In this document: positions 1-64,000 of the stretch, one piece after another | Numbering within the stretch: the stretch's first letter is position 1 | How the letters are laid out: each line of letters starts with the position of its first letter | DNA from: Escherichia coli | GTDB taxonomy: Bacteria > Pseudomonadota > Gammaproteobacteria > Enterobacterales > Enterobacteriaceae | Length of the DNA: 64,000 nucleotides | Strand: one strand, 5' to 3' | Assembly (NCBI RefSeq): GCF_045037415.1 | Contig: NZ_CP173438.1 | The notes under the pieces: model-generated | What the model saw: the letters and a program-made list of their open reading frames with translations, nothing else | Database searches by the model: none | Told to the model about the DNA's origin: nothing | Made by a program: the position numbers and the translations under genes

Positions 1-72
1 GAAGGCAAAGCGCGGTTAACGACTGACCCCGTCAGCGGGCGGCGTGCGCGGTGTTCCGGTTTGACTCCGTGA
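1..72 (+). CDS. 3' fragment of an upstream phage gene (by position possibly terminase small subunit gpM)
   Basis: Open frame from window edge to TGA at 70-72, immediately upstream of gpL; too short to identify. Confidence 0.25.
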   Translation, partial: EGKARLTTDPVSGRRARCSGLTP

Positions 73-111
73 CCGTTTACACCGCGCACCCACCGCCCGA
101 TTTTTTCAGGA

Positions 112-615
112 GTGAACCCCATGAGTATGGTTGCCAGAACTAACCCCGGCCCCGCAGAGGACGACATCACCGACACCGATGATGGCGATACCCGTATTTC
201 AGCGGGTGCATTCTGGCCGGATATTGTGCTGCGCGAGCTGCGTCTGGCGGTACGACTGCCGGGCCGCGTGACCACCTCCCGCCTGCTGCATACCGCCACC
301 GGGGCCATAGCACACGTTACCCGCGAGCTGGAAGCATGGCAGCAGGAACAACAGGCGGCTGGCTATCAGACGCTGGCCGATGTTCCGGCCCCTGTAATTA
401 ACGGAGAAAGCGTCAATCTCTGGCACTGGCGCAATGCTGTTTATACCGCCACACGCGCCCTGATTCTGGAGCGTTACCGCGATGCGGACACAACGGACAA
501 GGGCGACCGCCGGGCGGACGCACTGGATATACAGACATCGGATTTGTGGCGCGATGTGAGCTGGGCCATCTCTGACATTCTGGGACGACCGCGAATGTTT
601 GCGGAGCTGTGCTGA
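112..615 (+). CDS. phage capsid completion / head stabilisation protein (P2 gpL-like)
   Basis: 167 aa ORF; size and position immediately before gpX and lysis genes match P2 L; sequence resembles gpL family from memory. Confidence 0.7.
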   Translation: MNPMSMVARTNPGPAEDDITDTDDGDTRISAGAFWPDIVLRELRLAVRLPGRVTTSRLLHTATGAIAHVTRELEAWQQEQQAAGYQTLADVPAPVINGESVNLWHWRNAVYTATRALILERYRDADTTDKGDRRADALDIQTSDLWRDVSWAISDILGRPRMFAELC

Positions 616-815
616 TGAAAGTGAAGGCACTGGAAGGCGACACCGTGGATTCGCTCTGTTTCCGGTACTACGGCACGACACAGGGCGTCACCGAAAAGGT
701 GCTGGATGCCAACCCCGGACTCTGTCAGCAGGTATTTCTGGACGCCGGGCAGGAAGTGGAGATGCCGGAGCCGGAGAAGAAGAAACGAGAAATGATTCAG
801 TTGTGGGGGGAGTAG
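609..815 (+). CDS. phage tail protein X (P2 gpX-like, LysM-like)
   Basis: 68 aa ORF overlapping end of L; conserved position and size of P2 X. Confidence 0.65.
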   Translation: MLMKVKALEGDTVDSLCFRYYGTTQGVTEKVLDANPGLCQQVFLDAGQEVEMPEPEKKKREMIQLWGE

Positions 816-817
816 CA

Positions 818-1141
818 GTGAGCACCATTCAAACAGGGATCACAGAGCAGGTTATTGCGTGGCTCTTTGACCACCTGCCAACGGTGTATGCAGTAGGCGC
901 GGCGGTCAGCATTTCCGCGCTGATGAGTCTTTATGACGGACGAACACTGGTTCAGACCGTAACGGGATCGCTGGCGTGCGGCGTTCTTGCCATGGCCGTG
1001 GCCGGGTCGCTGCGCTTCTTCGGGATCCCTGAGGATGCAGTGACGTTTTTTGGTGCCTCAATCGGTTTTATGGGCGCAGAGAAAGCACGCGACAAGGTTA
1101 TTGCAATATTTGATCGCAGGGTGAAGGAGAGGAACGAATGA
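818..1141 (+). CDS. putative holin
   Basis: GTG start right after X stop; ~107 aa with 2-3 hydrophobic segments (VYAVGAAVSISALMSLY, LACGVLAMAVAGSL, FFGASIGFM) and charged C-terminus; precedes endolysin. Confidence 0.5.
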   Translation: MSTIQTGITEQVIAWLFDHLPTVYAVGAAVSISALMSLYDGRTLVQTVTGSLACGVLAMAVAGSLRFFGIPEDAVTFFGASIGFMGAEKARDKVIAIFDRRVKERNE

Positions 1142-1530
1142 GCAACACATTTAAATTCAGCAGCCGGAGCGAAAAGAATTTGCAGGGTGTAAATCCTGAT
1201 CTGGTGAAAGTGACCCGACGGGCGCTGGAAATCTCGGAAGTGGATTTTGGTATCACCGAAGGATTGCGCAGTCGTTATCGTCAGAAGCAGCTCGTGACCA
1301 CAGGCAAGAGCCAGACCATGAACAGTCGCCATCTCACAGGGCATGCCGTGGATGTTGTGGCTTATGTCGGCAACCAGGTGTCATGGGAATGGCCGCTGTA
1401 CGAAAAAATCGCAGCAGCATTCAGACAGGCCAGCCAGGAACTGAATATTCCGGTGGAATGGGGCGGCGACTGGAAGACCCTGAAAGACGGACCGCATTTT
1501 CAGTTACCACACGGAGCCTATCCGGCATGA
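1138..1530 (+). CDS. endolysin, peptidase M15-type (L-alanyl-D-glutamate endopeptidase-like)
   Basis: 130 aa; N-terminal pattern (..VNPDLVKVTRRALEIS..DFGITEGLRS..) and H..D..H spacing typical of small phage M15 endolysins; ATGA overlap with holin and Rz. Confidence 0.7.
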   Translation: MSNTFKFSSRSEKNLQGVNPDLVKVTRRALEISEVDFGITEGLRSRYRQKQLVTTGKSQTMNSRHLTGHAVDVVAYVGNQVSWEWPLYEKIAAAFRQASQELNIPVEWGGDWKTLKDGPHFQLPHGAYPA

Positions 1531-1922
1531 AGCTCTGGCCCACGCTTGGCGTCGCTTTCCTTCTGATTACATCCATGCGTCTGTCGTGGTCGCTGGGCCG
1601 GGAGAACGCCAGAAACGAAGCGCAGGCCAGCACCCTGAAAAGTACCGTCGACACACTGAATATCATCAGCGCCGGGGTACAGGATATGCAGCAGGTGCTG
1701 GCTCAGCTCCGCGCGGAAAATCAGCAACGCAATCAGGACGGAGAGGTAAGACGTGAACAGCTACGCAACGATATTGCAAAAGATGAATGCGCCCACGCTT
1801 TGCCTGACGCTCGTTTTACTGACAGGTTGCGCAGGCACGCAGAACGCGCCAGGGCCAGCGCCGTCAGTCCGGCTTATACCGCAGACGCTGACCATGCCGG
1901 TAACGCCTCCCCCCTTCCCTGA
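1527..1922 (+). CDS. i-spanin (Rz / P2 LysB-like)
   Basis: 131 aa, N-terminal TM (LWPTLGVAFLLITSM) followed by coiled-coil-like charged region; overlaps endolysin stop. Confidence 0.6.
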   Translation: MKLWPTLGVAFLLITSMRLSWSLGRENARNEAQASTLKSTVDTLNIISAGVQDMQQVLAQLRAENQQRNQDGEVRREQLRNDIAKDECAHALPDARFTDRLRRHAERARASAVSPAYTADADHAGNASPLP

Positions 1923-2064
1923 CCCACCCACATGGGGAAACCTCGGAATATGGGGCGACCGCCTTCTGGATGCACTGGAAACCTGTAACGCGGATAAACG
2001 GGCCATTGCTGAACTGGATAAGAGAATAGCCGAACTGACACACCAGACGGGAGTAACACAATGA
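1753..2064 (+). CDS. o-spanin lipoprotein (Rz1 / P2 LysC-like), overlapping Rz in another frame
   Basis: Lipobox LLTGC after signal-like segment, proline-rich stretch (PVTPPPFPDPP); start may be ATG 1753 or 1783. Confidence 0.55.
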   Translation: MNSYATILQKMNAPTLCLTLVLLTGCAGTQNAPGPAPSVRLIPQTLTMPVTPPPFPDPPTWGNLGIWGDRLLDALETCNADKRAIAELDKRIAELTHQTGVTQ

Positions 2065-3938
2065 CCAGTAAGAACTTTGCACTGATTACAGCCATGACAC
2101 AGGCTGAACTGACTCAAAAGGTGAATGAACATCTTGCGAAAGGGTGGCATCTTCAGGGGGAGACGCGGGTTGCCTACGAACCCGGCACCCCGTGGTATCT
2201 AATGCAGGCAATGGTGGCCGATGGCACTACAGACATCTCACCTGATTCCCCCCAGCACGGCAGCGTGCCGGAGTGGTATTACGTGGTGGTACTTGCTGGT
2301 CAATCCAATGCCATGTCATATGGTGAGGGAATGCCGCTGCCGGATTCTTACGATGCGCCCCACCCACGCATTAAGCAACTGGCCCGTCGCAACACAGTGA
2401 CTCCCGGTGGTAAAGCATGCGCATTTAACGACATCATTCCGGCAGACCACTGCCTGCATGATGTTCAGGATATGAGCGCACTGAATCACCCGAATGCAGA
2501 CCTGAGCAAAGGGCAGTATGGCTGTGTCGGACAGGGCTTGCATATTGCCAAACGCCTGTTGCCTTACATTCCACAGAATGCCGGGATTTTACTGGTTCCA
2601 TGCTGTCGTGGTGGTTCGGCATTCACCCAGGGCGCGGAGGGGACATTCAGCGAGTCCACAGGAGCCAGTCAGGATTCGGCTCGCTGGGGTGTGGGTAAAC
2701 CTTTATATCAGGACCTGATTTTGCGCACGAAGGCCGCATTGCAGAAAAACCCAAAAAACATGCTGCTGGCCGTATGCTGGATGCAGGGCGAATTTGACAT
2801 GAGCGCCGCTACGTACTCACAGCAACCTCCGCTGTTTACGGCCATGCTGAAACAGTTTCGTGCGGACATTACCGAGTTTAACACGCAGTGTCATGGAGGC
2901 AGAGCGGCAAGTGTGCCATGGATTTGTGGTGACACGACGTATTACTGGAAAAACACCTACGGCACGCAGTACGACACCATTTACGGGGCGTACAAAAACA
3001 GGGAGAGCGACAACGTTTTCTTTGTGCCGTTCCTGACCGATGGTAGTGGCAACAATACCTCCACCAACGCACCAACGGAAGATCCGGATGCTGCAAGTGA
3101 GGGATATTACGGTTCGGCATCCCGAACGAACAAAAACTGGGTATCATCAAATCGCCAGACGCATTTCAGCTCATGGGCGCGTCGTGGCATTATTCCCGAT
3201 CGTATGGCAACCGCTATTCTGAACGTAGCCGGTCGCACCTTAGCCTTCATCAGTGGTAAGGCACCGGAAATCAAACCCTCGCCCGGCGGCGACACGCCAT
3301 CGGGGCCGTCTGAAGATGCATCCGTACGCACAATCTCCCTGTTGCCGACAGCCGGAGATGCTGCTGCGCAGGGCTGGAGCATTAAGAATGGCGGAATTCA
3401 GTTGTCAGAGGGTGTATTTAAGATCACCAAGCAGAGCAATAAAGCCTGGTCCCTGACGCGCCCGGTGGATGACGCAGTCTCCCTGCTGACACGGGGTGGC
3501 AGACTGAGCTGTAAGTTTCGACTGTCAGGCGCACTGACCAACAATCAGTTCGGTCTGGGAATTTATCTGTATACCGATGTAGCGTTACCTGACGTCGTGG
3601 CGATGACCGGGACTGGTAACCCGTTCCTGATGTCGTTCTTCACCCAGACCACAGACGGCAAACTGAATCTGATGCATCACAAGAAAGCAGGAAACACAAA
3701 GTTGGGCGAGTTCGGGAATTACAGTAACGACTGGCAGACGCTGGAGCTGGTGTTCACCGCCGGCAGTGCCACGGTTACTCCGAAACTGAATGGAGTGGCT
3801 GGCCCGGCATTCCAGGTCATAAAAGACAGTCTGACACTGGGGCTGAATGCGCTGACGTTAACTGATATCACTAAAAATGCCGCGTACGGCGTCGATATCG
3901 GCAGCCTGGTGCTGGAAATCAATAATCCCGCAGCATAA
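2061..3938 (+). CDS. prophage cargo protein: DUF1737-like N-terminal domain + SGNH/DUF303-type esterase (NanS-p-like putative sialate O-acetylesterase) + C-terminal beta-rich domain
   Basis: 625 aa; N-terminus ...ITAMTQAELTQKVNEHLAKGWHLQGE... resembles DUF1737; motif VVLAGQSNAMSYGEG resembles the GQSN block of SGNH/DUF303 esterases; located between lysis cassette and tail gene R, where P2 has no gene. Confidence 0.55.
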   Translation: MTSKNFALITAMTQAELTQKVNEHLAKGWHLQGETRVAYEPGTPWYLMQAMVADGTTDISPDSPQHGSVPEWYYVVVLAGQSNAMSYGEGMPLPDSYDAPHPRIKQLARRNTVTPGGKACAFNDIIPADHCLHDVQDMSALNHPNADLSKGQYGCVGQGLHIAKRLLPYIPQNAGILLVPCCRGGSAFTQGAEGTFSESTGASQDSARWGVGKPLYQDLILRTKAALQKNPKNMLLAVCWMQGEFDMSAATYSQQPPLFTAMLKQFRADITEFNTQCHGGRAASVPWICGDTTYYWKNTYGTQYDTIYGAYKNRESDNVFFVPFLTDGSGNNTSTNAPTEDPDAASEGYYGSASRTNKNWVSSNRQTHFSSWARRGIIPDRMATAILNVAGRTLAFISGKAPEIKPSPGGDTPSGPSEDASVRTISLLPTAGDAAAQGWSIKNGGIQLSEGVFKITKQSNKAWSLTRPVDDAVSLLTRGGRLSCKFRLSGALTNNQFGLGIYLYTDVALPDVVAMTGTGNPFLMSFFTQTTDGKLNLMHHKKAGNTKLGEFGNYSNDWQTLELVFTAGSATVTPKLNGVAGPAFQVIKDSLTLGLNALTLTDITKNAAYGVDIGSLVLEINNPAA

Positions 3939-3961
3939 GGAAGAGCAGGAGAGCAAAACAG

Positions 3962-4429
3962 ATGCTTAAGACAAACAGTCTGCGAGAGTCCATGCTTCAT
4001 GGGTGTCGGTGGTGCCAGGCTAATCCCGAGAAATTCACCATTTTCGTGGAGAGCGGCAACATTGAAACGACCGGAGAAGCGCCCTCGTTTGTTTACCGCT
4101 ATCAGATGGTGATGTTTGTCATGGATTACGCCGGAGAGCTGGACGACCTCACGCTGCCGCTGCTGGCGTGGTTATCCGAAAATCAGCCACAGTTGTTGCT
4201 CAATCCGGAGCGTAATCAGGACATCAAATTTTCTGCCGTTATCAATGACGATGACAGCGCCGATCTCCTGTTTACGCTCCCCCTGCGGGAACGCGTTCGC
4301 ATCACGCGCAACAGTCAGGGCACACCGCAGGCAGAACACCTGCCGGAGCCAAAACCCCGTCTGCCTTCTTCCGAAGGCGACTGGTCGCATGTATTCCAGG
4401 ATGTGACGTGGGGTGAAAGCGATGGATAA
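3962..4429 (+). CDS. phage tail completion protein (P2 gpR-like)
   Basis: 155 aa, position and size match P2 R. Confidence 0.7.
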   Translation: MLKTNSLRESMLHGCRWCQANPEKFTIFVESGNIETTGEAPSFVYRYQMVMFVMDYAGELDDLTLPLLAWLSENQPQLLLNPERNQDIKFSAVINDDDSADLLFTLPLRERVRITRNSQGTPQAEHLPEPKPRLPSSEGDWSHVFQDVTWGESDG

Positions 4430-5057
4430 GGCATTCACCCGCGTGGATGAAACCTTTGAGGCTATCCGCGACAGCCTGAATCAGCAGGCCATCAATAACA
4501 TCGCCAGAAAGCTGGCACAGGATTTACGTCGCGCCCAGCAGGCACGTATCCGGTCACAAAAAGCGCCGGACGGGACCGAATGGACACCACGCAGACGCCG
4601 CGTAACCCGGATACAGGAGCGCATTCGCTTTATCTGGAATAACGAAGCACGCACGCTGAAAAACTGGCATCACGACACAGGGAAATACGGGCGAACCATT
4701 ACCGGGTGGGATGAGGATAAAAACAATATCCGCACGTTTTACCGGGATGACATCGACCGTTTTCTGGAAATACGCACCCGGCGCATCAACCAGGACAGCA
4801 CAAAGCGCGTCCCCATGTTCGTAAAACTGCGCACCGCCCGCTACCTGAAAGCCCGTGCAGATGCCTCCGGTGTGACGGTGGGTTACAGCGGCGTGGCCGC
4901 ACGTATTGCACGCGTTCATCAGTTCGGTGAGCGCGATCAGGTTGCGCCGGGCATTTTCACCGATTACCCGGTACGTGAGCTGTTGGGTATCAGCCAGGCA
5001 GATGAGCGCCTGATTTATAACACGGTGCTGGGCCGGATTGCGGAGGCTGTACGGTGA
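4413..5057 (+). CDS. phage tail completion / virion morphogenesis protein (P2 gpS-like)
   Basis: 214 aa, overlaps R end, precedes V. Confidence 0.7.
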   Translation: MKAMDKAFTRVDETFEAIRDSLNQQAINNIARKLAQDLRRAQQARIRSQKAPDGTEWTPRRRRVTRIQERIRFIWNNEARTLKNWHHDTGKYGRTITGWDEDKNNIRTFYRDDIDRFLEIRTRRINQDSTKRVPMFVKLRTARYLKARADASGVTVGYSGVAARIARVHQFGERDQVAPGIFTDYPVRELLGISQADERLIYNTVLGRIAEAVR

Positions 5058-5635
5058 GCGCAGAACTCATGCGACTGCTGAGCAACATCATCCGCACCGG
5101 GATCATCTCTGAAGTTGATGAGAAGTCCTGGCGCGTGCGCGTTCGCAGCGGCGAACTGGAAACAGGCTGGTTGCGCTGGAACACCACGCGCGCGGGAGCC
5201 TTCAATGTGTGGCTGCCGCCATCACCAGGCGAACAGGTGGTAATTGCCTGCATTGGCGGCAACCCGGAAACCGCCATGATAATTGGCAGCCTGTGGAGTG
5301 ATGCCAGTCCGGCCCCCGGCAAAAGCCTGAAAGAAATCGTGGTCAGCGCGCCGGATGGCGCGGTGTTCCGCTACGACGCAGACGCTGGCGCACTGAGCGC
5401 CAGCGGCATGAAAACAGCCACCCTGCAGGCATCCGTCAGCGTGACACTGGATACGCCCGTCGTGGAATGCACAAACCTTCTGAGAACGGCGACGCTTGAC
5501 GTCACAAAAGAGGGAAAGATGAGCGGCAATATCACGCACAGCGGCGGCAATTTCACCTCAAACGGCATTACCGTGCATACGCATAAGCACGGTGGCGTTA
5601 AAGGTGGCAGCGATTCGACAGGAGGCCCGCAGTGA
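5054..5635 (+). CDS. baseplate assembly protein V (spike; P2 gpV-like)
   Basis: 193 aa, GTG start; gpV-like N-terminal OB region. Confidence 0.8.
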   Translation: MSAELMRLLSNIIRTGIISEVDEKSWRVRVRSGELETGWLRWNTTRAGAFNVWLPPSPGEQVVIACIGGNPETAMIIGSLWSDASPAPGKSLKEIVVSAPDGAVFRYDADAGALSASGMKTATLQASVSVTLDTPVVECTNLLRTATLDVTKEGKMSGNITHSGGNFTSNGITVHTHKHGGVKGGSDSTGGPQ

Positions 5636-5982
5636 CAACCCGCTACACAGGAATGAACCCGGACGGGACGGGAAACCTGAACGATATGGAGCACCTGAAA
5701 CAGTCAGTCAGGGACATCCTGATCACCCCGCTGGCAAGCCGGGTTATGCGACGGGAATATGGCAGCCTTGTGCCTGATTTGATTGACGAACCCATGAATA
5801 ACACCACGCGTCTGCAATGCATGAGTGCTGCCGTGATTGCGCTGACACGATGGGAACCCCGCATTGCCCTGGACGCCATCGACGTTGTCTGGAAGGCAGG
5901 AGGCCGCGCCGGGGTGACGCTGTCGGGCACTGTCATGCAGACCATGCAGAATGTTGAATTAACCATCACGCTGAGAGAGTAA
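5632..5982 (+). CDS. baseplate protein W (gp25-like; P2 gpW)
   Basis: 116 aa, GTG start overlapping V stop; matches gpW/GPW_gp25 family features. Confidence 0.8.
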   Translation: MTTRYTGMNPDGTGNLNDMEHLKQSVRDILITPLASRVMRREYGSLVPDLIDEPMNNTTRLQCMSAAVIALTRWEPRIALDAIDVVWKAGGRAGVTLSGTVMQTMQNVELTITLRE

Positions 5983-5985
5983 ATC

Positions 5986-6882
5986 ATGCCTGCTGTTGAT
6001 CTTTCCCAGTTACCGGAACCCGCCATCATCGCGGAGCCTGATTTTGAGGCAATTCTGGCTGACACAAAGGCCATGATGATTGCGTCCTATCCTGCCGAAC
6101 AGCGTGAAGCCGTCTCCGCCGCGCTGGAGCTGGAATCAGAACCCCTGAACGTTATCGCTCAAACCATGTCGTTTCGTGAAATGCTGTTACGCCAGCGGGT
6201 TAACGAGGGCGCACGCGCCTGCATGTTAAGCCACGGTTCAGGGACAAACCTGGACAACCTCGCGGGCAATATGAACACAAAGCGCCTGGTTATCACTCCG
6301 GCAACGGATACCACCGACGCGGTGATGGAGAGCGACACCTCGCTGAGACTGCGGGCGCAGCGGGCGTATGACGGCCTGAGTGTTGCTGGCCCGTCAGGTG
6401 CATACGAGTATTTTGCACGCAGCGCCAGCGGTCTGGTGCGTGATGCGCGGGCCATCAGCCCGTCTCCGGCCTGTGTGACGGTTTCCATTCTGTCCACTGA
6501 AGGCGACGGCACAGCAACGGAGGCGTTGCTTAATACCGTTCGCGCCGTTCTGAATGCAGAGGATACCCGCCCGGTGGCCGACCGACTGACCGTACAGAGC
6601 GCCAGCATCGTGACATGGCGGCTGAATGCAAAACTGTACTTTTACCCCGGCCCGGAATCCGAACCTATTCTGGCTGCGGCTGAATCGTCGTTCAGGAAGT
6701 GGCTGGCTGAGCAGGGGCTTATTGGTCAGGACGTGGCGTTGTCAGCCATTGCTGCCGCACTTCATGTGCACGGCGTGCAACGCGTGGAGATAATCGAACC
6801 CACACAGAATATGGCCATCAGCGACATACAGGCGGCGCGCTGTGAGTCATTCACCATCAGCGAAGGTGGGCGTAATGAGTAA
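5986..6882 (+). CDS. baseplate protein J (P2 gpJ-like)
   Basis: 298 aa, conserved baseplate J position and size. Confidence 0.85.
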   Translation: MPAVDLSQLPEPAIIAEPDFEAILADTKAMMIASYPAEQREAVSAALELESEPLNVIAQTMSFREMLLRQRVNEGARACMLSHGSGTNLDNLAGNMNTKRLVITPATDTTDAVMESDTSLRLRAQRAYDGLSVAGPSGAYEYFARSASGLVRDARAISPSPACVTVSILSTEGDGTATEALLNTVRAVLNAEDTRPVADRLTVQSASIVTWRLNAKLYFYPGPESEPILAAAESSFRKWLAEQGLIGQDVALSAIAAALHVHGVQRVEIIEPTQNMAISDIQAARCESFTISEGGRNE

Positions 6883-7405
6883 TTCACTGTTACCGCCATC
6901 AGCCAGCAATTTCATGCGTTGCGCCGAAGCTGTCGGAGCGCGCATTACAGACATCCCGGTAGACCTCAACACGCTGTGGTCACCGGACACCTGCCCGGTG
7001 CATCTGCTGCCTTATCTCGCCTGGGCATTTTCCGTTGACCGCTGGGATCGCAACTGGCCGGAAGAGACAAAGCGACAGGTGATTCGTGATGCATGGCTGA
7101 TACACCGACACAAAGGGACCATCAGCGCACTGCGCCGGGCCATTGAGCCGCTGGGATACCTCATTCGCGTGTCTGAGTGGTGGGAGTTCGGCGGAGAACC
7201 GGGAACATTTACCGTTGAAGTCGGCACGCTGGACAGTGGCGTGACGGAGGAAATGTATCTGGAAATGGAGCGGTTGATTGCTGATGCCCGCCCGGTCAGC
7301 CGCCACATGACAGGGCTGAATATCATTCAGGAGATTCAGGGAGATATTTTCGCGGCGGCAGCAACTTACGACGGCGAAGTCATTACCATTTATCCGGACG
7401 ATTAA
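6875..7405 (+). CDS. tail protein I (P2 gpI-like)
   Basis: Start ATG at 6875 with RBS GAAGGTGG overlapping J stop; 176 aa. Confidence 0.8.
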   Translation: MSNSLLPPSASNFMRCAEAVGARITDIPVDLNTLWSPDTCPVHLLPYLAWAFSVDRWDRNWPEETKRQVIRDAWLIHRHKGTISALRRAIEPLGYLIRVSEWWEFGGEPGTFTVEVGTLDSGVTEEMYLEMERLIADARPVSRHMTGLNIIQEIQGDIFAAAATYDGEVITIYPDD

Positions 7406-7407
7406 GC

Positions 7408-16529: not shown

Positions 16530-17713
16530 CAGGCACCTCCCAGCACCGCAAATGCGGGACCAAAGAATTCATCAGTAAACGTCTGGTAAAGCTCCATGTC
16601 TTCCAGCGGGGGAACGGGCGTATATTTGTAGCGAATACGCACACGCCCCTGACGTAAATCCGTGGTGCCGTTATCCACCACGTCATACCAGCACTCCGCG
16701 CCAATCAGTTTCCCGGCAGTAACCAGCGAATCCAATTTTGCCCTGATGGCACTGATAACATCCTTCACGTTCGCAGGCGTCAGTGGACTGTCGATGGTTT
16801 CAAACTGCGCTTCCGCAATTGAATCAGCCAGCACCTGTGCGGTTCGGGTATACACCTCAAAGATGTAGGCGTTCGTTTCCGGTGTGCGGTTGCCCCAGAA
16901 GCGGAACCCGTTACGACGAATAATGGTCGTGATTTCTTTGTTGTTGAGGCTGTTGGCATCACTGTCTTCGGCCTGTAACGACCAGAACACATGCCTCGAC
17001 ATCCCCAGCACATTTTTAACCGGAACGTTGGACAGCGATTTGTGCCAGCCCTGCTCATGGTCAATGTACGCACGAAGGCCGCACGCATAAGCAGGCGCGG
17101 GGAACGTTTCGTTTTTGCCACTTTTCGGGTTGTAGGCGATGAAGTCAGGCCATAAGAGCATCACCTCACGTTCGTTGAATTTCTGGCGGTAGGTAATCGC
17201 CTCAGCCATCGTGTTACAACCATGACATGTGGCATACACAAACGCGCGCAGTTTACCCGCAATCACGCACAGGGATTTTGTCACCGCCTCCGTGTCCAGC
17301 TCCGGCGCGGCCAGAATACGCGGACGGTATCCGATGCTTTCATCCTGCTCTGCAACAAGCAGCGCATACATCCCCGTATAGCTGCCGTCAGATTCAGAAC
17401 CACCGATAACCAGTTGATCCTGCGTCCTACCGCCTTCTTCTTTGTGTTCAGCCACGCGAACGACGATCACTTTTGTGCTCACCTGGTCTGCGATAGCCTT
17501 AAGCGCACGATAAAGCGTCCCCGTAGTCCCGCATTTTCCCAGCACGTCATTGACGCGGGTCAGCAGTGTGGGCTTGTTCAGCGGGAACAGCTCCGCATCC
17601 GCATCATCCGCCGTTGCCACGATACCGATAACGCTGGAATCAACATCATTAATCGCTGTTACCAGGTCGGTACTTTCCGTGACACGGGCACCATGAAAAC
17701 GAGTTTCACTCAT
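16529..17713 (-). CDS. tail sheath protein (P2 gpFI-like)
   Basis: 394 aa; motifs ...ADDADAE.FPLNKP.L...GTL..L.AIADQ...; ...QGWHK.LSNV...; ...DGFRFWGNRT...NYTRTAQV.AD..AEA match gpFI as recalled. Confidence 0.9.
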   Translation of the reverse strand: MSETRFHGARVTESTDLVTAINDVDSSVIGIVATADDADAELFPLNKPTLLTRVNDVLGKCGTTGTLYRALKAIADQVSTKVIVVRVAEHKEEGGRTQDQLVIGGSESDGSYTGMYALLVAEQDESIGYRPRILAAPELDTEAVTKSLCVIAGKLRAFVYATCHGCNTMAEAITYRQKFNEREVMLLWPDFIAYNPKSGKNETFPAPAYACGLRAYIDHEQGWHKSLSNVPVKNVLGMSRHVFWSLQAEDSDANSLNNKEITTIIRRNGFRFWGNRTPETNAYIFEVYTRTAQVLADSIAEAQFETIDSPLTPANVKDVISAIRAKLDSLVTAGKLIGAECWYDVVDNGTTDLRQGRVRIRYKYTPVPPLEDMELYQTFTDEFFGPAFAVLGGA

Positions 17714-17870
17714 AGCTTCAGCCCCTTGTATCCGTTAAATGATTCGGCAACAATCATCACCCACCACGCGCGTAATCTCACCCCTGCGCCGTTCTCCCGC
17801 CACGGCGACAACAAAAAGCAGTAACCCCCTCCGCACGCACATGCGACCATGCCGCACAGGGAGGGAGCAG

Positions 17871-18980
17871 ATGACCGACACCACCATGCAATTGCTCAGT
17901 CAGGGCACAGACCCCGTGAAAATGCCGGATTTTGATATTCTCGCGGAGGGTAAAACGCTGTCAGGCGTGGCAGAGCGCCTGATGAGCCTGTCACTGACCG
18001 ACAACCGGGGATTTGAGGCGGACCAGCTCACCATCACGCTGGATGATGCGGATGGTCAGTTGCAGCTACCGCCACGGGGCGCGCGCCTGACGGTTCTCAT
18101 TGGCTGGAAAGGAGAACCGCTGACAGAAAAAGGCACTTACATTGTTGATGAAATCGCTCACGAAGGACCGCCGGACAGGCTGACTGTTTCAGCCAGAAGC
18201 GCAGATTTTCGGGATGAATTTAACGTTAAACGTGAGGTGTCCTGGCATGATGTGACCGTTGAGCGTGTGGTATCCGCCATCGCTCATCGGTATGGTCTGA
18301 AACCGCAAATCAGCGAAATGCTGATGGATATCGAAATCGACCACGCCGACCAGACCGAAGAAAGCGACATGTCCTTCCTTACGCGCATGGCGGAAATGCT
18401 GGGCGCAATCACCACGGTAAAAAGCGGTAATCTGTTATTCATCATGCCCGGCGGTGGCGTGAACGCACAGGGCCAGCCGTTGCCATCGTTTGCCATCACA
18501 CGCAGCAGCGGCGATCGCCATCAGTTCCGCATTGCTGACCGCGAAGCGTATACGGGGGTACGCGCTTACTGGCTTGATCTTAATTACGGGAAAAAGAAAA
18601 AAGTCAGCGTGAAACGCCGTAAACCGCCAAAACCCAAAAAGGAGAAAAGCAGCAGCCGCGAAGGTGATTATATGGAAGGCGCGGAAGGCAATGTGTTTGT
18701 GTTACGCAAGACTTATCAGAACGAGCAGGCAGCAAGACGCGCAGCGGCGGCAAAGTGGCAGCAACTACAACGCGGAGCCGCATCATTCTCCATCACGCTG
18801 GCGCGTGGACGTGCAGAACTCTACCCCGAAATGCATGGCACGGTAACAGGATTTAAAAGCGAGATTGATAATCAGGACTGGATCATTGCAAAAGCCGAGC
18901 ACACCATTGATAACAGCGGTTTTACCACGCAGCTTGAGCTTGAGGCAAAAATCCCGGAATGGATAGCGGAAACAGAGTGA
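17871..18980 (+). CDS. tail protein D (P2 gpD-like late control D family)
   Basis: 369 aa from ATG 17871 with RBS GGGAGGGA; gpD-like sequence; ORF-track start 17739 is probably an upstream extension. Confidence 0.85.
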   Translation: MTDTTMQLLSQGTDPVKMPDFDILAEGKTLSGVAERLMSLSLTDNRGFEADQLTITLDDADGQLQLPPRGARLTVLIGWKGEPLTEKGTYIVDEIAHEGPPDRLTVSARSADFRDEFNVKREVSWHDVTVERVVSAIAHRYGLKPQISEMLMDIEIDHADQTEESDMSFLTRMAEMLGAITTVKSGNLLFIMPGGGVNAQGQPLPSFAITRSSGDRHQFRIADREAYTGVRAYWLDLNYGKKKKVSVKRRKPPKPKKEKSSSREGDYMEGAEGNVFVLRKTYQNEQAARRAAAAKWQQLQRGAASFSITLARGRAELYPEMHGTVTGFKSEIDNQDWIIAKAEHTIDNSGFTTQLELEAKIPEWIAETE

Positions 18981-19020
18981 GCAACTTAGAATAGGCAGCA
19001 CCACGTTAAGGGAGGTCGCT

Positions 19021-19281
19021 ATGTTCCGTTGTCCGCTTTGTGGCGCATCTGCCCGTATCCGCACCAGTCGTCCGGAAAATGATTCAAACACCGTGCGGCA
19101 AAAGTATTACCAGTGTAACAATCTGGAATGCGGCGTATGCTTCTCAACACTGGAAGCTTTCCATAAATTCACATCAAAACACGCCTCCGGCGTTCACTCT
19201 TCAGAAGGTATCCCGTGGCATGATCTGCCAGCTTCACACAGGGGAAACAATCAGATGAGTTTGCCTTTATCTCAGAATTAA
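19021..19281 (+). CDS. late-gene transcriptional activator, Ogr/Delta zinc-finger family
   Basis: 86 aa; MFRCPLCGASARIRTSR...YYQCNNLECGVCFSTLEAF with the Cys-x2-Cys...Cys-x4-Cys pattern of P2 Ogr. Confidence 0.85.
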   Translation: MFRCPLCGASARIRTSRPENDSNTVRQKYYQCNNLECGVCFSTLEAFHKFTSKHASGVHSSEGIPWHDLPASHRGNNQMSLPLSQN

Positions 19282-19369
19282 CAGGCAGAATTGCCGGAGT
19301 AACAAAAAAGCGATAGATTACGTGCGGGTGCCTTTCGGCTGATGGTCGGAGGGAATACCCGAAGGCCAG

Positions 19370-19555
19370 ATGTGGAAAGGCCCCGAGTCAACTTTAACGT
19401 TAACCCGAGGCCCTAACCATCTACCCTCAGCAAGTGATAGGTTAGCGCCTCCCCGAAAAAGGAGCAAGCGCTATGTCGCAAAAATCGCTTACGGCCATCA
19501 CATTCTGCGTGACGGCAATCCTCATCATCTGGATGCTGCACGGTTCGCTGTGTGA
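19370..19555 (+). CDS. mok-like overlapping reading frame of hok locus (translational coupling frame)
   Basis: 61-codon frame starting ~100 nt upstream of and overlapping the hok-like ORF in a different frame, as in hok/mok/sok loci. Confidence 0.4.
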   Translation: MWKGPESTLTLTRGPNHLPSASDRLAPPRKRSKRYVAKIAYGHHILRDGNPHHLDAARFAV

Positions 19556-19613
19556 AATACGGATGAGTTTCTGGGGAGCGGAGTTTGCGGCGTTCTTACA
19601 GTGTAAGCAGTAA
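19473..19613 (+). CDS. Hok/Gef-family type I toxin (46 aa)
   Basis: MSQKSLTAITFCVTAILIIWMLHGSLCEIRMSFWGAEFAAFLQCKQ: single TM then conserved SLCEIR and E.AAF motifs of Hok/Gef; below the 60-aa ORF-track cutoff, found by reading the DNA. Confidence 0.7.
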   Translation: MSQKSLTAITFCVTAILIIWMLHGSLCEIRMSFWGAEFAAFLQCKQ

Positions 19614-19706
19614 GGAAACCGCGACGGGGAAGGCAACTTCCCCGTCAATCGGTTGCCAGGGTAAAGGTCGAAAAGGCACCCTATTTCCAGTTGACGTGAA
19701 CAACAA

Positions 19707-19740
19707 GCCCGCAGCGTAAAAACTGCGGGTTTTCTTTTTG
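19707..19740 (+). terminator. rho-independent terminator, probably 3' end of hok mRNA
   Basis: CCCGCAGCGTAAAAACTGCGGG + TTTTCTTTTTG. Confidence 0.55.
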
Positions 19741-19770
19741 GTTCCCTCACTCATGAGGACACCAAAAAAC

Positions 19771-19802
19771 AAAGCCCACAGCATAGAAGCTGTGGGCTTT
19801 TT
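19771..19802. terminator. bidirectional hairpin terminator
   Basis: AAAGCCCACAGCATAGAAGCTGTGGGCTTTTT with A/T runs on both sides. Confidence 0.5.
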
Positions 19803-19876
19803 GCATTCAAAGATGGACGTTATATGGACACTTAAAAATAAAATCCATTTATTTTCAAATGATTAAACCTCTACTT

Positions 19877-19898
19877 AAAGCGCCCGCAGGCGCTTTTT
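19877..19898 (-). terminator. serS terminator (bidirectional hairpin)
   Basis: AAAGCGCCCGCAGGCGCTTTTT immediately downstream of serS stop. Confidence 0.6.
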
Positions 19899-19918
19899 AG
19901 ATTCAGAAAAATTGGGTA

Positions 19919-21232
<1,314 letters not shown>

Positions 21233-21301
21233 TTAAATGGGAGATGTGGCCACAGCCTGCGACCACAGGGATACATTAACAACATTACCGCAACGATAAC
21301 A

Positions 21302-22645
21302 TTAACGGTAGCGTTTTATGGGGCTATTTTGATCCTGTTCAGCCAGCCAGGCGAGCTTTTCGCCAATCTTGCCTTCAAGGCCCCTGTTTGTCGGGAAATA
21401 ATAGCGTGTTTGTGCTATTTCCGGCGGGAAGTAAACCTCACCGGCAGCATAAGCGTTTGCTTCATCATGAGCGTAACGATATTCCTGCCCGTAGCCCATT
21501 TCCTTCATTAATTTCGTCGGCGCATTACGCAAATGAACCGGCACGTCATAATCCGGACGTTCGCGAGCATCGGCCAGCGCGGCTTTAAACGCAGTGTAGA
21601 CAGCGTTGCTTTTTGGCGCGCAGGCCAGGTAAACAATCGCCTGAGCAATGGCGCGTTCACCTTCCGCCGGGCCAACGCGAGTAAAGCAATCCCAGGCCGC
21701 AATTGCCACCTGCATCGCCCGTGGGTCGGCATTGCCGACATCTTCGGAAGCAATTGCCAGGCAACGACGCGCAACATATAACGGATCGCCACCGGCGGTA
21801 ATAATTCGCGCATACCAGTAGAGCGCCGCATCGGGTGCGCTACCACGTACCGACTTATGCAATGCGGAAATCAGATCGTAAAAGCGATCGCCTTTGTTAT
21901 CAAAGCGGGCGCTACGTTCACCGGCGATTTCGGTCAGTAATTCAGGCTTCAGGACCCGCTTACCGCTATCATCGACTTCGGCCATATCCGCCATCATTTC
22001 CAGCGTATTTAACGCCCGGCGCGCGTCGCCATTCACCAGTTCAGCAATGGCGCGTCGTGTTTCATCTGGCAGAACAATATCCTGACCACCATAGCCACGG
22101 GTTTTGTCTTCCATCGCCTGAGTTAGTACTTGCTCAATATCCTCTGTACTCAGGGATTTCAACAGATAGACACGGGCACGGGAAAGCAGTGCCGAATTAA
22201 GCTCAAACGACGGGTTTTCAGTGGTTGCGCCAATAAAAGTGATGGTGCCGTCTTCAATATGTGGCAGAAATGCATCCTGCTGGCTTTTGTTGAAACGGTG
22301 AACTTCGTCAACAAAAAGAATAGTGCGGCGACCTGCATTGCGGTTTTGCCGAGCGCGTTCGATCGCCTCGCGAATCTCTTTCACGCCAGAGGTGACGGCA
22401 GAAATACGTTCCACATCAGCGTTCGCATAGCGGGCAATCACTTCAGCGAGGGTTGTTTTGCCGGTACCCGGCGGCCCCCAGAGGATCATAGAATGCAGAT
22501 GCCCGGCTTCGATAGCGCGCGGCAACGGCTTCCCCACAGCCAGCAAATGTTGCTGGCCGATATACTGTGCTAAATTTTCTGGCCGCATACGCGCGGCCAG
22601 GGGTTGAAAAGTATTATCCGAAAAATCGAGCGACAGATTGCTCAC
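21302..22645 (-). CDS. rarA: replication-associated recombination protein A (AAA+ ATPase)
   Basis: 447 aa, Walker [10 protein letters not shown], matches E. coli RarA/YcaJ. Confidence 0.95.
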
Positions 22646-22655
22646 TCAGGTGCCT

Positions 22656-23267
22656 CTACTTACGTTGATCATCTACCGTGACGCCTTGCGGCGGGGTGAA
22701 GGTAAATTTCGCTGCATCCACAGCCCCATTTTGCTGGGATTTCAGCTGATAACTGCTGCGCTGATCGTCCTGCTCCACCGCGCTAAACTGATGGATTGTG
22801 CCATCACGTCCCACGTTAATGGTGAACTGCTTCAGATTGCCATTGCTGGCTTTCGGCGTCAGAACAAAGTCATCGCCATTCTGTTTGATATTGTACTGCT
22901 GCCAGTCGCTGGACTGGTTGCGGGCAATCAGCATAAACGGCGTATTACCGGTGGCATCTTTCAGCCAGGTTGCCGTAGCTTGCTCAACGAACGGGTTATA
23001 GAACCACAGTGTTTTACCGTCAGAAACCAGAATGCTTTCATCAGGTTGAGTCATATGCCAGTTGAATAAGTTTGGACGTTTCACCCACAGATCGCCCTGA
23101 CCTTCCTGCACCGCCGCGCCGCTACCGTCAGTCACTTTTTGTGTGAAGCTGGCGTGGAAGCTGCTGACTTTATCCAGGCGGCTTTTCAGATCGCTTGCGG
23201 CATCAGCCCAAACGCTGCTTGCTACTAAGCTTGAGAGTAATGCACAGGTGATGGCAATTTTTTTCAT
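22656..23267 (-). CDS. lolA: outer-membrane lipoprotein carrier protein LolA
   Basis: [34 protein letters not shown]... matches LolA. Confidence 0.95.
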
Positions 23268-23379
23268 CATTATTCCTCAAATTACGTCACTCCCGACCGG
23301 GAGCTCCCTCTACTCTCTATTCCAGGCTAATAATCAGCTTGAGGAAAGAAGAAAATACTGAATTTTCAGTTACCAGATT

Positions 23380-23415
23380 GCCGGATGCGACGCTACCGCG
23401 CCTTATCCGGCCTAC
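23380..23415. repeat. REP-like palindromic element in lolA-ftsK intergenic region
   Basis: GCCGGATGCGACGCTACCGCGCCTTATCCGGCCTAC resembles E. coli REP consensus. Confidence 0.6.
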
Positions 23416-23425
23416 GATGCATTAA

Positions 23426-26400
23426 TTAGTCAAACGGCGGTGGGGCCAGCACTTCACGATTACCGTTGTGCCCCTGTTCGCTGACAATCCCCTGCGCTTC
23501 CATCTGTTCGATAATACGCGCTGCACGGTTATAACCAATGCGGAACTGACGCTGTACGCCAGAAATTGATGCTTTGCGTTTTTCAGTGACAAACTGCACC
23601 GCCTGATCGAACAACGGATCCAGCTCTTCAGCGCCATCGAAACCGCCCGCGCCACCTTCGCTTTCGCTGTCGGAGGTGATGCCATCAACATACTGTGGGC
23701 GACCACGCGCTTTCCAGTCCTGCACCACGGCATGAACTTCTTGATCGCGAACAAAAGCACCATGGACACGTACCGGCAAAGTGGAGTTCGGCCCAGAGTA
23801 GAGCATATCCCCCATACCCAGCAGTGATTCCGCACCAGCCTGATCAAGAATGGTACGTGAGTCAATCTTACTGGATACGGTAAAGGCGATACGGGTCGGA
23901 ATATTCGCTTTAATCAGACCAGTAATAACATCAACCGATGGACGCTGCGTTGCCAGTACGAGGTGGATACCCGCGGCACGAGCTTTTTGCGCCAGACGTG
24001 CTATCAGCTCTTCCACTTTTTTACCTACCGTCATCATCAGGTCGGCAAATTCGTCCACCAACACCACTATGTACGGTTCTTTTTTCAGCACCGGATGCTG
24101 CGCATCCATACTATCACCCGGCTTCCAGTACGGGTCTGGAATCGGACGCATCATGCGATCGGCTTCAGCAATTTTTTCGTTATAACCCGCCAGATTACGC
24201 ACACCCAGCGCAGACATCAGTTTATAACGACGCTCCATCTCGTTAACACACCAGCGCAGCGCGTTGGCGGCATCTTTCATATCAGTAACAACTTCCGTTA
24301 ACAGGTGCGGAATGCCTTCATAAACCGAAAGCTCCAGCATTTTCGGGTCGATCATGATGAAACGCACATCTTCTGGCTGTGCTTTATAAAGCATGCTCAG
24401 GATCATCGCGTTCACCCCGACAGACTTACCGGAACCGGTAGTCCCCGCAACCAACAAGTGCGGCATTTTCGCCAGATCGGCAACCACCGGCTCACCGGCG
24501 ATATCTTTACCCAGCACCACGGTTAATGGCGACGGATTATCGCGGAATTTGGCGTTATCCAAAACCTCGCGCAGATAAACGGTTTGTCGTTTTTTATTCG
24601 GTAACTCCAGACCTACATAGGGTTTGCCAGGAATAACTTCAACGACACGCACCGCCACCGTCGAAAGTGAACGGGCAAGGTCACGTGACAAGTTAGAAAT
24701 GCGCGCCGCTTTTACGCCCGGTGCCAGGTTCAATTCAAAGCGAGTGATAACTGGCCCCGGAGAGTAATTGACAACATCGGCTTTAATACGGAAATCAGCC
24801 AGACGCGCTTCTACCAGGCGCGCCATTTGTTCAAGCGCAAAGGTATCTACCGGCTCCACTTCGCTCGGCGGCGGTGTCAGCAAATCCAGAGAAGGCAGTG
24901 GCGTCGTCGGTTTATGCAACGGACGGCTGTCGCCATTACGCATCAACAGCGGATGAAGCAGGGTATCCTGCGGCTGTGGCGCAACTGGCTGTTGCGGCTG
25001 CTGATATTGCGGCTGTGGTACAACCGGCTGCTGCGGCTGCTGATACTGCGGCTGCTGTGTAACCGGCTGTTGTGGCTGCTGATACTGCGGCTGCTGTGCA
25101 ACCGGTTGTTGTGGCTGCTGATATTGCTGCTGCGGTGCAACCGGTTGTTGCGGCTGCTGATACTGCGGCTGCGGTGCAACCGGTTGTTGCGGCTGCTGAT
25201 ATTGCTGCTGCGGTGCTACCGGTTGTTGCGGCTGCTGTACAGGTTCAACAATTGGCGTAAACAGCGGTTCGTGTGGACCATCATCCAGCAACGCTTTCAT
25301 TGGCGAAAATTCAAAATCATCCAGCGAGAACGGATTCGCCCCAGCCGGTTGTTCGCCGGAATAACGTTGTTGTTGAGTTTGAGCAAACTGACGAGCCAGT
25401 TCTGCCTCTGCCGCAGCATCTGCATCTTCTGTGTTCACGGGCACATCATGTTGATACTGTTCGCCATAGCGTTGCTGCTGCGTCTGGGCGAACTGACGTG
25501 CCAGTTCATCCTGCTGCATCGCATCGATTTCATCATCGTTGTACTGATCGCCAGAATCGTACTGATTACGCTGGGCTTCACGGGCTTTTTCTTCTGCCGC
25601 ACGCTGTGAGGGCAGCTTAATACCGTAAGACGCCAGTTCACGACGAGTTGGCACGCGGATGCGTTTCGGTCGTGGCAACTGCGGGCCAATCCCCTCTTTG
25701 ACCTGCGGACGCGGTCCACCGCTATTTGCCAGACTGAAGACTGGCGCGGCAACGGTTGCGGCAGCCCCCGTCGCCAGTGTCGCTTTTTTCACGCCAGATG
25801 CCAGCGGAGAAACGGCGGCAGCGGCTTCCACTGGAGGTACTGCTGCAACAGAAGGTGCTTTTAGCGAAGATTTGATCGGTTCTGGTTCTTTAACAGGTTC
25901 TGGAATCGGTTGATACCAGGCCGCAAGTTGTTCGCGTTCACGGGCTCGCTTCTCTTCCACTTCTTCAAAGTAGTAAAGCGGCGGACGCGTGGGTTTTGTC
26001 TCTTCTACAACGGGTTCAGGCTCCACAACAGGCTGCTGTTCAACAGGTTGCGGCTGTTGGTACAACGGTTCCTGAGCGGCTGGCTGCTGATAAGTTTGCT
26101 CAGTCTGGTATGTAGACTGTGGAGCAAAAGTGGATTGCTGCTCTTCGGCTTGCCAGGCGTTACCTGCCACCGCTTGTTCTGGCGCAGGGGCGTAATACGG
26201 CTGTTGCGCAGGCTGTTCCGCCGCAGTTGCGTAATACGGTTGCTGAACAGGTTGTTCCGCCGCAGGAGCGTAGTAAGGTTGTTGCGCAGGTTGTTCAGCT
26301 GCAGGTGCATAATACGGCTGCTGTGGCTGTACTGGTTGTTGCAGCGGCTCATTATATTGCACTGCAGGCTGCGCATATTGTGGCTGCTGTGGGTAACCTT

Positions 26401-27532
26401 CCGGTGCAGGAGCAATAACCGGTTCTCCCGTTTGCGGCCCCGGTACAGGCTGCCAGGCTACTGTAGATTGCGCAGGTGGAACATCAACAGAGGCAACTGG
26501 CGGCGTCTGAGTCACAGGTTCAACCGGTGCAGCCCAGCTTTGTGTCGCCGTGGTAGCAGCAGCTGCTACAGCAACAGGTTCGGTAATTGGCGCACCGTTT
26601 AATAATGGATCGTACTCGTCATATTCTGGCTGCGTTGCACGATTGCCCGAAAAGAGGACGTCGTCAGGGTCGGCAGCCACACCGCGTGCAGTGTAGGTAA
26701 TCTCTTCGTCATCATCCATCCGCTTACCGGAGAACAACGCAGCGTCTGTTTGCCGCCCCATCGGATTAATGAATTTTTCCGCCAACCGTTTACGACGCGC
26801 TAGCGCGCCGCGAAGAATACGGGCACGGCGTGATTCATGCTGTTTGCCGTGATTTTCATCTTCATACTCTTCGTCGTCTTCATACTCATCTTCATCGACC
26901 CAGGTATCATCGCGACGGGTACGATTACTGGCGAAGGTAAGAATATTTAAAATCCAGCCGCCGAGTTTTTCAGCAATGGTCACCCATGACCAACCGGTGA
27001 ACAGCGTCAGGCCCGCTGCCCAAACGCAGAGCAGCGCAATAGTTCCCCCGCTACTGTGTAGCAGTGGTTGTAGCGTAGTGCTTAGTAAGCTGCCAATGAC
27101 GCCACCGGAGGCAAAATACCAGATATCGTCAGCGTTGATTGCCGCCAGACCACAGGAGGTAAGGATGAGCGCCAAAACGCCAATGATGCGTAGCGAAACG
27201 GCAAAATAATCAATGTATTCGTCGCTGGACTGATGACGCCAGGCAAACCAACAACCGCCGACAATAATGACGGGAATGGTGTAAGCCATCACGCCAAAAA
27301 TAAAGAACAGCGTATCTGCCAGCCACGCACCGGGCATCCCACCTAAATTATGGATAGGTTCATGCCAGGCCGTTTGCGACCAGCTGGGGTCCGAAGGGTT
27401 AAAGCTTAGTAAGGCAGCCATCAACCAGACGGCAAACAGGACAATAAGGATCAGCAACGCCTCCAGAAGGCGGCGGCCGCTACTTAACTTTGTCAATGTG
27501 ACTTCTTTGTCTTCAGTGTATTCCTGGCTCAA
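23426..27532 (-). CDS. ftsK: DNA translocase FtsK (1368 aa)
   Basis: [33 protein letters not shown]..., N-terminal TM domain, Q/P-rich linker, C-terminal motor with Walker A GTTGSGKS. Confidence 0.97.
24955..25250. repeat. in-frame tandem 39-bp repeats encoding ([13 protein letters not shown])n in FtsK linker
   Basis: About seven near-identical 39-bp units visible in DNA. Confidence 0.85.
26150..26345. repeat. second in-frame repeat block in FtsK linker (..[13 protein letters not shown]..)n
   Basis: Repeated ~39-bp units visible in DNA and protein. Confidence 0.75.
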
Positions 27533-27666
27533 GAAAGGCTCTCCAGGTTACAGGCTTTTCCTGCCCGATGCTAAAACGGACAACAGTACCAGGTTACCCC
27601 AGTACTGTTGCTGTATGGATTAACAGGAGTGTAATCAAAATACGCCGATTTTGCACCTGTTCCGTG

Positions 27667-28161
27667 TTAGCGCGTCTTAATAACCAGACGATTACTCTGC
27701 TTGACTTCTTCCATAACAACGTATGTCCGTGTGTCATTGACGCCAGGCAGACGCAGCAGGGTTTCCCCCAGTAACTTACGGTAAGCAGACATATCCGGCA
27801 CGCGTGTTTTCAACAGGTAGTCGAAATCACCGGATACTAAATGACACTCCTGAATTTCTTCAAGTTTTTGTACAGCGGTATTGAATTGTTCAAACACATC
27901 CGGTGCGCCACGATTCAGAGTAATCTCAACGAATACCAGAAGTGATGCATCCAGATAATGGGGGTTCAGCAGCGCCGTATAGCCCTGAATAAACCCTTGT
28001 CTTTCCAGCCGACGCACACGCTCAAGGCACGGCGTTGGGGAAAGTCCCACACGTTTAGAAAGCTCGACGTTAGAAATACGCCCATCCTTTTGCAACTCAT
28101 TAAGAATGTTACGATCGATACGGTCGAGATCTTTGCCAGGGCGCTTCTTGCTATCTACCAT
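27667..28161 (-). CDS. lrp: leucine-responsive regulatory protein
   Basis: MVDSKKRPGKDLDRIDRNILNELQKDGRISNVELSKRVGLSPTPCLERVRRLERQG...; start placed at MVDSKK (ORF track extends 18 codons upstream). Confidence 0.96.
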   Translation of the reverse strand: MVDSKKRPGKDLDRIDRNILNELQKDGRISNVELSKRVGLSPTPCLERVRRLERQGFIQGYTALLNPHYLDASLLVFVEITLNRGAPDVFEQFNTAVQKLEEIQECHLVSGDFDYLLKTRVPDMSAYRKLLGETLLRLPGVNDTRTYVVMEEVKQSNRLVIKTR

Positions 28162-28575
28162 TATTATTGTCTCTCTGTATTCCTTCCCTACTCCTGTCTG
28201 ACCCTGAAACATCACTGTTCAGAGTCGCTACCCGTCACGATAGACCGAAATCATGAAGATTCACGGCGCGCAATGCCTGGGTCTACGGTGAGAAGACCGT
28301 TGCCTTGTGGCAGCTATCGACATCACGAATGGCGTCTGTCCACGCCATACGTAGATTTCACTAGCACGGTAAACATGGTATTTACATGCATGGTTATGCG
28401 CATATAAGAATACTGTTTTTTTTCTTCCTCGAATGTTTTCGCAAAACACCAGGGGATTGTCAAAGCAAAACATCGATTTTTAGTACAACATGCCAGATAT
28501 TCATTAACAGGGGCGTTTATTCATCATTTAATCGGCTTATAAAGCGGGAAATTTAAGTAGCAGAGGTGATAATGA

Positions 28576-29670
<1,095 letters not shown>

Positions 29671-29697
29671 TTTTACAAATCAGTAACAAAAGTAAAG

Positions 29698-29736
29698 AAG
29701 GCGACACCATGCGACTATGGGTCGCCTTTATTTTTT
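29698..29736 (+). terminator. trxB rho-independent terminator
   Basis: AAGGCGAC...GTCGCCTT hairpin followed by TATTTTTT. Confidence 0.55.
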
Positions 29737-29792
29737 CCCCGTTGTAACATTGCTCTGCAAATAATTCTGATAACTCACCTGCTAAGCGTGCA

Positions 29793-31559
29793 ATGAATAA
29801 ATCCCGTCAAAAAGAATTAACCCGCTGGTTAAAACAGCAAAGCGTCATCTCCCAACGTTGGCTGAATATTTCTCGTCTGCTGGGCTTTGTGAGCGGCATA
29901 TTGATCATTGCCCAGGCCTGGTTCATGGCGCGAATTCTGCAACATATGATTATGGAGAATATTCCCCGTGAAGCCCTGCTGCTTCCCTTTACGTTACTGT
30001 TTCTGACCTTTGTACTGCGCGCATGGGTGGTCTGGTTACGCGAACGGGTGGGTTATCACGCCGGGCAGCATATCCGCTTTGCCATCCGCCGTCAGGTTCT
30101 CGACCGTCTGCAACAAGCAGGGCCAGCGTGGATTCAGGGTAAACCTGCGGGGAGCTGGGCGACGCTGGTACTCGAGCAAATTGACGATATGCATGATTAC
30201 TATGCACGCTACCTGCCGCAAATGGCGCTGGCAGTGTCGGTGCCGCTGCTGATTGTGGTGGCTATCTTCCCCTCTAACTGGGCCGCGGCGCTCATTCTGC
30301 TGGGCACTGCACCGCTAATTCCGTTATTTATGGCGCTGGTTGGAATGGGGGCTGCCGATGCTAACCGACGTAACTTTCTCGCTCTTGCTCGCTTAAGTGG
30401 GCATTTCCTCGATCGCCTGCGCGGCATGGAAACATTGCGTATTTTTGGTCGTGGTGAAGCTGAAATTGAAAGTATTCGTTCTGCTTCGGAAGATTTCCGC
30501 CAACGGACAATGGAAGTGCTACGGCTGGCGTTTTTATCCTCCGGCATTCTCGAATTTTTTACCTCGCTGTCGATTGCTCTGGTGGCGGTCTACTTTGGTT
30601 TTTCCTACCTCGGCGAGCTGGATTTTGGTCACTACGATACTGGCGTGACGCTGGCTGCGGGTTTTCTGGCCCTGATCCTTGCGCCAGAGTTTTTCCAGCC
30701 ATTACGCGATCTCGGTACGTTTTATCATGCTAAAGCCCAGGCTGTTGGTGCAGCTGACAGTTTGAAAACGTTTATGGAAACCCCGCTAGCCCATCCGCAG
30801 CGCGGTGAAGCGGAATTAGCATCGACCGATCCGGTGACCATTGAAGCCGAGGATCTGTTTATCACGTCGCCGGAAGGTAAAACGCTGGCCGGACCGCTGA
30901 ATTTTACTTTGCCAGCAGGCCAACGAGCAGTGTTGGTTGGTCGCAGCGGTTCAGGTAAAAGTTCACTGTTGAACGCGCTTTCTGGTTTTCTCTCATATCA
31001 GGGATCGCTACGAATCAACGGGATAGAATTACGCGATTTATCACCGGAATCATGGCGTAAACATCTCTCCTGGGTTGGGCAAAACCCACAATTACCGGCA
31101 GCAACATTACGGGATAACGTACTACTGGCGCGACCTGATGCCAGCGAACAAGAGTTACAAACAGCGCTGGATAACGCCTGGGTCAGTGAGTTTCTACCGC
31201 TCCTGCCACAAGGCGTTGATACGCCTGTTGGCGACCAGGCTGCCCGCCTTTCCGTGGGGCAGGCGCAGCGCGTGGCGGTGGCCCGTGCGTTACTAAATCC
31301 CTGTTCGCTATTACTGTTGGATGAACCCGCTGCCAGCCTTGATGCTCACAGTGAACAGCGCGTAATGGAGGCGCTGAATGCCGCCTCTCTGCGCCAGACA
31401 ACGTTAATGGTCACCCACCAGTTAGAAGATCTTGCTGACTGGGATGTCATTTGGGTAATGCAGGATGGTCAGATTATTGAGCAAGGACGTTACGCGGAAT
31501 TAAGTGTGGCTGGTGGCCCATTCGCCACATTACTGGCCCATCGTCAGGAGGAGATTTAA
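29793..31559 (+). CDS. cydD: cysteine/glutathione ABC exporter subunit CydD
   Basis: 588 aa, TMD + NBD with Walker A GRSGSGKSS. Confidence 0.95.
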   Translation: MNKSRQKELTRWLKQQSVISQRWLNISRLLGFVSGILIIAQAWFMARILQHMIMENIPREALLLPFTLLFLTFVLRAWVVWLRERVGYHAGQHIRFAIRRQVLDRLQQAGPAWIQGKPAGSWATLVLEQIDDMHDYYARYLPQMALAVSVPLLIVVAIFPSNWAAALILLGTAPLIPLFMALVGMGAADANRRNFLALARLSGHFLDRLRGMETLRIFGRGEAEIESIRSASEDFRQRTMEVLRLAFLSSGILEFFTSLSIALVAVYFGFSYLGELDFGHYDTGVTLAAGFLALILAPEFFQPLRDLGTFYHAKAQAVGAADSLKTFMETPLAHPQRGEAELASTDPVTIEAEDLFITSPEGKTLAGPLNFTLPAGQRAVLVGRSGSGKSSLLNALSGFLSYQGSLRINGIELRDLSPESWRKHLSWVGQNPQLPAATLRDNVLLARPDASEQELQTALDNAWVSEFLPLLPQGVDTPVGDQAARLSVGQAQRVAVARALLNPCSLLLLDEPAASLDAHSEQRVMEALNAASLRQTTLMVTHQLEDLADWDVIWVMQDGQIIEQGRYAELSVAGGPFATLLAHRQEEI

Positions 31560-33281
31560 ATGCGCGCTTTGCTACCCTATCTGGCACTGTATAAACGTCA
31601 TAAATGGATGTTAAGTCTTGGTATCGTGCTGGCAATTGTCACGCTGCTCGCCAGTATCGGTCTGTTGACACTTTCGGGCTGGTTCCTCTCCGCCTCAGCG
31701 GTTGCGGGGGTTGCCGGACTGTACAGCTTCAACTATATGCTACCCGCTGCGGGCGTGCGTGGCGCAGCAATCACCCGTACTGCCGGGCGCTATTTTGAAC
31801 GCCTGGTAAGTCACGATGCGACTTTCCGCGTGTTGCAGCATCTGCGCATTTACACCTTCAGCAAATTACTGCCCCTCTCCCCTGCAGGACTGGCGCGCTA
31901 TCGTCAGGGCGAATTACTCAACCGCGTGGTGGCGGATGTTGATACGCTCGATCATCTTTACCTGCGCGTTATCTCGCCGCTGGTAGGCGCTTTTGTGGTG
32001 ATTATGGTGGTGACAATCGGGTTAAGTTTCCTTGATTTCACCCTCGCCTTTACGCTGGGCGGCATTATGTTACTGACGCTTTTCCTGATGCCACCACTGT
32101 TTTATCGTGCGGGAAAAAGCACCGGGCAAAATCTGACTCATCTTCGCGGGCAGTATCGCCAACAACTGACGGCCTGGCTGCAAGGGCAAGCTGAGCTGAC
32201 CATTTTTGGTGCCAGCGATCGTTATCGCACGCAATTAGAGAATACAGAAATTCAATGGCTGGAAGCGCAACGCCGTCAATCTGAACTAACCGCATTGTCG
32301 CAAGCGATAATGCTGCTCATTGGCGCGTTAGCGGTGATCCTGATGCTGTGGATGGCGTCTGGCGGCGTTGGCGGCAATGCTCAACCCGGCGCGTTAATTG
32401 CCCTGTTTGTCTTCTGCGCGTTAGCCGCGTTTGAAGCGCTGGCACCAGTAACGGGTGCATTTCAGCATCTGGGGCAAGTCATTGCCTCTGCCGTACGGAT
32501 CACTGATTTAACGGATCAAAAACCGAAAGTCACCTTCCCTGATACCCAAACTCGTGTTGCCGATCGCGTTTCGCTGACATTACGGGATGTTCAGTTCACT
32601 TATCCGGAGCAATCCCAACAGGCACTTAAAGGGATTTATCTTCAGGTAAACGCCGGGGAACATATTGCGATTCTCGGGCGAACCGGATGCGGCAAGTCAA
32701 CACTGTTACAACTGCTGACCCGCGCATGGGACCCGCAACAGGGCGAGATTTTGCTTAACGATAGTCCCATAGCCAGCCTGAATGAAGCGGCTCTACGACA
32801 GACCATCAGCGTTGTTCCCCAGCGAGTGCATCTGTTTAGCGCCACGCTGCGTGATAATCTGTTACTCGCCTCGCCTGGTAGTAGTGATGAGGCTCTGGCG
32901 GAGATCTTGCGTCGCGTTGGTCTGGAGAAGCTGCTCGAGGATGCAGGTCTCAACAGTTGGTTAGGTGAAGGCGGACGCCAGCTCTCCGGTGGTGAACTGC
33001 GCCGTCTGGCTATCGCCCGTGCGCTGTTACATGATGCGCCGCTGGTATTGCTGGATGAACCTACAGAAGGCTTAGATGCCACAACCGAAAGTCAGATCCT
33101 TGAATTGCTTGCAGAAATGATGTGCGAGAAAACGGTGTTAATGGTCACCCATCGACTTCGCGGGCTCTCTCGTTTCCAACAAATAATAGTGATGGACAAC
33201 GGGCAAATTATTGAGCAAGGTACTCACGCAGAACTGCTTGCCAGACAGGGGCGTTATTACCAGTTTAAGCAGGGTTTGTAA
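31560..33281 (+). CDS. cydC: cysteine/glutathione ABC exporter subunit CydC
   Basis: 573 aa, TMD + NBD (GRTGCGKST), directly follows cydD. Confidence 0.95.
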   Translation: MRALLPYLALYKRHKWMLSLGIVLAIVTLLASIGLLTLSGWFLSASAVAGVAGLYSFNYMLPAAGVRGAAITRTAGRYFERLVSHDATFRVLQHLRIYTFSKLLPLSPAGLARYRQGELLNRVVADVDTLDHLYLRVISPLVGAFVVIMVVTIGLSFLDFTLAFTLGGIMLLTLFLMPPLFYRAGKSTGQNLTHLRGQYRQQLTAWLQGQAELTIFGASDRYRTQLENTEIQWLEAQRRQSELTALSQAIMLLIGALAVILMLWMASGGVGGNAQPGALIALFVFCALAAFEALAPVTGAFQHLGQVIASAVRITDLTDQKPKVTFPDTQTRVADRVSLTLRDVQFTYPEQSQQALKGIYLQVNAGEHIAILGRTGCGKSTLLQLLTRAWDPQQGEILLNDSPIASLNEAALRQTISVVPQRVHLFSATLRDNLLLASPGSSDEALAEILRRVGLEKLLEDAGLNSWLGEGGRQLSGGELRRLAIARALLHDAPLVLLDEPTEGLDATTESQILELLAEMMCEKTVLMVTHRLRGLSRFQQIIVMDNGQIIEQGTHAELLARQGRYYQFKQGL

Positions 33282-33322
33282 GCTATTATTGAACGATCCG
33301 ACTTGCGTGGAGTTTTGCGGTC

Positions 33323-34027
33323 ATGCGCCTGGTTCAGCTTTCTCGCCATTCAATAGCCTTCCCTTCCCCGGAAGGCGCATTACGTGAGCCTAACGGCCTG
33401 CTGGCACTGGGGGGCGATCTTAGCCCTGCGCGCCTATTAATGGCTTATCAGCGTGGTATTTTCCCGTGGTTTTCTCCTGGCGACCCCATCCTCTGGTGGT
33501 CGCCCGATCCCCGCGCGGTGTTATGGCCAGAATCACTGCATATCAGCCGTAGTATGAAGCGATTTCATAAACGCTCACCCTATCGTGTCACGATGAATTA
33601 CGCTTTTGGTCAGGTCATCGAAGGCTGTGCCAGCGATCGCGAAGAAGGAACCTGGATCACGCGTGGCGTGGTCGAAGCCTACCATCGCCTTCACGAACTC
33701 GGTCATGCCCACTCCATTGAAGTCTGGCGTGAAGATGAGCTTGTCGGCGGTATGTACGGCGTGGCCCAGGGAACACTATTTTGTGGCGAGTCCATGTTCA
33801 GCCGGATGGAAAATGCGTCCAAAACGGCGCTTCTGGTCTTCTGTGATGAATTTATCCGTCATGGCGGTAAACTTATCGACTGCCAGGTCCTTAACGATCA
33901 CACAGCATCGCTTGGTGCCTGCGAAATTCCCCGCCGGGATTACCTTAATTATCTCAATCAAATGCGCCTCGGACGATTGTCGAATAATTTCTGGGTACCT
34001 CGATGCTTGTTTTCACCACAAGAATGA
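33323..34027 (+). CDS. aat: leucyl/phenylalanyl-tRNA-protein transferase
   Basis: 234 aa, [50 protein letters not shown]... Confidence 0.95.
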
Positions 34028-34308
34028 ATGTTTTCGGCACATTTCTCCCCAGAGTGTTATAATTGCGGTCGCAGAGTTGGTTACGCTCATTACCCCGCTG
34101 CCGATAAGGAATTTTTCGCGTCAGGTAACGCCCATCGTTTATCTCACCGCTCCCTTATACGTTGCGCTTTTGGTGCGGCTTAGCCGTGTGTTTTCGGAGT
34201 AATGTGCCGAACCTGTTTGTTGCGATTTAGCGCGCAAATCTTTACTTATTTACAGAACTTCGGCATTATCTTGCCGGTTCAAATTACGGTAGTGATACCC
34301 CAGAGGAT

Positions 34309-34530
<222 letters not shown>

Positions 34531-34711
34531 TTGTTTTACCGCCTGATGGGCGAAGAGAAAGAATGAGTAAAAGGTCGGTTTAGCCGGCCTTTTTATTTTG
34601 TGATATGTATGGAGTACTTTAGAAGTATAAGTCCGTAACTTGTCTCGATGTAGATATACTGCACAACTTGTTTACAGTATGAGCAAACAATAATTATCAT
34701 AAAAATTCTTC

Positions 34712-34740
34712 TTGACCGTTTTATTCCAACTCCCTATAGT
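34712..34740 (+). promoter_or_regulatory. probable sigma70 promoter of serW
   Basis: -35 TTGACC, 17-bp spacer, -10 TATAGT, ~45 bp upstream of tRNA. Confidence 0.5.
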
Positions 34741-34783
34741 AGCGCCCCGTTGCCCCCCATGAGGTCAGGCAAAAAAACAATTT

Positions 34784-34871
34784 GGTGAGGTGTCCGAGTG
34801 GCTGAAGGAGCACGCCTGGAAAGTGTGTATACGGCAACGTATCGGGGGTTCGAATCCCCCCCTCACCGCCA
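34784..34871 (+). tRNA. serW: tRNA-Ser (anticodon GGA)
   Basis: GGTGAGGTGTCCGAGTGGCTGAAGGAGCACGCCTGGAAAGTGTG...GGTTCGAATCCCCCCCTCACCGCCA: acceptor stem pairing, long variable arm, T-loop GGTTCGAATCC, 3' CCA. Confidence 0.93.
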
Positions 34872-34922
34872 TATTTAAAGAAGAGCTCGTACGAAAGTAC
34901 GGGCTTTTTTTTCGCATTTTAT

Positions 34923-35003
34923 CTGCCTGTACGGCAGTGAACTTGTCATTATTGGCAGACAGGATCCGCGGCAATTTCTAAGCTGCCTGTACGGCAGTGA
35001 ACT
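34923..35003 (+). repeat. two copies of a 21-bp direct repeat (CTGCCTGTACGGCAGTGAACT) spaced 60 bp apart downstream of serW
   Basis: Exact copies at 34923-34943 and 34983-35003; each contains short dyad CTGCC..GGCAG. Confidence 0.8.
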
Positions 35004-35149
35004 CAAATACTACACGTTTAGCCCGTTGTTAATAAAGCAAAACCATCTCAATCTCCTGCTGCCACCCTTTTTTATCCTTACCTACCCGCAGCACTAATTA
35101 TCAATAACTTACCATCATCATCAAAAAAAGGGTCTGAACCTCCTCCCCC

Positions 35150-35192
35150 CATAAATAAAAAGTCCGTAACCCCTGACGAGATTACGGACTTC
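35150..35192 (-). terminator. clpA rho-independent terminator
   Basis: AGTCCGTAACCCCTGACGAGATTACGGACT hairpin with T-run on minus strand. Confidence 0.55.
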
Positions 35193-35214
35193 ACCAACCT
35201 ACCAGACAATCAGA

Positions 35215-37491
35215 TTAATGCGCTGCTTCCGCCTTGTGCTTTTGTGCACTCTGGAATCCGTAAGTCAGCTCATTTTTCTCTTTATCCAGCGCGACGGTGA
35301 CCTGACCGCCGTCCACCAGCGAACCAAACAGCAGTTCGTTGGCGAGCGGTTTTTTCAGGTTGTCCTGGATGACACGCGCCATCGGACGTGCGCCCATTGC
35401 CCGGTCGTAACCTTTCTCGGCCAGCCAGTTACGCGCTTCCTGGCTCACTTCCAGAGAAACACCTTTCTGATCCAACTGAACCTGCAACTCGACGATGAAT
35501 TTATCCACCACCTGATGGATCACGTCGGTTGACAGATGATCGAACCAGATAATGTTGTCGAGACGGTTACGGAATTCCGGTGTAAAGATCTTCTTGATCT
35601 CTTCCATCGCATCGGTGCTGTTATCCTGGTGGATAAGACCAATGGATTTGCGCTCAGTTTCCCGTACCCCGGCATTAGTGGTCATCACCAGCACCACGTT
35701 ACGGAAGTCCGCTTTGCGTCCGTTGTTATCGGTCAGCGTACCGTTATCCATCACCTGCAACAGAATATTGAACACGTCCGGGTGCGCTTTCTCGATTTCG
35801 TCCAGCAGCAGCACCGCATGTGGATGCTTGATGACCGCATCAGTCAGCAAACCGCCCTGATCAAAACCAACGTATCCCGGAGGCGCACCAATCAGACGGC
35901 TGACGGTATGGCGTTCCATATACTCGGACATATCAAAGCGCAGAAGCTCAATGCCCAACGCTTTCGAAAGCTGTACCGTCACCTCTGTTTTCCCGACCCC
36001 AGTAGGGCCGGCAAACAGGAACGAACCGACCGGTTTATGTTCGTGACCTAAACCTGCACGCGCCATCTTAATGGCTTCAGTCAGCGCCTCAATGGCTTTA
36101 TCCTGACCGAAGACCAGCATTTTCAGGCGATCGCCGAGGTTTTTCAGGGTATCGCGGTCACTCTGAGAAACACTCTTCTCTGGAATGCGTGCAATACGGG
36201 CCACCACGGATTCAATATCCGCCACATTAACGGTTTTCTTGCGTTTGCTTACCGGCATCAGACGTGCGCGAGCGCCCGCTTCGTCGATAACATCAATCGC
36301 TTTATCCGGCAGATGACGATCGTTAATGTATTTCACCGCCAGCTCTACCGCCGCACGCACCGCTTTTGCGGTATAACGCACGTCGTGGTGCGCTTCATAC
36401 TTCGGTTTCAGGCCATTGATGATTTGAACAGTTTCTTCGATTGACGGTTCAGTAATATCAATTTTCTGGAAGCGACGCGCCAGAGCACGGTCTTTCTCGA
36501 AAATGTTGCTGAACTCCTGATAGGTTGTCGAACCAATTACGCGGATTTTACCGCTGGAGAGCAACGGTTTAATCAGGTTAGCCGCATCGACCTGGCCACC
36601 AGACGCTGCACCCGCACCGATAATGGTGTGGATCTCATCAATAAACAGGATGCTGTTAGTGTCCTGCTCCAGCTGCTTGAGCAACGCTTTAAAACGTTTT
36701 TCAAAGTCGCCGCGATATTTTGTGCCCGCTAACAGGGAACCGATATCGAGAGAGTAAATCGTACAGTCAGCCATCACTTCCGGCACATCGCCCTGAACAA
36801 TTCGCCATGCAAGCCCCTCCGCAATCGCGGTTTTACCGACACCAGACTCCCCCACCAGCAGCGGGTTGTTTTTACGGCGACGGCAGAGAACCTGAATAGC
36901 ACGCTCCAGCTCCTTCTCACGACCAATTAGTGGGTCGATTCCGCCCACTCGCGCAAGCTGATTCAGGTTCGTCGTGAAATTCTCCATACGTTCCTCCCCA
37001 CCAGCTTGTTCTTCGCTGTTTGGCTGGCTGCCAGGATCAGAAGACTGTGTCGGCTCGTCTTTACGCGTGCCATGAGAGATAAAGTTCACCACATCGAGAC
37101 GGCTGACTTCATGTTTGCGCAACAGATATGCCGCCTGCGACTCCTGTTCGCTAAAGATAGCGACCAGAACGTTTGCACCGGTAACCTCATTGCGACCGGA
37201 GGACTGGACATGGAAGACCGCACGTTGCAGTACACGCTGAAAACTCAACGTCGGCTGTGTGTCGCGCTCCTCTTCACTGGCAGGCAGAACGGGTGTGGTT
37301 TGTTCAATAAAGGCTTCCAGTTCCTGACGGAGCGCAACCAAATCTACAGAACACGCTTCCAGCGCCTCCCGGGCAGATGGGTTACTGAGCAGCGCCAGTA
37401 ACAAGTGCTCGACGGTCATAAACTCATGACGGTGCTCGCGCGCTCTGGCGAAAGCCATATTTAAACTGAGTTCCAGTTCTTGATTGAGCAT
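35215..37491 (-). CDS. clpA: ATP-dependent Clp protease ATP-binding subunit ClpA
   Basis: [35 protein letters not shown]..., two AAA+ modules ([16 protein letters not shown]). Confidence 0.97.
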
Positions 37492-37521
37492 AGGCACCTC
37501 CCCCAATTTTTATGCCTGCAT

Positions 37522-37842
37522 TCAGGCTTTTTCTAGCGTACACAGCAATGGATGCTCATTCTCCCTCGCGTACTTGTTCACCATCGCCACTTTGGTTTCT
37601 GCAACCTCAGCGGTAAAGACTCCGCAAATGGCCTTCCCCTGGTAGTGAACAGCGAGCATCAATTGCGTTGCACGTTCTACATCATAAGAAAAGAATTTTT
37701 GTAACACGTCAATAACAAACTCCATCGGAGTATAATCATCATTGACTAATATCACTTTATACATAGATGGCGGTTTTAGCGCGTCGCGAACTTTTTCTTC
37801 CGCCAGTTGATCAAAGTCCAGCCAGTCGTTCGTTTTACCCAT
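37522..37842 (-). CDS. clpS: ClpS adaptor protein
   Basis: 106 aa, [47 protein letters not shown]... Confidence 0.97.
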
Positions 37843-38164
37843 TGTCAGTTATCATCTTCGGTTACGGTTATCGGCAGAACGCCCTGCCGCTGACAAGAGC
37901 TTATTTGCCTGACCAATCTACTCCACATGATAGATAACTATCATCTATCGTTGGCATCAGCGACATCTGTCACATTCCTGTCAATAGCGTTAACTGCTTC
38001 AAATTTTTGATTCATACCTGCCCCCTGGCCCCTGTCAAATGCTTGACGGCTCGCCCTAATTCTCTAAATTGTATTTCTAGAGTTGGCGAGGTTTTGAACA
38101 GCCCCCTCTCTGACCCCGGTTTATTCCATCTTACTTGTATAAGATTTGCGAAGGATGTCGAAGC

Positions 38165-38389
38165 ATGGAAAAGGGTACTGTTAAGTGGTTCAACAATGCC
38201 AAAGGGTTTGGTTTCATCTGCCCTGAAGGCGGCGGCGAAGATATTTTCGCTCATTATTCCACCATTCAGATGGATGGTTACAGAACGCTAAAAGCTGGAC
38301 AATCCGTTCAGTTTGATGTCCACCAGGGGCCAAAAGGCAATCACGCCAGTGTTATTGTGCCCGTCGAAGTAGAAGCGGCAGTCGCATAG
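38165..38389 (+). CDS. cspD: cold-shock-domain protein CspD
   Basis: MEKGTVKWFNNAKGFGFICPEGGGEDIFAHYSTIQMDGYRTLKAGQSVQFDVHQGPKGNHASVIVP. Confidence 0.96.
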   Translation: MEKGTVKWFNNAKGFGFICPEGGGEDIFAHYSTIQMDGYRTLKAGQSVQFDVHQGPKGNHASVIVPVEVEAAVA

Positions 38390-38421
38390 CTCTTCTGTCT
38401 CATTGTGTACATCCTAAAGGC

Positions 38422-38451
38422 AAAATGCCAGCCCGATCGGCTGGCATTTTT
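38422..38451. terminator. bidirectional terminator between cspD and macB
   Basis: AAAATGCCAGCCCGATCGGCTGGCATTTTT. Confidence 0.6.
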
Positions 38452-38461
38452 ATCTCAAAAA

Positions 38462-40408
38462 TTACTCCCGTGCCAGAGCATCTACTGGATCCAGTCGTGC
38501 CGCATTTCGTGCGGGTAACCAGCCAAATAAAATCCCGGTGACCGTCGAGCAGAGAAACGCCAGCAGCAGCGCTAACGGTGAAAAACCAATCTCCCAGCCG
38601 GGTAAGAAAAGCTGCAAGGTGAAAGCAATTAACAGTGACAGTGTTATTCCCAAAGCGCCACCAACCAGGCAAACCAGTACGGCTTCGATCAGAAACTGTT
38701 GCAAAACATCGCTTGCTCGCGCACCTACAGCCATGCGAATGCCAATTTCCCGCGTCCGCTCGGTCACTGACACCAGCATAATATTCATTACACCAATACC
38801 GCCCACCACCAGCGAAATCACCGCCACCAGCGTCAGAAACAGTTGTAAAGTACGTGTGGTCTTTTCAACGGTTTTCAAGACGCCATCCATGTTCCAGGTA
38901 AAGAAATCCTTCTTACCGTGGCGCAGTGAAAGTAAACGCGTGAGTTGCTGTTCCGCCTCAGCGCTGTCAAAGCCTTCTTTCACCCTGACAGTTATGGAGT
39001 TCAGCCACGACTGACCCATAACTCGCCCGGACATCGTGCTGTATGGCAGCCAGACACGCAGCACTTTACTGCTACCAAACATCGACTGTTTTTCTTCCGC
39101 CACACCAATGACTCTGGCGGGCATATTGCCAACCAGAATCACCTCGCCAACCACATCTGCTTTATGGGGGAAAAGCTGGCGGCGAGTATTACTGTCGAGA
39201 ACCACGACCTGCGCACGACCGTTCAGCTGCTCCTGATTAAAGGTGTTCCCTTCACTGAAAGTCATGCCATAGACATTAAAATAATCGCCGCTCACGCCAT
39301 TGGCACTGGCAGCCACATCAACATTGTTATAACGCAGGCGCAGGTTTTGCGAGACGGCAGGTGTGGCTGAGGCGACCCACGGTTGTTTTTGGATGGCGAT
39401 TAAGTCGTCGTACTTCAGCGCCTGCTGATATTGCGGATCGTCATCGCCAAAATCTTTCCCGGGATAGACATCAATAGTATTCGTACCAATAGAACGAATA
39501 TCCGCCAGCACCATTTGTTTGGCGGCGTCGCCCACCACGACAATGGAAACCACCGACGCAATACCGATAATAATCCCCAGCATGGTCAGTAAAGTACGCA
39601 TTTTATTCGCTGCCAGCGCCCGCCATGCCATCGTCAGCGCCTCGTTAAAACCGCTGACAAACTGCCGCCAGCCAGACGCCGTGTTGACAACAGGTTCCGT
39701 TCCGCCAGTAGCATTCACTTTTTCAATGGCGGGAGGATTGCGCACAATTTCGCCGTCGCGAATTTCGATCACCCGCTCGGCCTGAGCAGCAACCTGCGGA
39801 TCGTGTGTGACGATAATCACCGTATGCCCGCGATCGCGCAGCTGATGCAGGATCGCCATCACCTCTTCGCCAGAATGGCTGTCCAGTGCGCCGGTCGGTT
39901 CATCGGCAAGAATTACCTGACCGCCGTTCATCAATGCCCGCGCGATACTGACGCGCTGTTGCTGGCCACCCGAAAGCTGTGCCGGGTAATACTCTGTACG
40001 GTCTTCCAGCCCCAGTCGTTGCAGTAACTCCTGGGCGCGAAGCAGCCGCTGTTTCCACTCAAGACCGGCATAGACGGCGGGTACTTCAACGTTCTGCTCG
40101 GCGGTTAAATGCGAAAGCAAATGGTAACGCTGGAAAATAAAGCCGAAATGCTCGCGGCGCAGTTGCGCCAGCGCATCGGCGTCCAGCGTGGCAACATCCT
40201 GACCGGCGACGCGATAGGTGCCGCTGGTGGCCTTATCCAGGCAGCCGAGAATATTCATCAGGGTCGATTTACCAGAACCCGAAGCACCGACAATCGCTAC
40301 CATCTCACCGGCATAAATATCGAGGCTGATGCCCTTCAGCACCTCAACCTGCTCATCACCGGCAGGATAGCTGCGACGAATATCCTTTAATTCGAGCAAA
40401 GGCGTCAT
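38462..40408 (-). CDS. macB: macrolide ABC exporter ATPase/permease MacB
   Basis: 648 aa, N-terminal NBD (GASGSGKST) + C-terminal FtsX-like permease. Confidence 0.95.
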
Positions 40409-41520
40409 TGCGCAGCTCCTGGTTTGGCCTCACCAATCACCACTTCATCGCCCGCTTCCAGCCCTTTGACAATCTCAACATCGGTATCGTTACGTGCGCC
40501 AATCGTCACTTCACGCTCGCGTGTTTCACCATTACGCAACAATTTGACTTTATAACGATTATCGCCAACCGGATCGCCTAACGCCGACAGAGGGATCGTC
40601 AGCACATTTTTCACATCGGTGAGCTGAATATGCACTTGCGCGGTCATATCCAGCCGCAGTAAACCATTGGGGTTGGGTACTTCAAAACGGGCGTAATAGA
40701 AAATAGCGTCGTTAATCTTTTCCGGCGTCGGTAGCACATCCTTGATTTGCCCCTCGTAGCGCGTCAGTGGATCGCCAAGCACCGTAAACCAGGCTTTTTG
40801 CCCCGGCTTCAGGTGGATTACATCCGCTTCAGAAACCTGCGCTTTTACCAGCATGGTGCTCATATCTGCCAGCGTCAGAATGTTCGGTGCTTGTTGTGCG
40901 GCAATCACCGTCTGGCCTTGCAGAGTGGTGATTTGCGTGACTTCCCCGGCCATCGGGGCAACGATGCGGGTGTAATCGAGATTGGTTTTAGCCGTATCGA
41001 GAGAGGCCTGATTGCGCTTGATTTGCGCGTCAATGGTGCCAATTTGCGCCTGTTTCACAGCCATCTCCGTCGCGGCGTTATCGAGATCCTGCTGTGAAAC
41101 CGCTTGCGTTTGTGCAAGACGTTGCTGACGGGAATACGTCACCCGCGCCAGTTTCAGCTCCGCTTCCGCCTGCTGCCGCTGCGCGCGTAGCTCCATCAGC
41201 GTTGCTTCCACCTCCTTGATCTGGTTTTCAGCCTGTTCAGGATCAATAACCCCTAAAAGCTGGTCTTTTTTTACTTTATCGCCAATCGCCACCGACAGCG
41301 TTTTCAACTGACCGCTGACCTGCGCGCCCACGTCAACCTTACGCAGCGCGTCCAGCTTTCCGGTCGCCAGCACGCTTTGCTGTAAATCACCGGGGCGCAC
41401 AATCAGCGTCTGATAAGTCGGCACGGGTGCGTTAAGAATTCTCCATAACGTAATCAGCCCGGCGATGACTATCACCATCGCAATAACGTAACGCTTCTTC
41501 ACGGTTTTCCGCTTTTTCAT
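40405..41520 (-). CDS. macA: macrolide exporter periplasmic adaptor MacA
   Basis: [32 protein letters not shown]...; membrane fusion protein; overlaps macB start. Confidence 0.95.
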
Positions 41521-41634
41521 AAATATTCTGAATACTCCATATGCCAATCCGGGTCATTAACTTCAACGAAATATCAACAAAACCCTAAAATTTACGTTAA
41601 TAATCACACTATTGATGTTTGGTTAAGATACGCA

Positions 41635-42627
41635 ATGGTTAAATCGACGTCATGTATAACCATTGATTTCATGAATATGTCGCAGCTAACTGAACGGACC
41701 TTTACGCCATCTGAATCTCTCAGCAGCCTGTCACTTTTTCTTAGTCTGGCACGAGGACAGTGTCGGCCGGGTAAATTCTGGCATCGCCGTAGTTTTCGCC
41801 AGAAATTTTTGCTGCGCTCGTTGATTATGCCGCGTTTAAGCGTTGAGTGGATGAACGAACTTTCCCACTGGCCTAATCTCAATGTGTTGTTAACGCGCCA
41901 GCCGCGACTGCCTGTACGTCTACATCGCCCTTACCTTGCGGCGAATCTTAGCCGTAAGCAATTGCTGGAGGCGTTACGTTACCATTATGCGTTACTCCGC
42001 GGGTGTATGTCGGCGGAAGAATTCAGCTTATATTTGAATACCCCCGGGCTGCAACTGGCGAAGCTGGAAGGCAAAAACGGCGAGCAGTTCACGCTTGAGC
42101 TGACCATGATGATCTCAATGGATAAAGAAGGTGACAGCACCATCCTGTTCCGCAACAGCGAAGGTATTCCTCTGGCAGAGCTCACTTTTACCCTGTGTGA
42201 ATATCAGGGGAAAAGGACGATGTTTATTGGCGGACTGCAAGGCGCAAAATGGGAAATTCCACACCAGGAAATCCAGAATGCGACGAAAGCCTGCCACGGG
42301 CTATTTCCCAAACGCCTCGTGATGGAAGCGGCCTGTCTGTTTGCCCAACGTTTGCAGGTAGAGCAGATTATTGCCGTCAGCAATGAAACGCATATTTACC
42401 GCAGCCTGCGTTATCGCGATAAAGAAGGCAAGATCCATGCCGATTACAACGCTTTCTGGGAATCGGTTGGCGGCGTATGTGATGCTGAACGCCATTACCG
42501 CCTTCCAGCACAGATAGCACGAAAAGAGATTGCCGAAATCGCCAGTAAAAAACGGGCTGAATACCGTCGGCGCTATGAGATGCTCGACGCTATTCAGCCA
42601 CAAATGGCCACGATGTTTTGTAGTTAG
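41635..42627 (+). CDS. ybjX: VirK/YbjX-family protein (DUF535)
   Basis: 330 aa, conserved neighbour of macA in E. coli. Confidence 0.85.
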   Translation: MVKSTSCITIDFMNMSQLTERTFTPSESLSSLSLFLSLARGQCRPGKFWHRRSFRQKFLLRSLIMPRLSVEWMNELSHWPNLNVLLTRQPRLPVRLHRPYLAANLSRKQLLEALRYHYALLRGCMSAEEFSLYLNTPGLQLAKLEGKNGEQFTLELTMMISMDKEGDSTILFRNSEGIPLAELTFTLCEYQGKRTMFIGGLQGAKWEIPHQEIQNATKACHGLFPKRLVMEAACLFAQRLQVEQIIAVSNETHIYRSLRYRDKEGKIHADYNAFWESVGGVCDAERHYRLPAQIARKEIAEIASKKRAEYRRRYEMLDAIQPQMATMFCS

Positions 42628-44282
42628 TCGGCCCGACCGCGCGCCAGCCACAGCACGCGTGAGAACATTTTTTTCAGCAGCGTCGGTACGGAGTCCACAC
42701 CACGACGTCCGGCCTCCATTGCCACTTCAATGGCAAGATCGGGTTTGGAAGAGCGATGGATCGCTTTCGAGATAATTTTGCGCAGATTCATCGGTATATT
42801 TTCCGGGATTTGCGCCACGCGGTGGAACACATCGGAAAATCCCTGGCGATACATAAAATGTTCCATATCCAGCGCCGGTAACGCCGTTAAATGTTCTCGT
42901 TCGGCTTCCCGATCATTATTCAACAGGCTGCGTACCGTAGCGGCATATTTCTTCCCTGCTTCATCGCCATCGACCAGTACATGCCATTCAATCCCCATTC
43001 GCCGGGCAAATTTAACCAGTGGCTTTAGCCCGGACTGGGCAAACTCAATGACCTTGATCCCTTCGGCATCAAAATGATGTCCGCACTGACGCGCCAGTTC
43101 ATTGATAACCCAGGTTTCCGTTTCCCCTTCCACCAGCAGCCAACAACGGGCAAACAGCGATGACGGACGGTTAAAACGAATGTGAAAGGAGATGCGTCGG
43201 CTATCTTCGGTACTCAAGCCACTCGGTCCCAGACGCCAGGCGGCAACGCGAGAGGACTCACGTACCAGTCGGCAAACATGCTCTACCGGCGTTAACGAAA
43301 GCAACTCTCCCGAGTTGGTAGTAGCGATGCGCTGCAATGGCAGAAGGTTCAACAGATGCCAGGCAACTGAAAGCATAATGGGGTGCAAACGGGTTTCTGG
43401 ATCTTCGATCAGCAACAATGGACGGGCGTCTTTATCCAGTCGCAATGTGCCTTTTGCCTGCAACAAAGTAGCAAACAGGCCGAGCAAAATAACCCGATAC
43501 GAGCGCCCTCCAGGTCGGTCAATCATCCGGTTGATGATATCCAGATAGCGCCAGCTTCGTTGCTCATTGCTGGCTCGCCGCCGCATTAAACGATATCGCG
43601 CCTGTCCAGCTCCCTGCTCAGAAAAATAATGCTCAAGCAGTTGCACCATTGCGGAAAGTCCCTGACGAATCTGTCCATCAGAGAGATTTTGCGGATGTGA
43701 GGACAACTCACGGGCGAGGAAATCGAGCTGGCGCGCGGTGACTTCCACATTGGGGACATTTGGCACCGTGCCGTTACGAATACGGCGCATAAAACGGGCA
43801 TCACGCAAGCGCAGCACCGGCATTAAACGCACCAGATGACGAGCCTGATCGTTAATATCCTCAACATCAATCGGATGTCCGTCTTTATCGAGAAAACTGC
43901 GCAGTGTCATCACGCTGCCGTCTTCCGCACTCTCCCCTTCCAGACGATAAAAAATACGGTGATAACCATCGGTGCATGGCGTCCAGCACGCTTCCAGCGG
44001 CCGATAGCGGCGAACCCGATGTCGGCCTGGCAGCGATTCGCGGAAGGTCAAAATAATATGCAGATGATGTTCTCGCCCGTTGATATCTCCCGGCGGGAAC
44101 CAGAAATCATCGCGCTCAAAATGGTAGAGATCTGATTCTGGCGATAGCAGCAGGGTTAAGGCGTCCAGCAAGCTGGATTTACCCCACGCGTTCTCCCCAA
44201 TCAGGACGTTGTTTTGTTCCAGCATCAACGACAAACGGTTGATACCGCGAAAACCCACAATTTCAACGCGCTCAAGAATCAT
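42624..44282 (-). CDS. ybjD: OLD-family ATP-dependent endonuclease-like protein (AAA ATPase + TOPRIM-like)
   Basis: 552 aa, N-terminal ...IVGFRGINRLSLMLEQNNVLIGENAWGKSSLLDAL... ATPase motif; conserved between ybjX and aqpZ. Confidence 0.85.
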   Translation of the reverse strand: MILERVEIVGFRGINRLSLMLEQNNVLIGENAWGKSSLLDALTLLLSPESDLYHFERDDFWFPPGDINGREHHLHIILTFRESLPGRHRVRRYRPLEACWTPCTDGYHRIFYRLEGESAEDGSVMTLRSFLDKDGHPIDVEDINDQARHLVRLMPVLRLRDARFMRRIRNGTVPNVPNVEVTARQLDFLARELSSHPQNLSDGQIRQGLSAMVQLLEHYFSEQGAGQARYRLMRRRASNEQRSWRYLDIINRMIDRPGGRSYRVILLGLFATLLQAKGTLRLDKDARPLLLIEDPETRLHPIMLSVAWHLLNLLPLQRIATTNSGELLSLTPVEHVCRLVRESSRVAAWRLGPSGLSTEDSRRISFHIRFNRPSSLFARCWLLVEGETETWVINELARQCGHHFDAEGIKVIEFAQSGLKPLVKFARRMGIEWHVLVDGDEAGKKYAATVRSLLNNDREAEREHLTALPALDMEHFMYRQGFSDVFHRVAQIPENIPMNLRKIISKAIHRSSKPDLAIEVAMEAGRRGVDSVPTLLKKMFSRVLWLARGRAD

Positions 44283-44706
44283 ATCCCCTCCAGAAATATG
44301 TGACTTATTCTTTACGCTGGCAGTATAACGGGAAAGGCCTGCTAATACGTGATGGCATCACATTTAAGCATGGCAAATGTCTGAAAAATGAGCGAATAAT
44401 CGCGTTATACTCCCTCTTGCTGATAAGCCTGCAAAAACAACAAAATCAAATAATTAGCATGATAAATTATTTTTTATTACGCCTAAAGGATTAAATCTTT
44501 CGCTTGCACTACACTGTCAATCAGACAAATGACTATATGGGGCAACCCGCTGTTGCCCTAAATCAAATTTACTGGATTTATTTATCTGGCGAATGATTTG
44601 CCTTCGTTTTTAAAATAGCCGCGCATTATTTCCGTCGTCACTTTTTTACGACGACCCTATAAAACGACCATATTTTTCACAGGGTCAATTTTTAATTGAG
44701 GTGGAT

Positions 44707-45402
44707 ATGTTCAGAAAATTAGCAGCTGAATGTTTTGGTACTTTCTGGCTTGTTTTTGGCGGCTGTGGTAGTGCCGTACTGGCCGCAGGCTTCCCGGAAT
44801 TAGGCATTGGTTTTGCCGGCGTGGCGTTGGCGTTCGGTCTGACCGTTCTGACAATGGCCTTTGCTGTTGGTCATATTTCTGGTGGTCATTTTAACCCGGC
44901 GGTCACTATTGGTTTATGGGCTGGCGGACGTTTCCCGGCAAAAGAAGTCGTTGGCTACGTAATTGCCCAGGTTGTCGGCGGTATTGTTGCGGCGGCGCTG
45001 CTGTATTTAATTGCCAGTGGTAAAACGGGTTTTGACGCGGCAGCCAGCGGTTTTGCTTCTAACGGTTATGGCGAGCATTCACCAGGCGGTTATTCCATGC
45101 TTTCCGCGCTGGTAGTTGAACTGGTATTGAGTGCAGGTTTCCTGCTGGTGATCCACGGCGCAACTGACAAATTCGCTCCTGCTGGTTTTGCGCCAATTGC
45201 CATTGGTCTGGCCTTAACCCTGATTCACTTAATCAGTATTCCGGTGACTAACACTTCCGTTAACCCGGCGCGCAGTACTGCGGTTGCTATCTTCCAGGGC
45301 GGCTGGGCATTAAAACAACTGTGGTTCTTCTGGGTGGTGCCAATTGTCGGCGGTATTATCGGTGGTCTGATTTACCGGACTCTACTGGAAAAGCGTAATT
45401 AA
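44707..45402 (+). CDS. aqpZ: aquaporin Z
   Basis: [27 protein letters not shown]..., two NPA motifs (HFNPAV, VNPAR). Confidence 0.97.
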
Positions 45403-45410
45403 TTAACGCA

Positions 45411-45441
45411 GAAGGCCTGGCGCAATGTCAGGCCTTTTTTT
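45411..45441 (+). terminator. aqpZ rho-independent terminator
   Basis: GAAGGCCTGGCGCAATGTCAGGCCTTTTTTT. Confidence 0.65.
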
Positions 45442-45489
45442 AAGATGTTGTTATATGTTGATTCATCATCTTGTTGCGCTCCTTTCATG

Positions 45490-45665
45490 AGCTAAGCCAC
45501 ATATTGCCACTGGCGCAAGGAGCGTGCAGGGGGCGGCCAATCGCCGCCGCCCCCTGCACCCCCGGGCTCTGGCGAACAAAATCGCCGCTGCGCGGTGCCC
45601 TCGACTTATCCCTTACGGCTACCGGGTCGGCGATTTTGACGCCACCAACACCGGTGCGGTTTGTA
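45490..45665. other. GC-rich, highly structured intergenic element (nested perfect hairpins)
   Basis: 14-bp perfect stem GTGCAGGGGGCGGC/GCCGCCCCCTGCAC and 10-bp stem AAAATCGCCG/CGGCGATTTT in an otherwise AT-rich intergenic region. Confidence 0.5.
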
Positions 45666-45816
45666 ATTAAAGCGCAAGAATATCTTTAAATGAAAATGAA
45701 TACCCTACCGATCCTTATGCATAACATTTCCTTTTAATTGCAACTTTACTCGTCCTTCCGCTTTCAGTAGTGTGTCATCGCGCATTTCGAATCTTCTTTG
45801 CAAGGACTGGGTTTTC

Positions 45817-46716
45817 ATGTTTTCTGGGCTGTTAATCATTCTGGTTCCCCTGATTGTGGGTTACCTCATTCCGCTTCGCCAAAAAGCTGCATTAAGAGTT
45901 ATTAATCAGCTCTTAAGCTGGATGGTTTACCTTATTCTCTTTTTTATGGGTATCAGTCTGGCGTTTCTCGATAACCTCGCCAGTAACTTGTTGGCAATTC
46001 TGCATTATTCTGCCGTCAGTACTACCGTTATTTTACTGTGTAATATTGCCGCCCTGATGTGGCTGGAGCGCGGCCTGCCATGGAGCAACCACCATCAGCA
46101 AGAAAAACTCCCGTCGCGTATTGCGATGGCGCTGGAGTCGCTAAAACTGTGCGGCGTAGTAGTGATTGGTTTTGCCATTGGTCTGAGTGGACTGGCTTTC
46201 TTACAACACGCGACCGAAGCCAGTGAATACACCTTAATTCTGCTGCTTTTCCTCGTCGGTATTCAGTTGCGCAATAATGGCATGACCTTAAAGCAGATTG
46301 TCCTTAATCGCCGGGGAATGATTGTCGCCGTGGTGGTGGTTGCCAGTTCATTAATTGGTGGTTTAATTAACGCCTTTATTCTTGATCTTCCCATCAATAC
46401 CGCGCTGGCAATGGCCTCCGGTTTCGGCTGGTATTCTCTTTCCGGTATTTTATTGACCGAATCTTTTGGTCCGGTAATCGGGAGCGCGGCGTTTTTTAAT
46501 GATCTGGCCCGTGAGCTGATTGCTATTATGTTAATCCCTGGGCTGATTCGCCGTAGCCGCTCTACTGCACTGGGCTTATGCGGTGCGACGTCGATGGATT
46601 TCACCCTGCCCGTTCTTCAACGTACAGGCGGGCTGGATATGGTCCCGGCGGCGATTGTTCACGGTTTTATTCTTAGTCTGTTAGTGCCGATTCTCATCGC
46701 CTTTTTCTCTGCATAA
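45817..46716 (+). CDS. lysO: lysine exporter LysO
   Basis: MFSGLLIILVPLIVGYLIPLRQK...; polytopic membrane protein, 299 aa from this start. Confidence 0.9.
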   Translation: MFSGLLIILVPLIVGYLIPLRQKAALRVINQLLSWMVYLILFFMGISLAFLDNLASNLLAILHYSAVSTTVILLCNIAALMWLERGLPWSNHHQQEKLPSRIAMALESLKLCGVVVIGFAIGLSGLAFLQHATEASEYTLILLLFLVGIQLRNNGMTLKQIVLNRRGMIVAVVVVASSLIGGLINAFILDLPINTALAMASGFGWYSLSGILLTESFGPVIGSAAFFNDLARELIAIMLIPGLIRRSRSTALGLCGATSMDFTLPVLQRTGGLDMVPAAIVHGFILSLLVPILIAFFSA

Positions 46717-46749
46717 TACCTCTCTGGCGGTAGATCTCTGCCGCCAAAA

Positions 46750-46763
46750 TTGCGCTAAATCAA
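46750..46763 (+). promoter_or_regulatory. candidate FNR half-site pair upstream of hcp
   Basis: TTGCGCTAAATCAA approximates TTGAT-N4-ATCAA; hcp is known to be FNR-dependent. Confidence 0.3.
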
Positions 46764-46859
46764 TCTCCCTTAAAGTTGCATTAAAAATCTCTTTTATCCC
46801 CGCGTTAAGCGTCTTAACCTTAAACATGTATATTAAATATAACTTTAAAAGGTGTGATC

Positions 46860-48512
46860 ATGTTTTGTGTGCAATGTGAACAAACTATCCGTACTCCGGC
46901 AGGAAACGGCTGCTCATACGCGCAGGGGATGTGTGGTAAAACGGCGGAAACCTCTGACCTTCAGGATTTACTCATCGCGACGCTGCAAGGGCTTTCGGCC
47001 TGGGCAGTGAAAGCACGTGAATACGGCATCATCAACCACGATGTAGACAGCTTTGCGCCACGTGCCTTTTTCTCAACCCTGACCAACGTTAACTTCGATT
47101 CTCCGCGTATTATCGGCTACGCTCGTGAAGCGATTGCCCTGCGCGAGGCGCTGAAAGCACAATGCCTGGCTGTAGATGCCAACGCCCGCGTCGATAACCC
47201 GATGGCTGACCTGCAACTGGTGAGCGACGATCTCGGCGAGCTGCAACGTCAGGCAGCAGAATTTACCCCTAACAAAGATAAAGCGGCGATTGGCGAAAAC
47301 ATTCTCGGCCTGCGTCTGCTGTGCCTGTATGGCCTGAAAGGTGCGGCGGCCTATATGGAACACGCGCATGTTCTCGGTCAATACGACAACGATATTTATG
47401 CCCAGTACCATAAAATCATGGCGTGGCTGGGGACCTGGCCTGCCGATATGAACGCGCTTCTTGAGTGTTCAATGGAAATCGGCCAGATGAACTTCAAAGT
47501 GATGAGCATTCTGGACGCAGGCGAAACCGGTAAATACGGTCACCCGACCCCAACCCAGGTCAATGTCAAAGCGACGGCAGGTAAATGCATCCTGATTTCC
47601 GGTCACGATCTCAAAGATCTCTACAACCTGCTGGAACAGACCGAAGGCACGGGCGTTAATGTCTACACCCACGGCGAAATGCTGCCTGCGCATGGTTACC
47701 CGGAGCTGCGTAAATTCAAGCATCTGGTCGGTAACTACGGCAGCGGCTGGCAGAATCAGCAAGTGGAGTTCGCTCGTTTCCCAGGCCCCATCGTGATGAC
47801 CTCGAACTGCATCATCGACCCAACCGTAGGCGCTTATGACGATCGTATCTGGACCCGCAGCATCGTTGGCTGGCCGGGTGTGCGCCATCTGGATGGCGAA
47901 GATTTCTCTGCGGTCATTGCCCAGGCGCAACAGATGGCGGGCTTCCCGTACAGCGAAATTCCGCACCTGATCACCGTGGGCTTTGGTCGCCAGACACTGC
48001 TTGGCGCAGCCGATACGCTGATTGATCTGGTGAGCCGTGAAAAACTGCGTCATATCTTCCTGCTTGGCGGCTGTGACGGCGCACGCGGCGAGCGTCACTA
48101 CTTCACCGATTTCGCCACCAGCGTGCCGGATGACTGCCTGATCCTGACCCTCGCTTGCGGTAAATATCGCTTTAATAAACTTGAGTTTGGCGATATCGAA
48201 GGTCTGCCGCGTCTGGTAGATGCTGGTCAGTGTAACGATGCTTACTCAGCAATTATTCTGGCGGTAACGCTGGCAGAGAAACTGGGCTGCGGAGTCAACG
48301 ATCTGCCGCTGTCGCTGGTGCTCTCCTGGTTTGAACAGAAAGCGATTGTCATTCTGCTGACGCTGCTTTCTCTGGGTGTGAAAAATATCGTCACCGGCCC
48401 GACTGCACCTGGTTTCCTGACACCAGACCTGCTGGCGGTGCTGAACGAGAAATTCGGCCTGCGTTCTATCACCACTGTTGAAGAAGACATGAAGCAACTG
48501 TTGAGCGCGTAA
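46860..48512 (+). CDS. hcp: hybrid-cluster protein (hydroxylamine reductase)
   Basis: [27 protein letters not shown]... N-terminal Cys cluster. Confidence 0.96.
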
Positions 48513-48523
48513 GGAGTTTGTCG

Positions 48524-49492
48524 ATGACGATGCCAACGAATCAATGCCCGTGGCGGATGCAGGTTCATCACATTACGCAAGAAACGCCGGATGTGTGGAC
48601 GATTTCCCTGATTTGCCACGATTACTACCCGTATCGCGCCGGGCAATATGCGCTGGTCAGCGTGCGAAACTCAGCAGAAACGCTGCGTGCTTACACCATT
48701 TCCTCCACGCCAGGCGTGAGTGAATACATCACCCTGACTGTGCGGCGGATTGATGACGGTGTCGGCTCCCGGTGGCTGACGCGCGATGTAAAACGCGGTG
48801 ATTATCTCTGGCTTTCGGACGCGATGGGGGAATTTACCTGCGACGATAAAGCAGAAGATAAATTCCTGTTGCTGGCGGCAGGCTGCGGCGTCACGCCGAT
48901 TATGTCGATGCGTCGCTGGCTGGCGAAGAACCGTCCACAGGCCGATGTGCAGGTGATCTACAACGTGCGTACGCCGCAGGATGTGATTTTCGCCGATGAG
49001 TGGCGTAACTATCCGGTAACGCTGGTGGCGGAAAATAACGTTACCGAAGGCTTTATCGCTGGTCGTCTCACTCGCGAACTGCTGGCAGGTGTCCCTGATT
49101 TAGCCTCACGTACCGTGATGACCTGTGGCCCTGCTCCATATATGGATTGGGTAGAGCAGGAAGTGAAAACGCTCGGCGTGACGCGTTTCTTTAAAGAGAA
49201 ATTCTTCACCCCAGTAGCGGAAGCGGCGACCAGCGGTCTGAAATTCACCAAACTGCAACCGGCACGAGAATTTTACGCTCCGGTTGGCACCACGCTACTG
49301 GAGGCGCTGGAAAGCAATAACGTTCCGGTTGTCGCCGCCTGCCGTGCGGGTGTTTGCGGCTGCTGTAAGACGAAAGTGATTTCCGGTGAATATACGGTGA
49401 GCAGCACAATGACGCTGACCGACGCCGAAATCGCTGAAGGTTACGTACTGGCCTGCTCATGCCATCCGCAGGGGGATTTGGTTTTCGCATAA
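48524..49492 (+). CDS. hcr: NADH oxidoreductase for Hcp
   Basis: MTMPTNQCPWRMQVHHITQETPDVW...; C-terminal 2Fe-2S ferredoxin Cys motif (CRAGVCGCC). Confidence 0.95.
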   Translation: MTMPTNQCPWRMQVHHITQETPDVWTISLICHDYYPYRAGQYALVSVRNSAETLRAYTISSTPGVSEYITLTVRRIDDGVGSRWLTRDVKRGDYLWLSDAMGEFTCDDKAEDKFLLLAAGCGVTPIMSMRRWLAKNRPQADVQVIYNVRTPQDVIFADEWRNYPVTLVAENNVTEGFIAGRLTRELLAGVPDLASRTVMTCGPAPYMDWVEQEVKTLGVTRFFKEKFFTPVAEAATSGLKFTKLQPAREFYAPVGTTLLEALESNNVPVVAACRAGVCGCCKTKVISGEYTVSSTMTLTDAEIAEGYVLACSCHPQGDLVFA

Positions 49493-49624
49493 TCGCCTGA
49501 TGCCCGATGATATTCCTTTCATCGGGCTATTTAACCGTTAGTGCCTCCTTTTTCTCCCATCCCTTCCCCCTCCGTCAGATGAACTAAACTTGTTACCGTT
49601 ATCACATTCAGGAGATGGAGAACC

Positions 49625-51343
49625 ATGAAACAAACGGTTGCAGCTTATATCGCCAAAACACTCGAATCGGCAGGCGTGAAACGCATCTGGGGAGTCACGG
49701 GCGACTCTCTGAACGGTCTTAGTGACAGTCTTAATCGCATGGGCACCATCGAGTGGATGTCCACCCGGCATGAAGAAGTGGCGGCATTTGCCGCTGGCGC
49801 TGAAGCACAACTTAGCGGAGAACTGGCGGTCTGTGCCGGATCGTGCGGTCCCGGCAACCTGCACTTAATCAACGGCCTGTTCGATTGCCACCGCAATCAC
49901 GTTCCGGTACTGGCGATTGCCGCTCATATTCCCTCCAGCGAAATTGGCAGCGGCTATTTCCAGGAAACCCACCCACAAGAGCTATTCCGCGAATGTAGTC
50001 ACTATTGCGAGCTGGTTTCCAGCCCAGAGCAGATCCCACAAGTGCTGGCAATTGCTATGCGCAAAGCGGTGCTTAACCGTGGCGTTTCCGTTGTTGTGTT
50101 ACCGGGCGATGTGGCGTTAAAACCTGCGCCAGAAGGGGCAACTACCCACTGGTATCATGCGCCACAGCCGGTAGTAACACCGGAAGAAGAAGAGTTACGC
50201 AAACTGGCGCAACTGCTGCGTTATTCCAGCAATATCGCCCTGATGTGTGGCAGCGGCTGTGCGGGGGCGCATAAAGAGTTAGTTGAGTTTGCCGGGAAAA
50301 TTAAAGCGCCTATAGTCCATGCCCTGCGCGGTAAAGAACATGTCGAATACGATAATCCATATGATGTTGGAATGACGGGATTAATCGGCTTTTCGTCAGG
50401 TTTCCATACCATGATGAACGCCGATACGTTAGTGCTGCTCGGTACTCAGTTTCCCTACCGTGTGTTCTACCCGACCGATGCCAAAATTATTCAGATTGAT
50501 ATCAACCCAGCCAGCATCGGCGCGCATAGCAAGGTAGATATGGCGCTGGTCGGCGATATCAAATCAACCCTGCGCGCATTGCTGCCACTGGTGGAAGAAA
50601 AAACCGAACGCAAGTTTCTGGATAAGGCGCTGGAAGATTACCGCGACGCCCGCAAAGGGCTGGACGATTTAGCTAAACCGAGCGAGAAAGCCATTCACCC
50701 GCAATATCTGGCGCAGCAAATTAGTCATTTTGCCGCCGATGACGCTATTTTCACCTGTGACGTTGGTACGCCAACGGTGTGGGCGGCACGTTATCTAAAA
50801 ATGAACGGCAAGCGTCGCCTGTTAGGTTCGTTTAACCATGGTTCGATGGCTAACGCCATGCCGCAGGCGCTGGGCGCGCAGGCAACCGAGCCAGAACGCC
50901 AGGTGGTCGCCATGTGCGGCGATGGCGGTTTTAGCATGTTGATGGGCGATTTCCTCTCGGTAGTGCAAATGAAGCTGCCAGTGAAAATTATCGTCTTTAA
51001 TAACAGCGTGCTGGGCTTTGTGGCGATGGAGATGAAAGCTGGTGGCTATTTGACTGACGGCACCGAACTACACGACACCAACTTTGCCCGAATTGCCGAA
51101 GCCTGCGGCATTACGGGTATCCGCGTAGAAAAAGCGTCTGAAATCGATGAAGCCCTGCAACGCGCCTTCTCCATCGACGGTCCGGTGTTGGTGGATGTGG
51201 TGGTCGCCAAAGAAGAATTAGCCATTCCACCGCAGATCAAACTCGAACAGGCCAAAGGTTTCAGCCTGTATATGCTGCGCGCAATCATCAGCGGGCGCGG
51301 TGATGAAGTGATCGAACTGGCGAAAACGAACTGGCTAAGGTAA
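49625..51343 (+). CDS. poxB: pyruvate oxidase (ubiquinone-dependent pyruvate dehydrogenase)
   Basis: 572 aa, [32 protein letters not shown]..., TPP enzyme. Confidence 0.97.
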
Positions 51344-51379
51344 AAAGGGTGGCATTTCCCGTCATAATAAGGACATGCC

Positions 51380-52381
51380 ATGATTGATTTACGCAGTGAT
51401 ACCGTTACCCGACCGAGCCGCGCCATGCTCGAAGCGATGATGGCCGCCCCGGTTGGGGACGACGTTTATGGAGACGACCCTACCGTTAATGCTCTGCAGG
51501 ACTATGCAGCAGAGCTTTCCGGTAAAGAAGCCGCCATTTTTCTGCCTACCGGCACTCAGGCCAACCTGGTCGCTCTGCTCAGTCACTGCGAACGCGGCGA
51601 AGAGTATATCGTCGGTCAGGCCGCGCATAACTATCTGTTTGAAGCCGGTGGCGCAGCAGTACTGGGCAGTATTCAGCCGCAACCCATCGACGCAGCTGCC
51701 GACGGTACGCTACCGCTGGATAAAGTGGCGATGAAAATCAAACCCGACGATATCCATTTCGCCCGCACCAAATTACTCAGTCTGGAAAACACCCACAACG
51801 GCAAAGTGCTGCCGCGTGAATACCTGAAAGAAGCATGGGAATTTACCCGCGAGCGCAATCTGGCGCTGCACGTTGACGGTGCGCGCATTTTTAATGCCGT
51901 GGTGGCTTACGGCTGCGAACTGAAAGAGATCACGCAATATTGTGACTCGTTCACCATTTGCCTGTCGAAAGGTCTTGGGACGCCAGTCGGTTCATTACTC
52001 GTCGGTAATCGTGATTACATTAAACGTGCCATTCGCTGGCGGAAAATGACAGGTGGCGGGATGCGTCAGTCCGGCATTCTGGCTGCCGCCGGGATGTATG
52101 CGCTGAAAAATAACGTCGCACGTTTGCAGGAAGACCACGATAACGCCGCCTGGATGGCGGAGCAGTTGCGTGAAGCAGGCGCGGATGTGATGCGTCAGGA
52201 CACCAATATGCTGTTTGTTCGCGTCGGGGAAGAAAATGCTGCCGCGTTAGGCGAATACATGAAAGCGAGAAACGTGCTGATTAACGCCTCGCCGATTGTC
52301 CGCCTGGTGACCCATCTTGACGTCTCGCGTGAACAACTGGCGGAAGTTGCCGCCCACTGGCGTGCGTTCCTGGCGCGTTAA
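51380..52381 (+). CDS. ltaE: low-specificity L-threonine aldolase
   Basis: 333 aa, [54 protein letters not shown]... Confidence 0.95.
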
Positions 52382-52391
52382 GGAGAGAGAC

Positions 52392-53822
52392 GTGCCGCAA
52401 CGCATTTTAGTTCTCGGTGCCAGTGGCTACATTGGTCAACATCTGGTGCACACACTCAGCCAGCAAGGGCATCAGATCCTGGCGGCGGCACGTCACGTCG
52501 ACAGACTTGCAAAACTGCAACTGGCTAATGTCAGTTGCCATAAAGTCGATCTCAACTGGCCGGATAACCTTCCGGTCCTGTTGCAGAATATTGATACTGT
52601 CTATTTTCTGGTGCACAGCATGGGCGAAGGTGGTGATTTTATCGCTCAGGAGCGCCAGGTGGCTCTCAACGTCCGCGATGCGCTGCGCGAAGTACCGGTA
52701 AAGCAAGTCATCTTTCTCAGTTCATTGCAGGCACCGCCTCATGAACAATCTGATCATCTGCGTGCTCGTCAGGCCACGGCGGATATTTTACGTGAAGCGG
52801 GTGTCCCGGTGACCGAACTACGTGCCGGAATTATCGTTGGCGCGGGTTCAGCGGCATTCGAAGTCATGCGCGATATGGTTTACAACCTGCCAGTATTAAC
52901 GCCACCACGCTGGGTACGTTCACGCACTACGCCCATCGCGCTGGAAAACCTGCTGCACTATCTTGTGGCGCTGTTAGATCATCCGGCTTGCGAACATCGC
53001 ATCTTCGAAGCCGCTGGGCCAGAAGTGCTCAGTTATCAGCAACAGTTTGAACATTTTATGGCGGTGAGCGGTAAGCGCCGCTGGTTGCTCCCCATCCCCC
53101 TCCCCACCCGCTGGATTTCGGTGTGGTTTCTTAATGTGATTACTTCAGTACCGCCCACCACCGCCAGAGCGTTGATTCAGGGGCTGAAACACGATCTGCT
53201 GGCGGATGACACCGCGTTACGTGCACTCATTCCACAACCGCTGATCGCTTTCGATGACGCGGTACGTAGCACGTTGAAAGAGGAAGAAAAACTGGTCAAC
53301 TCCAGCGACTGGGGATATGACGCGCAGGCTTTTGCTCGCTGGCGACCAGAATACGGTTATTTTGCCAAACAGGCGGGGTTTACCGTTAAAACGTCTGCCA
53401 GCCTTCAGGCGCTATGGCGGGTGGTCAATCAAATCGGCGGTAAAGAGCGTTATTTCTTTGGCAATATTTTGTGGCAGACACGGGCGTTGATGGACCTTGC
53501 GATCGGTCATAAGCTGGCAAAAGGCCGCCCGGAGCGCGAATATTTACAGACCGGCGATGCTGTGGATAGCTGGAAAGTCATTGTCGTTGAACCGGAAAAA
53601 CAACTTACGTTGTTATTTGGCATGAAAGCGCCGGGGCTGGGACGACTCTGTTTTACCCTGGAAGATAAAGGCGACTATCGTACAATCGATGTCCGTGCTT
53701 TCTGGCATCCGCACGGTATGCCGGGGCTGTTTTACTGGTTATTGATGATCCCCGCGCATCTGTTTATTTTTCGCGGAATGGCAAAACGAATCGCCAGACT
53801 GGCAGAACAAAGCACAGATTAA
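52392..53822 (+). CDS. ybjT: NAD(P)-binding Rossmann-fold protein YbjT
   Basis: GTG start with RBS AAGGAGAG giving [19 protein letters not shown]...; 476 aa. Confidence 0.85.
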
Positions 53823-53920
53823 TCGACAAAACCTGCGTTATTCTTTCATGTTTCCCATTGCATCAAGGGGGAAATCACGGAAGAATGCGCACGTCATTTT
53901 CTCAACAACAGTGGATTGAT

Positions 53921-54934
53921 ATGAAGGTACTGGTTACCGGCGCCACCAGCGGCTTAGGTCGAAACGCGGTAGAGTTTTTATGCCAGAAAGGCATCAGCGT
54001 GCGAGCGACCGGTCGCAACGAGGCAATGGGTAAATTGCTGGAAAAAATGGGCGCAGAGTTTGTTCCGGCGGATCTGACCGAGTTGGTCTCATCACAAGCT
54101 AAAGTGATGCTCGCGGGCATTGATACGCTGTGGCACTGCTCCAGCTTTACCTCGCCCTGGGGGACACAACAGGCTTTCGATCTGGCTAACGTTCGCGCCA
54201 CTCGCCGCCTGGGTGAATGGGCTGTCGCCTGGGGTGTGCGTAACTTTATTCATATCTCTTCTCCCTCCCTGTACTTCGATTATCACCACCATCGCGATAT
54301 TAAAGAAGATTTTCGCCCTCACCGCTTCGCCAACGAGTTTGCCCGCAGCAAAGCAGCCAGCGAAGAAGTGATCAATATGCTTTCGCAGGCGAATCCACAA
54401 ACGCGCTTTACTATTCTGCGCCCACAAAGTCTGTTCGGACCGCACGATAAAGTCTTTATCCCTCGTCTGGCGCATATGATGCATCACTACGGCAGTATTC
54501 TGTTACCGCATGGCGGCAGTGCGCTGGTCGATATGACCTACTATGAAAATGCCGTGCACGCCATGTGGCTGGCAAGCCAGGAAGCGTGCGATAAGCTACC
54601 TTCCGGGCGTGTGTACAACATCACCAACGGCGAGCATCGCACACTGCGCAGCATCGTGCAGAAGCTGATCGACGAGTTGAATATTGACTGTCGTATTCGT
54701 TCGGTTCCTTACCCGATGCTGGATATGATCGCCCGCAGCATGGAGCGTTTAGGCCGCAAGTCAGCAAAAGAGCCGCCGCTGACCCACTACGGCGTCTCCA
54801 AGTTGAATTTTGACTTTACGCTGGATATTACGCGTGCGCAGGAAGAGTTAGGTTATCAGCCAGTCCTCACCCTGGATGAAGGTATCGAGAAAACTGCCGC
54901 CTGGCTGCGCGACCACGGAAAACTGCCGCGCTAA
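53921..54934 (+). CDS. ybjS: NAD-dependent epimerase/dehydratase family protein YbjS
   Basis: [20 protein letters not shown]...; 337 aa. Confidence 0.9.
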
Positions 54935-55761
54935 TCCTGCCCGTATTTCTCCAGCAACGCTTCGGCAATCGCCTGAGTTTCTGCATCCGCTTCGCCGTTA
55001 TATAACGTCGGGCGGAAATGCATCTGGAACGCCATAATCACACGCCGCTGCTCGCGCGGAGTCATATCAGGCTTTACGTCATAACCATAACGCGCCAAAA
55101 GCTCCAGCAATGACGCGGTCTCTACCGGTGTGTGCGGCGCGCGCCCGGCAAGGTAAAAGTTCACCCGCTGCGCATCCGGCCAGGCACCAATCCCCTGCTG
55201 TGCCAGTTGCTGCCAGGGAAATAATGGCCCCGGATCGTCTTTGCGCTGTGGCGCAATATCCGCATGTGCTACTACGTTTTCCGGCTTGATGTGATAACGG
55301 GCAATAATATCTTTCGCCAGCGGAATAAGCGCCTGAATCTGTGCCGGTTCAAACGGGGCAAAATATTTCACTCCCGCCGATTTTTGCCAGCCACGGTTTT
55401 CCAGCTCAATGCCAATAGAGGTGTCGTTAAGACGCGTTGCCCCGCGCCAGGCGCTAATCCCCGCATGCCAGGCCAGTTCTTGTTCCGGCACCAGTTGCCA
55501 GATGCGCGGTTTACCGTTGTATCGCGGTGGCACCGCAGGGACCAGATAATGCGAGCTGACCTGCTTATCGGTCAGTGTCGCCAGCGAGCTATCAAAATCA
55601 TCTGCGGTGTAGTGGATCACCAGCACTTTAATGCGCGGATACGCCGCCTGCGCCTGGCGTCGGGTATCAAGCTGATATCCCTCTTTCTCGACAATGCCTT
55701 TTTCGCCTGTGCACCCTGCCAGTAACAGAGCGGCAGCGACCAGCCAGAAGACTCTTCTCAT
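54931..55761 (-). CDS. amiD: N-acetylmuramoyl-L-alanine amidase AmiD (lipoprotein)
   Basis: 276 aa, lipobox LLLAGC, amidase_2 fold motifs. Confidence 0.93.
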
Positions 55762-56081
55762 CGACGCGTTTTCACCGCCGTACCGCTGACGCTAACCATC
55801 AGCATACTGCCGTTTTGCCCGACCGTTTCGTAGTCGATATCAATACCGACGACGGCATCAGCCCCCAGCGCTCGCGCCTGGGAGCCGAGCTCCTCAAAGG
55901 CAATCTCCCGCGCTTTACGCAGTTCTTTTTCGTAGGCACCGGAGCGTCCGCCAACGATATCGCGGATACCGGCAAAGAAATCACGGAAAATATTCGCGCC
56001 TAAAATCGCTTCGCCAGTCACCACACCGCAATATTCAACGATGGTCTGGCCTTCCAGAGTTGGGGTTGTAGAAAATTGCAT
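55758..56081 (-). CDS. ybjQ: YbjQ-family protein (UPF0145)
   Basis: 107 aa, [32 protein letters not shown]... Confidence 0.93.
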
Positions 56082-56206
56082 GATCGATCTCCTTGTTTGC
56101 TAAGCCTTCGATCTTCAAAGCATTATCGGACTGATACGCTATTATTGAAAGGATATCATTATTATCGTAGAACGCTTTCAAGGTGTTCGCTTATAAGGAA
56201 ATCATC

Positions 56207-56722
56207 ATGCGCTATAGCAAATTGACCATGCTTATCCCTTGCGCACTGCTACTCAGTGCCTGTACCACCGTCACGCCAGCTTATAAAGATAACGGCCCCC
56301 GCACCGGTTCCTGTGTCCAGGGGGGGCCTGATAGTGTGGCTCAACAGTTCTATGACTACCGCATTCAACATCGCAGCAATGACATTACCGCTCTGCGCCC
56401 CTATTTGAGTGACAAACTGGCAACCCTACTTAGCGATGCCAGCCGCGATAATAGTCATCGTGAATTGTTAAGCAGCGATCCGTTCTCCAGTCGAACCACC
56501 TTGCCAGACAGCGCCCACGTAGCCAGTGCATCGACTATCCCTAATCGTGATGCCCGTAACATTCCATTGCGCGTGGATCTCAAGCAGGGTGACCAGGGCT
56601 GGCAGGATGAAGTGTTAATGATTCAGGAAGGCCAGTGTTGGGTCATCGACGATGTGCGCTACTTAGGCGGTAGCGTTCATGCCACGGCGGGTACGCTCCG
56701 TCAATCCATCGAGAATCGCTAA
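56207..56722 (+). CDS. ybjP: lipoprotein YbjP
   Basis: MRYSKLTMLIPCALLLSACTT... lipobox LLSAC. Confidence 0.9.
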   Translation: MRYSKLTMLIPCALLLSACTTVTPAYKDNGPRTGSCVQGGPDSVAQQFYDYRIQHRSNDITALRPYLSDKLATLLSDASRDNSHRELLSSDPFSSRTTLPDSAHVASASTIPNRDARNIPLRVDLKQGDQGWQDEVLMIQEGQCWVIDDVRYLGGSVHATAGTLRQSIENR

Positions 56723-56939
56723 CGTCTTGATCAACCAATAAACCCCGTAAATTGTCCGGCATTTCGTGAGGAATGCCGACATTTATGCTCGCCGACCACC
56801 GCCCCCGTTATTTTGTGCTATGTTTATTGAATAATGCGCTTTGCTTTTAACTTTTAAAGCAGAAATATTGCATAATTATTCTGTCAAAGGTACTATCTTC
56901 GACCTCAATAGCTATCAGACTGCCAGTATACGAGTGTCA

Positions 56940-57668
56940 ATGAGTATTCAATTAAACGGCATTAATTGCTTCTACGGCGCGCATCAGGCGCTGTTCGATA
57001 TCACGCTGGATTGCCCGCAGGGCGAAACGCTGGTGTTACTTGGCCCCAGCGGCGCGGGTAAAAGCTCGCTGCTGCGTGTACTCAATCTGCTTGAGATGCC
57101 GCGCTCCGGTACGCTCAACATTGCAGGCAACCATTTCGATTTCACCAAAACCCCCTCTGACAAAGCGATTCGCGATTTGCGTCGTAACGTTGGCATGGTG
57201 TTTCAGCAATACAACCTGTGGCCGCATCTGACCGTGCAGCAAAACCTGATTGAAGCGCCCTGCCGTGTACTGGGGCTGAGTAAAGATCAGGCGCTGGCCC
57301 GTGCAGAAAAACTGCTGGAACGTCTGCGTCTTAAACCTTATAGCGATCGTTACCCGCTGCATCTTTCTGGTGGTCAGCAGCAGCGTGTTGCTATTGCCCG
57401 TGCGTTGATGATGGAACCGCAGGTACTGCTGTTCGATGAACCGACCGCCGCACTGGACCCCGAAATTACGGCACAAATCGTCAGCATCATTCGTGAGCTG
57501 GCAGAAACGAATATTACCCAGGTGATCGTCACCCACGAAGTTGAAGTGGCGCGTAAAACCGCCAGCCGAGTGGTGTATATGGAAAACGGTCATATCGTAG
57601 AACAAGGCGACGCGAGCTGCTTTACCGAGCCGCAAACCGAAGCATTTAAAAACTATCTCTCTCACTAA
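56940..57668 (+). CDS. artP: arginine ABC transporter ATP-binding protein
   Basis: [45 protein letters not shown]... Confidence 0.96.
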
Positions 57669-57685
57669 GATTCGGGATAACAACA

Positions 57686-58417
57686 ATGAAAAAAGTTCTG
57701 ATTGCCGCGTTAATTGCAGGTTTTAGTCTTTCCGCCACAGCAGCCGAAACCATTCGTTTTGCCACCGAAGCCTCCTATCCTCCGTTTGAATCGATTGATG
57801 CAAACAACCAGATCGTTGGTTTTGATGTCGACCTGGCGCAGGCATTGTGTAAAGAGATTGATGCAACCTGCACTTTCTCTAACCAGGCGTTTGACAGCCT
57901 GATCCCAAGCCTGAAATTCCGTCGCGTAGAAGCAGTGATGGCGGGCATGGATATCACTCCGGAGCGTGAAAAGCAGGTGCTGTTTACCACCCCGTACTAT
58001 GACAACTCTGCCCTGTTTGTGGGTCAGCAAGGCAAATACACCAGTGTTGATCAGCTGAAAGGCAAAAAAGTTGGCGTTCAGAACGGGACGACACACCAGA
58101 AGTTCATTATGGATAAGCATCCGGAAATCACTACCGTGCCATATGACAGTTACCAGAACGCAAAACTGGATCTGCAAAACGGTCGTATCGACAGCGTATT
58201 TGGTGACACCGCAGTGGTAACTGAATGGCTGAAAGATAACCCGAAACTGGCGGCAGTGGGCGATAAAGTGACCGATAAAGATTACTTCGGTACTGGCCTC
58301 GGCATCGCAGTACGCCAGGGCAACACTGAACTGCAGCAGAAATTCAACACTGCGCTGGAAAAAGTGAAGAAAGATGGCACTTACGAAACCATCTACAACA
58401 AATGGTTCCAGAAGTAA
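57686..58417 (+). CDS. artI: arginine-binding periplasmic protein ArtI
   Basis: 243 aa, signal peptide then ..ETIRFATEASYPPFESID.. ; paralog of artJ. Confidence 0.95.
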   Translation: MKKVLIAALIAGFSLSATAAETIRFATEASYPPFESIDANNQIVGFDVDLAQALCKEIDATCTFSNQAFDSLIPSLKFRRVEAVMAGMDITPEREKQVLFTTPYYDNSALFVGQQGKYTSVDQLKGKKVGVQNGTTHQKFIMDKHPEITTVPYDSYQNAKLDLQNGRIDSVFGDTAVVTEWLKDNPKLAAVGDKVTDKDYFGTGLGIAVRQGNTELQQKFNTALEKVKKDGTYETIYNKWFQK

Positions 58418-58423
58418 TTCCTG

Positions 58424-59140
58424 ATGAATGAATTTTTTCCTTTAGCAAGCGCCGCCGGGATGACCGTCGGCCTTGCCGTTTGTGCATTGATTGTCGGGCT
58501 GGCGCTGGCGATGTTCTTTGCGGTATGGGAGTCTGCGAAATGGCGTCCTGTCGCGTGGGCAGGTTCAGCGCTGGTAACCATTCTGCGTGGCCTGCCAGAA
58601 ATTCTGGTGGTGCTGTTTATCTATTTTGGCTCCTCGCAGCTGCTGCTGACGCTTTCGGATGGCTTCACTATCAATCTTGGGTTCGTGCAGATCCCGGTGC
58701 AGATGGACATTGAGAACTTCGACGTTAGCCCGTTCCTTTGTGGTGTCATCGCTCTGTCACTGCTGTATGCCGCCTATGCCTCGCAAACGCTGCGTGGTGC
58801 ATTAAAAGCGGTGCCGGTGGGGCAGTGGGAATCCGGTCAGGCGCTGGGGCTGTCGAAATCGGCTATCTTTTTCCGTCTGGTGATGCCGCAGATGTGGCGT
58901 CATGCGCTGCCGGGTCTCGGTAACCAGTGGCTGGTGCTGCTGAAAGATACCGCGCTGGTCAGTTTGATTAGTGTGAATGATTTAATGCTACAAACCAAAA
59001 GCATCGCTACCCGTACCCAGGAACCGTTTACCTGGTACATTGTGGCGGCGGCGATTTACCTGGTGATCACCCTGCTCAGTCAGTACATTCTCAAACGCAT
59101 TGACCTGCGCGCGACACGTTTTGAGCGGAGGCCCAGCTAA
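58424..59140 (+). CDS. artQ: arginine ABC transporter permease ArtQ
   Basis: 238 aa polytopic permease. Confidence 0.95.
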
Positions 59141-59808
59141 TGTTTGAGTATTTACCCGAACTGATGAAAGGGCTGCACACCAGCCTGACGCTAACCGTTG
59201 CCTCGCTGATTGTGGCACTGATTCTGGCATTGATTTTTACCATCATCCTGACGCTGAAAACGCCGGTGCTGGTGTGGCTGGTACGGGGCTATATCACGCT
59301 GTTTACCGGTACGCCGCTGCTGGTGCAGATCTTCCTGATTTATTACGGGCCGGGCCAGTTCCCGACGTTGCAGGAGTATCCGGCACTGTGGCATTTGTTG
59401 TCAGAACCGTGGTTATGTGCGCTGATTGCGTTGTCGCTGAACAGTGCGGCGTACACCACGCAGCTGTTTTACGGTGCGATTCGCGCGATCCCGGAAGGTC
59501 AATGGCAGTCCTGTAGCGCCCTGGGAATGAGCAAAAAAGATACGCTGGCGATCCTGCTGCCGTACGCGTTTAAACGCTCGCTCTCTTCTTATTCCAACGA
59601 AGTGGTGCTGGTGTTCAAAAGTACCTCTCTGGCTTACACCATTACGCTCATGGAAGTGATGGGATACAGCCAGTTGTTGTACGGACGCACCTACGATGTA
59701 ATGGTATTTGGCGCGGCGGGGATTATTTACCTGGTCGTCAACGGCCTGCTGACGCTGATGATGCGTCTGATCGAGCGTAAAGCACTGGCATTCGAACGGC
59801 GGAATTAA
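59140..59808 (+). CDS. artM: arginine ABC transporter permease ArtM
   Basis: 222 aa polytopic permease, ATGA overlap with artQ. Confidence 0.95.
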   Translation: MFEYLPELMKGLHTSLTLTVASLIVALILALIFTIILTLKTPVLVWLVRGYITLFTGTPLLVQIFLIYYGPGQFPTLQEYPALWHLLSEPWLCALIALSLNSAAYTTQLFYGAIRAIPEGQWQSCSALGMSKKDTLAILLPYAFKRSLSSYSNEVVLVFKSTSLAYTITLMEVMGYSQLLYGRTYDVMVFGAAGIIYLVVNGLLTLMMRLIERKALAFERRN

Positions 59809-59825
59809 TGTAGCTGCATGCTGAT

Positions 59826-59860
59826 GCCGGATGCGGCGTGGACGCCTTATCCGGCCTACA
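59826..59860. repeat. REP element downstream of artM
   Basis: GCCGGATGCGGCGTGGACGCCTTATCCGGCCTACA, canonical E. coli REP-like sequence. Confidence 0.8.
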
Positions 59861-59883
59861 TAGTGCATAAATTCTTATTATGA

Positions 59884-59918
59884 AGACGGACAACCCACTA
59901 AGCTGTCCGTCTTTTTTT
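59884..59918 (+). terminator. rho-independent terminator of artPIQM operon
   Basis: AGACGGACAACCCACTAAGCTGTCCGTC + TTTTTTT. Confidence 0.7.
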
Positions 59919-59935
59919 ATTTCATATAAATTATT

Positions 59936-59953
59936 TACTCATATTTATTGCAT
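59936..59953 (+). promoter_or_regulatory. candidate ARG box (ArgR operator) upstream of artJ
   Basis: TATTGCATATAAATTCAC approximates the ARG-box palindrome (TGAAT-N-ATTCA half-sites). Confidence 0.35.
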
Positions 59954-60033
59954 ATAAATTCACTTAATGGCATTGTTATCCCATGCCGCAGACACGGCCA
60001 AAAATCATAAGATTGACAGACGGGAGTTCCATC

Positions 60034-60765
60034 ATGAAAAAGTTAGTTCTTGCCGCTTTACTTGCTTCTTTTACTTTCGGTGCTTCTGCCGCAGAGAAAA
60101 TCAATTTTGGCGTTTCAGCCACCTATCCACCCTTTGAATCTATAGGTGCTAATAATGAGATTGTCGGCTTTGATATCGACCTGGCAAAAGCCTTGTGCAA
60201 ACAAATGCAGGCAGAATGTACTTTTACTAATCACGCTTTCGACAGCCTGATCCCGTCACTGAAATTCAGAAAATATGACGCCGTAATCTCCGGAATGGAT
60301 ATCACGCCGGAGCGTAGCAAACAGGTATCGTTTACCACGCCCTACTACGAAAACTCAGCCGTCGTGATTGCCAAAAAAGATACCTACAAAACGTTTGCCG
60401 ATCTGAAAGGCAAACGTATTGGGATGGAAAACGGCACCACGCACCAGAAATATATTCAGGATCAGCACCCGGAAGTGAAAACTGTCTCCTATGACAGTTA
60501 TCAGAATGCCTTTATCGATCTGAAAAATGGCCGTATTGATGGCGTATTTGGTGACACCGCAGTGGTAAACGAATGGCTGAAAACCAATCCGCAACTGGGC
60601 GTTGCTACTGAAAAAGTGACCGATCCGCAATACTTCGGCACCGGCCTGGGTATCGCTGTACGTCCGGATAACAAAGCTCTGCTGGAAAAACTGAATAACG
60701 CGCTGGCAGCAATTAAAGCTGACGGTACATATCAGAAAATCAATGACCAGTGGTTCCCACAGTAA
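60034..60765 (+). CDS. artJ: arginine-binding periplasmic protein ArtJ
   Basis: MKKLVLAALLASFTFGASAAEKINFGVSATYPPFESIGANNEIVGFDIDLAKALCKQ... Confidence 0.96.
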   Translation: MKKLVLAALLASFTFGASAAEKINFGVSATYPPFESIGANNEIVGFDIDLAKALCKQMQAECTFTNHAFDSLIPSLKFRKYDAVISGMDITPERSKQVSFTTPYYENSAVVIAKKDTYKTFADLKGKRIGMENGTTHQKYIQDQHPEVKTVSYDSYQNAFIDLKNGRIDGVFGDTAVVNEWLKTNPQLGVATEKVTDPQYFGTGLGIAVRPDNKALLEKLNNALAAIKADGTYQKINDQWFPQ

Positions 60766-60772
60766 GATTCAG

Positions 60773-60798
60773 AAAGCCGCACCTGCGGCTTTTTTATT
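60773..60798. terminator. bidirectional terminator between artJ and rlmC
   Basis: AAAGCCGCACCTGCGGCTTTTTTATT. Confidence 0.6.
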
Positions 60799-61921
60799 GC
60801 TTCACCAGTAGCGTCAGCACTTCATAGTGCGCGGTGTGCGGGAACATATCAAAAAGCTGTACCCGTTCGATGCGATAACCAGGCAGTTCGCGGATATCTT
60901 TCGCCATAGTTTGGGCGTTACAGCTGGAGTAGATAATAAAACGCGGTGCCATCGTTGAGAGATAATCACACAGCGGTTTACCGATGCCGCGGCGCGGCGG
61001 GTTAACCAGCACCAGCTCCGGCACTTCCCCCTGAGCGGTGGCAAACTGCGTAGAGTCCAGCGCCTGAAATTGCAAACGCGTTAAGCCCAGTTCAGCGGCT
61101 GACTGCTTCGCACAGGCAATGGCCTCTGGTGCAATTTCGATCCCGGTTAACTGCATGTCAGGCGTCGCGCAGTGTAAACCAAAGCCACCCACACCGCAGA
61201 ACAGATCCCACATATGTTTAACCGGCAGCTGTCGTACCCAGTCGCGCGCGGTGGCGTACAGCTGGCTGGCGACCGCCGGATTAGTCTGGAAGAAACTTTG
61301 CGGACGGATCCACAGCGGTACGTCATTAAAACGCTCTGCCAGTGCCTGTTGTTCGGTCAGGTAGATCTCCGTCTCCCCTTCCATAATCGCCATATGTACC
61401 GGCTGAATATTGACGGTAATAACTTTCAGCTGCGGTAATTGTTCCTGTAACCACGGCAGCGCCTTACGCAATTGCGCCAGTTTGGTATCAGAACGCAGTA
61501 CAAAACGCAGCATCATGCCACCATCGCTCTGGCTTTCAGTCAGCAGAATGTATTTCAGTTCACCACGTTTACGCGCCACGTTGTAGGGCGTTAACCCCGC
61601 ACGGGCGATAAACGGTTTTAGCGCCGCAAAAACGGGCGCAAATGAGGCTGGATAAAGCGGGCAGTCACAAAGGTCTTCCGGTGTACCATCTCGATGCAGC
61701 ATACCGAGCAGTGGTTTTTCAACGCTACCACTCACCACCATTTTGGCTTTATTACGAAACCCTTGTTCCGGGCCTGACACCGGCGCACACCATTCCTCAA
61801 CCGGAAAATCGGCGAGCAGATTTTTAAGATCGGCAGTTTTAGCGGAGAGTTGCTCTGGAATCGGCTGCGTTATCCACTGACAGGAACGACAGCGACCCGC
61901 GTCGTAAAGTGCGCACTGCAT
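60794..61921 (-). CDS. rlmC: 23S rRNA (uracil747-C5)-methyltransferase
   Basis: 375 aa, [20 protein letters not shown]... N-terminal Cys cluster + SAM-MTase. Confidence 0.95.
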
Positions 61922-61961
61922 ACATTGACCTTCACATCATCAGGGGCGACGATTATACACA

Positions 61962-62450
61962 TTATTGCAACTGGAAGAACCGCCGACTGGTCGAGGGAAC
62001 GAACAGCAGCATCAGGATGAGCATATCCGGCAGCTTCTGCAGCATCAGGCTATGGAAGATTTCACGTTTTGATTCACCGGGAATGCTGAACAGCTCCGGA
62101 TAACCATACCCCAGCGAAGCCGCCCACAAGTAACTTGCGGCTGTGATTTGTGTCAACAGATACAGCCAGCGCGCCCAGCGACGCCCTTTCACCAGTGAAA
62201 ACGCACACCAGATCTCAATGAAAACCAGCACCAGACTGCTCAAAAAGACCAGCGTTAAACTCCAGGTTTGTACGCTGCGATGAATGAACTCGCCAATACC
62301 GCGCACGCCCAGCGTATTGAAAATCATCAGCACGTCGAGGCCACGGATCATAATAATGGCGAGCGCCGCCACCTGCACCAGCGCAGGCACATTCAGGCGA
62401 GCATGAGATGAAGATGTTTTCTTAAAAAATCCCAACGTTTCGTCTTCCAT
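61962..62450 (-). CDS. ybjO: inner-membrane protein YbjO
   Basis: 162 aa, hydrophobic segments; conserved position between rlmC and potI. Confidence 0.88.
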   Translation of the reverse strand: MEDETLGFFKKTSSSHARLNVPALVQVAALAIIMIRGLDVLMIFNTLGVRGIGEFIHRSVQTWSLTLVFLSSLVLVFIEIWCAFSLVKGRRWARWLYLLTQITAASYLWAASLGYGYPELFSIPGESKREIFHSLMLQKLPDMLILMLLFVPSTSRRFFQLQ

Positions 62451-62456
62451 GAAAAC

Positions 62457-62480
62457 AATGCCGCGACATGCGCGGCATTA
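62457..62480 (-). terminator. probable terminator of pot operon
   Basis: AATGCCGCGACATGCGCGGCATTA hairpin downstream of potI stop. Confidence 0.45.
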
Positions 62481-62509
62481 TGTAGCCAGGTTGGCAAATT
62501 TTAGTGTCT

Positions 62510-63355
62510 TCAGCCACGTCTTGCACGCTGGATGTCGCGTATCCGCTGTTTTTCTGCGCGCGCCATCAGATACCAGGCGATAAATCCGACAATTCCGACC
62601 GCGCCGAGGATCAATGTTGCCAGGGCGTTGATTTCCGGATTCACCCCCATCCGCACGCTGGAAAAGACCAGCATCGGTAATGTGGTGGCTCCCGGCCCGG
62701 AAACAAAGCTGGCGATCACCAGATCATCAAGCGACAAAGTAAAAGCCAGTAACCAGCCAGAAATGATCGCGGGCATGATCATCGGTAGCGTAATGACAAA
62801 AAACACTTTCAGCGGCGTCGCACCGAGATCCATCGCGGCTTCTTCTATCGAGCGATCCAGTTCCCGCAGACGCGACGAAATAACGACTGCCACATAAGCC
62901 GTACAGAAAGTGACATGCGCCAGCCAGATGGTGAGCATACCGCGGTCCGCAGGCCAGCCAATAGCATGAGCAAGCGCGACGAATAACAACAACAGCGACA
63001 AACCCGTGATGACATCTGGCATTACCAGCGGTGCGGTGATCATGAAGGCAAAACCATTTGATCCGCGAAACCTGCCAAAGCGCACCAGCACGACCGCCGC
63101 AATAGTCCCGAGGATCGCCGCCGCCGTCGCCGCACAGGCCGCAATTGTCAGACTTAAAGCAACCGCACTCATCATCGCGTCATCGCGCAATAATTCGCCA
63201 TACCAGCGCGTTGACCAGCCGGCCCACACCGTCACTAGCTTCGAGCTGTTAAACGAATAGATAACAAGCATCAGCATTGGCGCGTAGAGAAAGGTGAAGC
63301 CCAACAGCAAAATCACAATCCGCCAGGGCGAACGAACCACCGGTAAATTATTCAT
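62510..63355 (-). CDS. potI: putrescine ABC transporter permease PotI
   Basis: MNNLPVVRSPWRIVILLLGFTFLYAPMLMLVIYSF...; start placed at MNNLPVV (ORF track extends 14 codons upstream). Confidence 0.93.
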   Translation of the reverse strand: MNNLPVVRSPWRIVILLLGFTFLYAPMLMLVIYSFNSSKLVTVWAGWSTRWYGELLRDDAMMSAVALSLTIAACAATAAAILGTIAAVVLVRFGRFRGSNGFAFMITAPLVMPDVITGLSLLLLFVALAHAIGWPADRGMLTIWLAHVTFCTAYVAVVISSRLRELDRSIEEAAMDLGATPLKVFFVITLPMIMPAIISGWLLAFTLSLDDLVIASFVSGPGATTLPMLVFSSVRMGVNPEINALATLILGAVGIVGFIAWYLMARAEKQRIRDIQRARRG

Positions 63356-64000
63356 CCGTGTTCTCCCTCGCTTTTTTGCTGATGTTTGTGGAACCACATT
63401 ATCGGCATAATTAGCAGCAGCAACATGACGATCGCTACCGCTGAGGCCACCGGCCAGTCGCGGTTGTTAAAGAACTCCTGCCACAGCACGCGCCCGATCA
63501 TGATGCTGTCCGGGCCACCGAGCAGTTCCGGGATCACAAACTCGCCCACAGCCGGGATAAACACCAGCATCGATCCGGCAATAATCCCACCTTTAGTCAG
63601 CGGCACGATCACAGTAAAGAACGTTTTCAGCGGTCGTGCACCGAGATCCAGTGCCGCTTCTACCAGCGAATAATCAATACGAATCAACGCGGTGTAAATC
63701 GGCAGCACCATAAACGGCACGTAGGCGTAAACAATGCCAATATAAACCGCAAAGTTGGTATGCAGAATGGTCAGCGGTTGATCGATAATCCCCAGCCACA
63801 GCAGAAAATTATTCAGCACACCGTTGTTTTTTAATATTCCCATCCAGGCGTAGACACGAATCAGAAACGAGGTCCACGACGGCAGGATCACCAGTAGTAA
63901 TAAGATATTACGGGTCGAAGGCTTACTGTGCGCCACCGCCCACGCCAGCGGATAGCCGATCAGTAAACAGCAAATAGTCGAAATCGCCGCCACCTGTAAC
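63352..64000 (-). CDS. potH: putrescine ABC transporter permease PotH, C-terminal part (gene truncated by window end)
   Basis: Open frame runs to window edge; ABC permease EAA-loop region; overlaps potI start. Confidence 0.9.
   Translation of the reverse strand, partial: LQVAAISTICCLLIGYPLAWAVAHSKPSTRNILLLLVILPSWTSFLIRVYAWMGILKNNGVLNNFLLWLGIIDQPLTILHTNFAVYIGIVYAYVPFMVLPIYTALIRIDYSLVEAALDLGARPLKTFFTVIVPLTKGGIIAGSMLVFIPAVGEFVIPELLGGPDSIMIGRVLWQEFFNNRDWPVASAVAIVMLLLLIMPIMWFHKHQQKSEGEHG

What the first reader, a model, noticed from the sequence alone, without database searches (positions are those of the whole stretch)
1..19918. P2-like prophage abutting the 3' end of serS; attachment site and integrase not in window
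The host gene order is otherwise colinear with K-12 (potH...serS), where serS is followed by dmsA. Here serS is followed by the ogr/D end of a P2-like prophage, so the serS-dmsA intergenic region (or a site near it) has been used as an integration site. In P2-type phages attP lies between ogr and int, so the junction should fall in 19282-19900, but with only one end in the window the core repeat cannot be identified.
Basis: partly seen in the sequence, partly recalled or inferred. Interest (0 to 1): 0.4.

Follow-up and report, generated by a model that had tools for sequence, protein, structure and literature searches.

The report
Known P2-like prophage beside serS

Summary
Confirmed and already known. 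Window 1-19896 is the late-gene half of a 38,657-bp P2-like prophage of the P88 type (genus Xuanwuvirus). It runs from the head completion gene L to D, ogr and hok.

Window 1-22785 is 100% identical to E. coli ST131 chromosomes. In those, the rest of the element lies just left of the window, directly followed by dmsA: int, C, cox, A, ParM, Q, P, O, N and M.

The right junction is inside the window. attR is an exact 20-bp core, AAAGCGCCCGCAGGCGCTTT, at 19877-19896. It is repeated once next to int, and it is single-copy in K-12, where it forms the serS terminator hairpin.

Of 5,425 complete E. coli genomes, 350 have the serS-dmsA spacer interrupted. Exactly 350 carry this integrase joined to the dmsA-side flank.

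The att region is laid out as in P2, with tandem 11-bp-spaced arm repeats on both arms.

The prophage matches EC958 Phi1: its two published 26-bp invertase crossover sites are both present. It also matches NS30 GI-3.

Extras found in the window:
- a NanS-p-type sialate O-acetylesterase gene inserted between lysC and R
- an invertible tail-fibre segment
- a hok/sok-like module between ogr and attR

Interest is low.

The parts
1..19 (+). last 19 nt of gpM (terminase small subunit), cut by the window start
   Evidence: RefSeq annotation of the identical chromosome NZ_CP032201.1 (window x = L001 x+26716)
121..815 (+). L (head completion, 121-615) and X (tail protein, 615-815)
   Evidence: 39% and 48% aa identity to P2 L and X; annotation
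818..2064 (+). lysis cassette: holin 818-1141, M15 endolysin 1138-1530, DUF2570/LysB-like 1527-1922, Rz1-like LysC 1876-2064
   Evidence: annotation; no P2 counterpart by BLASTP; 95.5% nt identity to P88
2061..3938 (+). nanS-p-type sialate 9-O-acetylesterase cargo gene (625 aa), part of a 1,995-bp block (2009-4003) absent from P88
   Evidence: Pfam DUF1737+SASA+DUF6645. E. coli NanS 3pt5 E=1.7e-125 and NanS-p C-domain 6yp6 E=1.7e-29, with the GQSN and HFSS motifs aligned. Best phage homologues are lambdoid Stx phages, about 80% aa. Insertion relative to P88.
3962..7405 (+). tail completion and baseplate genes: R 3962-4429, S 4422-5057, V 5069-5635, W 5632-5982, J 5986-6882, I 6875-7405
   Evidence: 26-61% aa identity to the P2 proteins of the same name, in the same order
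7408..9929 (+). expressed tail fibre H (7408-9393) and fibre assembly protein G (9396-9929)
   Evidence: 51% and 58% aa identity to P2 H and G
8672..11445 (.). 2,774-bp invertible tail-fibre segment, bounded by 26-bp crossover sites at 8672-8697 (+) and 11420-11445 (-). It holds the alternative G' (9958-10485, -) and H' C-terminal exon (10487-11380, -).
   Evidence: Inverted repeats, 170 nt at 89% and 330 nt at 72%. Both sites are identical to the published EC958 Phi1 sites; the paper reports about 50% of PacBio reads inverted.
11500..12099 (+). serine DNA invertase (Gin/Cin/Hin type)
   Evidence: phrog_125 DNA invertase E=1.1e-96; annotation
12128..17713 (-). tail block U 12128-12616, T 12629-15436, E' 15423-15578, E 15587-15961, FII 16017-16529, FI 16529-17713. 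It is inverted relative to P2, as in P88.
   Evidence: 34-46% aa identity to P2 U, T, E, FII and FI; same orientation in P88 and opposite in P2
17714..17870 (.). 157-bp divergent control region between FI (-) and D (+)
   Evidence: sequence; no P2-type TGT-N12-ACA dyad here
17871..18980 (+). gpD (369 aa). The true start is the ATG at 17871, preceded by GGAGGGAG.
   Evidence: phrog_52 match starts at residue 43-45 of the 413-aa ORF; 49% identity to P2 D over 376 aa; sequence
19021..19281 (+). ogr/Delta-type zinc-finger late activator (86 aa)
   Evidence: phrog_603 E=4e-15; NCBIfam PRK09678 hit below cut-off; 42% identity to P2 Ogr
19326..19613 (+). hok/sok-like type I toxin-antitoxin: leader/sok region 19326-19486, Hok-family toxin 19473-19613, and an overlapping mok-like ORF 19370-19555
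   Evidence: phrog_251 E=1.3e-22; Rfam sok RF01794 42.8 bits, E=3e-8, below the gathering score of 59; ORF list
19705..19800 (.). two terminator-like hairpins: 19705-19732 (+, after hok) and 19771-19800 (12-bp stem flanked by an A run and a T run, so usable on both strands)
   Evidence: terminator scan; fold
19813..19831 (+). P-arm tandem repeats ATGGAC-N5-ATGGACAC (putative arm-type Int sites), followed by an AT-rich stretch resembling the P2 IHF site
   Evidence: The motif occurs only twice in the 38.7-kb prophage, once in each att arm. P2 has tandem TGTGGACA-type repeats annotated as Int sites at the same places.
19877..19896 (+). attR core AAAGCGCCCGCAGGCGCTTT, which is the stem-loop of the serS intrinsic terminator
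   Evidence: exact direct repeat 38,657 bp apart in L001; single copy in K-12; K-12 homology starts at 19877; empty-site genomes match up to the last core base
19919..21211 (-). serS (host gene abutting the prophage)
   Evidence: annotation; K-12 colinearity

Best explanation
Window 1-19896 is the right (late-gene) half of an integrated temperate myophage of the P2 family, P88 type. It is the element published as prophage Phi1 of E. coli ST131 EC958.

Its P2-family tyrosine integrase recombined a 20-bp attP core with the identical sequence that forms the serS terminator stem-loop. That sequence lies 22 bp downstream of the serS stop codon, in the serS-dmsA spacer. The resulting order is dmsA-attL-int...D-ogr-hok-attR-serS.

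Shown:
- the position and exact limits of the core
- the complete gene set in chromosomes identical to the window
- the one-to-one link between this integrase and occupancy of this site
- a P2-like layout of the att arms

Inferred:
- Int binds the tandem ATGGAC(AC) arm repeats and the dyad-symmetric core.
- The prophage can still excise and form virions.
- The insertion leaves serS with the hairpin but only 3 of its 7 U residues. A phage-borne hairpin about 75-105 nt further on would then stop read-through. The full hairpin plus U7 now follows int.
For: Identity: the window is 100% identical to many ST131 chromosomes over 1-21300 and to L001 through 22785.

Gene set: the full gene map of that chromosome is. 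P2 orthology and gene order are, and P88 architecture and identity.

Core: an exact repeat; junction sequences against K-12 attB; K-12 homology starts at 19877.

Specificity: 5,075 of 5,425 genomes have an intact spacer. Exactly 350 have the attL flank joined to this int, and the empty sites match up to the last core base.

Arm repeats and comparison with annotated P2 attP. Int is 51% identical to P2 Int.

Published record: EC958 Phi1 crossover sites are identical, with inversion seen in PacBio reads. NS30 GI-3 is a 38,659-bp P88-like phage downstream of serS.

Terminator: folds and scan.
Against: The DNA left of window position 1 cannot be seen. Completeness is inferred from identical chromosomes, and only one was read in full (L001); the rest is counts. 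More genomes hold at least 80% of the left half (274) than of window 1-21300 (192), so mosaics exist at this site.

No excision, induction or virion data were examined. No P2-type TGT-N12-ACA activator site and no P2 cos sequence was found, so regulation and packaging details differ from P2. The effect on serS termination is a structure prediction only.
Confidence: 0.95

Rival explanations
1. It is a defective remnant or a domesticated tailocin-like cluster: tail and lysis genes only, with no functional early region.
For: Only late genes are visible in the window. RefSeq shortens gpD to 266 aa in one record. GenBank 'phage' records for this element are partial.
Against: Identical chromosomes carry int, C, cox, A, portal, terminase and capsid genes, with no pseudogene flags except the expected H' exon. 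gpD has an intact 369-aa frame with a Shine-Dalgarno sequence. Head completion gene L is in the window. Both att copies are exact. The invertase is active in EC958.
Confidence: 0.04
2. The source genome carries a mosaic: the same right half, but a different or truncated left half, or a different gene on the far side.
For: Mosaicism exists at this site. The counts are 350 genomes with this int, 274 with at least 80% of the left half and 192 with at least 80% of the right half. One ST131 genome has an IS421 in the left half.
Against: All 25 listed top hits are 100% identical over 21.3 kb and are ST131-type chromosomes. More genomes have the left half than the right half. Every interrupted site carries this int next to dmsA.
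Confidence: 0.05

Closest known systems
Prophage Phi1 of E. coli O25b:H4-ST131 EC958 (Forde et al. 2014, PMC4134206), also described as GI-3 of ST131 strain NS30 (PMC12632120)
   Same: Both published 26-bp crossover sites are present with zero differences, 2,774 bp apart against the published 2,773-bp segment. The size (38,657 bp against 38,659 bp) and the position downstream of serS match NS30 GI-3. The window is 100% identical to ST131 chromosomes.
   Different: Nothing detectable. In the passages I read, the papers do not describe the att core as the serS terminator, nor the nanS-p cargo.
Escherichia phage P88 (Xuanwuvirus, Peduoviridae; NC_026014)
   Same: Same architecture, including the inverted FI-U block, the invertase with an invertible fibre segment, ParM/ParR and hok next to ogr. 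77% of the prophage aligns at 94.6% nt identity.
   Different: The integration and immunity block differs: int is only 50% identical. P88 lacks the 20-bp core. The P arm (window 19740-19896) and int-C-cox do not align. P88 has no nanS-p cassette. The fibre tips differ.
Bacteriophage P2 (Peduovirus P2)
   Same: Orthologous late genes in the same order. D-ogr lies next to attP, and attP lies between ogr and int. Tandem 11-bp-spaced arm repeats sit on the P arm and inside the 3' end of int, with an AT-rich IHF-like stretch between the P arm and the core. Int is 51% identical.
   Different: There is almost no nucleotide similarity. FI-U is inverted and separated from D. The lysis genes are different. 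No TGT-N12-ACA dyads and no P2 cos were found. The att core and host site are different. An invertase module sits in place of Z/fun. The nanS-p and hok genes are extra.
NanS-p esterases of Stx-converting lambdoid phages (933W, phi24B vb_24B_21)
   Same: Same three-domain build, DUF1737 + SASA esterase + C-terminal lectin-like domain. Up to about 80% aa identity.
   Different: The carrier is a P2-family myophage, and the gene sits after the lysis genes (lysC) and before tail gene R. No activity data exist for this allele.

Membership tests
P2-like temperate phage (Peduoviridae) | P2 set of late genes in P2 order (L X lysis R S V W J I H G; FI FII E E' T U; D; ogr) | tested here: met
   19 of 27 window products hit the P2 protein of the same name and position. 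The only exception is that the FI-U block is inverted, as in P88.
P2-like temperate phage (Peduoviridae) | Ogr/Delta zinc-finger late activator next to D | tested here: met
   phrog_603 E=4e-15; 42% identity to P2 Ogr; the NCBIfam hit (44.6 bits) is below the cut-off of 116
P2-like temperate phage (Peduoviridae) | attP between ogr and int, with arm-type tandem repeats on both arms, the P' arm lying in the 3' end of int | tested here: met
   Core at 19877-19896. ATGGAC-N5-ATGGACAC lies 64 bp left of the core and 110 bp right of it (inside int), and nowhere else in the prophage. P2 annotation for comparison.
P2-like temperate phage (Peduoviridae) | P2-family tyrosine integrase, C repressor/Cox switch and gpA replication nuclease | tested here: met
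   Seen in the identical chromosome, outside the window: int 51%, C 35% and A 31% identity to P2. Cox is annotated but has no BLASTP hit to P2 Cox.
P2-like temperate phage (Peduoviridae) | Late promoters with the TGT-N12-ACA activator dyad (P2/186/P4) | tested here: not met
   No dyad in the FI/D intergenic region. The only two hits within 1-19896 lie inside coding regions, and the count is below chance expectation. This is a property of P2 and 186, not a family criterion.
P2-like temperate phage (Peduoviridae) | P2 19-nt cos sequence | tested here: not met
   No match with up to 3 mismatches in L001. The cos site of P88-type phages was not identified.
Genus Xuanwuvirus (P88-like) | At least about 70% nucleotide similarity over the genome to the type phage | tested here: met
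   One-way BLASTN: 77.4% aligned x 94.6% identity = 73%. This is a rough estimate, not a VIRIDIC value.
EC958 prophage Phi1 | The two published 26-bp crossover sites and the length of the invertible segment | tested here: met
   8672-8697 has 0 mismatches to Phi1_5prime. 11420-11445 is identical to Phi1_3prime. The span is 2,774 bp.
Invertase-switched tail fibre (Mu Gin / P1 Cin / e14 Pin type) | Serine invertase next to a segment bounded by inverted crossover sites, carrying alternative fibre C-termini and assembly genes | tested here: met
   Inversion was observed experimentally in EC958 (PMC4134206).
NanS-p sialate O-acetylesterase | DUF1737 + SASA/SGNH esterase domain with the GQSN serine and the C-terminal His, plus a NanS-p C-terminal domain | tested here: met
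   (the alignment to 3pt5 shows AGQSNAM and HFSS conserved)
NanS-p sialate O-acetylesterase | Esterase activity on Neu5,9Ac2 | not testable with these tools
   Needs an enzyme assay or a growth test
hok/sok type I toxin-antitoxin | Hok-family toxin with a folded leader and an antisense Sok RNA | tested here: inconclusive
   Toxin: phrog_251 E=1e-22, but NCBIfam scores are below the cut-offs. Rfam sok scores 42.8 bits against a gathering score of 59. The Sok promoter and transcript were not tested.

The most novel reading that the evidence does not exclude
Two untested consequences of this otherwise known prophage.

(a) Terminator swap. Integration gives the host hairpin plus U7 to int and leaves serS with the hairpin plus only UUU. 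The phage-borne two-way hairpin at 19771-19800 would then become the working serS terminator and would shield hok, ogr and D from antisense read-through.

(b) Cargo. The nanS-p cassette, otherwise typical of Stx lambdoid phages, gives ST131 and about 7% of complete E. coli genomes an extra sialate O-acetylesterase carried on a P2-family phage. I found no discussion of this for ST131 in two literature searches.
Probability: 0.3. Interest if true: 0.3.

Novelty: already known. Interest (0 to 1): 0.15.

Why it matters
The main value is to close the finding.

Some details are useful for annotation:
- the exact att core and its identity with the serS terminator
- the strict one-to-one link between this integrase and this site across 5,425 genomes
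- the correct gpD start
- the recognition of "DUF6645 protein" as a NanS-p-type esterase
- the warning that three GenBank "phage" records for this element contain host DNA and stop inside nanS-p

Tried and rejected
- P2-type activator dyad TGT-N12-ACA: 6 hits in the window against about 15 expected by chance, and none in late-promoter regions. A comparison of the P/O and FI/D intergenic regions gave only two short shared motifs of unclear meaning.
- P2 cos sequence: absent.
- Rfam at gathering threshold: nothing in the prophage part. Only a sub-threshold sok hit with the permissive search.
- PADLOC: no defence-system hit for NanS-p, Hok, G or G'.
- NCBIfam: no family for the 625-aa protein.
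- Same att core in P88: not present, so P88 uses another site.
- Isolated phages with this int: the only 3 records are mis-bounded prophage calls.
- Large inverted repeats flanking the FI-U block, which would explain its inversion by the invertase: none found. The orientation is fixed in the P88 lineage.
- Literature on the dmsA promoters, to judge whether the insertion cuts regulatory DNA: nothing usable found. 196 bp upstream of the dmsA ATG remain contiguous with the gene.
Full report
**What is in the sequence.** The ORF map of window 1-19918 shows three blocks. A plus-strand run of genes covers 121-9929. A minus-strand block covers 9958-11380. A second minus-strand block covers 12128-17713, followed by plus-strand genes up to 19613. 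serS is at 19919-21211 on the minus strand.

Megablast against 5,426 complete E. coli genomes found many chromosomes 100% identical over window 1-21300. Several of those listed are named as O25b:H4-ST131. I took one of them, NZ_CP032201.1, as locus L001. It is identical to the window base for base up to the end of the locus, at window 22785. Its RefSeq annotation names the window genes as follows:
- head completion and tail: L, X
- lysis: holin, M15 endolysin, LysB-like, LysC
- a "DUF6645" protein
- tail completion and baseplate: R, S, V, W, J, I
- tail fibre: H, G, G', and a partial H'
- a recombinase
- tail: U, T, E', E, FII, FI, D
- ogr and a Hok/Gef protein

**Direct test of "P2-like".** I translated the 27 window genes and compared them with the proteins of phage P2 (NC_001895). 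Nineteen hit the P2 protein of the same name at 25-61% identity (G' at 89%), in the P2 order.

There is one structural difference. The FI-FII-E-E'-T-U block lies on the opposite strand from D and ogr, whereas in P2 these genes form one operon.

Phage P88 (genus Xuanwuvirus, family Peduoviridae) has exactly this arrangement. It also shares the invertase, the ParM/ParR genes and the hok gene beside ogr. The whole prophage aligns to P88 over 77% of its length at 94.6% identity. Nucleotide similarity to P2 itself is almost nil. So the element is P2-like at family level and P88-like at genus level.

**The far side.** In L001 the element continues to the left of the window. It holds M, N, O, P, Q, a small variable region, ParR/ParM, the replication nuclease A, early genes, cox, a C-type repressor and an integrase. 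Directly after that come dmsA, dmsB and dmsC. Int is 51% identical to P2 Int, and C, A, Q, P, O, N and M all hit their P2 counterparts. A GenBank record from a UK isolate shows the same dmsA-int adjacency.

There is an early region and an integrase, and dmsA is on the far side.

**The attachment site.** A repeat search over L001 found one exact 20-bp direct repeat that brackets the element: AAAGCGCCCGCAGGCGCTTT. One copy lies between dmsA and int. The other is at window 19877-19896. They are 38,657 bp apart.

K-12 has a single copy in its 238-bp serS-dmsA spacer, starting 22 bp after the serS stop codon. Comparing the three junctions fixes the limits of identity exactly: the flanks diverge immediately on both sides of the 20 bp. 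Independently, BLAST homology between the window and K-12 starts at 19877 and then runs colinear to potH.

The statement that no attachment site lies in the window is not correct, because attR is there.

**Specificity of integrase and site.**
- 5,075 of 5,425 genomes have the serS-dmsA spacer uninterrupted, so 350 are interrupted.
- A query made of the dmsA-side flank, the core and this int gene is covered at 80% or more in exactly 350 genomes. In the others the match stops at the last base of the core.

So every occupied site in this collection carries this integrase.

P88 lacks the core and its Int is only 50% identical. The parts of the prophage that do not align to P88 include window 19740-19896 (P arm plus core) and the adjoining int-C-cox block. 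On the circular phage map these form one 3.0-kb module. An exchange of the integration and immunity module explains the different target.

**Layout of attP.** The motif ATGGAC-N5-ATGGACAC occurs only twice in the 38.7-kb prophage, in the same orientation. One copy is 64 bp left of the core, at window 19813-19831. The other is 110 bp right of the core, inside the 3' end of int.

P2 has tandem TGTGGACA-type repeats, annotated as Int binding sites, at the equivalent places. Between its P arm and its core P2 has an AT-rich IHF site that resembles window 19835-19865. Binding of Int and IHF here is inferred by analogy, not shown.

**Consequences for the flanking genes (inferred).** The core is the stem-loop of the serS intrinsic terminator. 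In K-12 the RNA would end in the hairpin followed by seven U residues. In the lysogen the hairpin is kept, but it is followed by UUUAAGUAGAGG. The host U7 tract now follows int.

About 75-105 nt further along the serS transcript lies a phage hairpin with a 12-bp stem, flanked by an A run and a T run. The terminator scan picks it up on the serS strand (19800-19771). I therefore think read-through from serS, if any, stops there. This needs 3'-end mapping.

On the other side, 196 bp upstream of the dmsA start codon stay contiguous with the gene. I could not establish whether all dmsA control sites lie within that stretch.

**Between ogr and attR.**
- The 46-aa ORF at 19473-19613 is a Hok-family toxin (phrog_251, E=1e-22). 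Its NCBIfam scores are below the cut-offs.
- The leader at 19326-19486 matches Rfam sok at 42.8 bits (E=3e-8), below the gathering score of 59.
- A mok-like ORF at 19370-19555 overlaps the hok start.

P88 and related phages carry the same gene. It is most likely a type I toxin-antitoxin module of the phage, but membership is only partly met.

**Cargo gene.** The 625-aa "DUF6645" protein (2061-3938) has three Pfam domains: DUF1737, SASA and DUF6645. It matches the E. coli NanS structure 3pt5 at E=1.7e-125, with the GQSN serine motif and the HFSS histidine motif aligned. It also matches the C-terminal domain of NanS-p, 6yp6.

Its phage homologues are almost all Stx-converting lambdoid phages, at up to about 80% identity. 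There, NanS-p enzymes are known to remove O-acetyl groups from sialic acids (review PMC8065619).

Relative to P88, window 2009-4003 (1,995 bp) replaces 93 bp between lysB/C and R. The lysB/C-nanS-p-R arrangement is covered at 80% or more in 372 complete genomes. Other P88-like prophages have lysC and R adjacent. No defence-system model matches the protein. I found no paper in the held library that discusses nanS-p in ST131.

**Invertible fibre segment and identity with a published prophage.** Inverted repeats of 170 nt (89%) and 330 nt (72%) bracket the G/G' region. The EC958 genome paper lists two 26-bp crossover sites for prophage Phi1. Both are in the window, at 8672-8697 (+) and 11420-11445 (-), with no differences from the published sequences. 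They span 2,774 bp, against a published segment of 2,773 bp.

That paper reports that about half of the PacBio reads carried the segment inverted. The invertase at 11500-12099 (phrog_125) is therefore active in that strain.

A second paper describes the same element in ST131 strain NS30 as GI-3, a 38,659-bp P88-like phage downstream of serS. The finding is therefore already in the literature.

**Small corrections to annotation.** gpD starts at 17871, an ATG preceded by GGAGGGAG, and is 369 aa long. The RefSeq call of 266 aa in NZ_CP032201.1 is too short. The H' "pseudogene" is the normal alternative exon of an invertible fibre gene.

**What led nowhere.** These are listed under Tried and rejected: the P2 activator dyad, the P2 cos site, Rfam at gathering level, PADLOC, NCBIfam for NanS-p, and flanking repeats that might explain the FI-U inversion.

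**Verdict.** The element is a known ST131 prophage of a known phage genus, integrated by a standard tyrosine-recombinase mechanism into a terminator hairpin. Novelty: already known. Interest: about 0.15.

The main residual uncertainty is that the left half is inferred from identical genomes and not seen in the window. The prophage's ability to excise and form virions was also not examined.

Noticed in passing
window 34975-35002 (-), next to the tRNA at 34784-34868 (+): A single type I-F CRISPR repeat (Rfam CRISPR-DR4, 50.1 bits against a gathering score of 35) sits beside a tRNA gene, which corresponds by position to serW of K-12, in the clpA-infA region. It looks like an orphan repeat with no array. 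The region is colinear with K-12.
   Followed up: partly
window 2061-3938: The gene that RefSeq labels 'DUF6645 domain-containing protein' is a NanS-p-type sialate O-acetylesterase. This cargo is typical of Stx lambdoid phages, but here it sits in a P2-family prophage between lysC and R. 372 complete E. coli genomes have this arrangement.
   Followed up: yes
GenBank ON470599.1, ON470623.1, PV468777.1 (L006 = ON470599.1 1-14000): Three 'phage' records for this element are mis-bounded prophage predictions. ON470599.1 begins with 11.6 kb of host DNA (ycaO, focA, pflB, pflA, ycaD, ycaC, dmsCBA) and ends inside nanS-p, so it lacks the whole tail half.
   Followed up: yes
window 17739-18980: RefSeq (NZ_CP032201.1) calls gpD as 266 aa starting at 18180 and adds a small antisense pseudogene at 18127-18219. 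The frame with a Shine-Dalgarno sequence starts at 17871 and gives 369 aa that align with P2 D over 376 positions.
   Followed up: yes
window 17714-17870 and L001 23823-23976: The two divergent late control regions (FI/D and P/O) lack the P2 TGT-N12-ACA dyad. They share two short motifs, GCCCyTTGTATC and AGATTACsCGCGCG, whose meaning is unknown. These may be the recognition elements of the 86-aa Ogr homologue.
   Followed up: partly
L001 17021-20000 (outside the window, left half of the prophage): ParM/ParR-like partition genes lie after the replication gene A. They are followed by a 1.8-kb block that does not align to P88 and holds two minus-strand genes (a hypothetical protein and a DUF4760 protein). 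This is the slot where P2 carries tin and old.
   Followed up: no
window 24968-26250 (ftsK): The alignment to K-12 breaks into overlapping pieces at 90-95% identity inside ftsK. This is consistent with a length polymorphism of the repetitive linker region.
   Followed up: no
window 45627-45630, 59817-59821, 60774-60791: Three small intergenic indels (about 70-150 bp) relative to K-12 in an otherwise colinear host segment.
   Followed up: no

Follow-up and report, generated by a model that had tools for sequence, protein, structure and literature searches.

The stretch of E. coli DNA analyzed here (64,000 nt, hereafter the window) carries, directly after a phage endolysin gene, two reading frames at 1527-2064 that share part of their sequence. 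A preliminary description read them as an i-spanin and an unusually long, lipobox-containing o-spanin in the overlapped arrangement of P2 LysB/LysC. This raises the questions of whether both frames are genuine spanin genes, where the o-spanin begins, and whether its length is out of the ordinary. With a high degree of confidence, we identify the locus as part of an E. coli prophage of the P88-like type (P2-related, Peduoviridae), in which it encodes a canonical two-component spanin with overlapped genes. The pair is an ordinary one of P2 type, already known and catalogued (Pfam LysC; lysC in RefSeq), and its biological import is small: the lysis function is textbook material, and the prophage that carries it is very common in E. 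coli.

Lysis cassette and prophage context

Pfam and PHROG scans gave the gene order gpL, gpX, holin, M15 endolysin, i-spanin, o-spanin, gpR, gpS, which is the order of both P2 and P88 (Table 1). The prophage is P88-like (Xuanwuvirus, Peduoviridae, P2-related), and its layout is that of the P2 late operon save for a cargo gene and a missing lysA. The stop codon of the endolysin overlaps the start of the i-spanin (ATGA). At the other end, the ATG of nanS-p overlaps the o-spanin stop (ATGA, 2061-2064); this cargo gene forms the 3' boundary of the spanin and is no part of it. The protein it encodes matches NanS (PDB 3pt5, 1.7e-125) and NanS-p (6yp6, 1.7e-29). A promoter and terminator scan of 1-5200 found nothing above shuffled expectation.

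The DNA of this locus matches E. coli ST131 chromosomes, for example EC958, at 100% identity, and likewise the phages vB_EcoM-569R5 and vB_EcoM-705R2. Matches were found in 1,069 of 5,426 complete E. coli genomes, and the allele is present at ≥99% identity in ~248 E. coli records.

Table 1. Coordinates of the spanin genes, their internal features and the neighboring genes
Feature	Position	Strand	Details and evidence
Head completion gpL	112-615		Pfam/PHROG scans
Tail protein X	609-815		Pfam/PHROG scans
Holin, first gene of the lysis cassette	818-1141	+	107 aa, GTG start; Pfam Phage_holin_3_1 4.4e-19; phrog_126 holin/anti-holin 1.4e-34
Endolysin, M15 metallopeptidase	1138-1530	+	130 aa; Pfam Peptidase_M15_4 4e-12; phrog_465 endolysin 3.7e-76
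i-spanin	1527-1922	+	ATG start, 131 aa; phrog_214 "Rz-like spanin" 1.5e-39
i-spanin hydrophobic anchor, residues 3-17, LWPTLGVAFLLITSM	1533-1577	+	DNA and protein alignment, hydropathy
Shine-Dalgarno-like GGAGAGG	1740-1746	+	6 nt upstream of GTG 1753
o-spanin (LysC) precursor	1753-2064	+	103 aa from GTG 1753, alternatively 93 aa from ATG 1783; +1 frame relative to i-spanin
DNA read in two frames	1753-1922	+	170 nt; 140 nt with start at 1783
Lipobox L-T-G-C, o-spanin residues 23-26	1819-1830	+	Rule-based scan; Cys codon 1828-1830
Mature o-spanin lipoprotein (predicted)	1828-2061	+	78 aa; Pro-rich extended N-terminal half (11 Pro), C78-N-x-D-K motif, C-terminal helix
Predicted long alpha-helix, o-spanin residues 61-99	1933-2049	+	AF2, 34-sequence alignment
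Lineage-specific o-spanin tail, AELDKRIAELTHQTGVTQ	2009-2064	+	18 aa; alignment; megablast coverage ends at 2008
NanS-p-type sialate 9-O-acetylesterase, cargo gene	2061-3938	+	625 aa; Pfam DUF1737, SASA and DUF6645
Tail completion gene R	3962-4429	+	Pfam P2_Phage_GpR 1.4e-38
Tail completion gene S	4413-5057		Pfam/PHROG scans

Two reading frames share the DNA of the spanin locus

An ORF scan and inspection of the raw sequence recovered both frames at the coordinates first proposed for them. A TAA lies immediately before the o-frame, which opens at 1750, ends at a TGA (2062-2064), and extends 142 nt beyond the end of the i-spanin. The two genes thus overlap within the lysis cassette, beside the holin and endolysin, as the genes of a two-component spanin do. 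An overlap of ~140-170 nt in different frames had been claimed, and we measured 140 or 170 nt, depending on the start, with the o-spanin in the +1 frame. As for the proposed 94-103 aa product, the upper figure stands for a start at GTG 1753, while the lower one needs correction, since ATG 1783 gives 93 aa. The ORF scan found no shorter embedded frame with a lipobox.

The o-spanin frame belongs to the LysC family and bears the mark of selection

We then compared the o-frame product with known families. It matches Pfam LysC (PF23793) with 50.8 bits against a cutoff of 27 (E=1.6e-13, model positions 2-66 of 69), the same model that P2 LysC matches at 6.2e-18, and it also matches phrog_3001 and phrog_456, both named "Rz-like spanin." A BLASTP alignment to P2 LysC spans 80 aa at 31% identity (E=5e-7) and pairs both the lipobox and the periplasmic cysteine. 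An exhaustive search of 1.84 billion representatives yielded 44 relatives. An alignment of 34 homologues has a single invariant column, Cys26; conservation reaches at least 90% at P43, L46, P53, C78, N79, D81, and K82. An NCBIfam scan of both spanins and NanS-p gave no meaningful match, and for two divergent LysC proteins whose encoding contigs were sought, nothing was on record.

Substitutions were counted in the region read as o-spanin only (1921-2007). In the o-frame, pS/pN was 0.38/0.097 against the relative L014 and 0.67/0.11 against L008; the pattern was reversed in both control phases, where changes were mostly non-synonymous. By these counts, purifying selection acts on the private part of the o-spanin in the o-frame.

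A +1-frame ORF could in principle be a chance open frame that is never expressed, and the o-spanin is indeed left unannotated in most phage GenBank records. Set against this reading are the Pfam LysC match above cutoff, the homology to P2 LysC, a lipobox that is invariant across homologues of 25-50% identity, and the frame-specific purifying selection. A chance frame is, as far as sequence analysis allows, refuted, and we give it next to no credence. From the LysC family matches, the invariant lipobox cysteine, and the frame-specific substitution pattern, we infer that the o-frame is a real, selected coding sequence. The Pfam assignment, the alignment to P2 LysC, the invariant cysteine, and the selection on the private region likewise bear out the overlapped P2 LysB/LysC arrangement that the preliminary description had proposed.

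Lipobox, mature protein, and predicted structure of the o-spanin

The precursor reads MNSYATILQKMNAPTLCLTLVLLTG, followed by the mature sequence CAGTQ... from the lipobox cysteine. The lipobox claimed for this frame is there, and it is conserved: a rule-based scan found a lipobox in 28 of 28 distant homologues. On the strength of the lipobox rule and this conservation, Cys26 is the predicted site of signal peptidase II cleavage and lipidation. The residue at +2 of the cysteine is Ala and not Asp, which fits the rule for sorting to the outer membrane. C78, at least 90% conserved, aligns with the cysteine of P2 LysC and provides the periplasmic cysteine.

The AF2 model of the o-spanin (mean pLDDT of 82) comprises a signal helix (4-28), an extended region (29-60), and a helix at 61-99, across which blocks score 87-95. 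The C-terminal 40 aa had been described as charged and coiled-coil-like. Their charge and helicity are borne out by 12 charged residues and the AF2 helix; the coiled coil is reduced to a heptad-like pattern in one register, the AF2 model being that of a monomer. When both AF2 models were searched against BFVD with Foldseek, there was no match at E≤0.001, as expected of proteins that are extended and non-globular; the best of the weak o-spanin matches were phage lipoproteins and O-spanins.

Start codon of the o-spanin and database gene models

Two start codons compete for the same mature product. GTG 1753 appears the likelier of the two, and we favor it because a Shine-Dalgarno-like site was found only there: the predicted anti-SD duplex is -7.9 kcal/mol at GTG 1753 compared to -1.1 at ATG 1783, -1.3 at CTG 1804, and -1.7 at ATA 1876, on a background in which 6% of positions in 1-5000 reach -8. 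The sole positive charge in the signal n-region, K10, is present only with this start; from ATG 1783, the n-region holds no K or R. The relative L008 retains the GTG but has ATA in place of the ATG.

A start at ATG 1783 would give a 93-aa precursor with a 15-aa signal peptide and the same 78-aa mature lipoprotein. ATG is the commonest start codon type, this one is conserved in most relatives, and in the distant relatives L015 and L006, internal ATGs would give canonical signal peptides. The Shine-Dalgarno stretch and the GTG are also kept in relatives, but they double as codons for the conserved i-spanin motif GE-x-RRE (invariant G72, E73, R75, R76, and E77), so their conservation can be explained by the coding constraint on the i-spanin, and we downgraded it as independent evidence for the start. 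Given the weak duplex at the ATG, the uncharged n-region, and the ATA in L008, we regard ATG 1783 as a secondary, rather doubtful candidate and keep GTG 1753 as the preferred start.

The database models begin further downstream. In identical genomes, RefSeq names the two genes "DUF2570 domain-containing protein" and "lysC: Rz1-like lysis system protein LysC," with lysC models of 62 aa from ATA 1876; models of 87-89 aa from CTG (CTG 1804 here) occur in relatives. Taken at face value, this placement by PGAP in identical or near-identical genomes would make lysC a short non-lipoprotein. The ATA model, however, drops the signal peptide together with the invariant lipobox cysteine, and the CTG model leaves a signal of just seven residues. 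Neither codon has a Shine-Dalgarno site, and the RefSeq start varies among near-identical genomes, which points to automated placement. That these models are right is therefore highly improbable; they are almost certainly mis-started, at the cost of the signal peptide. The lysC problems in RefSeq and GenBank match the annotation problems tabulated by Kongari et al. (PMC6139136), who counted 64 o-spanins with a wrong start and 196 that had escaped identification. The coordinates of the preliminary description are better than those of the RefSeq models; the practical value of the case lies in annotation.

The o-spanin has an ordinary length for the overlapped class

The o-spanin had been called unusually long, and this did not hold up. 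At 78 aa, the mature protein is ordinary for the overlapped class, alongside P2 LysC (precursor of 96 aa, 76 aa mature) and the LysC proteins of KS14 and KL3 (precursors of 92-94 aa, 72-74 aa mature; PMC3091744). Among the 190 overlapped o-spanins in Table S2 of Kongari et al. (PMC6139136), mature length has a median of 70 (IQR 65-76, maximum 167), and 22% are at least 78 aa. For the 28 distant LysC homologues, the median is 72.5 and lengths run from 65 to 98. It is long only against the embedded class, such as lambda Rz1 with 40 aa mature (PMC6139136), and judging it against Rz1 was an error of comparator; the length of such an o-spanin is to be judged against its own class. The helical C-terminal part is a family trait as well and not peculiar to this protein, with 30 of the 76 residues of P2 LysC predicted helical (Kongari et al. 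Table S2, PMC6139136).

The i-spanin: anchor, fold, and family

The i-spanin is assigned by its phrog_214 match, and a BLASTP comparison with P2 LysB gave no significant similarity (E=2.3). There are weak reciprocal cross-matches, from the i-spanin to phrog_89, the P2 LysB family (3.4e-3), and from P2 LysB to phrog_214 (2e-4). We regard the protein as a functional analogue of P2 LysB that may also be a very distant homologue. Pfam DUF2570 scored it at 18.9 bits, under the cutoff of 26.6 (19.8 for the P88 allele).

K2 and R18 flank the hydrophobic residues 3-17, giving a predicted single N-terminal transmembrane anchor that fits the N-in, C-out topology of an i-spanin. This anchor has 15 uncharged residues where relatives and P2 LysB have 19-20, because of a 12-nt in-frame deletion. 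Compared to P88-type alleles, the deletion falls between nt 1568 and 1569 and removes AGWG/AAWG, so that the anchor has 15 residues versus 19; it is absent from all other alleles examined. The ~248 records at ≥99% identity probably all carry it, since a 12-nt gap is incompatible with that level of identity. The anchoring efficiency of a 15-residue segment is uncertain.

The AF2 model of the i-spanin (shallow alignment of six sequences; pLDDT of 82-94) has helices at 4-91 and 95-113 with a break at L-P-D, and residues 117-131 are predicted to be disordered, giving a periplasmic domain that is predicted to be mostly alpha-helical. Its one periplasmic cysteine, C88, is invariant in the protein alignment and, with C78 of the o-spanin, would be available for intermolecular disulfides.

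We also considered a programmed frameshift that would fuse the two products, as suggested by the tail of the phrog_214 profile, which matches o-spanin residues 52-90. Fusion proteins of 160-174 aa do exist in databases but are rare. They need single-base deletions in an A4 run (1778-1781) and a C6 run (1909-1914) and often run on into a third frame, and this candidate was rejected; the pattern fits homopolymer assembly errors or pseudogenes.

Lineage-specific changes to the pair

Similarity to P88-type lysC stops at 2008/2009, the left junction of the nanS-p insertion. Judged from this alignment, the insertion has replaced the o-spanin tail. Across the LysC family, the tail after the CNxDK motif varies from ~10 to 40 residues, and that of L008 is shorter than the one in the window. 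In strain TUM9803, no alignment can be made over the N-terminal half of the i-spanin, and from the o-spanin Shine-Dalgarno site and GTG onward, identity climbs to ~77-85%; by this pattern, the interacting C-terminal module travels as a unit.

The shorter anchor and the replaced tail could mean that the spanin pair is weakened or decaying in this prophage lineage. The anchor deletion is, after all, unique among the alleles examined, and phages can do without spanins in some laboratory settings, lysB and lysC of P2 being annotated as nonessential. Against decay, both ORFs are intact, the deletion is in-frame, and the allele is carried by the many E. coli records and the two phages noted above. 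Furthermore, the membrane signals of spanins serve only anchoring (PMC6139136), and tail length past CNxDK is itself widely variable in the family. We therefore consider weakening or decay unlikely, and we favor an ordinary overlapped spanin pair. Equally improbable, in our estimation, is the related idea that the ST131-associated allele is a functionally altered spanin by way of its 15-residue anchor and its nanS-p-replaced tail. If it were true, the efficiency or timing of outer-membrane disruption could change, and with it the release of phage and esterase from a widespread prophage.

Proposed mechanism

By analogy with the lambda Rz/Rz1 and P2 literature, the pair would act in the final step of lysis (spanin mechanism and definition of the overlapped architecture from PMC6139136 and PMC3091744). 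The i-spanin would sit in the inner membrane through the hydrophobic segment at its N-terminus, with its mostly helical domain reaching into the periplasmic space. The o-spanin is read in the +1 frame, GTG 1753 being its most likely start. After export, the signal peptidase II pathway would cleave and lipidate it at Cys26, and, in keeping with the Ala at +2, its destination would be the outer membrane. The two proteins would bind via their C-terminal parts and bridge the periplasm. Once the holin had permeabilized the inner membrane and the M15 endolysin had degraded the peptidoglycan, the spanin complex would fuse the two membranes and so disrupt the outer one. The observations above are all compatible with this course of events.

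Comparison with known systems

Phages and prophages of the P88/Xuanwuvirus type are close relatives, with ~94-95% nucleotide identity over 1527-2008 and the same cassette of holin, M15 endolysin, and spanins. In the P88 annotation, gp32 is "DUF2570," and lysC is unannotated. The P88-type i-spanin has 135 aa and a 19-residue anchor, four residues of which the window allele lacks. The P88-type o-spanin has 106 aa, carries a different C-terminus of ~20 aa (ELLEQRRLQRLNNEDNNHAEN), and terminates within gene R, whereas the window has nanS-p inserted where that tail would run on, and its gene R begins only at 3962. A lysC stop inside R is a feature of P2 synteny and is unnecessary for function.

Lambda Rz/Rz1 also pairs a type II inner-membrane protein with a Pro-rich outer-membrane lipoprotein encoded by shared lysis-cassette DNA in different frames (PMC6139136). 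There, Rz1 lies wholly inside Rz and has 40 aa in its mature form, with 10 Pro (PMC6139136), while the window o-spanin runs past its partner and carries a long helix; the likeness drawn here is one of functional class. The Burkholderia P2-like phages KS14 and KL3, from another host clade and likened here by published description, have overlapped lysBC genes with the lysC start ~160 bp before the lysB stop (PMC3091744).

P2 LysB/LysC itself provides the model for the arrangement. In both, the pair follows the holin and endolysin genes and precedes tail genes R and S, and the o-spanin begins within the i-spanin gene, in the +1 frame, and extends past the end of that gene, with an overlap of 146 nt in P2 and of 140 or 170 nt here. 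The precursor lengths (96 aa in P2, 93 or 103 aa here) and mature lengths (76 and 78 aa) are similar, and both o-spanins belong to Pfam LysC with lipobox and periplasmic cysteine in register. The systems differ in that the o-spanins are just 31% identical and the i-spanin falls in PHROG 214 here versus 89 for LysB. Furthermore, lysA is absent here, the endolysin is an M15 peptidase and not P2 K, and the lysC stop overlaps nanS-p here and gene R in P2.

Annotation of the o-spanin and its relatives

The o-spanin gene lysC is unannotated in the GenBank records of phages P88, Chuche, 569R5, and Shae_phiSM, and RefSeq/PGAP places its start inconsistently among near-identical genomes. One model begins at an ATA codon, yielding a 62-aa product without signal peptide or lipobox; another begins at a CTG codon, yielding 87–89 aa with a 7-residue signal.

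Public databases also hold 160–174-aa “fusion” proteins in which the i-spanin N-terminus runs into the o-spanin frame, and in some of them the sequence goes on in a third. Loss of single bases from an A4 and a C6 run explains these proteins, which are probably assembly errors. They are also the probable reason why the phrog_214 (Rz-like spanin) profile has a C-terminal tail that matches the o-spanin.

Features of the lysis region and the chromosomal part of the window
Feature	Sequence	Position	Strand	Remarks
i-spanin deletion	Window	1568/1569		Residues 14–15
A4 run	Window	1778–1781		
C6 run	Window	1909–1914		
lysC, RefSeq/PGAP	Window	1804–2064		CTG start
lysC, RefSeq/PGAP	Window	1876–2064		ATA start
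lysC, RefSeq/PGAP	L001, related locus	3777–3965		
lysC, RefSeq/PGAP	L010/L011, related loci	890–1150/1159		
Lineage-specific o-spanin tail	Window	2009–2064		Last 18 codons
Cargo gene	Window	2061–3938		625 aa; between lysC and tail gene R
o-spanin	L008, nanS-p carrier	2501–2812		Ends …AELDKK*
Lysis cassette	L014, E. coli TUM9803	982–1534		
tRNA-Ser(GGA)	Window	34784–34871		
CRISPR-DR4 repeat	Window	34975–35002	Minus	Single, isolated; Rfam, 50.1 bits

The lysis cassette is mosaic across relatives. E. coli TUM9803 carries a lysozyme and an i-spanin whose N-terminal half is unrelated, whereas the module is conserved from the o-spanin Shine–Dalgarno sequence and GTG onward. Citrobacter phage Shae_phiSM (L007) has the same spanins, but a GH108 endolysin replaces the M15 peptidase.

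The i-spanin of the window differs from all other alleles examined by a 12-nt in-frame deletion, which costs its membrane anchor four residues (AGWG/AAWG) and leaves 15 uncharged residues, versus 19 without the deletion. This deletion appears specific to a group of at least 99% identity (~248 E. coli records, ST131 included).

Where the window is chromosomal, a CRISPR-DR4 repeat that looks like a lone remnant lies ~100 nt past a tRNA-Ser(GGA) gene.

The nanS-p insertion

The ATG of the cargo gene overlaps the o-spanin stop. Its product, with DUF1737, SASA esterase, and DUF6645 domains, matches E. coli NanS (PDB 3pt5, 1.7e-125) and the NanS-p C-domain (6yp6, 1.7e-29), and is thus a NanS-p-type sialate 9-O-acetylesterase. 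Because the nanS-p insertion junction falls within the o-spanin open reading frame, the last 18 codons are wholly unlike those of P88-type alleles. In a relative with nanS-p as well (L008), the o-spanin terminates still earlier; judged from these two alleles, the extreme C-terminal tail seems dispensable.

P88-type phages lack such a cargo gene, which the window prophage has. NanS-p-type esterases are known from Stx lambdoid prophages, whereas the gene described here is located in a P2-like prophage.

Follow-up and report, generated by a model that had tools for sequence, protein, structure and literature searches.

We present the analysis of a 625-aa gene that lies between the lysis cassette and tail gene R of a P2-like prophage and that probably encodes a functional NanS-p-type sialate O-acetylesterase, produced from the late operon, released by lysis and long resident in this slot of P2-like phages. 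The host element, located in the analysed stretch of 64,000 nucleotides (the window), is a P88-like (Xuanwuvirus, Peduoviridae) prophage of Escherichia coli ST131 integrated between serS and dmsA. The open reading frame is present as an earlier note made from the sequence had described it, including the two peptides quoted there, ITAMTQAELTQKVNEHLAKGWHLQGE and VVLAGQSNAMSYGEG. Its protein record is WP_000202148.1, named "DUF6645 domain-containing protein" in RefSeq, and it is spanned over its full length by PHROG_143, a family that PHROGs gives as "unknown function"; under these names the enzyme is hidden in P2-like copies. The gene matches the EC958 annotation at 100% and is almost certainly EC958_1029, which was described as NanS-like in 2017 (PMC5425062), and its protein identity to the paralog EC958_1546 (82.4%) is in line with the published 82.7% (PMC5425062).

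By gene order the esterase gene belongs to the late region of the prophage, and it is tightly embedded there (Table 1). The lysC stop and the esterase ATG overlap as ATGA at 2061-2064, the esterase stop is separated by 23 nt from the ATG of R (3962), and no terminator was found between esterase gene and R on the + strand in a crude consensus scan. In P88, which has no esterase gene, LysB/LysC are followed directly by R, which bears out the break in the canonical P2 order reported earlier. A single segment of the window, running from the 3' end of lysC through the esterase gene to about codon 14 of R, substitutes for 93 bp of P88, and both breakpoints fall within the flanking genes. The tail-fibre genes are found at 7408-11449, and the esterase gene is neither fused nor adjacent to them. 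Two further irregularities suspected in the window were ruled out, namely an inversion of the FI-U tail block, the arrangement of which is identical in P88, and a truncated gpD, which is intact.

Table 1. Features of the esterase locus, with window coordinates.
Feature	Coordinates	Strand	Basis or remark
Holin, P2-type lysis cassette	818-1141	+	Upstream of esterase, same operon
M15 endolysin, P2-type lysis cassette	1138-1530	+	Upstream of esterase, same operon
lysB	1527-1922	+	EC958 annotation mapped to window
lysC (Rz1-like o-spanin), embedded in lysB	1804..2064	+	EC958 annotation mapped to window; PHROG spanin hits
Segment substituting for 93 bp of P88	2009..4003	+	blastn of window vs P88
Esterase gene (predicted NanS-p-type sialate O-acetylesterase)	2061..3938	+	ORF, ATG start, 625 aa
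N-terminal DUF1737 domain, P2-type subfamily, aa 1-56	2061..2228	+	Pfam PF08410, AF2 model
Disordered Ser/Pro/Thr linker, aa 57-68	2229-2264	+	After DUF1737 domain
SGNH type II / SASA catalytic esterase domain, aa 69-390	2265..3230	+	3pt5 and Pfam SASA
Gln81-Ser82 codons	2301-2306	+	Aligned to NanS active site
His368 codon	3162-3164	+	Aligned to NanS active site
C-terminal lectin-like jelly-roll domain (DUF6645), aa 430-625	3348..3935	+	6yp6 and Pfam DUF6645
Tract 98-100% identical to nanS-p of lambdoid prophage Phi4, same ST131 genome	3161..3860	+	100-nt identity blocks; protein alignment
Tail completion gene R	3962-4429	+	Immediately downstream of esterase
Tail completion gene S	4422-5057	+	Downstream, after R

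The architecture that had been read from the sequence, a DUF1737 N-terminus followed by an SGNH esterase and a beta-rich C-terminus, is backed in all three parts by Pfam (DUF1737, PF08410, aa 4-53, 2.3e-6; SASA, PF03629, aa 75-271, 9.8e-11; DUF6645, aa 476-586, 4.5e-19) and by matches to solved structures, the catalytic domain matching NanS 3pt5 (E=1.7e-125, aa 69-388) and the C-terminal domain, preceded by a Pro/Ser-rich linker (aa 391-429), matching the NanS-p C-terminal domain 6yp6 (E=1.7e-29, aa 430-622). A search of the protein against NCBIfam gave no meaningful match. The AF2 model of the N-domain has a strand-helix-strand-strand-strand order (pLDDT 81) with disorder after about residue 56, and Foldseek of this model against the PDB returned nothing better than E=0.1, the weak dodecin-like and NikR-like matches not being meaningful.

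Gln81, Ser82 and His368 align with Gln18, Ser19 and His301 of NanS, and GQSN, QGE and His368 are invariant across 12 homologs. The Ser and His of the Ser-His-Asp triad anticipated in the earlier note are thus present, together with Gln81, but the Asp mis-states the NanS family, since E. coli NanS works with Ser19 and His301, has Gln18 as its oxyanion-hole residue and lacks a catalytic Asp (PMC9063846). Chromosomal NanS (YjhS, nanCMS operon, 3pt5) shares this Ser/His/Gln site and an SGNH type II domain that is 58% identical; it consists of one domain of about 326 aa and is encoded together with nanC and nanM in an operon for sialic-acid catabolism, unlike the 625-aa esterase, which adds DUF1737 and a lectin domain and is encoded in a phage late operon.

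In such a three-domain enzyme Ser82 would act as nucleophile, His368 as base and Gln81/Gly as oxyanion hole, and the sialic acids of mucin glycans, Neu5,9Ac2 for example, would lose their 9(7,8)-O-acetyl groups, with the C-terminal jelly-roll probably serving as a lectin-like carbohydrate-binding module. Activity of the window allele on Neu5,9Ac2 or mucin is predicted from its relatives, as active NanS-p enzymes that allow growth on Neu5,9Ac2 are described from both EDL933 and O104:H4 C227-11 (PMC8065619). All five C227-11 NanS-p enzymes are reported active. C227-11 carries a P2-like ortholog, perhaps one of these five, at 1681594-1683474 of NZ_CP011331.1 in the same slot; its identity to the window protein is 91%, as measured on the identical 2009EL-2050 allele.

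With regard to expression, crude consensus scans of window positions 1-6000 gave no excess of promoter or terminator signals that could be assigned to the esterase gene, the two promoter-like and six terminator-like matches being no more than the number expected from shuffled sequence. TGT-N12-ACA is the P2 Ogr-type late-promoter motif; it was found neither in window 1-6000 nor in front of gene O, which must have a late promoter, and the motif test is therefore uninformative for this genus. Since these scans assign neither promoter nor terminator to the gene itself, and since its translation is presumably coupled to that of lysC within the P2-type late operon, the esterase would be made only once the prophage enters lytic growth. 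It resembles phage morons in being accessory, missing from close relatives such as P88 and of plausible benefit to the host; unlike a classic moron expressed from the lysogen, it lacks a detected promoter and terminator and its coding sequence overlaps lysC, and it appears to act as an embedded late-operon gene. No hydrophobic leader or signal peptide was found in the protein, which would exit the cell through phage lysis. Outside, host sialoglycans may be de-O-acetylated and become usable by sialidases and sibling lysogens, as for EHEC NanS-p. P2-like prophages are generally poorly inducible, and a lysis-released public good would therefore be quantitatively small. ST131 also holds chromosomal NanS-like genes, so that the esterase function is redundant. 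For the lambdoid relative z1466, induction together with the late genes has been reported (PMC8065619). Over-expression of EC958_1029 gave no motility phenotype and the paralog EC958_1546 differs in this respect (PMC5425062), so the paralogs are not fully equivalent.

The NanS-p-like architecture proposed for a P2-like myovirus is strongly supported by sequence, profile and solved-structure matches. Lambdoid NanS-p proteins (933W L0105/z1466/933Wp42, phi24B vb_24B_21/gp84, phage 434 CPT_434_71 and EC958_1546) have the same DUF1737, SASA and DUF6645 domains, with catalytic domains 67-85% and C-terminal domains 36-87% identical to those of the esterase and identical active-site residues, and they are likewise prophage-borne and placed in a late transcription unit adjoining the lysis genes. 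The carrier differs, being a P2-like myovirus (Peduoviridae, Xuanwuvirus) for the esterase and lambdoid phages for NanS-p, and so does the position. The esterase gene follows the spanins and precedes tail gene R, and its start codon overlaps lysC, unlike that of lambdoid nanS-p. The statement in the earlier note that nanS-p sits downstream of the lysis genes in Stx prophages proved to be wrong: in phage 434, 933W, phi24B and EC958 Phi4 it is upstream of holin, endolysin and spanin, between Q/stx and S. The esterase gene is not in this lambdoid position (downstream of Q/stx, upstream of holin S), which is not a biochemical requirement.

The well-known NanS-p family includes a copy that, judged from the sequences compared, is set apart by an N-terminus found only in P2-like phages. 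Its DUF1737 forms a subfamily separate from that of lambdoid NanS-p, with a longer invariant hairpin (EPGxPWY), and P2-type N-domains are 55-100% identical among P2-like copies and 20-40% identical to lambdoid ones (20-31% for the window N-domain). The protein as a whole is 80-82% identical to NanS-p of phage 434 and EC958 Phi4, and the identity profile along the gene in 100-nt blocks is a mosaic, the near-identical tract shared with Phi4 (Table 1) having the appearance of a recent gene-conversion tract. What appears to be new here is this domain-level mosaicism, in which DUF1737 tracks phage type and the catalytic and lectin domains seem to be traded with lambdoid paralogs; the latter parts would have been repeatedly overwritten by gene conversion from lambdoid nanS-p paralogs, with DUF1737 staying P2-specific. 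The dN/dS values (about 0.08-0.10 for the N-domain, 0.08-0.2 for the N-terminal and catalytic domains and 0.18-0.62 for the C-terminal domain) point to purifying selection on the gene, strong on the N-domain.

Of 5,426 complete E. coli genomes, 375 (about 7%) have the lysC-esterase junction, and about 370 show the lysC-esterase-R arrangement. Hundreds of genomes hold an intact ORF, and the carriers, of many different serotypes, range over ST131 (a pandemic ExPEC clone), O26:H11 and the strain of the O104:H4 outbreak. The 33 loci recovered from IMG/VR are all P2-like and have both the lysC-esterase-R order and the P2-specific N-domain, among them a second, deeply divergent P2-like lineage with a capsid protein of only 62% identity; megablast of one distant P2-like locus (L036) against deposited phages gave no match. 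The independent acquisition suggested earlier does not agree with this distribution. The same slot and P2-specific N-domain across these loci rather indicate long residence in P2-like phages with ongoing exchange of catalytic and lectin domains, and the gene may be regarded as a long-standing occupant of the lysC-R slot in several P2-like lineages. A word-indexed protein search with the N-domain gave near-identical fragments only, one of them a 95%-identical fragment labelled Enterobacter hormaechei, and exhaustive phmmer gave only 10 matches. An N-domain alignment scan of GTDB species-representative genomes gave zero matches, so that the range outside E. coli is not established. The single-domain relatives (P0016-P0018) are found on short contigs or in surroundings that resemble an early-gene region; these settings are silent on a structural role and, if anything, speak mildly against a universal one.

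An alternative that we consider possible but doubtful is that the P2-type DUF1737 fixes the esterase-lectin cassette to the P2-type capsid, in the way that gp84 is attached to phi24B. The phage would then profit in the first place, and not the lysogen, whether by adhering to or penetrating mucus or by setting the enzyme free later through cleavage of a linker. It is compatible with the lysis-released esterase favoured here and differs from it solely in where the protein acts. The DUF1737 of phi24B gp84 binds the centres of capsid hexons as a hexamer, with loop Tyr42 as anchor, as seen by cryo-EM and proteomics (bioRxiv 10.64898/2026.04.10.717836, 2026 preprint), and gp84 has a homologous N-terminal DUF1737 fold of one helix plus beta-strands, which a flexible Ser/Pro linker joins to the same enzyme cassette (bioRxiv 10.64898/2026.04.10.717836). 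By this analogy a P2-specific virion anchor role for DUF1737 is plausible, and it would fit with an N-domain that splits strictly by phage type as the other two domains are shuffled across types, that diverges among P2-like copies (55-66% identity) about as much as the P2 backbone (capsid protein 62%), that is under the strong selection described above, and whose most conserved stretch, EPGxPWYLMQAM, aligns to the phi24B anchor loop; the gene also sits amid virion-assembly genes in the late operon. The N-domains of gp84 and the esterase are only 20% identical, and the capsids differ (T=9 podovirus shell vs P2-type gpN). Against the anchor, the P2 capsid is T=7, no decoration protein is known on it, and such a capsid has no hexon equivalent to the flat ones bound by gp84. 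On the T=9 phi24B capsid gp84 is found only on flat hexons, at the centre of each face (bioRxiv 10.64898/2026.04.10.717836). The lambdoid-type N-domain moreover occurs with differing capsid genes (those of phage 434, of 933W and of EC958 Phi4, the last coding for a major capsid protein of 645 aa), so its sequence need not match the capsid, and the partition of N-domains may also be explained simply by a 5' end tied to flanking P2 DNA in gene conversion. The PDB search yielded no structural neighbour, and the linkers hold ISPDSP and KPSPGG..PSGPS and not the exact SSP self-processing motif, a motif proposed only in the phi24B preprint (bioRxiv 10.64898/2026.04.10.717836). More tentative still is the wider proposal that DUF1737 is an exchangeable, capsid-lineage-specific anchor by which P2-like myoviruses display a mucin-directed cassette on the P2-type head, the cassette being swapped with lambdoid phages through recombination at the domain boundary. 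If true, Peduoviridae would thereby gain their first decoration protein, and the phi24B result would widen to a modular "anchor + payload" system across unrelated phage families and into a pandemic ExPEC clone.

Receptor-modifying esterases are carried by many phages, and the esterase could similarly act on bacterial instead of host glycans and remove O-acetyl groups from surface polysaccharides (O-antigen or O-acetylated polysialic acid capsule), aiding adsorption or altering lysing or neighbouring cells. Such a possibility has been raised for NanS-p (review PMC8065619) and some E. coli sialic-acid capsules are O-acetylated (PMC8319020 Table 1), but we judge it unlikely, as the catalytic domain is 58% identical to chromosomal NanS, an enzyme acting on Neu5,9Ac2 in free or mucin-bound form, the assayed NanS-p enzymes act on mucin sialic acids (PMC8065619), the gene lies apart from the tail-fibre genes and its carriers span many serotypes. 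Least probable, and to our mind very improbable, is that the gene is a hitch-hiking remnant kept only through gene conversion from working lambdoid copies and devoid of any role for the P2-like phage. The recent conversion tracts from the Phi4 copy, the unaltered motility on over-expression of EC958_1029 (PMC5425062) and the fact that P88 and related phages thrive without the gene would agree with it; the intact ORF and invariant active-site residues, dN/dS well under 1 in the N-terminal and catalytic domains, an N-domain that is beyond repair from lambdoid copies, and a slot kept in P2-like lineages whose capsid proteins share only 62% identity speak against it.

Overall, discussion of NanS-p has been confined almost entirely to EHEC, where it counts as an accessory of Stx phages and other lambdoid phages, and the gene described here would make it a stable component of P2-like prophages, with counts of mucin-sialic-acid esterases in non-STEC E. 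coli being too low. Because the N-domain is strictly specific to phage type, the role as capsid anchor newly proposed for DUF1737 yields a prediction that is cheap to test. Near-identical nanS-p DNA appears to break short-read assemblies and, extending up to about 700 bp, is shared by unrelated prophages as a substrate for recombination.

The open reading frame proposed by the earlier note between lysC and R was confirmed together with both peptides quoted from it, and the view of its product as a NanS-p-like esterase proved essentially correct from domain, structure and active-site matches. The profile search returned the DUF1737 and SASA esterase matches that had been anticipated: Pfam placed DUF1737 at aa 4-53 (2.3e-6), SASA carbohydrate esterase at aa 75-271 (9.8e-11) and DUF6645 at aa 476-586 (4.5e-19), and the solved-structure search matched aa 69-388 to E. 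coli NanS/YjhS (3pt5, E=1.7e-125) and aa 430-622 to the crystallised NanS-p C-terminal domain (6yp6, E=1.7e-29). Over its full length the protein is 80% identical to the 'SASA family carbohydrate esterase' of phage 434 and 82% (515/625 = 82.4%) to the NanS-p of Phi4, a lambdoid prophage in the same ST131 genome. E. coli NanS belongs to the SGNH type II enzymes; its catalytic residues are Ser19 and His301, Gln18 and a Gly make up the oxyanion hole, and it lacks a catalytic Asp (PMC9063846). These Ser, His and Gln residues correspond to Ser82, His368 and Gln81 of the window protein, which are invariant along with the QGE block in 12/12 aligned homologs; the expected Ser of GQSN and the His are thus present, and the Asp also expected is not part of the NanS active site (PMC9063846). 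No signal peptide or membrane segment was seen in the window protein.

Identity of the window to E. coli O25b:H4-ST131 EC958 is 99.98-100%; in that strain the counterpart gene (EC958_RS04675 / WP_000202148.1) is named only 'DUF6645 domain-containing protein'. Positions 1 to ~19,700 hold the late half of a prophage of the P88-like genus Xuanwuvirus (Peduoviridae), inserted between serS and dmsA, and the remainder is chromosome from serS to potH. The late genes follow the order head completion, X, holin, M15 endolysin, LysB/LysC, esterase, R, S, V, W, J, I, H. Both flanks of the esterase are matched at ~96% by P88 and its closest relatives, which are without the gene; 93 bp of P88 are replaced by window 2009-4003, with breakpoints inside the lysC 3' end and the R 5' end. 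As the G+C content of the gene (52-56%) is near that of its flanks, composition gives no sign of foreign origin.

The ATG of the esterase, preceded by a GGGAG Shine-Dalgarno sequence, overlaps the lysC stop (ATGA), and the 23 nt from its own stop to R hold the R ribosome-binding site. Consensus scans returned promoter-like and terminator-like sites no more than in shuffled sequence, and no plus-strand terminator after the gene. Given the overlap, the short gap and the lack of a promoter or terminator signal of its own, the gene is, judged from its sequence context, an embedded part of the late operon rather than an autonomous moron. Lambdoid nanS-p belongs to the late transcript and is induced along with stx (PMC8065619). 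In phage 434, 933W, phi24B and Phi4, nanS-p lies upstream of the holin, whereas the window gene follows LysB/LysC; the earlier statement that the Stx-phage genes likewise sit downstream of the lysis genes was wrong.

Among 5,426 complete E. coli genomes, 375 have the junction of lysC with the N-terminal variant (window 1990-2290), with the annotation almost always beside lysC; ST131, O26:H11 and O104:H4 are among the carriers. Only three of 50,697 deposited phage records hold the N-terminal variant, all of them ST131-derived and P88-like, and the remaining DUF1737-esterases there are all lambdoid, with identity in the N-terminal region no higher than 36%. Scanning IMG/VR with the N-domain recovered 33 loci; all are P2-like and show the gene order LysB/LysC, esterase, R. 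In seven of them (L033-L039) the P2-like backbone is far more distant (capsid protein 62%, R about 57% and LysC about 44% identical) and the esterase is 50-53% identical overall. One distant P2-like type was found in 14 E. coli genomes, with no relative among deposited phages by megablast, and two short metagenomic contigs have the same arrangement behind a lysozyme-type endolysin. Since near and distant P2-like backbones share the slot, its occupation by the esterase is old and recurrent in P2-like phages and not a single recent capture; the independent acquisition by a P2-like myovirus that was suggested earlier is not supported. In L036 of this distant group, and in the E. coli genome matches H154-H163, esterase and R are separated by two genes, one of the DUF1378 family and one hypothetical. 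DUF1378 otherwise accompanies the lambdoid lysis region, a hint at the past transfer of a larger lambdoid block.

Identities of the esterases disagree from domain to domain. In the N-terminal domain (aa 1-56), P2-like copies share 55-100% among themselves and lambdoid copies 61-100%, against 20-40% between the two groups. The catalytic domain (aa 69-390) of the window protein is 66-70% identical to distant P2-likes and 85% to phage 434, and the C-terminal domain (aa 430-625) 31-37% and 87%, respectively, that of L036 being 55% identical to 933W. At the nucleotide level, the Phi4 copy in the same genome is 98-100% identical over 3161-3860 and 61-90% over 2261-3160, and no alignment is obtained upstream of 2261 or beyond ~3860; with the O104:H4 P2-like allele, identity is 100% at either end and 71-91% in between. 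Such a pattern is what repeated gene conversion leaves behind: paralogs in unrelated prophages exchange the payload (catalytic and C-terminal domains), and the N-domain and the final ~80 bp stay fixed in the P2 backbone. Purifying selection acts on all three domains. For the N-domain, compared within the P2-like clade, dN/dS is about 0.08-0.10; the catalytic domain gives 0.09-0.16 and the C-terminal domain 0.18-0.62, and synonymous sites are saturated in deeper comparisons. The ST131 P88-like records ON470599, ON470623 and PV468777 stop inside the esterase gene, at window 3311, 3311 and 3524. These ends fall in the tract that is 98-100% identical to Phi4, a repeat shared by the two paralogs at which short-read assemblies probably break, so that the P2-like context would be under-reported.

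The gene most probably encodes a sialate O-acetylesterase expressed late and released by lysis. The predicted enzyme would be made late and freed as the cell lyses, its lectin-like module would bind, and host mucin sialic acids would lose O-acetyl groups, by analogy with EHEC relatives, where this was shown. A non-exclusive and rather doubtful alternative is that the P2-specific DUF1737 anchors the protein to the virion, as in gp84 of phi24B, a NanS-p shown in a 2026 preprint to be a capsid decoration protein, whose DUF1737 forms a hexamer at hexon centres via a loop bearing Tyr42 and whose enzyme part is later cleaved off (bioRxiv 10.64898/2026.04.10.717836). The N-domain sorts by phage type, diverges about as much as the P2 backbone and is under strong constraint; EPGxPWYLMQAM, the stretch conserved most, aligns to the phi24B anchor loop, and AF2 models aa 1-68 with confidence as a small strand-helix-strand-strand-strand fold that leads into a disordered linker, all in favour of a P2-type anchor. 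However, a 5' end simply linked to the P2 DNA beside it would give the same partition, the lambdoid-type N-domain is found with several different capsid gene sets, and for the P2 capsid, of T=7 geometry, no decoration protein is known. Action on bacterial O-acetylated glycans is poorly supported and very improbable, and a decaying passenger gene, equally short of support, is more improbable still.

Several further features were recorded. The difference in tail gene D between the window and EC958 reflects either a strain difference or an EC958 assembly error. The CRISPR remnant, with no cas genes nearby, occupies the usual place of the E. coli CRISPR3/4 locus.

Coordinates of the esterase gene and of other features in the window and related sequences
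Feature	Location	Strand	Remarks
Esterase gene	2061-3938	+	ATG start, 625 aa
Tail fibre gene H	7408-9393		Direct repeats at 7932-8276 (~130 nt, 86% identical) encode recurring 'LSSATNS.SETQAATPKAVKAAYDLAN.KYTAQDA' units, tail-fibre shaft
Invertible tail-fibre segment	8668-12099		Same layout in P88
Inverted repeats	8668-9174, 10943-11449		Bracket alternative tail-fibre C-terminus and assembly genes, which lie on opposite strands
Cin/Gin-type recombinase gene	11500-12099		Adjoins invertible segment
Tail gene D	17871-18977		Uninterrupted; 366-aa match (99%) to P88 gpD
ogr/Delta-like zinc-finger late activator gene	19021-19281		Prophage end
Hok/Gef-family toxin gene	19473-19613		Prophage end, beside serS
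serS	19919-21211	-	
tRNA-Ser	34784-34868		
Type I-F CRISPR array remnant	34915-35002		Two repeats, one 32-nt spacer; between clpA and tRNA-Ser / infA
CRISPR repeat	~34915-34942		Slightly degenerate
CRISPR repeat	34975-35002	-	Rfam CRISPR-DR4
Tail gene D, RefSeq	EC958 950787-951587		Shortened 801-bp CDS and partial pseudogene
Early region, same prophage, outside window	EC958 976721-979462 (IMG/VR locus L044 7722-10463)		ParM-type plasmid segregation and partition genes, DUF4760 and hypothetical cargo genes, between portal and replication gene A
DUF1378-family and hypothetical genes	L036 9969-10372		

The Phi4 paralog, EC958_1546, was studied by Kakkanat et al. 2017 (PMC5425062). From its position relative to lrp (EC958_1001) and its identity to that paralog, the window gene is almost certainly EC958_1029, over-expression of which left motility unchanged, unlike that of EC958_1546 (PMC5425062). 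O104:H4 C227-11 has five NanS-p, each of them active and encoded in a prophage (PMC8065619); a P2-like ortholog, 91% identical to the window protein, is present in this strain, and we infer that it is one of the five tested alleles, so that a close ortholog of the window gene has probably been assayed already. Our literature search found no paper linking NanS-p to P2-like phages; esterase, SASA and DUF1737 go unmentioned in a 2026 survey of P2-like viruses, and the ST131 'tailocin' paper does not discuss the gene.

Overall, the family is well known and the window gene itself was flagged earlier as NanS-like, and what is new is modest but concrete, namely a conserved genomic slot in P2-like phages and a P2-specific DUF1737 subfamily, together with clear evidence that the payload is exchanged with lambdoid prophages. 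That DUF1737 may be a swappable capsid anchor, working on P2-type heads too, is unlikely, and is the testable and more interesting possibility.

What the first reader, a model, noticed from the sequence alone, without database searches (positions are those of the whole stretch)
19370..19740. hok/mok-like type I toxin-antitoxin locus at the prophage-host junction
A 46-codon ORF (19473-19613), too short for the ORF track, encodes MSQKSLTAITFCVTAILIIWMLHGSLCEIRMSFWGAEFAAFLQCKQ. This has a single TM helix followed by the SLCEIR...E.AAF signature of Hok/Gef toxins. A longer overlapping frame (19370-19555) is positioned like mok, and a hairpin-T-run terminator lies ~95 nt downstream, consistent with the long structured 3' UTR of hok mRNAs. 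K-12 has no hok locus next to serS as far as I recall, so this is likely accessory DNA, either prophage cargo distal to ogr or a small island at the attachment site.
Basis: partly seen in the sequence, partly recalled or inferred. Interest (0 to 1): 0.55.

Follow-up and report, generated by a model that had tools for sequence, protein, structure and literature searches.

The report
Known Hok/Sok toxin-antitoxin in P2-like prophage
This is a real but already catalogued Hok/Sok-type toxin-antitoxin module, carried as cargo at the end of a P2-like prophage in E. coli ST131; the only unusual point is that the proposed "mok" reading frame is not conserved in its relatives.

Summary
The 46-codon ORF (19473-19613, +) exists and is a Hok/Gef-family toxin (Pfam PF01848 E=4.8e-7; PHROG 251 E=1.3e-22). 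The window matches E. coli ST131 genomes (EC958, JJ1886) at 100% identity. RefSeq already annotates the ORF there as "Hok/Gef family protein".

The locus has most of the RNA anatomy of plasmid R1 hok/sok:
- a 5'-3' fold-back (19326-19340 pairs with 19666-19681);
- a sequestered hok Shine-Dalgarno;
- a predicted switch to a 5' hairpin once the 3' end is removed;
- a conserved antisense promoter that would make a Sok-shaped RNA of about 65 nt;
- a terminator at 19705-19732.

The module lies 140 bp inside the prophage. The 20-bp att core, which is the serS terminator, is at 19877-19896, so this is phage cargo between ogr and att. The module is in 1542 of 5426 complete E. coli genomes, mostly next to ogr in P2-like phages and next to lom in Stx phages.

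The identical peptide is entry 72_1621 in a 2025-26 Hok catalogue, which cloned it and reports it toxic.

The mok claim is not supported. No start codon sits at the canonical position. The ATG-19370 frame reaches hok in only 7 of 54 relatives and shows no coding constraint.

Verdict: correct in essence, ordinary, already known.

The parts
19291..19319 (+). Inferred hok mRNA promoter: -35 TTGCCG (19291-19296), 17-nt spacer, -10 TAGATT (19314-19319), predicted +1 at G19326.
   Evidence: Its position is homologous to the R1 hok -10 TATGAT, which lies 6 nt before +1. The -10 is TAGATT, TAGAAT or TAAATT in 52 of 54 relatives, and the spacer is 17 nt in 53 of 54. The generic sigma-70 scan did not flag it. 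No transcript data are available.
19326..19740 (+). Predicted full-length hok mRNA, about 415 nt.
   Evidence: MFE -172.6 kcal/mol, z = -6.0 against shuffles. In 52 relatives 94.1% of cells are paired, against about 42% in slid controls, and 16 pairs carry compensatory changes. The Rfam RF01794 leader model matches 19326-19486 with E=9e-8 and 42.8 bits, below its gathering score of 59.
19326..19340 (+). tac-like 5' element, GGGUGCCUUUCGGCU.
   Evidence: It pairs with 19666-19681 in the full-length fold and with 19372-19384 in the 3'-truncated fold. It is nearly invariant in relatives.
19370..19555 (+). It is probably not a conserved coding feature.
   Evidence: The ATG is kept in 53 of 54 relatives, but the frame reaches hok in only 7 of 54. 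In the others it stops 13-100 nt before the hok ATG. Synonymous:nonsynonymous counts are 6:34 in the overlap and 15:76 plus 8 stop variants upstream. It has no PHROG or NCBIfam hit.
19372..19384 (+). ucb-like box, the alternative partner of tac.
   Evidence: The truncated-mRNA MFE pairs 19326-19339 with 19372-19384. In relatives 97.6% of cells are paired, through conservation rather than covariation.
19368..19433 (-). Predicted Sok-like antisense RNA of about 65 nt. The ends are inferred.
   Evidence: It folds into an 11-nt single-stranded 5' tail plus a 16-bp hairpin, -32.7 kcal/mol, z = -5.2. This is the architecture described for R1 Sok (my knowledge of the Gerdes-lab work).
19439..19467 (-). 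Inferred Sok-like promoter: -35 TTGCTC (19467 to 19462), 17-nt spacer, -10 TAACCT (19444 to 19439).
   Evidence: The -10 is TAACCT in 53 of 54 relatives. The -35 is always TTGnnn, and TTGCTC in 44 of 54. The spacer is 17 nt in 50 of 54. In the alignment the same -10 hexamer, TAACCT, lies at the equivalent place in the experimentally studied sokW locus, and the probe sequences place sokW RNA immediately downstream of it. The generic scan did not flag it.
19407..19411 (+). GAGGC, the homologue of the R1 mok Shine-Dalgarno, with no start codon downstream.
   Evidence: Alignment with R1 puts AUC (19419-19421) where R1 has the mok AUG. Relatives have GUC, AUC, AUU or other codons there. In the truncated fold GAGGC pairs with GCCUC at 19447-19451, and 98.5% of cells are paired in relatives.
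19443..19473 (+). Hairpin that sequesters the hok SD (GGAG, 19461-19464) and the start codon.
   Evidence: It is seen in the full-length MFE. Helices 7 and 8 are 100% and 93.8% paired in 52 relatives.
19473..19613 (+). hok CDS, 46 aa: MSQKSLTAITFCVTAILIIWMLHGSLCEIRMSFWGAEFAAFLQCKQ.
   Evidence: Pfam PF01848 E=4.8e-7. PHROG 251 E=1.3e-22. RefSeq WP_000078916.1, 'Hok/Gef family protein'. Variable sites by codon position are 12/9/25. The peptide is identical to 72_1621 in the Hok catalogue.
19623..19646 (+). 3'-UTR hairpin, GACGGGGAAG-GCAA-CUUCCCCGUC.
   Evidence: Seen. Helix 15 is 98.9% paired, and 3 of its pairs carry compensatory changes.
19666..19681 (+). fbi-like 3' element, ...CGAAAAGGCACCC.
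   Evidence: It pairs with the 5' end in both the MFE and the centroid structure. Helix 1 is 89.5% paired in relatives. Homology with Stx-phage copies ends just after it.
19705..19740 (+). Intrinsic terminator of the hok mRNA.
   Evidence: A 10-bp stem with 6 G-C pairs, followed by TCTTTTT. It is shared with phages P88 and Chuche but not with the Stx-phage copies.
19877..19896 (.). att core AAAGCGCCCGCAGGCGCTTT, which is the serS terminator hairpin. It marks the prophage-host boundary.
   Evidence: The same 20-mer sits at the integrase end of the prophage in EC958. The empty K-12-type site has a single copy.

Best explanation
The region 19291-19740 is a complete hok/sok-family type I toxin-antitoxin module. 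It is carried as a moron between ogr and the attachment site of a roughly 38.7-kb P2-like prophage integrated at the serS terminator in E. coli ST131.

Shown by computation:
- A 46-aa Hok-family membrane peptide is encoded on a highly structured mRNA of about 415 nt.
- In the full-length fold, the first 15 nt of that mRNA pair with a box 33-48 nt upstream of the terminator (the tac/fbi fold-back).
- In the same fold the hok SD and AUG are locked in a hairpin.
- Once the 3' box is removed, the predicted fold switches to a 5' tac/ucb hairpin plus a GAGGC/GCCUC stem.
- A conserved promoter on the opposite strand would make an antisense RNA of about 65 nt with an 11-nt free 5' tail and a 16-bp hairpin. 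It is complementary to the leader at 19368-19433.

Inferred by analogy with R1 hok/sok and Sp5 hokW-sokW:
- The stable full-length mRNA is translationally inert.
- Slow 3' trimming activates it.
- The unstable antisense RNA then binds it and triggers RNase III decay.
- When antisense transcription stops, Hok is made, inserts in the inner membrane and kills or lyses the cell. Antisense transcription could stop through loss of the prophage, host transcription shut-off by an infecting lytic phage, or prophage induction.

The likely biological role is prophage addiction and/or abortive infection. Help with lysis, as reported for hokW-sokW, is the alternative.

Coupling through an overlapping mok frame, which R1 requires, is not a conserved feature of this subfamily.
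For: - Protein: Pfam PF01848 E=4.8e-7. PHROG 251 E=1.3e-22. All seven family-conserved residues are present. Third-codon-position variation is in excess, 12/9/25. The identical peptide 72_1621 was cloned, and the preprint text implies it was among the 42 of 45 toxic homologues.
- RNA: the full-length fold has z = -6.0 and a 5'-3' closing helix. In 52 relatives 94.1% of cells are paired against about 42% in slid controls, with 16 compensatory pairs. The truncated fold switches to tac/ucb. The antisense hairpin has z = -5.2. Promoter hexamers and spacers are conserved on both strands. The Rfam hok-leader model gives E=9e-8.
- Context: the att core is duplicated at both prophage ends and occurs once in the empty site. 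Phage genomes P88 and Chuche carry the module. Of 120 viral contigs, 93 have it next to ogr and 13 next to lom. It is in 1542 of 5426 complete E. coli genomes.
- Mechanism precedent: PMC9841398 for R1 and PMC8621323 for hokW-sokW.
Against: - There are no transcript, processing or toxicity data for this locus in its native context.
- A generic sigma-70 scan found no promoter on either strand.
- The Rfam score of 42.8 is below the gathering threshold of 59, and the whole-window gathering scan did not report the hit.
- The NCBIfam Hok models score far below their curated cut-offs, 34 against 89 and 21.6 against 73.
- The canonical mok start is absent and the substitute frame is not conserved. In R1, Hok translation requires mok translation up to the hok SD, so the way Hok translation is activated and repressed here is not established.
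- The alternative truncated-form helices are preserved by sequence conservation. Covariation there is no better than in shuffles.
- The biological role is pure inference.
Confidence: 0.88

Rival explanations
1. It is a translationally silent hok relic. The module looks intact, but because the canonical mok start is missing, Hok is never made from the native mRNA. This would resemble the inactivated chromosomal hok loci of K-12.
For: There is no ATG, GTG or TTG at the position of the R1 mok start. In R1, translation of mok up to the hok SD is mandatory. In most relatives no ORF from any canonical start crosses the hok start. The hok SD and AUG are sequestered in a conserved hairpin. K-12 hokA/mokA/sokA is itself disrupted by IS150.
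Against: The ORF is intact in nearly all of 53 unique relatives and shows a coding-type substitution pattern. Both promoters and the whole RNA fold are conserved, with compensatory changes. The module has spread into two unrelated phage types and into 28% of complete E. coli genomes. In this particular allele the ATG-19370 frame does read through the hok SD. Purifying selection on an unexpressed toxin is hard to explain.
Confidence: 0.1
2. It is a small host genomic island at the serS-dmsA site rather than phage DNA.
For: It lies at the extreme end of the prophage, beyond the last recognisable phage gene, ogr.
Against: The module ends 140 bp inside the duplicated 20-bp att core. The empty K-12-type site lacks it. 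Sequenced phage genomes P88, Chuche and others carry it downstream of the tail gene D, and most related viral contigs have ogr beside it.
Confidence: 0.02
3. Its main role is to speed up host lysis and phage release on induction, as reported for hokW-sokW of Sp5, rather than addiction or defence.
For: Takada et al. showed that hokW-sokW halves-to-doubles Sp5 release and that HokW is made after mitomycin C in a RecA-dependent way. Stx phages also carry a 74%-identical copy of this very Hok next to lom.
Against: The studied hokW is a different locus, with only 30% protein identity. The host element here is P2-like, with a Cox/C-type switch, and such phages are classically not SOS-inducible (my knowledge of P2). 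Nothing links this locus to induction.
Confidence: 0.25

Closest known systems
Hok cluster 72 (peptides 72_1621 and 72_1589) in Escalera-Maurer et al., bioRxiv 10.1101/2025.08.07.668861
   Same: 72_1621 is identical to the window peptide over all 46 residues. 72_1589 is identical to the lom-adjacent copy in Sp5. Both were cloned under an arabinose promoter. The text lists only three other peptides as non-toxic, so both count as toxic. [quoted passage not shown]
   Different: That study analysed only the coding sequence. It explicitly left Mok, Sok and the mRNA structure unanalysed. It does not describe the ogr-att location in P2-like phages.
hok/mok/sok (parB) of plasmid R1
   Same: Both have a Hok-family toxin; the two proteins are 33% identical. 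Shared RNA features are a weak hok promoter with +1 six nt after the -10, a 5' tac / 3' fbi fold-back, a predicted tac/ucb switch, a GAGG box pairing with a dcb-like GCCUC, a sequestered hok SD, an antisense promoter opposite the hok SD region, a Sok-shaped antisense RNA, and a terminator just after fbi.
   Different: There is no start codon at the mok position. The substitute upstream frame is not conserved. The toxin has 46 aa rather than 52. The carrier is a phage rather than a plasmid. Beyond the aligned elements, nucleotide similarity is too low for the Rfam gathering score.
hokA/mokA/sokA of E. coli K-12
   Same: HokA is the closest K-12 paralogue, 43% identical over 40 aa. It shares the motifs W-M-x-x-x-S-L-C-E and A-A-F-L-x-C-K, including the C-terminal cysteine. 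It is also the best NCBIfam hit.
   Different: There is no significant DNA similarity. hokA is chromosomal, lies next to cspA, and is inactivated by IS150 in K-12. The score is far below the HokA equivalog cut-off, 34 against 89 bits.
hokW-sokW of Stx2 phage Sp5 / 933W (Takada et al. 2021, PMC8621323)
   Same: It is a prophage-borne hok/sok module shown experimentally to be a type I TA. It has the same -10 hexamer, TAACCT, at the aligned position and the same fold-back logic (GCGGGUGCUUGAGG paired with CCUCAACGCACCCGC).
   Different: It is a different locus in the same phage, at about 57.5-57.8 kb in AP000363 against 44.5-44.9 kb for the true homologue. HokW is only 30% identical. The label 'MokW-like host killing' on phage records comes from the PHROG family name and does not indicate orthology.

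Membership tests
Hok/Gef toxin family (Pfam PF01848) | Significant match to the family profile over most of its length | tested here: met
   PF01848 i-E=4.8e-7, 29.7 bits, model positions 5-42 of 42. PHROG 251 E=1.3e-22 over residues 1-46.
Hok/Gef toxin family (Pfam PF01848) | The residues conserved in more than 80% of 1264 Hok peptides (M1, C16, T18, L30, C31, E32, E41 in logo numbering) | tested here: met
   M1, C12, T14, L26, C27, E28 and E37 are invariant in the alignment with Hok R1 and HokW.
Hok/Gef toxin family (Pfam PF01848) | A peptide of about 50 aa with one N-terminal hydrophobic helix and a polar C-terminal part | tested here: met
   Read directly from the sequence: 46 aa, a hydrophobic stretch at about residues 7-22 (TAITFCVTAILIIWML), then HGSLCEIRMSFWGAEFAAFLQCKQ.
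Hok/Gef toxin family (Pfam PF01848) | Toxic when overexpressed | not testable with these tools
   Literature only. The identical peptide 72_1621 was cloned (LRP137). The text names only 19_179, 60_1482 and 69_1540 as non-toxic among the 45 tested.
NCBIfam HokA equivalog (NF007290) and Hok family subfamily (NF007279) | Score at or above the curated cut-off | tested here: not met
   34 bits against a cut-off of 89, and 21.6 bits against a cut-off of 73. It is therefore a Hok-family member outside these two curated subgroups.
hok/sok type I TA locus (R1 parB paradigm) | Long-range 5' tac / 3' fbi pairing that closes the full-length mRNA | tested here: met
   The MFE and centroid structures pair 19326-19340 with 19666-19681; z = -6.0. 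The helix is 89.5% paired in 52 relatives. The whole fold is 94.1% paired against about 42% in slid controls.
hok/sok type I TA locus (R1 parB paradigm) | Alternative tac/ucb and SD-box/dcb helices in the 3'-processed mRNA | tested here: inconclusive
   They are predicted in the truncated fold and preserved in relatives at 97.6% and 98.5% paired. Covariation is no better than in shuffles. 3' processing itself cannot be tested here.
hok/sok type I TA locus (R1 parB paradigm) | A cis-encoded antisense RNA (Sok) with its own promoter, complementary to the leader | tested here: inconclusive
   The -10 TAACCT is kept in 53 of 54 relatives, the -35 is TTGnnn, and the spacer is 17 nt. The predicted RNA has a Sok-like fold, z = -5.2. 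The generic promoter scan found nothing, and there are no expression data.
hok/sok type I TA locus (R1 parB paradigm) | A mok reading frame that starts in the Sok target about 58 nt upstream of hok and is translated at least to the hok SD | tested here: not met
   AUC sits at the aligned mok-start position. The only frame that crosses the hok SD starts at ATG 19370, 103 nt upstream. It is open in 7 of 54 relatives and shows no coding constraint.
hok/sok type I TA locus (R1 parB paradigm) | The hok Shine-Dalgarno is sequestered in a local hairpin | tested here: met
   CUCC (19449-19452) pairs with GGAG (19461-19464), and GCGC pairs with GCGC. Helices 7 and 8 are 100% and 93.8% paired.
Rfam RF01794 (sok / hok leader model) | Score at or above the gathering threshold | tested here: not met
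   42.8 bits against 59, although E=9e-8 and the full model length is matched at 19326-19486. The hit is absent from the gathering-threshold scan. The match is on the sense strand of the hok mRNA, so the model describes the leader.
hokW-sokW of Sp5 (orthology) | The same locus and protein as the experimentally studied hokW | tested here: not met
   The hokW primers map to AP000363 at about 57.8 kb, whereas the window homologue maps to 44.5-44.9 kb next to lom. Protein identity is 30%.

The most novel reading that the evidence does not exclude
This abundant Hok lineage (cluster 72) has lost the canonical mok and controls Hok translation without Mok coupling. One possible route: the relic mok-SD box GAGGC (19407-19411) acts only as an anti-anti-SD. 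After 3' processing it captures GCCUC (19447-19451) and so frees the hok SD, and the antisense RNA prevents this by covering GAGGC. An alternative is a short uORF of variable length that starts at the conserved ATG 19370 and does the unfolding. Either route would be a regulatory variant of the hok/sok paradigm, in which mok translation is held to be mandatory.
Probability: 0.35. Interest if true: 0.4.

Novelty: already known. Interest (0 to 1): 0.15.

Why it matters
It matters little as a discovery. The protein is annotated in RefSeq, the family is a textbook one, and the identical peptide has been catalogued and tested.

It has some value as annotation. The RNA parts (promoters, tac/fbi, the antisense RNA, the terminator) and the exact prophage boundary are not annotated in the public records. 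The label "MokW-like" on phage records also wrongly suggests identity with the studied hokW.

Two points may interest specialists. First, the ogr-hok-att arrangement is the commonest context of this Hok lineage, with 93 of 120 viral contigs next to ogr. Second, the lineage lacks a conserved mok, so it is a natural test case for whether Mok coupling is universal in hok/sok systems.

Tried and rejected
- The generic sigma-70 promoter scan of 19200-19950 found no sites. I rejected it as decisive because the hexamers here match consensus no better than those of the functional R1 promoters (hok -10 TATGAT), which would also fail its threshold.
- Rfam at gathering threshold over the whole window gave only a tRNA and a CRISPR repeat. 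The hok leader appears only in E-value mode.
- NCBIfam Hok models scored below their cut-offs.
- I first assumed the Stx-phage homologue was the published hokW-sokW. I rejected this after mapping the paper's primers to a different place in Sp5.
- mok: I looked for any ATG-, GTG- or TTG-started ORF in either alternative frame that crosses the hok start. Most relatives have none. A near-cognate AUC at the canonical position is in the hok frame, but by direct reading of the sequence it runs into UAG at 19443-19445.
- DNA comparison with the K-12 hokA locus, with IS150 removed, gave no significant similarity.
- A literature search for hok in P2-like phages or ST131 prophages found nothing specific.
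- The host-island interpretation was rejected by the att-core mapping.

Full report
**Observation.** ORF 19473-19613 (+) encodes MSQKSLTAITFCVTAILIIWMLHGSLCEIRMSFWGAEFAAFLQCKQ. A 61-codon frame runs from 19370 to 19555. A G+C-rich hairpin at 19705-19732 is followed by a T-run. The peptide matches Pfam HOK_GEF (PF01848) with E=4.8e-7 over model positions 5-42 of 42, and PHROG 251 with E=1.3e-22. Two curated NCBIfam Hok models are hit only below their cut-offs: HokA 34 of 89 bits and Hok family 21.6 of 73 bits. The peptide is therefore a family member outside those subgroups. The seven residues conserved in more than 80% of known Hok peptides are all present.

**Source and existing annotation.** The region is 100% identical to E. 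coli ST131 genomes such as EC958 and JJ1886. RefSeq already annotates the ORF there as WP_000078916.1, "Hok/Gef family protein", between an ogr/Delta zinc-finger gene and serS. The 371-bp module (19320-19690) is present at 80% coverage or more in 1542 of 5426 complete E. coli genomes, always under the same annotation.

**Prophage boundary.** The prophage in EC958 spans from an integrase next to dmsA to ogr and hok next to serS, about 38.7 kb, with P2-type late genes. The 20-mer AAAGCGCCCGCAGGCGCTTT, which is the serS terminator hairpin, occurs at window 19877-19896 and again at the integrase end. A K-12-type empty site has one copy. The hok terminator ends 140 bp inside this core, so the module is phage DNA between ogr and att. 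Free phage genomes carry it in the same place: P88 at 90.7% identity and Chuche at 93.5%. Among 120 viral contigs retrieved with a WGAEFAAF-coding pattern, 93 have ogr beside it, 13 have lom, and 14 have neither within 1.5 kb.

**Relation to hokW.** Stx phages (933W, Sp5/VT2-Sakai) match the module at about 83% identity just downstream of lom. This is not the published hokW-sokW locus. The primers of Takada et al. (PMC8621323) map about 13 kb away in Sp5, and HokW is only 30% identical to the window peptide. Sp5 therefore has two hok loci, and the window's homologue is the unstudied one. It is left unannotated in AP000363. The label "MokW-like host killing" on some phage records is simply the PHROG family name. 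K-12's closest paralogue is HokA, 43% identical over 40 aa with no DNA similarity.

**RNA anatomy.** Alignment with R1-type hok/sok and hokW places the homologous elements.
- *hok promoter.* A promoter-like pair, TTGCCG-17 nt-TAGATT, ends 6 nt before G19326. This is the same geometry as the R1 hok -10 TATGAT. The hexamers and spacer are conserved in 54 unique relatives.
- *Full-length fold.* RNA 19326-19740 has an MFE of -172.6 kcal/mol, z = -6.0. Its first 15 nt pair with 19666-19681, which is the tac/fbi fold-back. The hok SD (GGAG, 19461-19464) and the AUG sit in a local hairpin.
- *Conservation of the fold.* On an alignment of 52 distinct relatives, 94.1% of cells are paired, against about 42% when partners are slid. 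Sixteen pairs carry double-sided changes. These are concentrated in the long-range helix 19422-19438/19650-19665 and in the 3'-UTR hairpin.
- *Predicted switch.* Removing the 3' box switches the predicted fold to a tac/ucb hairpin (19326-19339 with 19372-19384) and a GAGGC/GCCUC stem (19407-19411 with 19447-19451). These helices are preserved in relatives by conservation, without significant covariation.
- *Antisense gene.* On the minus strand, TTGCTC-17 nt-TAACCT (19467 to 19439) lies where R1 and sokW have the Sok promoter. The -10 is identical in 53 of 54 relatives. The predicted transcript (19433 to 19368) has an 11-nt free 5' tail and a 16-bp hairpin, z = -5.2.
- *Rfam.* The Rfam "sok" model, which actually models the sense leader, matches 19326-19486 end to end with E=9e-8 and 42.8 bits. 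That is below its gathering score of 59.

**The mok claim.** In R1 the mok AUG lies 58 nt upstream of the hok AUG, and translation of mok up to the hok SD is mandatory (PMC9841398).
- At the aligned position the window has AUC, and relatives have GUC, AUC, AUU or other codons.
That ATG is kept in 53 of 54 relatives, but the frame reaches hok in only 7 of 54. Elsewhere it ends 13-100 nt before the hok ATG, giving peptides of 1-29 aa.
- Variant codons in this frame are 6 synonymous to 34 nonsynonymous in the overlap, and 15 to 76 plus 8 stop variants upstream. The hok frame shows 31 to 28, with third-position excess of 12/9/25.

An overlapping mok is therefore not a conserved feature of this lineage, although the ST131 allele happens to have the frame open. 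The recent Hok survey did not analyse Mok, calling its identification "not trivial".

**Prior knowledge.** Escalera-Maurer et al. (bioRxiv 10.1101/2025.08.07.668861) catalogue 1264 Hok peptides and report enrichment in prophages. Their peptide 72_1621, in a high-abundance cluster, is identical to the window peptide. It was cloned (LRP137) for arabinose-induced toxicity assays. The text lists only three other peptides as non-toxic among the 45 tested.

**Mechanism and role.** I take the module to work like R1 hok/sok. A stable, closed mRNA is activated by 3' trimming. An unstable antisense RNA holds it in check. Hok is then made and permeabilises the inner membrane once antisense supply stops. 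The structural steps are computed, and the dynamics are inferred from R1 and hokW-sokW. The role is inferred: prophage addiction and/or abortive infection, or possibly help with lysis. How translation is coupled without a canonical mok is open, and that is the one non-trivial question the locus raises.

**Verdict.** The finding is correct in essence, with the mok detail unsupported. The feature is ordinary and already known.

Noticed in passing
window 34922-35002 (tRNA at 34784-34868; clpA ORF 35215-37506, minus strand): A tiny orphan type I-F CRISPR array. It has one full 28-nt repeat (34975-35002, Rfam CRISPR-DR4, 50.1 bits), one partial repeat (34922-34942) and a single 32-nt spacer. It lies between a tRNA gene and the clpA-sized ORF. 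It is probably the known clpA-infA CRISPR remnant of E. coli (my recollection, not checked).
   Followed up: partly
window 19771-19800 and 19813-19833: Two features lie between the hok terminator and the att core. One is a second strong hairpin (12 bp) flanked by A-runs and T-runs, which scores as a minus-strand terminator. The other is a direct repeat, ATGGAC-N7-ATGGACAC, which resembles ATGGACAGTTTATGGACAC at the integrase end of the prophage. These are probably integrase arm-type sites of attP.
   Followed up: partly
L005:1501-1875 (AP000363.1 44532-44906) and L006:715-927: Sp5/VT2-Sakai carries two hok loci. The lom-adjacent one (46 aa, 74% identical to the window Hok) is not annotated in AP000363. 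In the published hokW locus, the annotated 70-aa 'gef homolog orf74' is an in-frame N-terminal extension of HokW (MLNTCRLASYVPKGKEKQA-MKQQKAM...). The upstream ATG at the mok position is therefore in the hok frame there.
   Followed up: partly
L004:344-559 (plasmid pMTY1886_IncFII, NZ_CP128973.1): In this R1-type hok/sok copy the mok ATG (344) lies 57 nt, not 58 nt, upstream of the hok ATG (401). It is therefore in frame with hok. The PLSDB gene table annotates only a shortened CDS at 458-559. This may be a natural mok-frame variant or a sequencing artefact.
   Followed up: no
L127:9185-10463 (EC958 record 978184-979462, outside the window): The same P2-like prophage encodes a ParM plasmid-segregation protein and a 'plasmid partitioning/stability family protein'. 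It thus carries analogues of both stability loci of plasmid R1 (parMRC and hok/sok; the R1 comparison is from my knowledge).
   Followed up: no
window 19326-19486: The Rfam family RF01794, named 'sok antitoxin', matches the plus (hok mRNA) strand, and its consensus ends in ...AAUG just after an AAGG box. The model therefore describes the sense leader, not the antisense RNA.
   Followed up: partly

Follow-up and report, generated by a model that had tools for sequence, protein, structure and literature searches.

The ftsK gene in the window (the whole stretch of Escherichia coli DNA that was analysed, 64,000 nucleotides of contig NZ_CP173438.1) harbours two in-frame arrays of 39-bp repeats, array A and array B, both located in the linker of the encoded protein. 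Array A is the published typing locus ms07/CVN001 and array B is ms06, and the 39 residues by which FtsK of the window exceeds FtsK of K-12 are one unit of array A plus two units of array B. The polymorphism is already known and routinely used for strain typing. ftsK is an essential gene, and the linker sits between the membrane/divisome domain and the DNA-pumping motor. In all likelihood, the arrays form a pair of in-frame VNTRs in a length-tolerant, disordered tether, in which unit number changes by slippage or unequal recombination and is nearly neutral. The features of the region are listed in Table 1.

Table 1. Positions of ftsK, its repeat arrays, the typing amplicons and the opposite-strand ORFs in the window
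Feature	Coordinates	Strand	Description
ftsK coding sequence	23426..27532	minus	TTG start, 1368 aa; from the ORF list
FtsK linker, aa 192-878	24899..26959	minus	Pro/Gln/Ala/Glu-rich; holds arrays A and B
Array A, aa 766-856	24965..25237	minus	Seven 39-bp units of 13 codons each; from the in-frame unit table
Array B	26174..26323	minus	Second 39-bp array; four units encoding PAAEQP[A/V]QQPYYA
ms07 amplicon	24872..25497	minus	In-silico PCR, brackets array A; 626 bp = allele 7 (K-12: 587 bp = allele 6)
CVN001 amplicon	24876..25352	minus	Primers of PMC11773471, flanks array A; 477 bp (K-12: 438 bp)
ms06 amplicon	26055..26433	minus	In-silico PCR, brackets array B; 379 bp = allele 4 (K-12: 301 bp = allele 2)
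Antisense ORF, 260 aa	24827..25609	plus	Low complexity, LLRLLILRL...-type; over array A
Antisense ORF, 230 aa	25910..26602	plus	Over array B

The ftsK gene and the linker of its product

The window keeps the gene order lrp-ftsK-lolA-rarA-serS, and the ftsK genes annotated in SK1144, S9 and other strains match its ftsK at 100% identity. A Pfam search placed FtsK_4TM at aa 20-191, FtsK_alpha at aa 879-979, the motor FtsK_SpoIIIE at aa 987-1200 and FtsK_gamma at aa 1303-1363. All four families (4TM, alpha, RecA-like motor and gamma winged-helix) were found far above their cut-offs, which identifies the product as a member of the FtsK/SpoIIIE DNA translocases. In addition, the C-terminal 512 aa of the protein matched the structure 2IUS in the PDB with an E-value of 0. 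This crystallised C-terminal construct of E. coli FtsK starts at the residue corresponding to aa 857 of the window, the first residue past array A.

Between FtsK_4TM and FtsK_alpha (aa 192-878), the Pfam search of the window FtsK gave no match. This part, for which there is no solved homologue either, is the linker, which has been described as unstructured, of low complexity and PQ-rich (PMC5357621; PMC5391129). Its length differs among species, and it aids divisome contacts and full FtsK activity (PMC5357621; PMC5391129; PMC3870252).

Besides the arrays, the linker contains a 14-aa motif twice, at aa 711-724 (25361..25402) and aa 676-689 (25466..25507), both on the minus strand; the two copies precede array A by 40-90 residues. 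In nearly all of the ftsK loci examined from Enterobacteriaceae, each copy can be recognised as ELARQFAA.QQQRY, although the linker is described as being without conserved features. The sequence might act as a short linear interaction motif.

Both arrays contribute to the difference from K-12

The units of array A encode QQPQQPV[A/T/V][P/Q]Q[P/Q]Q[Y/D]. Tandem Repeats Finder reported this array at 24968..25237 with a period of 39, 6.9 copies, 90% matches and a score of 400, so that the 13-aa/39-bp tandem unit which the preliminary description had flagged at this site was recovered by the program as well as by in-frame reading. Array B was reported with the same period, 3.8 copies and 77% matches. 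Its clean units occupy aa 410-448 and are flanked by degenerate ones at aa 397-409 and 449-461. Array B is unrelated in sequence to array A and lies about 1 kb away from it, upstream in the gene (about 360 residues). It had been overlooked in the preliminary description, and it holds two thirds of the length difference.

The ftsK gene of K-12 MG1655 is annotated with 3990 nt and encodes 1329 aa, 39 aa fewer than the 1368 aa of the window; both lengths had been given correctly from the outset. The extra 39 residues had been attributed to three units of the repeat now called array A. When the two proteins were aligned, which had been proposed as a check, 12 substitutions and two gaps were found. 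One gap in the K-12 protein comprises 13 aa and lies inside array A, while the other comprises 26 aa and lies inside array B. Array A thus has seven units in the window and six in K-12, and array B has four and two, respectively. The in-silico PCR products (Table 1) likewise give one additional unit in array A and two in array B; K-12 indeed has another repeat number, but the attribution to three units of a single array does not hold. The unit content of array A differs as well, with VAQQPQY, VTQQPQY and VVPQPQY occurring in the window and VPPQPQY in K-12. Therefore neither of the two alleles is simply an expanded form of the other.

The arrays are published typing loci

The loci ms06 and ms07 reportedly belong to the panel of Gorge et al. 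2008, J Clin Microbiol 46:1026. We took their primers and allele ranges from a later user of this panel, in which both are listed as E. coli/Shigella MLVA loci with 39-bp units (PMC8215070, Table 1 therein). The published ladder of ms07 runs from 392 to 821 bp in 39-bp steps with alleles 1, 3, 6, 7, 8, 10 and 12, and that of ms06 from 301 to 379 bp with alleles 2, 3 and 4 (PMC8215070). In-silico PCR was performed with up to one mismatch allowed per primer. The ms07 primers bind at 24872-24891 and 25478-25497 with 0 and 1 mismatch, respectively, and the product of the window falls on the published ladder (626 = 392 + 6 x 39). In the lineage of the window, three of the ms06/ms07 primers have one mismatch each.

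CVN001, a generic E. coli MLVA locus of the Lindstedt scheme, is likewise assigned to ftsK (PMC11773471, Table 1 therein). Its primer sites in the window, 24876-24897 and 25332-25352, have no mismatches, and they define the same locus as ms07 with other primers; we found no difference between CVN001 and array A. Flanking primers, a 39-bp unit, a product size on the ladder and a copy number that varies among strains were all found for array A, and around array B the ms06 primers enclose a repeat of 39 bp for which alleles 2-4 are known. There is no substantive difference between the arrays of the window, which represent alleles 7 and 4, and the loci of the ms07/ms06 panel.

In-frame VNTRs also occur in extended or disordered parts of other proteins of the envelope and of division; those of tolA, for example, are rich in Lys, Ala and Glu. 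The tolA locus (CVN004, SENTR1) resembles the ftsK arrays in having polymorphic repeat units of whole codons in a low-complexity spacer and in its use for typing, but it is another gene encoding another peptide (PMC2430564; PMC11773471). A 39-bp VNTR in ftsK is also used for typing Salmonella under the names SENTR2 and STTR7 (PMC2430564). This locus has the same period and, as seen in Salmonella enterica subsp. arizonae, the same position in ftsK as array A, which makes it orthologous; it differs in belonging to another genus and in its copy numbers.

Variation among E. coli genomes

We compared 24 E. coli ftsK genes, namely those of the window and K-12 and 22 further loci picked across the similarity ranking. 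Outside the ms06 and ms07 amplicons, the sequence was 3102 nt long in all 24 genes. Array A comprised 2-11 units and array B 2-4 units, the length of FtsK ranged from 1303 to 1407 aa, and all of this variation was located in the two arrays. The VNTR-like polymorphism that had been proposed for the linker of this gene is thereby borne out, and the differences in FtsK length within E. coli are not annotation errors, truncations or strain-specific innovations.

Array A also varied in ways other than the number of single units. Duplications of whole blocks were seen, of five units in L022 and of two units in L009, L010 and L016, which suggests out-of-register recombination or slippage across several units. 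Furthermore, four of the 24 strains had a partial unit. In MS8345 (L004), N66 (L005) and A0 34/86 (L013) this was a 5-aa QQPQY unit, and in LF82 (L003) an 8-aa deletion had fused two units. With such partial units, MLVA sizing in 39-bp steps would yield fractional alleles (+15 or +24 bp). In addition, the 24 genes contained four distinct 7-unit alleles of array A, equal in size and different in sequence. Due to this size homoplasy, fragment sizing under-resolves the locus compared to sequencing.

For a census we drew evenly spaced samples of 60 rows from 5,426 complete E. coli genomes, one sample for each array. In the array A sample, 48 of the 60 rows could be sized, the other 12 being aligned only in part, and the spans ranged from 606 to 879 nt for the 801-nt query. 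Seven units were found in 26 of the sized rows and six in 15, while few rows had 2, 5 or 9 units or a variant shorter by 24 nt. In the array B sample (59 of 60 rows sized), four units were present in 21 rows, three in 19 and two in 19. The seven and four units of the window are therefore the commonest states in these samples and K-12 merely carries another allele, so that the term expansion, which had been used for the window, is a misnomer. Alleles were stable within lineages; all K-12 derivatives had 6+2 units and O157:H7 strains had 7+2.

Short reads may fail to resolve tandem repeats that total 270 bp, and the seven-unit array or the length of 1368 aa might then be the product of repeat expansion or collapse during assembly. 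That assembly errors do occur in the genome collection is suggested by chromosome H87 (strain ES1), in which the ftsK span is 4069 nt and thus not a multiple of 3. However, sequence with at least 99% identity to the window was found in 546 complete genomes for the 801-nt array A stretch, in 560 for the whole 4107-nt gene and in 548 for the array B stretch, and many of these genomes, which come from independent laboratories, were 100% identical. Moreover, the units of array A are imperfect, and most of them carry unique substitutions that anchor the assembly. We consider an artefact extremely unlikely, and the worry about misassembly raised in the preliminary description is excluded by the recurrence of the same sequence in these genomes.

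A match to ftsK was absent from one of the 5,426 genomes, and 8-9 matching places were on records labelled as plasmid. Together with the H87 span, these cases look like assembly or labelling oddities.

Opposite-strand ORFs

Long spurious ORFs on the opposite strand had been ascribed to the repeats. Two such ORFs are present (Table 1) and are by-products, as had been stated, but their cause lies in the codon content of the whole linker. Both are in the frame that is codon-aligned with ftsK, in which stops can come only from the sense codons TTA, CTA and TCA. These three codons are missing from sense codons 642-949 and 311-557, resulting in stop-free runs of 306 and 245 codons that are far longer than the repeat arrays. 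The long ORFs are thus explained by the linker-wide lack of TTA, CTA and TCA and not by the repeats alone. An opposite-strand gene was annotated in none of the 24 RefSeq records inspected. On the basis of the codon content and the annotations, a genuine antisense gene was rejected.

Tandem repeats within genes are a classic substrate of phase variation, and with long ORFs on the opposite strand a change in repeat number might toggle either FtsK or an overlapping antisense gene. Against such a contingency locus, a unit of 39 nt cannot shift the reading frame, and all 24 ftsK alleles were in frame, including those with partial units of 15 or 24 nt. ftsK is moreover essential, and the antisense ORFs encode low-complexity strings of Leu and Arg. 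We regard this explanation as next to impossible, and a phase-variable locus was rejected because the 39-nt units are internal to the coding sequence and the frame is never shifted.

Arrays in other Enterobacteriaceae and selection on the unit

One genome per species was scanned with a degenerate DNA pattern encoding HPLLMRNGD, with which the folded part begins; this yielded 120 loci, almost all from Enterobacteriaceae. In about half of these loci, a clean in-frame tandem array was found directly upstream of HPLLMRNGD, with a period that depends on the lineage. The period is 39 nt in Escherichia coli, E. whittamii, Salmonella enterica subsp. arizonae and many Citrobacter, 36 nt in Leclercia, Siccibacter and Kluyvera, 42 nt in Kosakonia pseudosacchari, a Superficieibacter species and Pseudenterobacter, and 45, 51, 57, 60 or 96 nt in other lineages. 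The array of S. enterica subsp. arizonae (L070) has 4.5 copies with 97% matches and ends 12 nt before the HPLLMRNGD codons. No clean array, only degenerate PQ-rich sequence, was present at this site in Klebsiella pneumoniae, the Enterobacter cloacae complex, Buttiauxella and Cedecea.

At the second site, which corresponds to the position of array B and lies about 1.0-1.15 kb further upstream, lineage-specific arrays were found as well, for instance of 72 nt in Klebsiella and of 42 nt in Shimwellia. Those Citrobacter loci that extend far enough upstream showed no repeat of the array B type; the Salmonella locus, being too short on that side, was left out. At both sites, most units of the arrays contain one aromatic residue.

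Among 45 distinct E. coli array A units, synonymous differences were frequent and pN/pS was 0.13, in what is a rough test as the units are not independent. Amino-acid changes occurred only at positions 8, 9 and 11 of the unit. Given the conserved unit peptide and the recurrence of P/Q/Y-rich arrays at the same two sites in many genera, this type of tract is probably kept by selection, even if its exact copy number is not; its period and number appear to drift.

In a protein search, aa 640-1010 were compared with representatives clustered at 50% identity. This search is coarse, since E. coli and Salmonella fall into one cluster and the top matches are mostly fragments. Degenerate PQ-Y repeats were present at the array A site in one relative with 81% identity (P0002), and PQ-Y repeats were not seen in the distant FtsKs among these representatives.

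In the Escherichia albertii type strain NBRC 107761 (L027), upstream of the match at 4334-4359, a run of 11 alanines and then two degenerate units replace most of array A, and Tandem Repeats Finder found no 39-bp array at this site of that strain.

Origin and consequence of the length variation

We propose that copy number in both arrays would shift by replication slippage or by out-of-register homologous recombination between units, and that such changes would often take in blocks of several units. As a unit has exactly 13 codons, a gain or loss always concerns a complete peptide module, and the frame is kept. Among strains, the length of the resulting tether would vary by as much as about 100 residues, and this would have little or no effect on function. 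That the variation is nearly neutral is suggested by the wide natural range of unit numbers and, by analogy, by an allele swap in Salmonella. In S. Enteritidis, an indel in the linker repeats (84 bp/28 aa, reported as 2/9 repeats) was swapped between two strains, and no tested phenotype changed (PMC6137255).

Alternatively, the copy number of the PQ-Y unit could be selected for the reach or the multivalency of the tether, with effects on FtsK assembly, on contacts to the divisome or on dimer resolution that depend on lineage or niche. According to the literature, FtsK reaches full activity only with its linker, which is in contact with FtsZ/Q/L/I (PMC5357621; PMC3870252). Purifying selection on the unit peptide would also fit adaptive tuning of length, as would the recurrent birth, across Enterobacteriaceae, of arrays at these two linker sites in which each unit has one aromatic residue. 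However, between 2 and 11 units occur naturally within one species and the essential function is not lost, and in the sampled rows the alleles follow clonal lineage and not host or source. Moreover, the Salmonella swap was without effect in the assay used (PMC6137255), and a clean array is missing from the array A site of K. pneumoniae, the E. cloacae complex and others. Taking both sides together, selection on length appears improbable.

It is conceivable, though unlikely, that the Pro/Gln tract with one tyrosine per unit is a selected multivalent module, the strength of which would be tuned by copy number. Such a module might for example be a 'sticker-and-spacer' tract that helps FtsK to concentrate locally or to form hexamers at the septum, or a docking motif for a divisome partner that is repeated several times. 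Compatible with this reading, the unit peptide is conserved despite synonymous turnover, arrays with periods of 36-96 nt and a periodic aromatic residue recur at the same two linker sites in many Enterobacteriaceae, and array A directly adjoins the folded motor.

Under the preferred reading, a pair of nearly neutral VNTRs in a length-tolerant tether, the finding is real but ordinary and matters little beyond bookkeeping. The natural ftsK alleles do provide a ready series of tether lengths beside the motor domain, which could be used to ask whether the length of the linker or its PQ-Y valency bears on chromosome dimer resolution.

Neighbouring genes and prophage

In the window, lolA (22656..23270) directly follows ftsK. 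E. coli SK1144, which shares the ftsK allele of the window, has an IS1397 transposase gene after ftsK (L002, 4672..5107), at the place where other genomes have lolA.

A P2-like prophage lies beside serS at about 1..19700 of the window, with ORFs for instance at 12629..15472 and 16529..17713 on the minus strand and at 17739..18980 on the plus strand. In K-12, serS is presumably followed by dmsA. The matching region of strain S9, which has an identical ftsK, is annotated with Hok/Gef, ogr, a gpD-like protein and tail sheath, tail tube, tape measure and baseplate genes. It also contains a recombinase flanked by opposed tail-fibre-assembly genes, an arrangement that probably forms an invertible segment for host range. 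The ORFs of the window follow the same pattern as this prophage region of S9.

Follow-up and report, generated by a model that had tools for sequence, protein, structure and literature searches.

A probable two-repeat orphan type I-F CRISPR array with an anti-cas spacer between serW and clpA of Escherichia coli

The direct repeats analyzed here lie in a 64,000-nucleotide stretch of Escherichia coli DNA (hereafter the window), in which the genes cydC, aat, infA, and serW are followed by the repeats and then, on the opposite strand, by clpA. The serW gene encodes tRNA-Ser(GGA) and was located with ARAGORN at 34784-34871 on the plus strand (Rfam tRNA score of 53.8 bits). Its intrinsic terminator hairpin occupies 34877-34912 and is flanked by T-rich sequence on both strands; a consensus scan returned terminator-like matches at 34877-34912 on the plus strand and at 34901-34888 on the minus strand. 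The clpA gene extends over 35215-37491 on the minus strand, according to the annotation of identical E. coli records and the list of open reading frames, and the consensus scan placed its terminator at 35192-35159 on the same strand. The interval between serW and the clpA stop codon is only 343 bp long. The 701 bp around the repeats are 100% identical to many E. coli chromosomes. In RefSeq records of the clpA-serW locus, the array described below is unannotated.

A previous reading of this DNA, made from the sequence only, had reported two exact 21-bp copies 60 bp apart at this location. A search of the 64-kb window confirmed this: CTGCCTGTACGGCAGTGAACT has two exact matches on the plus strand (34923-34943 and 34983-35003) and no further copies in the window with up to three mismatches tolerated, and it was matched in 0 of 100 dinucleotide-preserving shuffles. 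The repeat pair is not a product of chance. Measured from the end of the tRNA at 34871, the copies begin 52 and 112 nt past the serW 3′ end, close to the distances of 50 and 110 bp given in the sequence-only reading, and CTGCCTGTACGGCAGTGAACT is without similarity to the serW 3′ end, as had also been said. Several features escaped that reading, namely the 28-nt unit on the minus strand, the division of the 60-nt period into a 28-nt repeat and a 32-nt spacer, the coincidental nature of the 21st base, and the CRISPR array that these features very probably constitute. The first 20 nt of the repeat, which are conserved, make up all of CTGCCTGTACGGCAGTGAACT except one chance base, contributed by the end of the leader in one copy and by the end of the spacer in the other. 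A repeat-spacer periodicity of 60 nt is typical of type I-F systems (PMC3506596).

On the evidence presented here, we are highly confident that the feature is a two-repeat, one-spacer orphan type I-F CRISPR array on the minus strand, and that it has an anti-cas role. The identity of the repeats was computed against Rfam. The leader-proximal repeat, the 28-nt sequence GTTCACTGCCGTACAGGCAGCTTAGAAA at 34975-35002, matches CRISPR-DR4 (RF01317), the model of the I-F (‘Ypest’) repeat family, over its full length (1-28) with a score of 50.1 bits, compared to a gathering score of 35. The CRISPR-DR4 hairpin in this repeat has a 5-bp stem and a 5-nt loop; the dyad CTGCC-N5-GGCAG noticed previously is real and corresponds to this stem. 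The repeat would also provide the 8-nt 5′ handle of the crRNA, CUUAGAAA. It is followed on the minus strand by the single 32-nt spacer TTGCCGCGGATCCTGTCTGCCAATAATGACAA (34943-34974), which is directed at cas3f, and by the terminal, leader-distal repeat GTTCACTGCCGTACAGGCAGATAAAATG (34915-34942), which would provide the 3′ hairpin handle of the crRNA. The terminal repeat is intact over its first 20 nt, which include the hairpin. Its CRISPR-DR4 score of 29.7 bits falls under the gathering score because the last 8 nt are degenerate: they read ATAAAATG, identical at 3 of 8 positions to the intact CTTAGAAA of the first repeat. This degenerate end lies 2 nt from the serW terminator, which probably also ends the array transcript, since the hairpin is T-rich on both strands; serW and the array are convergent. 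Two repeats are the minimum possible size of an array, and such arrays fall under the threshold of most CRISPR finders.

The leader spans 35003-35158 on the minus strand, filling the space between the clpA terminator and the first repeat, and aligns almost base for base with the leaders of strains SF-166 and K-12. Its A+T content is 60%. A putative sigma-70-like promoter (TTGATG-16-GATAAT, 35124-35097 on the minus strand) matches the consensus at 9 of 12 positions; it derives from a consensus scan whose match count is near the shuffle expectation. The leader also contains the sequence TATCAATAACTTA (35099-35111, plus strand), which fits the IHF consensus WATCAANNNNTTR and is a candidate site by consensus match only; it overlaps the promoter-like -10 hexamer and is situated some 100 nt upstream of the first repeat. 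The predicted fold of the 139-nt array RNA is more stable than those of shuffled sequences (z = -3.3), and this value is mainly explained by the minimum-free-energy structure, in which the two palindromic repeats pair with each other. The hairpins described above are taken from the Rfam structure, and the whole-array fold carries no information on single Cas6f hairpins.

No I-F Cas homologues were found in the 64-kb window using tblastn with the six Cas proteins of SF-166 (best E = 0.29). As cas-F genes are absent from the window, the array is termed an orphan; neighbouring cas genes, which the window array lacks, are typical of CRISPR loci rather than defining for an array. Beyond the 64-kb window, the lack of cas genes is judged from proxy genomes in which this locus is identical.

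The spacer was searched against 5,426 complete E. coli genomes and gave matches in 914 of them, each at exactly one place. An exact copy is present in 711 of the 5,426 genomes, EC958 and other ST131 strains among them; in all cases among the matches listed, this copy lies in DNA of the array type that is unannotated. Another 203 genomes have matches at 30-31 of 32 positions, which fall inside annotated cas3f in all cases among the matches listed. No genome holds both the spacer and the cas3f protospacer (711 and 203 single-place matches, respectively), so that spacer and target are mutually exclusive across the complete genomes. The match between spacer and protospacer was computed in detail for SF-166, where the protospacer lies on the coding strand of cas3f and agrees with the spacer at 31 of 32 positions. 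The sole mismatch is at the PAM-distal spacer position 29, the seed (positions 1-8) is perfect, and a CC PAM is located immediately 5′. This is the best match to any cas3f, with no perfect match seen. The gene csy3 is present in 241 of the 5,426 genomes (4.4%). The PAM of E. coli I-F is a leader-proximal GG, equivalent to CC on the other strand, and a constitutively active I-F system has been described in E. coli (PMC3506596).

Searches of the spacer against phages (50,697 records) and plasmids (72,556 records) yielded no credible target and, with one exception, only short, chance-level matches. The exception, the sole full-length ‘plasmid’ match, was rejected as a target, the record being 88 kb in length and containing the chromosomal macB-clpA-infA-cydD segment itself. 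This record (NZ_CP134387.1, pMTY11352_3) is typed as a non-mobilizable circular plasmid and holds macB-cspD-clpS-clpA-array-infA-aat-cydCD with the exact window spacer. The record represents either a circle excised from the chromosome or an artefact of assembly.

The window array is the known orphan array CRISPR4.1-2 of the CRISPR-III (clpA-infA) locus, that is, the same object and not just a relative. The two agree in locus, 28-nt repeat, leader, degenerate terminal repeat, number of spacers (one or two), lack of cas-F genes, and possession of a cas3-matching spacer, and have no substantive difference; the window carries the cas3f allele found in ST131, and K-12 the cas1f allele. The orphan locus has been described under the Mojica group’s name of CRISPR-III / CRISPR4.1-2 (PMC3903273). 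Touchon and Rocha referred to it as ‘CRISPR3’ in 2010, reported that spacers 1 and 2 match Cas1 and Cas3, and made the ‘anti-CRISPR’ proposal (PMC2886076). According to the summary in PMC8616872 of the work of Almendros et al. (2016, Nat Microbiol 1:16081), native orphan arrays are constitutively expressed, interfere with plasmids carrying I-F cas genes, and support primed spacer acquisition. The array, its distribution, its cas-targeting spacers, and its function were thus already published between 2010 and 2016, and no new biology is reported here.

On the basis of these features, the array would be transcribed from the leader towards serW, as an RNA of roughly 210 nt, and the transcript alone would be inert in a cell without I-F Cas proteins. 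On the arrival of an I-F cas operon, Cas6f would cut the transcript at the base of each repeat hairpin and produce one 60-nt crRNA, composed of CUUAGAAA, the 32-nt spacer, and GUUCACUGCCGUACAGGCAG. The incoming Csy complex would load this crRNA and recognise the CC-flanked protospacer in the incoming cas3f, upon which Cas2/3 would destroy the carrier DNA. Since the cell is without Cas proteins of its own, the crRNA would act only when I-F cas genes arrive, and the array would serve as a standing ‘vaccination’ against gaining the cognate CRISPR-Cas system. Cas6f/Csy4 cleaves at the 3′ base of the hairpin, and the degenerate 8 nt of the terminal repeat would for this reason lie outside the mature crRNA. 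The parts relevant to the crRNA are all intact in the window allele, including the 5′ handle, both hairpins, the seed, and the PAM match. An I-F complex carrying the window crRNA should recognise cas3f, as the seed is perfect, the PAM is CC, and the one mismatch is PAM-distal. The constitutive expression of orphan arrays, and their interference and primed adaptation against I-F cas plasmids, are taken from the literature; we infer from the sequence that the ST131-type allele with the cas3f spacer is likewise active.

Other E. coli strains carry variants of the same array. In an alignment of the window with K-12 MG1655, both repeats, the flanks, and the leader are conserved, while the spacer of about 32 nt is unrelated; conserved repeats around a hypervariable spacer are a CRISPR signature. 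The K-12 spacer matches cas1f at 30 of 32 positions, with mismatches at positions 4 and 6 and a CC PAM. The sequence of the K-12 terminal repeat (within NC_000913.3, 925000-926600), ...CAGACAG, has a G-to-A change by which one stem pair of the Cas6f hairpin is lost, and poor processing of this hairpin is predicted. CTGCCTGTACGGCAGTGAACT is not an exact repeat in this strain, as the serW-proximal copy matches at 19 of 21 positions. Judged from its sequence, the K-12 array looks decayed.

Across eight strains, the arrays contain zero to two spacers, with eight distinct spacer sequences in total. Six of the eight, with those of the window and K-12 counted, match the I-F cas genes cas1f, cas3f, or csy3. 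Compared against the SF-166 I-F locus, the extra spacer of A31 matches cas3f (one mismatch, CC PAM), the extra spacer of E17 matches cas3f (three mismatches), the K-12-like leader-distal spacer of E17 matches cas1f (one mismatch, CC PAM), and the single spacer of 15.TR.026 matches csy3 (two mismatches, CC PAM). The extra spacers of 85.0412 and PapRG-04-4 have no match in this locus. In the two-spacer arrays sampled, the leader-distal spacer is always the anti-cas spacer of the window or K-12, or a one-base variant of the latter. The terminal tail ATAAAATG is common to all orphan arrays sampled. In SWHEFF_69, the leader is followed by one repeat with the ATAAAATG tail and no spacer; this array has presumably collapsed by repeat-repeat recombination. 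The leader-repeat junction was also searched for in 100,044 species representatives. There were four matches: two E. coli clusters, E. whittamii, and an E. coli-like MAG. The MAG carries the K-12 allele; the other three matches are to arrays with several spacers. By this search, the exact junction is essentially confined to Escherichia.

The extra spacer of 85.0412, GCACACGTCGAGCTGGTGGGGATTAATGCTGG, is found in about 126 genomes, including that of strain 536, and no source for it was found in the phage or plasmid collections. It overlaps a spacer in type I-E arrays of other strains, among them HUSEC2011, CCACACACGTCGAGCTGGTGGGGGTTAATGCT, with an offset of 2 nt, and the I-E spacer starts with CC, the would-be I-F PAM. 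Two CRISPR types appear to have sampled one site of the same element.

Complete I-F systems provide a second point of comparison. In SF-166, the order is clpA, leader, CRISPR, cas1f-cas3f-csy1-csy2-csy3-cas6f, serW, second leader, CRISPR, infA; the clpA-side array has eight repeats and seven spacers, and the infA-side array has seven repeats. The repeat GTTCACTGCCGTACAGGCAGCTTAGAAA is identical to every internal repeat of these cas-associated arrays. The computed leader homology is similarly close, with the clpA-side leader of SF-166 aligning almost base for base with window positions 35214-35003, up to the first repeat. The complete E. coli systems of LF82, UTI89, and SF-166 share with the window the CRISPR-DR4 repeat, the 60-nt period, the leader, the CC (GG) PAM, and the chromosomal position. 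In contrast to these systems, the window has no cas genes, one spacer only, and no infA-side array, and its spacer is aimed at cas3f of its own system type instead of at plasmids or phages. Related I-F systems occur in Yersinia pestis and Pseudomonas aeruginosa PA14.

The second array (CRISPR4.2), which would lie between infA and serW, is absent from the window; the window ceases to be homologous to SF-166 some 80 nt upstream of serW, and homology returns at the infA terminator. A search for the junction between the orphan and SF-166 arrangements found that homology on the serW side begins only at the A-run of the serW terminator. The tails of the terminal repeats also differ, with ATAAAATG in orphan arrays and TATTCACA in those of the SF-166 type. 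The orphan array may have originated by deletion or may have an independent ancestry. The 11-mer AAGTCCGTAAC occurs twice in the window, at 35160-35170, where it forms one arm of the clpA terminator hairpin, and at 34629-34639, in the infA-serW spacer where I-F-positive strains hold the second leader and array. This recurrence could be due to chance or could be the trace of a past rearrangement. Another arrangement is seen in SCPM-O-B-8794 (L005, 1484-2172), which has a 14-spacer array with the last repeat truncated after GTTCACTGCCGTA. About 10 nt further on, the sequence continues as cas3f from about 1.2 kb into the gene, with 94% identity to SF-166 (L003, 7455), from which it follows that cas1f and the 5′ part of cas3f have been deleted. 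The fusion junction is about 70 nt upstream of the protospacer of the A31 anti-cas spacer.

The repeats had previously been suspected to be att-type scars, from an island that an integrase had inserted at serW or excised from it. Integration classically occurs just 3′ of tRNA genes, other strains have a small insertion that comes with a duplicated serW 3′ end, and the I-F cas operon, an accessory module of about 8.5 kb, is found at exactly this flank in some strains and is missing from others. This last point is the one part of the earlier idea that loosely survives; the scar itself is not supported. Repeats of the att type are duplications of the tRNA 3′ end on either side of kilobases of island DNA with an integrase, whereas the copies in the window are unlike the tRNA 3′ end and are set 60 bp apart around a hypervariable 32-mer instead of flanking an island, with no integrase reading frame between serW and clpA. 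The serW- and serX-integrated O-islands of O157:H7 (attL/attR) resemble the window in having short direct repeats 3′ of a tRNA gene; the window repeats differ in being unrelated to the tRNA, in their 60-bp separation, and in belonging to a curated CRISPR family (Rfam CRISPR-DR4). I-F-positive strains moreover reiterate the same repeat, eight and seven times in their two arrays. The sequence-only reading had proposed a comparison of serW flanks, and held that universal conservation of the motif in genomes without a history of serW-associated elements would speak against a scar; in this analysis, the repeats and leader were present in virtually all 5,426 complete E. coli genomes, and the att interpretation is disfavoured on that ground. 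It is refuted by the Rfam match, the spacer polymorphism, and the cas-gene target of the spacer, and we give it next to no credence. The same reading had alternatively suggested operator-like dyads or processing elements. The latter suggestion came close, given that the hairpin is the Cas6f/Csy4 site, while the former lacks support. For the dyads to bind a transcription factor, or for the transcript to modulate serW 3′-end formation or clpA termination without Cas proteins, seems highly improbable to us, despite the perfect dyad symmetry, an array transcript that would converge on serW and share its terminator, and the stability of the 139-nt RNA (z = -3.3, mainly through repeat-repeat pairing). 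No regulator is known or suggested, I-F-positive strains tolerate 8.5 kb of cas genes between the array and serW, one strain has collapsed to a single repeat, and the Cas6f hairpin accounts for the dyad completely. It is very doubtful, too, that the transcript has a Cas-independent cis effect on serW 3′-end formation or clpA read-through in addition to the anti-cas role; if it did, this would be a second reason for the near-universal retention of the array in cas-less E. coli.

A more serious alternative accepts the array and questions its present role. An ancestral I-F system may have gained a self-targeting cas spacer and then been deleted, leaving a neutral fossil that has no present function and is decaying. 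The hypothesis of Díez-Villaseñor that cas-targeting spacers caused cas loss, as recounted in PMC2886076 and PMC8616872, is in line with such a history. So are signs of decay in some strains, among them the hairpin mutation and seed mismatches of K-12 and the single repeat of SWHEFF_69, and the fusion of the SCPM-O-B-8794 array to a 5′-truncated cas3f indicates that deletions from the array do occur. It is harder to reconcile neutrality with the observation that anti-cas spacers have been kept as the leader-distal anchor in divergent lineages despite the ease of repeat-repeat loss, an argument made in PMC2886076, or with the interference of native orphan arrays with I-F cas plasmids, in the account given by PMC8616872. 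The window allele itself retains its hairpins, 5′ handle, seed, and PAM match. We consider a neutral fossil unlikely on balance, but still a possibility of some weight. It is not exclusive of the anti-cas role, since an array that is a fossil by origin can still be a barrier.

Interpreted as an anti-cas array, the locus is an example of a genome aiming a CRISPR spacer at CRISPR-Cas itself. The array may be one reason for the low share (about 4%) of complete E. coli genomes with I-F cas genes. The analysis also indicates that an apparent att scar can be an easily overlooked two-repeat CRISPR array, which is recoverable from raw sequence.

Two minor observations concern serW itself. In PapRG-04-4 and 15.TR.026_OXA, the gene is interrupted in the T-arm by an element of about 115 nt, annotated by PGAP as ‘RtT sRNA’. 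In PapRG-04-4, whose sequence reaches far enough for this to be seen, the insertion is followed by a duplicated serW terminator and tRNA 3′ end; this duplication, which is absent from the window, is a true tRNA-flank duplication of the kind envisaged in the sequence-only reading. The serW gene of SF-166 (L003, 13734-13821) differs from that of the window at two positions, which together turn the first T-stem pair from G-C into C-G in a compensatory exchange (GGGGG..CCCCC compared to CGGGG..CCCCG). ARAGORN still calls this variant as tRNA-Ser(GGA). The difference suggests that serW travels, or has recombined, with the cas module and is not a fixed landmark.
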